Shown piece by piece: positions 1 through 11,577 of a DNA stretch of 11,577 nucleotides. The translations under genes were made by a program, and so were the position numbers. The DNA comes from Candidatus Sumerlaeales bacterium (GTDB lineage Bacteria; Sumerlaeota; Sumerlaeia; Sumerlaeales; Sumerlaeaceae), in NCBI GenBank assembly GCA_038243585.1, contig JBBSQY010000071.1, positions 1-11,577 of the forward strand. Direction: 5' to 3'. Numbering within the stretch: position 1 is the first letter of the stretch; each line of letters starts with the position of its first letter. The notes under the pieces were generated by a model that was not told where the DNA came from, did not search any database, and saw only the letters and a list, made by a program, of their open reading frames with translations.

Positions 1-754
1 GCAACGCCAGCGCATTATATCCGCCGTGGATAATCACTGCCGCCGCGATGTATGGCTCGGCCATCTGGGAATCAAACAGTCGCCCTTTTGCCACTGTTGC
101 TCGCCAGGCTGTGCGCAGGCCCAGCGCGCCTACCATTGTTGTGCCGACGTGTAACGCCACCGTCACCGTCCAGCGAAATTCCATAAGGTTTTCTCTGGCC
201 GCGTTGCTTAGCGATGACAAATAGACTCCGCCATAGACCAGGTTCTCGACCACCCCGAAAAGCAGCGCAGAAACACAGGCAGCGGCGATAATATGCCACC
301 CTTTTACGATGTACCACGGCTTCTTCTCCAGCAGAAAGAGCAGTCCCCCGAGCTTCATCATCTCTTCGACTACCGGCCCGGCCGCCACCATGTAAAGGAC
401 TCCGAAGAAGCCCTGGCTGCCGGCCGCCATCGTGCCCAGTACAGAAATTGGTCCCGCCAAAAGCGCACACAAAGAAACAACGCCCACCAGAACCATCGGC
501 GAAAGCCCAGCCCGCCGCTGATTGATTAGCTGAGACAGCTCCGTTTCTCCACTTTCGGACCTGTGAGCCGGCTCACTATAGACCGAATGCAGAATTTGCT
601 CCATGGCAGACTGGTCCGCGTTGTCGGCATCCGTCCGATTATACCTGTCCGGCATAGCATGTGGGCCCGGCAGCGGCGGCGGGCCCACAATGGGCCGCTC
701 TGGATCCGGCTGCATCCACGGTTCATCGAATACATTTCCGTTATCGCGTTTCAT
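1..754 (-). CDS. PrsW-family intramembrane glutamic/metallo-protease (3' end runs off the window; not in the ORF track)
   Basis: Manual translation from ATG 754 is open to the window edge (251 codons): MKRDNGNVFDEPW...GPVVEEMMKLGG...LLFGVVENLVY...FRWTVTVALHVG...AVIIHGGYNALAL. It contains the PrsW motifs EExxK (EE at nt 362-367), FxxxEN, R-x7-H and HxxYN (H at nt 26-28) among several hydrophobic segments. The start overlaps the upstream stop (ATGA, 751-754). Confidence 0.88.
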   Translation of the reverse strand, partial: MKRDNGNVFDEPWMQPDPERPIVGPPPLPGPHAMPDRYNRTDADNADQSAMEQILHSVYSEPAHRSESGETELSQLINQRRAGLSPMVLVGVVSLCALLAGPISVLGTMAAGSQGFFGVLYMVAAGPVVEEMMKLGGLLFLLEKKPWYIVKGWHIIAAACVSALLFGVVENLVYGGVYLSSLSNAARENLMEFRWTVTVALHVGTTMVGALGLRTAWRATVAKGRLFDSQMAEPYIAAAVIIHGGYNALAL

Positions 755-1224
755 TGCACGCGCATGGCGGTTCCGTAGGCATAGAGTTCCGCGCTGGAAG
801 CGGCGCGCCCCGGCCGATCCTGCATCATGGCCGTTTCCACACGCATGTTCCACACGATGTTGCACCCATGCTCGTCCGCCATGGTTTTCATGCGCACGAT
901 TGCCTCACGGCGCCCACGATCAAGAAGACGTTCGTACTCGCCCAGCCGTCCACCAATAATTTTTTTTAGCCCGCTTACGAAAACTTTATAGTAATCGTTA
1001 GCGACCACCACGGAACCGTAAACAAGCAGAGGTTCGGCGGTAACGGTCCACCCGCTTGGCAGACTTTTTATGTTTTCCACCCGAATATGGCTAAGGGCGG
1101 ATTCGCGCTCCAACAATCGCTCCAGGTGCCGGCGCTCCACGCTTCGTCCGATAAAAAAGAAAAAAATCAACATAACCACAGGAAACGCAAACTGTGTAAT
1201 TGCGCCAATCGCTTCGCTGGTCAT
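751..1224 (-). CDS. YbjQ/UPF0145-family (putative heavy-metal-binding) protein with an N-terminal transmembrane anchor
   Basis: 157 aa. N-terminal hydrophobic helix FAFPVVMLIFFFFIG followed by a basic/charged linker. The C-terminal domain GSVV...KKIIGGRLGEYERLLDRGRREAIVRM...NMRVET...AELYAYGTA aligns by eye with the adjacent YbjQ protein. Confidence 0.88.
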   Translation of the reverse strand: MTSEAIGAITQFAFPVVMLIFFFFIGRSVERRHLERLLERESALSHIRVENIKSLPSGWTVTAEPLLVYGSVVVANDYYKVFVSGLKKIIGGRLGEYERLLDRGRREAIVRMKTMADEHGCNIVWNMRVETAMMQDRPGRAASSAELYAYGTAMRVQ

Positions 1225-1226
1225 GA

Positions 1227-1541
1227 TTAAATTAGCACCACGGCCGTGCCGTATACGTAAAGCTCTGCTGCGCCGGATGTCACGCTACTTGTGGCAAACC
1301 GCACATTTACCACAGCGTTTGCGCCCAGTTGCCGCGCCTGGCTCATCATGCGCTCGGTGGCCTCACGCCGGGCATCCACCAGTAGCTCTGTGTAGCCTTT
1401 CAGTTCGCCGCCAAACATATTTTTGACCCCTGCCGCGATGTCACGACCGAGGTGCTTCGCCCGCACAGTGCTGCCTTGGACAAGCCCCTTGATCTCCATA
1501 ATCTCGCGCCCCGCCACATACTCCGTATTCACCACAATCAT
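1227..1541 (-). CDS. ybjQ: YbjQ/UPF0145-family protein
   Basis: 104 aa with typical family features: GLVQGSTVRAKHLGRDIAAGVKNMFGGELKGYTELL..AR.EA..RM...A..LGANAVVNVRF...AELYVYGTAV. SD GGAGAGG lies 9 nt upstream of the ATG. Confidence 0.93.
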   Translation of the reverse strand: MIVVNTEYVAGREIMEIKGLVQGSTVRAKHLGRDIAAGVKNMFGGELKGYTELLVDARREATERMMSQARQLGANAVVNVRFATSSVTSGAAELYVYGTAVVLI

Positions 1542-1549
1542 CGAGAATT

Positions 1550-1604
1550 GCCTCTCCGGTTTTTTTAGCAGATGTTAAATGACACTACTGCAAAAACCGG
1601 AGGC
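1550..1604 (-). promoter_or_regulatory. Inverted repeat covering the ybjQ ribosome-binding site
   Basis: CTCCGGTTTTT (1554-1564) is the perfect reverse complement of AAAAACCGGAG (1592-1602), extended by GCAG (1568-1571)/CTGC (1588-1591). The stem overlaps the minus-strand SD at 1551-1557. Confidence 0.45.
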
Positions 1605-1710
1605 GGCAGGCAACAGGAAATGTTAAGACCCCTGACAATCATCATGGGTACTGACGTTTTTTCATCTGCCTAATATGGATTAATTTCTGCTCTTTGTTTC
1701 AGGCAGCGTC

Positions 1711-4188
1711 TTAATCATAAAGCGACCACCCGATGGCTGCCGCGGGGGTCACAAACTGCGAATTAGTCGTGTACAGCAGGTCGGTGTCGGGTCCGTATGG
1801 ATTTGCATTGGCAAAAGGCGCAAAGAACCGCTGCCAGCCGACGACGACCATCCCGCGCGAAGCGGCCAGGGCCGGATATGTTTCGCCGATACCCGGATAG
1901 CCACTCTCTTCTGTGATACGCTCGGCGAGGCTCCAGGTCAGGCCGCCATCCTCGGAAGTCGCCATCTCAATACGGAAGTTGTGCCAGTACCCGTTCGTAT
2001 CGTTTTGCACGGGAGGTGCAATAAGCCGTTGCATCACAATCGCCCAACGCTGACCGCCAAGCCAGGTCAACTGCGGAAGCATGTATGCGGTGTTTACAAA
2101 ATTGTTAAGTGAAGGTCCCGTTTGAACCACAATTTCAGGCGACCAGGTTGCACCGTTATCCATCGACCGCCGCGACAAAACGTTTGCCACGAATCCTCCA
2201 TTGCCATCGGATTCCCCTTTTACGCTTGCCGCCAAAACGGTTCCGTTATGGTCCGATTTTATCTGTAATTGCTGCCAGAATTGAACTTGCTGATAATTGG
2301 GATTAAGGGTCCAGGTGATTCCATCGTCAGAAGAAACGTAGAGTTTATTACCAGCTGTCATTATGAACCAGGATGACTCACCGCTATATATCAGCTGATA
2401 AGCGTCAGATGAGAATGTCTCCGTAGCGGTTGTCCATGTTTGGCCTGCGTCCGTTGACCGGCTGATGTAAGTAGTAGCGTCCTGGGGCCGATTCGACGCA
2501 ATTATCACGGTACCTTCGCCATTCGCATCCAGCGGCGTATACCCGCCAAGGCCAAAAAGAAGAACCTGTGGGAGACTCCACGTTAGAGCGTTGTCTGTAG
2601 AGACCGCATACAAGGTTACATGGGCATCATACGCCGGGTTCTCATCGGTTGCGTCCACAGGCACCGTGCCGTCCCACCACGCCAGCCATCGGCCATCACC
2701 ATTATAGATAATATTCGGTGTCCCGTCATTGCTGGTTTCGGTTTCGAAATCCGCCTGCAGAGGCTGCTGGAACGGAAATGTACGCCCATGATCGGTGGAA
2801 CGACCAACGATTATTTTTGTGCCTCCACCGACGACGGCGTTCCAAACTCCCACGACAGTGCCATTGTCGCCTCCGGCAAGGCGCAGATCTGAATCCTCCA
2901 TTCGAAGGAGATCAACTTCCGCTGCGGCATTAACATAAGCTGGGCTGTTCCAGGTGGTGCCGCCAGTGGCCAAGCGTGAAAATTGAATATCAAAGTCCGG
3001 CGCCAAGGCTCCGGGTAGCCTTACGTTCGTGTGATAAACAGCCATAAATCCGCCGTCGCCAGAGGGCATTGTCGCCACGCCCCCTTCGGTTGCGTCCGGC
3101 CGGTTTGATATCGGCTGTGCGGCGGTCCAGGTAGTTACAGCATCAGCGGAACGGTAAGTGATAACGTCATTGCCAGCGTCCATAGCAAGCAGCCACTCAT
3201 CATCATCGGCGGCAAGGGACATGCGGCTCGGCCTTGTCAGCGTTTCCGGAAACGATTGGGATTCGGTCCAGGATACCCCGCCATCGGTTGTGACCGCGAC
3301 GAAAGGCTGGTGATCAACCAATGGGTAGTCCGATTTTTTATAGGCGATGGCGGCCACGTCGCCCGTTGCAAAAATGTCTCCCAGCACCGCTTTCAATGGA
3401 GCAGCGCTTAAATAAATGGTTTTCCAGCTCTCCCAGTTATCACCGTTATCGGAAGACGCGGCCACGGAGAGGGATGTATTGTTAATATCAAAGCCATGGC
3501 TGAAGCGAGTGATCGCGTGGAACCATAGTCCGTTTCCGGCGGAGGCGATACCCGACTCAAGAGTGCCATTAAAAGCGTTTCCCGTGTCTACAAAGGGGGG
3601 AGCCGTATAGGTCCACGTATTGCCATAGTCCGAAGATCGAAGCAACGCGGACTCGAAAGTCGCAATGACGTTTCCAGATCTATCGGACGCAATTTCCATA
3701 TCATAATCGTTTAATGAGCTGACGCTTCGTTCGTAAATGGAACCACTATACGGAATGACGGACGGTGACCAGTTTACTCCGTTATTCGTGGAATGGGATA
3801 CATGGGCGGTGGTCTCTGTAGTGCCTTCGTCTGACGTCGCCCACATAGCCAGCCAAAAGTTGTTTCCGGCAAAAGTAATATCTGCAGCTATGATCCGAGG
3901 CGATACCGCGTCACCGGGCAAGGCGATAGGCTGCCAGGTTTCGCCGAAATCAGCGCTGCGGCCGCCAGCTAAGCCGCCGCCAGCCTTTTTCCACAGTGAA
4001 ACCATCGTACCGGAACTGTCGGTATCCACTCTCGGGTAAGTTTCATTATTGTCAACATTGTCGACGAAAGCATAGGCATTAAGAATTTCAGGCGGAGTCC
4101 AAAAGGAGTCTTGGCTGAAAGCCTGTGTATTTGTAATGACGCAAAAAGTAAGAGCGACGGAAATCCGTAAAAGGTGATTGAGAAGCAT
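1711..4188 (-). CDS. Secreted BNR/Asp-box repeat (sialidase-like) tandem beta-propeller protein
   Basis: Start revised from 4248 to ATG 4188 (GAGGGA just upstream; signal peptide MLLNHLLRISVALTFCVITNTQAFS), giving 825 aa. About 13 Asp-box-like motifs, e.g. SADFGETW, STNNGVNW, SSDYGNTW, SSDNGDNW, TTDGGVSW, STDHGRTF, STDAGQTW, SDDGITW, SMDNGATW, SEDGGLTW. Ends AAAIGWSLYD. Confidence 0.85.
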   Translation of the reverse strand: MLLNHLLRISVALTFCVITNTQAFSQDSFWTPPEILNAYAFVDNVDNNETYPRVDTDSSGTMVSLWKKAGGGLAGGRSADFGETWQPIALPGDAVSPRIIAADITFAGNNFWLAMWATSDEGTTETTAHVSHSTNNGVNWSPSVIPYSGSIYERSVSSLNDYDMEIASDRSGNVIATFESALLRSSDYGNTWTYTAPPFVDTGNAFNGTLESGIASAGNGLWFHAITRFSHGFDINNTSLSVAASSDNGDNWESWKTIYLSAAPLKAVLGDIFATGDVAAIAYKKSDYPLVDHQPFVAVTTDGGVSWTESQSFPETLTRPSRMSLAADDDEWLLAMDAGNDVITYRSADAVTTWTAAQPISNRPDATEGGVATMPSGDGGFMAVYHTNVRLPGALAPDFDIQFSRLATGGTTWNSPAYVNAAAEVDLLRMEDSDLRLAGGDNGTVVGVWNAVVGGGTKIIVGRSTDHGRTFPFQQPLQADFETETSNDGTPNIIYNGDGRWLAWWDGTVPVDATDENPAYDAHVTLYAVSTDNALTWSLPQVLLFGLGGYTPLDANGEGTVIIASNRPQDATTYISRSTDAGQTWTTATETFSSDAYQLIYSGESSWFIMTAGNKLYVSSDDGITWTLNPNYQQVQFWQQLQIKSDHNGTVLAASVKGESDGNGGFVANVLSRRSMDNGATWSPEIVVQTGPSLNNFVNTAYMLPQLTWLGGQRWAIVMQRLIAPPVQNDTNGYWHNFRIEMATSEDGGLTWSLAERITEESGYPGIGETYPALAASRGMVVVGWQRFFAPFANANPYGPDTDLLYTTNSQFVTPAAAIGWSLYD

Positions 4189-4376
4189 TATTCCCTCGCA
4201 AATATTAAACAGTGTAGCGGCAGAATCCGGCCTCTGAGCAATTAGCATAGGACTAAAACAATATTTTGCCTACTACCCGCGGCGAAAGCGCCAACTTATG
4301 TGTTCTTAAATTTTAAAAGGCGGAGGGGGCACGGAGTTAAATTAGGGCCTGGCTGCCGTGGGAACAACAGATATTT

Positions 4377-4417
4377 AAAAGCGGTAGCTAGAGGGATAAA
4401 ACCCGACCTGCTACCGC
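4377..4417 (-). terminator. Probable intrinsic terminator after the dienelactone hydrolase gene
   Basis: GCGGTAGC (4381-4388)/GCTACCGC (4410-4417) 8-bp stem with inner GGG/CCC pairing, followed on the minus strand by TTTTAAAT. It lies about 80 nt past the stop at 4496. Confidence 0.5.
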
Positions 4418-4495
4418 AGTCAAATTTGCTGGTCTGTTTGTTTTGGGAATTCTCTCGGTTGCTGACGGCTTGTGAGCCATTCCTGCACGAAAAAT

Positions 4496-5296
4496 TTATT
4501 TTTCGCCAGTCGCAACAAAATCTGGAAACAATTCACCGAAGAAATCCTGCATTTCGGCCCATGAGCGCCGATCCGCTTTTTCGTTGTAAGCTACGCCTTT
4601 GGATGGATCGTTACCCGCGTCGGGATTCGTAAACGCATGGACCGCATGGCCGTAGGCGACCATGTACCAGTCAGCTTTGGCCTGGTTTAACTCGTCTCTA
4701 AGGGCAGCCAAAGACTCGTCCGAAACATGGGGATCAGCCGACCCGTGAAGCACCAGCACTTTTGGCTGGATCGTCGGGCTGGTAGGAACTTCGCCAATTT
4801 CGAGACCGCCATGAAAACTGACCACGCCCAGCACGTCGGAATTGGATCGCGCCAATTCAAGCACCGTGGTGCCGCCGAAGCAGAATCCGATGGCGGCGGT
4901 TTGCGCGCCATTGACGTTCGGCTGCGCTTTTAGCTGTTCCAGCGCGGCATTGACTCGCCGGCGCATCAGCGCACGGTCGCCTTTTACCTGGCCAGACCAT
5001 TCCCCGGCTTCGGCGGCGTCTTTTGTCACACGGCCTTCGCCATACATATCCGCCACAAATGCAACGTAGCCCATATCGGCCAACATGGCGGCGCGGCTGG
5101 TCACGTAATCATTAACGCCCCAGTATTCTGGAATAACCAGCACACCGGGCCGCTTTTCCGCCCGGTCCGAATCGACCGCCAAAACGCCTTTGTAGCTGGC
5201 GCCGTCGATTTTATACTCAACCACACTGGTCGTGGTTTTGGCCGAAACTGATGCTGTGATGGCCACACCGGTGGCAAATAATAGAAAGCGTTTCAT
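4496..5296 (-). CDS. Dienelactone hydrolase family protein (alpha/beta hydrolase), with signal peptide
   Basis: Start revised to ATG 5296 (AGGAG SD upstream), 266 aa. Motifs PGVLVIPEYWG, GYVAFVADMYG, nucleophile elbow GFCFGG, SFHG, LHGSADP and HAFTNP give the Cys-Asp-His triad. The N-terminus MKRFLLFATGVAITASVSA looks like a Sec signal peptide. Confidence 0.93.
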   Translation of the reverse strand: MKRFLLFATGVAITASVSAKTTTSVVEYKIDGASYKGVLAVDSDRAEKRPGVLVIPEYWGVNDYVTSRAAMLADMGYVAFVADMYGEGRVTKDAAEAGEWSGQVKGDRALMRRRVNAALEQLKAQPNVNGAQTAAIGFCFGGTTVLELARSNSDVLGVVSFHGGLEIGEVPTSPTIQPKVLVLHGSADPHVSDESLAALRDELNQAKADWYMVAYGHAVHAFTNPDAGNDPSKGVAYNEKADRRSWAEMQDFFGELFPDFVATGEK

Positions 5297-5378
5297 GGTT
5301 TTGATCTCCTGGGGAAGTTGCAATTTGCGGATACTTTACTAACGGTGTAGCCATTGGCATTCCCGTTTGCAGGGTATT

Positions 5379-5406
5379 TTATAGAAAATCGTTATAGAAA
5401 ATAACG
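5379..5406. promoter_or_regulatory. Candidate operator in the divergent promoter region
   Basis: Direct repeat TTATAGAAAAT at 5379-5389 and 5392-5402, overlapped by the inverted repeat CGTTAT-N5-ATAACG (5390-5406). Confidence 0.35.
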
Positions 5407-5544
5407 GATCCCTTCAAATTCCAGGCGCGCTTTTCCCCTTAAGTCTTTTAAACGGGTCGGAATGCCATTCCGGGCTTTAGTGAAAAATTTCTTGAGCCAA
5501 CGAAAAGCCTGCGGCCTTAGTGCTTCCAATATAAAGGACGCGCC

Positions 5545-7098
5545 ATGACTGAACTTCACTCCCAAGATACTGATTCCGAAGGCATGCTGAGCGCCGGCGA
5601 AGAGCGCTTTGACCGCCTCCGCAGGCTTACCGGGCTATGGCTCGGGCCATTGCTATTCGCGCTTCTGCTGCTTTTTCCTGTCCAGGGGGTAAGCCCGGAG
5701 GCGGCCAGGCTGGCTGCAATCCTTGCGCTCACGCTGGTGTGGTGGATGTGCGAGCCGATACCGATTCCGGTCACGGCCATTCTGGCGCCGGCCTTGTGCG
5801 TGGTATTTGGAATTGCGCCGGCGAAAGAACTTCTGGCGTCCTTTGGTGATCCCATCGTTTTTCTGTTTATCGGTGGGTTTATTCTGGCGGAGGCCATGAT
5901 GGTGCACGGTCTCGACCGCCGCATTGCGCTGGGCCTGCTGGGACTGGACTGGGTCGGCAACAGCATCGCCAGGGTATTCCTGGTGTTTGGCGGCATAGCG
6001 ATGTTCCTGAGCATGTGGCTGAGCAACACAGCCACGGTGGCAATGATGGCGCCTATCGGCCTCGGGATCATCGCTGAAATGCGCGAACTATTTGATCGGC
6101 AGAAGACTCCGGAATCGCACGCGGATCATCTTAAAGTAGCCACCGGCCTGATGTTGATTCTGGCATACGGTGCCAGCGTGGGCGGCATTGCGACGCCCAT
6201 TGGCACACCGCCAAACCTGATAGGCATCGGCCTGATTCGTCAGACGCTGGACATGGATATTTCGTTTGCCCGCTGGATGATGTTTGCCCTGCCCGCGACA
6301 TTGGCAATGTTCGGGATATTGTATGCGGTCATCCTCATTATGTACAAGCCAAAGACCGGCGCGATTGAAGGACTGAAAGAATACCTCGGCGAGCGAAAAG
6401 CAGGACTAGGCCATTGGACAAGGGGCCAGGTAAATACCCTTGTGGCATTTTTTACAGCGGTAATCTTATGGACCCTACCGGGGCTGTTGGCTCTTTTGCC
6501 GGGCGAGACCGTGCGGCGCGTGGCCGATAAATATGGCGACGTGATGCCGGAGGGCATAGTGGCTGTGCTGGCGGCGTCGATGCTATTTTTGCTGCCGGTC
6601 AACATACGCCGGGGCGAATTTACGATTACGTGGAAACAGGCGGTGCGGATCGACTGGGGCACGATTCTGCTTTTCGGTGGCGGCATCGCCCTCGGCAAAC
6701 TGGCGTTCAACACGGGCCTGGCGAGCGAAATCGGCGAGTCTATCCTGAAAGGCACAAACGTTTCCAGCCTTGGAATGATCACGCTCATGGCGATTATTTT
6801 CGGAATTCTCATCAGCGAAACCACCAGCAACACGGCCTCAGCGACGATGGTAGTTCCCGTAGCGATAAGCGTGGCCATGGCCGCCGGGGTTGATCCCCTG
6901 CCGCCAGCGCTGGGCGCCTGCATGGGAGCCAGCTTCGGTTTTATGCTACCAGTATCCACCCCGCCAAACGCCATCGTTTACGGCACAGGCTATGTCCCGA
7001 TCACAAAAATGGTCAAAACTGGAATCATCTTCGACATACTAGGAGCCGCAGTAATTTGGGCAACAGTAATGCTAGGCAGCGAAATTTTTAAACGGTAA
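5545..7098 (+). CDS. DASS/SLC13-family sodium-coupled anion (dicarboxylate/sulfate) symporter
   Basis: 517 aa, highly hydrophobic. WWMCEPIPIPVT, two SNT motifs (WLSNTAT, TSNTASA), TPIGTPPN, FMLPVSTPPNAIVYG and IDWGTILLFGGG are all characteristic of the family. SD-like AAAGGA upstream. Confidence 0.95.
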   Translation: MTELHSQDTDSEGMLSAGEERFDRLRRLTGLWLGPLLFALLLLFPVQGVSPEAARLAAILALTLVWWMCEPIPIPVTAILAPALCVVFGIAPAKELLASFGDPIVFLFIGGFILAEAMMVHGLDRRIALGLLGLDWVGNSIARVFLVFGGIAMFLSMWLSNTATVAMMAPIGLGIIAEMRELFDRQKTPESHADHLKVATGLMLILAYGASVGGIATPIGTPPNLIGIGLIRQTLDMDISFARWMMFALPATLAMFGILYAVILIMYKPKTGAIEGLKEYLGERKAGLGHWTRGQVNTLVAFFTAVILWTLPGLLALLPGETVRRVADKYGDVMPEGIVAVLAASMLFLLPVNIRRGEFTITWKQAVRIDWGTILLFGGGIALGKLAFNTGLASEIGESILKGTNVSSLGMITLMAIIFGILISETTSNTASATMVVPVAISVAMAAGVDPLPPALGACMGASFGFMLPVSTPPNAIVYGTGYVPITKMVKTGIIFDILGAAVIWATVMLGSEIFKR

Positions 7099-7205
7099 TT
7101 TCCAACGCAACCAATAAAAGATAATTGCCGACGCAGCCTTTAACGATAATTTTCCCCCGCAGTCGTTAACGCTGATTTTCGGCGCAGCCGAGGAAGTTTA
7201 AATAC

Positions 7206-7260
7206 GAACGGGAGCTTCTTCCCCGTTCTTAGTTGCTTTTGCTTTTGCTTTTCTTGCTTT
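7206..7260 (+). terminator. Probable intrinsic terminator between convergent genes
   Basis: GAACGGG (7206-7212)/CCCGTTC (7222-7228) stem followed by a long T-rich tract. Confidence 0.5.
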
Positions 7261-7293
7261 TTTGCAGTTCTTTGTGCCTTTGCGTCTTTGTGT
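7233..7293. repeat. Short tandem repeats: (TTGCTT)x3-4 and (CTTTGYGY)x3
   Basis: TTGCTT at 7233, 7239, 7245 and 7254. CTTTGTGC-CTTTGCGT-CTTTGTGT at 7270-7293. Confidence 0.7.
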
Positions 7294-7307
7294 CAAATTC
7301 GTCTAGT

Positions 7308-8189
7308 CTATACTTCACCCCGCACTTTCCGCTGAATCCCTTCCCTGAAGGAGATAGGTTCGAATCCTAGCTCTCGCCGCGCACTGCTAATATCAAAATC
7401 CTTATTCTCTTCCATGCGCCGAATTTGATCCATCCGGACCCTGGGATGGCGCACAAGTTTTTCATACAGCGAAACCAGCGGCCTTGCCGCCGCCAGCGGC
7501 ACCGGCACCAGTCGCGTCTTCAGACTAGCCTCTTCAATCATAATCTCCAGCATATTGCTGTAGGTTATGGCCTCCGGTCCCGCGATAGTGTACGCTCTGC
7601 CCGCTGTCTCCGGACGCTCCAACGCCGCGATAAGTGCCGCAACCACATCCCACGTAAACACCGGCTGCCACAGCATCTTGCCCCCGGCGGGCAGCGGAAA
7701 CACCGGCCACTTTTTCAGCGTCGCGAGAAGCGGTTCAAGATTGCGATCCTGCAGGCCACCGTAAATCATCGTGGGGCGGATGATCGTCCATTCCAGCCCG
7801 GAAGCCTCGACAGCCTGCTCCCCCGCCATCACCTGCCGGGCAGTCTCCTCAACAAAACGAGTATAACGTCGCGTGGAAGACATAAAAACCCCGCGCGCTA
7901 CGCCGGCGGACTTCATGGCCGCAATGATCGCAGAAGCCAGTTTGATATGAGTAACAGCAACCACTGCCCCGCATCCCTTGACAGCCTCGTGTGCGGTTTC
8001 TGAACTAAGCAGATCGCCCCTGCACACTTCGACCCGACGGCGTAGCCCAATATCCACTCTGGCGGGATCCCGCGTAAGAATTCGCACGGGATAACCCGCA
8101 TCTAATAGCGCTGAAACAAGCCGGCTGCCCGTATGTCCGGAAGCTCCGGCAATAAGCACGGGAAGTTGGCTGGATGATTGATTAGTCAT
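7308..8189 (-). CDS. NAD(P)-binding atypical SDR / NAD-dependent epimerase-dehydratase family protein
   Basis: 293 aa. Rossmann motif VLIAGASGHTG, followed by GDL, FMSS, EQAVEASGLEWTIIRPTMIYG, QPVFTWDV and ARRELGFEP. Confidence 0.9.
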   Translation of the reverse strand: MTNQSSSQLPVLIAGASGHTGSRLVSALLDAGYPVRILTRDPARVDIGLRRRVEVCRGDLLSSETAHEAVKGCGAVVAVTHIKLASAIIAAMKSAGVARGVFMSSTRRYTRFVEETARQVMAGEQAVEASGLEWTIIRPTMIYGGLQDRNLEPLLATLKKWPVFPLPAGGKMLWQPVFTWDVVAALIAALERPETAGRAYTIAGPEAITYSNMLEIMIEEASLKTRLVPVPLAAARPLVSLYEKLVRHPRVRMDQIRRMEENKDFDISSARRELGFEPISFREGIQRKVRGEV

Positions 8190-8365
8190 AGATTATGGAA
8201 AACGAATGCAGCCTGCGAAATGTTCTATTTAAACGAGAGATTGTCTCCGTGACATATTTCCTTAAAGAAAGTTTCGCGTATTTTCATTTTAATTGGAAAA
8301 TTGTATTGACCGAGGGGTCCTGCTGGCGCAGGTATTGCGCGAGTGTTGTAGGAGGAATAGGTAAT

Positions 8366-8662
8366 ATGTTTGGAAGAATCGTAAAAATAGCTGTTACCGC
8401 CACTGCTGCTGCCGTCTTGCTGGCCGGCTGTCAGAGTGGCATGCGTGGATCTCAGGTGTTCGCCGGATTCAATGGTGACCCTCAATGCGCGCCAGGCCCG
8501 AAACCGTGCCCGCGCGAGTATCCAGAGTTTCCGTTGCCGCCAGGCGGCCCGTATCTGCAGACCCCAGGCTATGCGCCACAGCCTGGTCCCCAGAGCGCAC
8601 CGCCCACCCGGTTGAACCTGAACACCGGTTCCGGCTCGGACAAGCTAACCGTCGCAAAATAA
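8366..8662 (+). CDS. Small proline-rich lipoprotein, function unknown
   Basis: Start revised from 8195 to ATG 8366 (AGGAGG at 8350-8355), 98 aa. Signal peptide MFGRIVKIAVTATAAAVLLAG-C with an LAGC lipobox. The mature part is Pro/Gly-rich with two Cys, and a strong terminator follows. Confidence 0.8.
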   Translation: MFGRIVKIAVTATAAAVLLAGCQSGMRGSQVFAGFNGDPQCAPGPKPCPREYPEFPLPPGGPYLQTPGYAPQPGPQSAPPTRLNLNTGSGSDKLTVAK

Positions 8663-8674
8663 CGCGAGCGGTTT

Positions 8675-8718
8675 AAAAAGTATCCCCGTCACTTTTACCG
8701 GTGACGGGGATTTTTTTT
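8675..8718 (+). terminator. Intrinsic terminator, possibly bidirectional
   Basis: Perfect 11-bp stem ATCCCCGTCAC (8682-8692)/GTGACGGGGAT (8701-8711), T-run to 8718 and A-run at 8675-8679. It lies between convergent genes. Confidence 0.88.
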
Positions 8719-8727
8719 GTTCAGCGT

Positions 8728-8782
8728 TGCCCGGAGGGCTCACGATGGATGCGACTTGAAGTCGCTTTCAATGTGCCCGGAG
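8728..8782. repeat. REP-like palindrome flanked by 9-bp direct repeats
   Basis: GCGACTT-G-AAGTCGC (8751-8765) lies between TGCCCGGAG copies at 8728-8736 and 8774-8782. Confidence 0.45.
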
Positions 8783-8878
8783 CCAGCCTGTAATTTTTTA
8801 TCCGGTCGTTTACGCAGCCACGCTTCCCCCCGTTCCTTTTCTGTTTCGCAGCGTGATTACCGTAGCCGTATTTCTCGA

Positions 8879-9955
8879 CTAATTTGCGAAATTTGCCCAG
8901 GCGTCCGTGCCGGCGGGAATAGGTGTACCGGCGGTCAACGTGACAATGGTGCTGAAGATCCCGCCGCCGCTCGATACAAATTCCGAACCGCCGTTGCTGT
9001 TTGAGGTGTTTTTTACGCAGATCGAGTTTGAAACGCCCACCAGCCCGTGCCCGGTGTTGTTGGAAACGTGGTTTTCTTCCACACGACAGGATTGTTCTGC
9101 GTAGATACCGTCGGTGACGTTGTTGGAACAACTGTTGTTTTTAACTACTGACTGAAGTGTTCTTATGCCCTGTTTCCCGTTGCCGTCACATTGGTTGTTC
9201 TCAATTGTGCAATGCTCCCCGGTCCTAATCCCGTCGGCGCCATTAGAGACAGAAAGGTTATCTTTAACTATAGATTTTGCGTCGACATTGATGCCAAAAC
9301 CACCATTCTCGAAGCAGTGATTGTTCACAACGAAACAGTTAGATGCGGAGAAAGCAGCTATTCCATCACCGACATTGTGACTGACAACGCAGTTGGAGAT
9401 GGTCCCCCGGCCGTTTGTTATCCCGGTCTTAATGGAGATCCCTGCATATTGATTGTAGCTCGCGCGACAGTTGCGCACATCGCCGTTTCGTATGTTGATA
9501 CCAAAGGAGCAGTTCACGGCGTTGATGTTTTCCACAACGCTCTCGTGGCCGTGCAGGTCGATCCCGATAGCGGGCCAGTCCGTGACAGTTCCGTTTCTTA
9601 CAATCACACTCGTTGTAGCCGCATCAAGACAATGGATGCCCTGCCCGTCACCTCCACCGCCTGGGGCATCAAGTCCCGGACCCCGTAGCGTGAACCCGTT
9701 CAGATCGATCACCACATTGCTCACCAGAATATCAATGGCCCCGTCGCCTTCCCCCAGCGTCGCATTTCCGGTCAGATAGTAACTGCCGGGCTCAGAAATG
9801 TCTATGGGAAGATCCACGGGGCGGATAGGGATGCGGGCTTCCACCTCGTCCAAAGTCCTCATTGTTGGGCCCGGAGCACCGGGCGGTGTGAGGCTGCCTG
9901 CGGCTACCGGAGCGACAGCCAGACTAAACATTAAAAAAGTAAAAATGTGGTTCAT
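8879..9955 (-). CDS. Secreted right-handed parallel beta-helix repeat protein
   Basis: 358 aa. Signal peptide, then GSLTPPGAPGPTMRTLDEVEAR, ISEPGSYYLTGN, V.IDLNGFTL.G and IVRNGTV, then approximately 22-aa N-x-x-x-G-I coils (HNVGDGI, ENGGFGI, SNGADGI, GNGKQGI, NNVTDGI, NNTGHGL). Ends AWANFAN. Confidence 0.9.
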   Translation of the reverse strand: MNHIFTFLMFSLAVAPVAAGSLTPPGAPGPTMRTLDEVEARIPIRPVDLPIDISEPGSYYLTGNATLGEGDGAIDILVSNVVIDLNGFTLRGPGLDAPGGGGDGQGIHCLDAATTSVIVRNGTVTDWPAIGIDLHGHESVVENINAVNCSFGINIRNGDVRNCRASYNQYAGISIKTGITNGRGTISNCVVSHNVGDGIAAFSASNCFVVNNHCFENGGFGINVDAKSIVKDNLSVSNGADGIRTGEHCTIENNQCDGNGKQGIRTLQSVVKNNSCSNNVTDGIYAEQSCRVEENHVSNNTGHGLVGVSNSICVKNTSNSNGGSEFVSSGGGIFSTIVTLTAGTPIPAGTDAWANFAN

Positions 9956-9981
9956 GACGCGACCTTTCGATAGGTGATTCG

Positions 9982-10515
9982 TTAGTGGAACAGATTCCAG
10001 TCATAGGCCCGGGTAAAGCCGGGAGCTTTTGCAACGTGGGCGGGGTCGACCGTATCAAAAGCGAGCCAACCGATATTTTCACCCCACGCGTAGCCGGAGA
10101 AGCGGCCGGTGGACTGGTCTATGTGAACGCGACCGCCGCCAGCAGGCGTTGTATCGAAAGCGATCCAGCCGACATTTTCGCCCCAGGCATAGCCGGAGAG
10201 GTTGCCCGAGAGGTCCATATTAACGCCAAAATCTTCACCGGAGGTGTTTGAGTATTGCCCGCCCGTCGTAAACCCGTCGCCGAAGTTTATCCAGCCGAAG
10301 TTCTCATGCCATGCGAAGCCGCCAAGATAGGTTCCGCCGACGTGAACGCCGTTTGCGATATCTCCCTGGAGGTTTAACCATCCGGCGTTCTCCATCCAGC
10401 CGTAGCGTTGGCCGGTGGCAGGCAGGTCAATATTGGTGGCAGCCGCAAAAGCGGCCTGTGCCGCTGCAAAGAGAGCGACAGATAATGCGAGGGAGCGGAA
10501 GCGTGAAAATGCCAT
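9982..10515 (-). CDS. Secreted protein with four W-x-E-N-x-G-W repeats, function unknown
   Basis: 177 aa. Signal peptide ending AAFA. Repeats YGWMENAGWLNL, FAWHENFGWINF, YAWGENVGWIAF and YAWGENIGWLAF. Ends TRAYDWNLFH. It lies 26 nt upstream of the beta-helix gene on the same strand. Confidence 0.85.
   Translation of the reverse strand: MAFSRFRSLALSVALFAAAQAAFAAATNIDLPATGQRYGWMENAGWLNLQGDIANGVHVGGTYLGGFAWHENFGWINFGDGFTTGGQYSNTSGEDFGVNMDLSGNLSGYAWGENVGWIAFDTTPAGGGRVHIDQSTGRFSGYAWGENIGWLAFDTVDPAHVAKAPGFTRAYDWNLFH
10052..10199. repeat. Intragenic 49-bp direct repeat (repeats 3 and 4 of the WxENxGW protein)
   Basis: 10052-10100 and 10151-10199 match at 42 of 49 positions, offset 99 nt (33 codons). 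Confidence 0.85.
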
Positions 10516-10944
10516 TGTGGAGTTCTCGCTTTAGAAAAGACAGACTGAGACGCACCTAAATGAAATCAGGCTACTTTTTAAACAAGTCGCGGAAAGGAGC
10601 TGTCATTGTCAACATAAAAGGGTTTCCTTTTTGTTTGGTCAGCCATTGAAGCGCGAGCCGCACCGTTACAACCGAAGCAGAATACCGCCGATGTTTCCGA
10701 CGGCTCAACGAGCTGTCGCGACCTCAGGAAAACGATGTATTCTTGTTTCTGCATCATTTGCCGCTGTTGCGGTATGTTTCGAACTTAGTCTACAGTAGTT
10801 CCACATCTGACGGGTTGCAGCGGAACCTCGCTGAGAAAATACTCTCAAACCAACAAATTTGATTGCCCGCGCCACCTGGGCTATTCATGTTTTAGGAAGA
10901 TACCACCAGCCAGGCCGGTTTGCCGGCACAGGAGTACCGATGTC

Positions 10945-11577
10945 ATGAGCGATACCAAAGATACTACGACGAAAACACCGACGCACGATCCGGACACCGC
11001 CGCGCAAAAAGTGCCCGGATCAGGTAAGCCACAAACGACGCCCCCCGGTGGTAACGGCAGCGGCAATGCGCCGCTAAAGCGAGTGTTGCCGGAAGGCGAA
11101 AGCGCGCAAACCCTGAAACATAATGTATCGTCACAAAATCTGGTGGGCGGCGACGAACTCTTAGACGCGCTGGCCGAAAATATGGGCTATGAGCGGGCTA
11201 ACCTAAAGGACCTAAAGGTTACGCCGGAACTCGTCAAACAGATCGATGCGAAACATGCCATAAAATACCGGGTGTTTCCAGTGCGCTTCGAAGGCGAGGA
11301 TCTCTATCTGGCCCTGGCTGATCCACTTAACATCCAGACCACAGATGACCTCGAACGCATCTACCACAAGCGCATCCACCCGATGGTGGCTGACCAGCTT
11401 GAGGTCGACAAGTTTATTAATCACTATTATGAGAGCAGCAACATCGCCGATATCTATGGCGGCATGGCTGATGACGCCGTCGCGGCGGAACACAAGGATA
11501 CAGAAGACGACCAATACGCCGCGGTAGATCTGAAAGAAAACAAGACGGATCAGCCGCCAGCCGTAAAGTATGTCGAC
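10945..11577 (+). CDS. GspE/PulE/PilB-family type II secretion / type IV pilus assembly ATPase, N-terminal part (runs off the window; not in the ORF track)
   Basis: Open from ATG 10945 to the window end (211 codons), with AGGAG at 10930-10934. LLDALAENMGYERANL...ELVKQIDAKHAIKYRVFPV...LYLALADPLNIQTTDDL...IHPMVA....VDKFINHYY matches the T2SSE N-terminal domain, and QPPAVKYVD matches the 'APxVxxV' start of the N2 domain. The Walker motifs are outside the window. Confidence 0.87.
   Translation, partial: MSDTKDTTTKTPTHDPDTAAQKVPGSGKPQTTPPGGNGSGNAPLKRVLPEGESAQTLKHNVSSQNLVGGDELLDALAENMGYERANLKDLKVTPELVKQIDAKHAIKYRVFPVRFEGEDLYLALADPLNIQTTDDLERIYHKRIHPMVADQLEVDKFINHYYESSNIADIYGGMADDAVAAEHKDTEDDQYAAVDLKENKTDQPPAVKYVD

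Follow-up and report, generated by a model that had tools for sequence, protein, structure and literature searches.

Tripartite C-terminal sorting signals (LPxTG, PEP-CTERM, GlyGly-CTERM and IPTL-CTERM) consist of a signature, a membrane helix and a basic tail, and the IPTL signature, which we take to be likewise of the aliphatic-x-acidic-Trp type, resembles the tag described here. The closest described systems are the C-terminal signal used in type IX secretion (T9SS) with its protease PorU, and the terminal strand of the adhesins PilC/PilY1. The PorU cut sites mapped in PMC4560394 (Table 2) follow X/(GSA)(VLI), and P4' is often Asp; PMC11969387 gives the site PT/GI. In PilC/PilY1 the last 6-12 residues dock as a strand on the tip of a pilin or pseudopilin (PMC13533445), and in these tails a Trp is conserved, with hydrophobic residues after it (PMC13711793).

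Two Trp tails in the window

The window, that is, the whole stretch of 11,577 nucleotides analysed, holds two copies of a ten-residue Trp tail on unrelated secreted proteins, and both the sequences and the positions given for them in a first-pass annotation were borne out:

1711..1743, minus strand: C-terminal tag copy 1, A-A-A-I-G-W-S-L-Y-D-stop, Trp codon 1726-1728 (from the sequence)
1711..4248, minus strand: cargo 1, secreted BNR/Asp-box repeat protein of 825-845 aa (PF13088, PF15902, PF02012)
9982..10014, minus strand: C-terminal tag copy 2, T-R-A-Y-D-W-N-L-F-H-stop, Trp codon 9997-9999 (from the sequence)
9982..10515, minus strand: cargo 2, secreted 177-aa WxENxGW-repeat protein, a passenger domain with different tails in different phyla

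Cargo 1 has 845 aa when counted from its first ATG, and the 825 aa originally reported is its length in the protein database. Both carriers pass the stricter of our two signal-peptide heuristics (used in place of SignalP), in agreement with the annotation, and none of the seven other called genes exceeds 1.5 bits for the tail. A secreted beta-helix protein (8879..9955, minus strand; PF13229) ending in D-A-W-A-N-F-A-N is a look-alike at 1.5 bits and not a member. Scored leave-one-out with a matrix of the 82 tail members described below, copy 1 reaches 16.6 bits and copy 2 9.6 bits (81st of 82), and the two are atypical of the set. The orthologue of copy 2 in the same genus ends in A-A-N-D-W-N-L-F-E. 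Cargo 2 matched no Pfam or NCBIfam model. Its predicted structure is a small, soluble, beta-rich domain (pLDDT 87) that is confident to about residue 130, with the tail outside the confident fold, although the alignment is shallow over the tail. A fold search with this model gave no PDB match at E<=0.001 and an atlas search gave unnamed clusters only, below 0.9; an Rfam search of the window gave no match, nor did a 16S search of the source assembly.

The tail in the source genome, on homologues and across phyla

The source assembly, a Sumerlaeota genome (G000; 3.43 Mb, 99 contigs, 90% complete), was represented by 2639 genes called over its whole length with a simple hexamer caller. Ends of the form W-x-[LIVM]-[YF] occur in 45 of these genes at the last residue and in 31 at the second-last, whereas offsets deeper in the protein average 0.38 each. 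With an iterated matrix and a threshold of at least 8 bits leave-one-out, 82 of the 2639 genes are tail members against 0.57 expected from the internal rate, and about 3 in 100 proteins of this genome therefore end in the ten-residue Trp tail. The pattern is [STA]-x-[VAI]-x-D-W-x-L-[YF]-(x)-stop, with counts of [S40/A20/T19]-[A23/S21/D10/G10]-[V50/A21/I9]-x-D51-W80-x-L55-[Y70/F12] (n=82). The motif as first proposed was too narrow in its Ala at -8 (three residues before the Trp, 50 tails have Val and 21 Ala, and Asp directly precedes the Trp in 51), and the aromatic assigned to -2 is second-last in only 32 tails; it is last in 49 and followed by two residues in one. A few further copies have about 3-6 extra residues beyond the aromatic (4-6 in two of them). 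The Pro-containing linker, another element of the original description, is frequent ahead of the tail but not obligatory.

Cut of their tails, the 82 carriers fall into 44 unrelated sequence clusters, and they are enriched in signal peptides by both the stricter heuristic (63/82 versus 733/2557 other genes) and the loose one (66/82 versus 787/2557), so that the suggestion of a tail shared by unrelated secreted proteins holds for the proteome. Nineteen carriers fail the stricter test; of the eight inspected, three are cut off by the end of a contig, upstream of four there is a frameshift or stop, and one has an upstream hydrophobic stretch. No carrier has a membrane segment beyond residue 60 (0/82 versus 474/2557 others), and lipoboxes are likewise absent (0/82 versus 32/787 signal-type others), a difference that is not significant (p 0.06). 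When a pool of 1551 proteins, 79 of them tailed, is ranked by how extracellular-like their composition is, 74 of the top 150 carry the tail, and the cargo is poor in Lys (0.021 versus 0.045). Among 27 scanned, we found Asp-box, ELWxxDGT, lamin-tail, golvesin, M23, nuclease, deacetylase, PQQ and FAD enzyme and DUF1501 families, and several proteins without a family; all have soluble domains or no family. We also considered the BAM beta-signal and rejected it: none of these 27 belongs to a beta-barrel family, and the cargo 2 model is a small soluble domain. The tail is thus very probably a sorting or anchoring signal. It marks roughly 3% of the proteome and, in two uncultured phyla, allows the enzymes that are secreted or at the surface to be picked out by sequence.

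Homologues of the carriers point in the same direction. Six of the seven cargo 2 relatives shown from within the class keep the tail and the seventh has a dockerin-like end, a further search adds one more tailed relative, and a paralogue of cargo 2 in G000 ends differently. Among cargo 2 homologues at 80 loci of all phyla, the two from Sumerlaeota are both tailed; of the other 78, ten extend past the edge of the locus, and W-x-L-[YF] is found at none of the 68 ends that can be seen. These ends we take to be dockerin-like, T9SS-like, IPTL-like, YLP-like and others. For another cargo, the tail is present on 55/57 of the closest homologues and 1/63 of the next ones, and its untailed homologues carry PF18962, PF13860, PF00404, PF22359 or nothing. 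None of five distant cargo 1 homologues has the tail, and three of them have a membrane helix with basic residues at the C-terminus. FlgD is also among the tail types found in the same slot on homologues elsewhere, and even within both phyla the tail replaces dockerin-like ends (L009, L020). Because homologues elsewhere bear dockerin-like, T9SS, FlgD or membrane ends at that position, a check that the annotation had proposed, we regard the tail as an exchangeable tag.

To follow its range we used a DNA pattern calibrated on G000 (46 of 48 matches true, 46 of 82 members caught). Across 75 Sumerlaeota genomes it gave 846 matches versus 157 in a reversed control, with 42 genomes above the highest control. 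Low counts within the phylum are due in part to tail variants, and samples from families f8 and f3 yielded the ends S-L-x-V-x-R-W-x-x-Y-R and A-x-A-W-E-x-[FY]-[RH]. A second phylum, reached through a record labelled Ca. Omnitrophota and presumably OLB16/Hinthialibacterota, gave 862 matches versus 118 in 35 genomes. The tail is at background in 98 genomes outside the two phyla, 51 of them from a neighbouring phylum labelled Hydrogenedentes (132 matches versus 116) and 47 mixed (126 versus 102). A lineage-specific export or docking tag, as originally envisaged, is therefore supported in Sumerlaeota, but it extends to a second phylum.

Against NCBIfam, 25 tails searched on their own gave no match at E<=10, and in 27 whole proteins no model hit the tail; the tail has no Pfam match, and its profile has 0 matches to PDB sequences; the ten-residue tag is apparently uncatalogued, and the expectation that it would differ from known sorting signals was upheld. 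A literature search for the tail and its lineage, confined largely to openly available main texts, found no description of the tail. In PMC8092238 and PMC9324843 the word "C-terminal" occurs 0 times, the latter count being weak, as it was 0 for all terms. We conclude that, in all likelihood, the tail is a real and apparently uncatalogued sorting tag of two phyla.

Candidate readers of the tail

The front half of the tail resembles PorU cut sites. The likeness, as with that of the tail to PilC/PilY1, was tested after being noticed, and it is low in information. A count matrix of 17 mapped PorU sites averages +1.9 bits when P1 is placed at Trp-5, and the 26 remaining shifts give -3.3 to -8.1. 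The dipeptide [GSA][VLI] is found at that register in 37/82 tails and at most 8 times elsewhere, the true column order of the matrix ranks first of 120 permutations (next, 1.57), and 39/82 tails (48%) reach the mean score of 1.9 bits versus 3.3% of body 5-mers. Ala stands at P2' in 21/82. In 21 second-phylum tails, where the search pattern left these positions free, P1 is Val or Thr in 20 and P1' is Ser, Ala, Gly or Asp in 17. In copy 1 the PorU-type cut predicted by the register test separates codon 1741-1743 from codon 1738-1740; the predicted site of copy 2 has an Arg in position P1'. In a series of 57 orthologues for one cargo, the distance from the front half to the Trp is 5 residues in 20, 6 in 8, 7 in 14 and 4 in 2, with 11 lacking a front match and two being fragments. 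Since this distance varies between 5, 6 and 7 residues, the two halves are separable.

Three C25 proteins are encoded in G000, all with signal peptides and without the tail. Their best matches are PorU models, but at 160-186 bits versus a cut-off of 420, and two of them carry CARDB domains. The top PDB match of the C25 family profile is PorU (6za2, E 6e-38), and the catalytic His845/Cys884 are invariant (109/109). C25 is present in 73/75 Sumerlaeota and 35/35 second-phylum genomes (108/110), the two genomes without a match being 71% and 58% complete. It is not specific to tailed genomes, being found in 53/98 tail-less ones (30/51 of the neighbouring phylum, 23/47 others). The neighbours of C25 genes at 20 loci include no conserved partner and are housekeeping-like only, besides four second-phylum loci at which the downstream gene is TPR-like by eye. 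Secretins and Omp85 are present in 5/5 genomes searched, and G000 encodes three secretin genes along with a type II secretion-like operon, located on C45; PorV (PF19572) was found in 0/5 with its positive control detected, and SprA (PF14349) in 0/5 with a silent control and G000 90% complete. A complex prediction pairing residues 405-1000 of a C8-type C25 protein (108 rows) with a tail of 30 residues (25 rows) gave no answer (score 0.00, without folded controls) and weighs neither for nor against the pairing.

Genus g18 (G021, a single contig and 96% complete, and G035) bears on the choice of reader. Both tail patterns are at background there, and 0/503 G021 genes are tailed versus 15.6 expected (in a sample of 800 kb, 13% of the genome). 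As judged by the C25 profile search and the search with a PorU-like query, the PorU-like orthologue is absent: the query gave no match, and each genome has one weak C25 match (E 2e-32 and 9e-35), the other 71 positives reaching 2e-54 or better. YDxTNG pilin matches are nevertheless kept (20 and 13). That g18 lacks both tail and PorU-like orthologue yet has pilins favours the protease over YDxTNG pilins as the reader. The loss is a single event, however, and two genomes of the same family (G039 and G031) keep the enzyme without a detectable tail, their tails being at background (0/18 sampled genes in G031).

We propose that the tail is a two-part C-terminal sorting tag, with the front half serving as a cut site and the D-W-x-L-Y end as a recognition or export handle. 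A conserved PorU-like C25 transpeptidase would cut the front half and join the protein to a surface glycan. The cargo are highly likely to cross the inner membrane via Sec or Tat. Passage of the outer membrane through type II/type IV filament machinery is, in our estimation, evenly balanced, and we are slightly less sure that the C25 enzyme would cleave between Trp-5 and Trp-4, as the site likeness suggests, and transpeptidate. The acceptor may, by analogy only, be an LPS-like glycan. We consider PorU-like cutting and anchoring to be the best single mechanism, although as a whole it still falls somewhat short of probable; docking on a pilin tip comes next, and the two can be combined. A more tentative possibility is that two uncultured phyla practise PorU-type covalent surface anchoring without a type IX machine, the Trp end directing filament export and the front half directing cutting and glycan anchoring, and that orphan C25 enzymes serve other short tails in many phyla. 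That the tail arose from a T9SS domain cut short where its Y-P-N-P begins is speculation. If PorU-like cutting is correct, sortase-type anchoring in Gram-negatives would be separable from type IX secretion, and orphan C25 proteins would gain a testable role.

Alternatively, though we hold this to be rather doubtful, the tail may stay uncut and dock as a beta-strand on a pilin or pseudopilin tip like PilC/PilY1, with many cargos exported or displayed by type IV filaments. The tail ends resemble the Trp-containing terminal strand described in PMC13533445 and PMC13711793, G000 has 43 pilin-like genes, its three secretin genes and several minor-pilin operons, and one tailed protein has a GspG-like domain. 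A pilin-like gene adjoins 10/82 tail genes, mostly on the same strand, versus 17/567 other secreted-type genes (p 8e-4), but co-regulation would give the same adjacency, and the other 72 tail genes have no pilin next to them. This proximity above expectation is a feature that PorU-like cutting does not need. Over 75 genomes, tail and YDxTNG pilin counts are uncorrelated (rho 0.08, p 0.48; a weak test, as variant tails are missed), and a one-to-one pairing of the tail with these pilins is unsupported by such counts. The motif occurs at most twice in 34/35 second-phylum genomes, where a variant could escape the search, and g18 retains YDxTNG pilins without the tail. Furthermore, the GspK-like protein of G000 appears to end in a Trp-containing strand of its own, and docking leaves the conserved front half unexplained. 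Pilin docking is compatible with the two-part scheme, in which it would read the Trp end. Were it true, export by type II/type IV filaments, a process in which substrate choice is a long-standing open question, would have a linear signal in the tail.

An unlikely alternative is that the tail acts after tail-independent export as a non-covalent anchor, a miniature dockerin-like element held by a surface scaffold, S-layer or outer-membrane component. Its two invariant aromatics would suit a binding pocket, and it takes the place of dockerin-like ends (PF00404) on homologues even inside both phyla, but the same slot also holds cleaved T9SS signals, so the exchange does not favour docking. Cohesin-like proteins are present in 4/5 Sumerlaeota genomes, with two secreted paralogues in G000; cohesin as the reader is weakened by G018, which is tail-rich (27 matches) without a cohesin match. 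Ten residues are too few to form a dockerin, and no repeated scaffold protein was found.

PDZ-type proteins recognise C-termini that end in a free aromatic residue, and the tail might serve in the periplasm as a handle for a chaperone or for a protease that reads C-termini, acting in folding control, retention or turnover. A periplasmic location is conceivable for some cargo families (two Tat-type DUF1501 proteins, a PQQ dehydrogenase and an FAD oxidoreductase), but we think this role improbable given the surface-sorting tails in the slot on homologues, the dominance of Lys-poor cargo in the extracellular-like class and the copies with residues beyond the aromatic. Finally, the window itself holds just two copies, both atypical, but that the tail arose by chance, or is the final strand integral to each fold, can be dismissed as extremely improbable given the 82 members in 44 clusters versus 0.57 expected, the homologues and one paralogue without the tail, and its place outside the confident model (where the alignment is shallow). 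Background frequency, lack of enrichment among secreted proteins, an integral strand and an existing sorting-signal HMM had all been named by the annotation as outcomes that would count against the motif or its novelty; each was checked and none was found.

Comparison with described sorting systems

The dockerin (PF00404)/cohesin (PF00963) pair is comparable in that dockerin-like ends are the commonest alternative on WxENxGW homologues and cohesin-like proteins occur in these genomes, but the tag has no calcium loops or helices and is far too short, and PF00404 matched none of the scanned tail proteins. LPxTG, PEP-CTERM, GlyGly-CTERM and IPTL-CTERM signals occupy the same slot on homologues (L035, P0115, P0241, P0243, P0244), whereas 0/82 tails have a membrane helix and basic tail. 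The NCBIfam models sort_motif_YLP (NF050076) and ultrashort_CTERM (NF053834) likewise describe very short putative sorting motifs without a helix on unrelated secreted proteins, but their sequences are unlike the tag, and neither has a G000 match above cut-off or on the tail.

Closer is the tail strand of PilC/PilY1 and MshQ, which (PMC13533445, PMC13711793) shares with the tag about ten terminal residues with a Trp near the end followed by hydrophobics, Sec-exported carriers and a pilin-rich genome. It differs in that R-E after the Trp is not conserved in the tag, which has instead an acidic residue before the Trp, Tyr/Phe at +3 and an extra conserved front half, and which sits on 82 cargos that are unrelated, where the strand is borne by one or two propeller adhesins. 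The PilY1 propeller (PF05567) was found in 0/27 tail proteins and 0/5 genomes, with the control silent in the genomes.

The T9SS type A C-terminal domain and PorU (PF18962; NF033707; PDB 6za2; PMC4560394 and PMC11969387) share with the tag a C-terminal signal on signal-peptide cargo, an apparent small-small-aliphatic-x-acidic motif in the linker after the last domain, a C25 enzyme with the His/Cys dyad and a PorU-like N-terminal region, and the same slot on homologues. On the other side, the tail has ten residues versus a folded domain of 43-80, motifs B, D and E are absent and the domain model matched no tail; PorV and SprA were not found in the five genomes (the SprA control being silent), and the C25 enzymes stay below the PorU cut-offs, two of them with CARDB. 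The tail would work like a minimal T9SS signal, yet it is not a member of the T9SS.

C25 and the ends of WxENxGW proteins

Protease family C25, whose PorU-like members are the proposed cutters of the Trp tail, was present in all six genomes whose WxENxGW protein carries a short linear or PTAV-type tail, and in 6 of the 23 whose WxENxGW protein has a dockerin-like end, the latter being mostly from one phylum and so not independent observations (genomes behind loci L018-L096).

Further short C-terminal tails

Secreted-type proteins of the source assembly (G000) and of genome G023 carry a further class of short tail, approximately V-P-V-x-L-S-x-F-x-x-[ED]-stop, and a source-assembly paralogue of the secreted WxENxGW protein encoded in the window (cargo 2) is among the carriers. 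Some extracellular-like proteins of G021, a genome of genus g18 that lacks the Trp tail, have P-S/P-x-hydrophobic x3-[HR] at or near the C-terminus, which is possibly a replacement for the Trp tail; the L024 protein ends similarly.

Carriers of the two tail types
V-P-V-x-L-S-x-F-x-x-[ED], G000:
C8:4290-7676
C65:4582-5547
C84:40-576
C84:639-1160
C9:50406-51071
C29:12825-13361
V-P-V-x-L-S-x-F-x-x-[ED], G023:
L232
L233
L238
P-S/P-x-hydrophobic x3-[HR], G021:
L174:12528-13784
L192:10538-12994
L164:2208-8771

Window genes, filament-related genes and cohesin-like proteins

Genes for beta-helix proteins with the N-terminal start S/G-L-T-P-P-x-x-P adjoin WxENxGW genes twice in the source assembly, a repeated pairing that includes the window; a PilB/GspE-type ATPase gene lies divergent to the cargo 2 gene.

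Window 2-865, frame of what we take, by the look of the sequence, to be a PrsW-like membrane protease
Window 751-1224 and 1227-1541, two presumably YbjQ-like heavy-metal-binding genes, similarly judged
Window 8879-9955, beta-helix protein beside a WxENxGW gene
C29:10570-12648, likewise
Window 10945-11577, 5' part of the ATPase gene, with MshEN domain, truncated by the contig end

An expanded set of 25 genes in the source assembly (for example C33:9825-10433 and C11:9209-9871) encodes pilin-like proteins whose C-terminal motif is Y-D-x-T-N-G-T; the family occurs in 75 of 75 Sumerlaeota genomes, with up to 77 pattern matches per genome. One Trp-tailed protein of the source assembly (C47:7635-8516, L149) combines a signal peptide with GspG-like globular and TIG domains and lacks a prepilin N-terminus. 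One secretin of the source assembly (C32:28553-33631) is unusually long at 1692 aa, and secretin frames of similar length occur in G006 and G025. Two paralogous secreted proteins of the source assembly (C6:68922-70445 and C17:18345-19787) have cohesin-like domains, and four of five Sumerlaeota genomes have cohesin matches.

Trp-tail variants and look-alikes

Two secreted proteins of the source assembly (C12:56144-57676 and C12:57824-59389) end in A-G-I-D-x-S-E-W-M-L-M-Q, a Trp-tail variant with long spacing not caught by the iterated scoring matrix used to collect the tail's members. The Sedimentisphaerales homologues L069 and L072, from genomes in which Trp-tail pattern counts are not above background, have a dockerin-like domain followed by a terminal D-[DG]-W-x-L that bears a faint likeness to the Trp tail.
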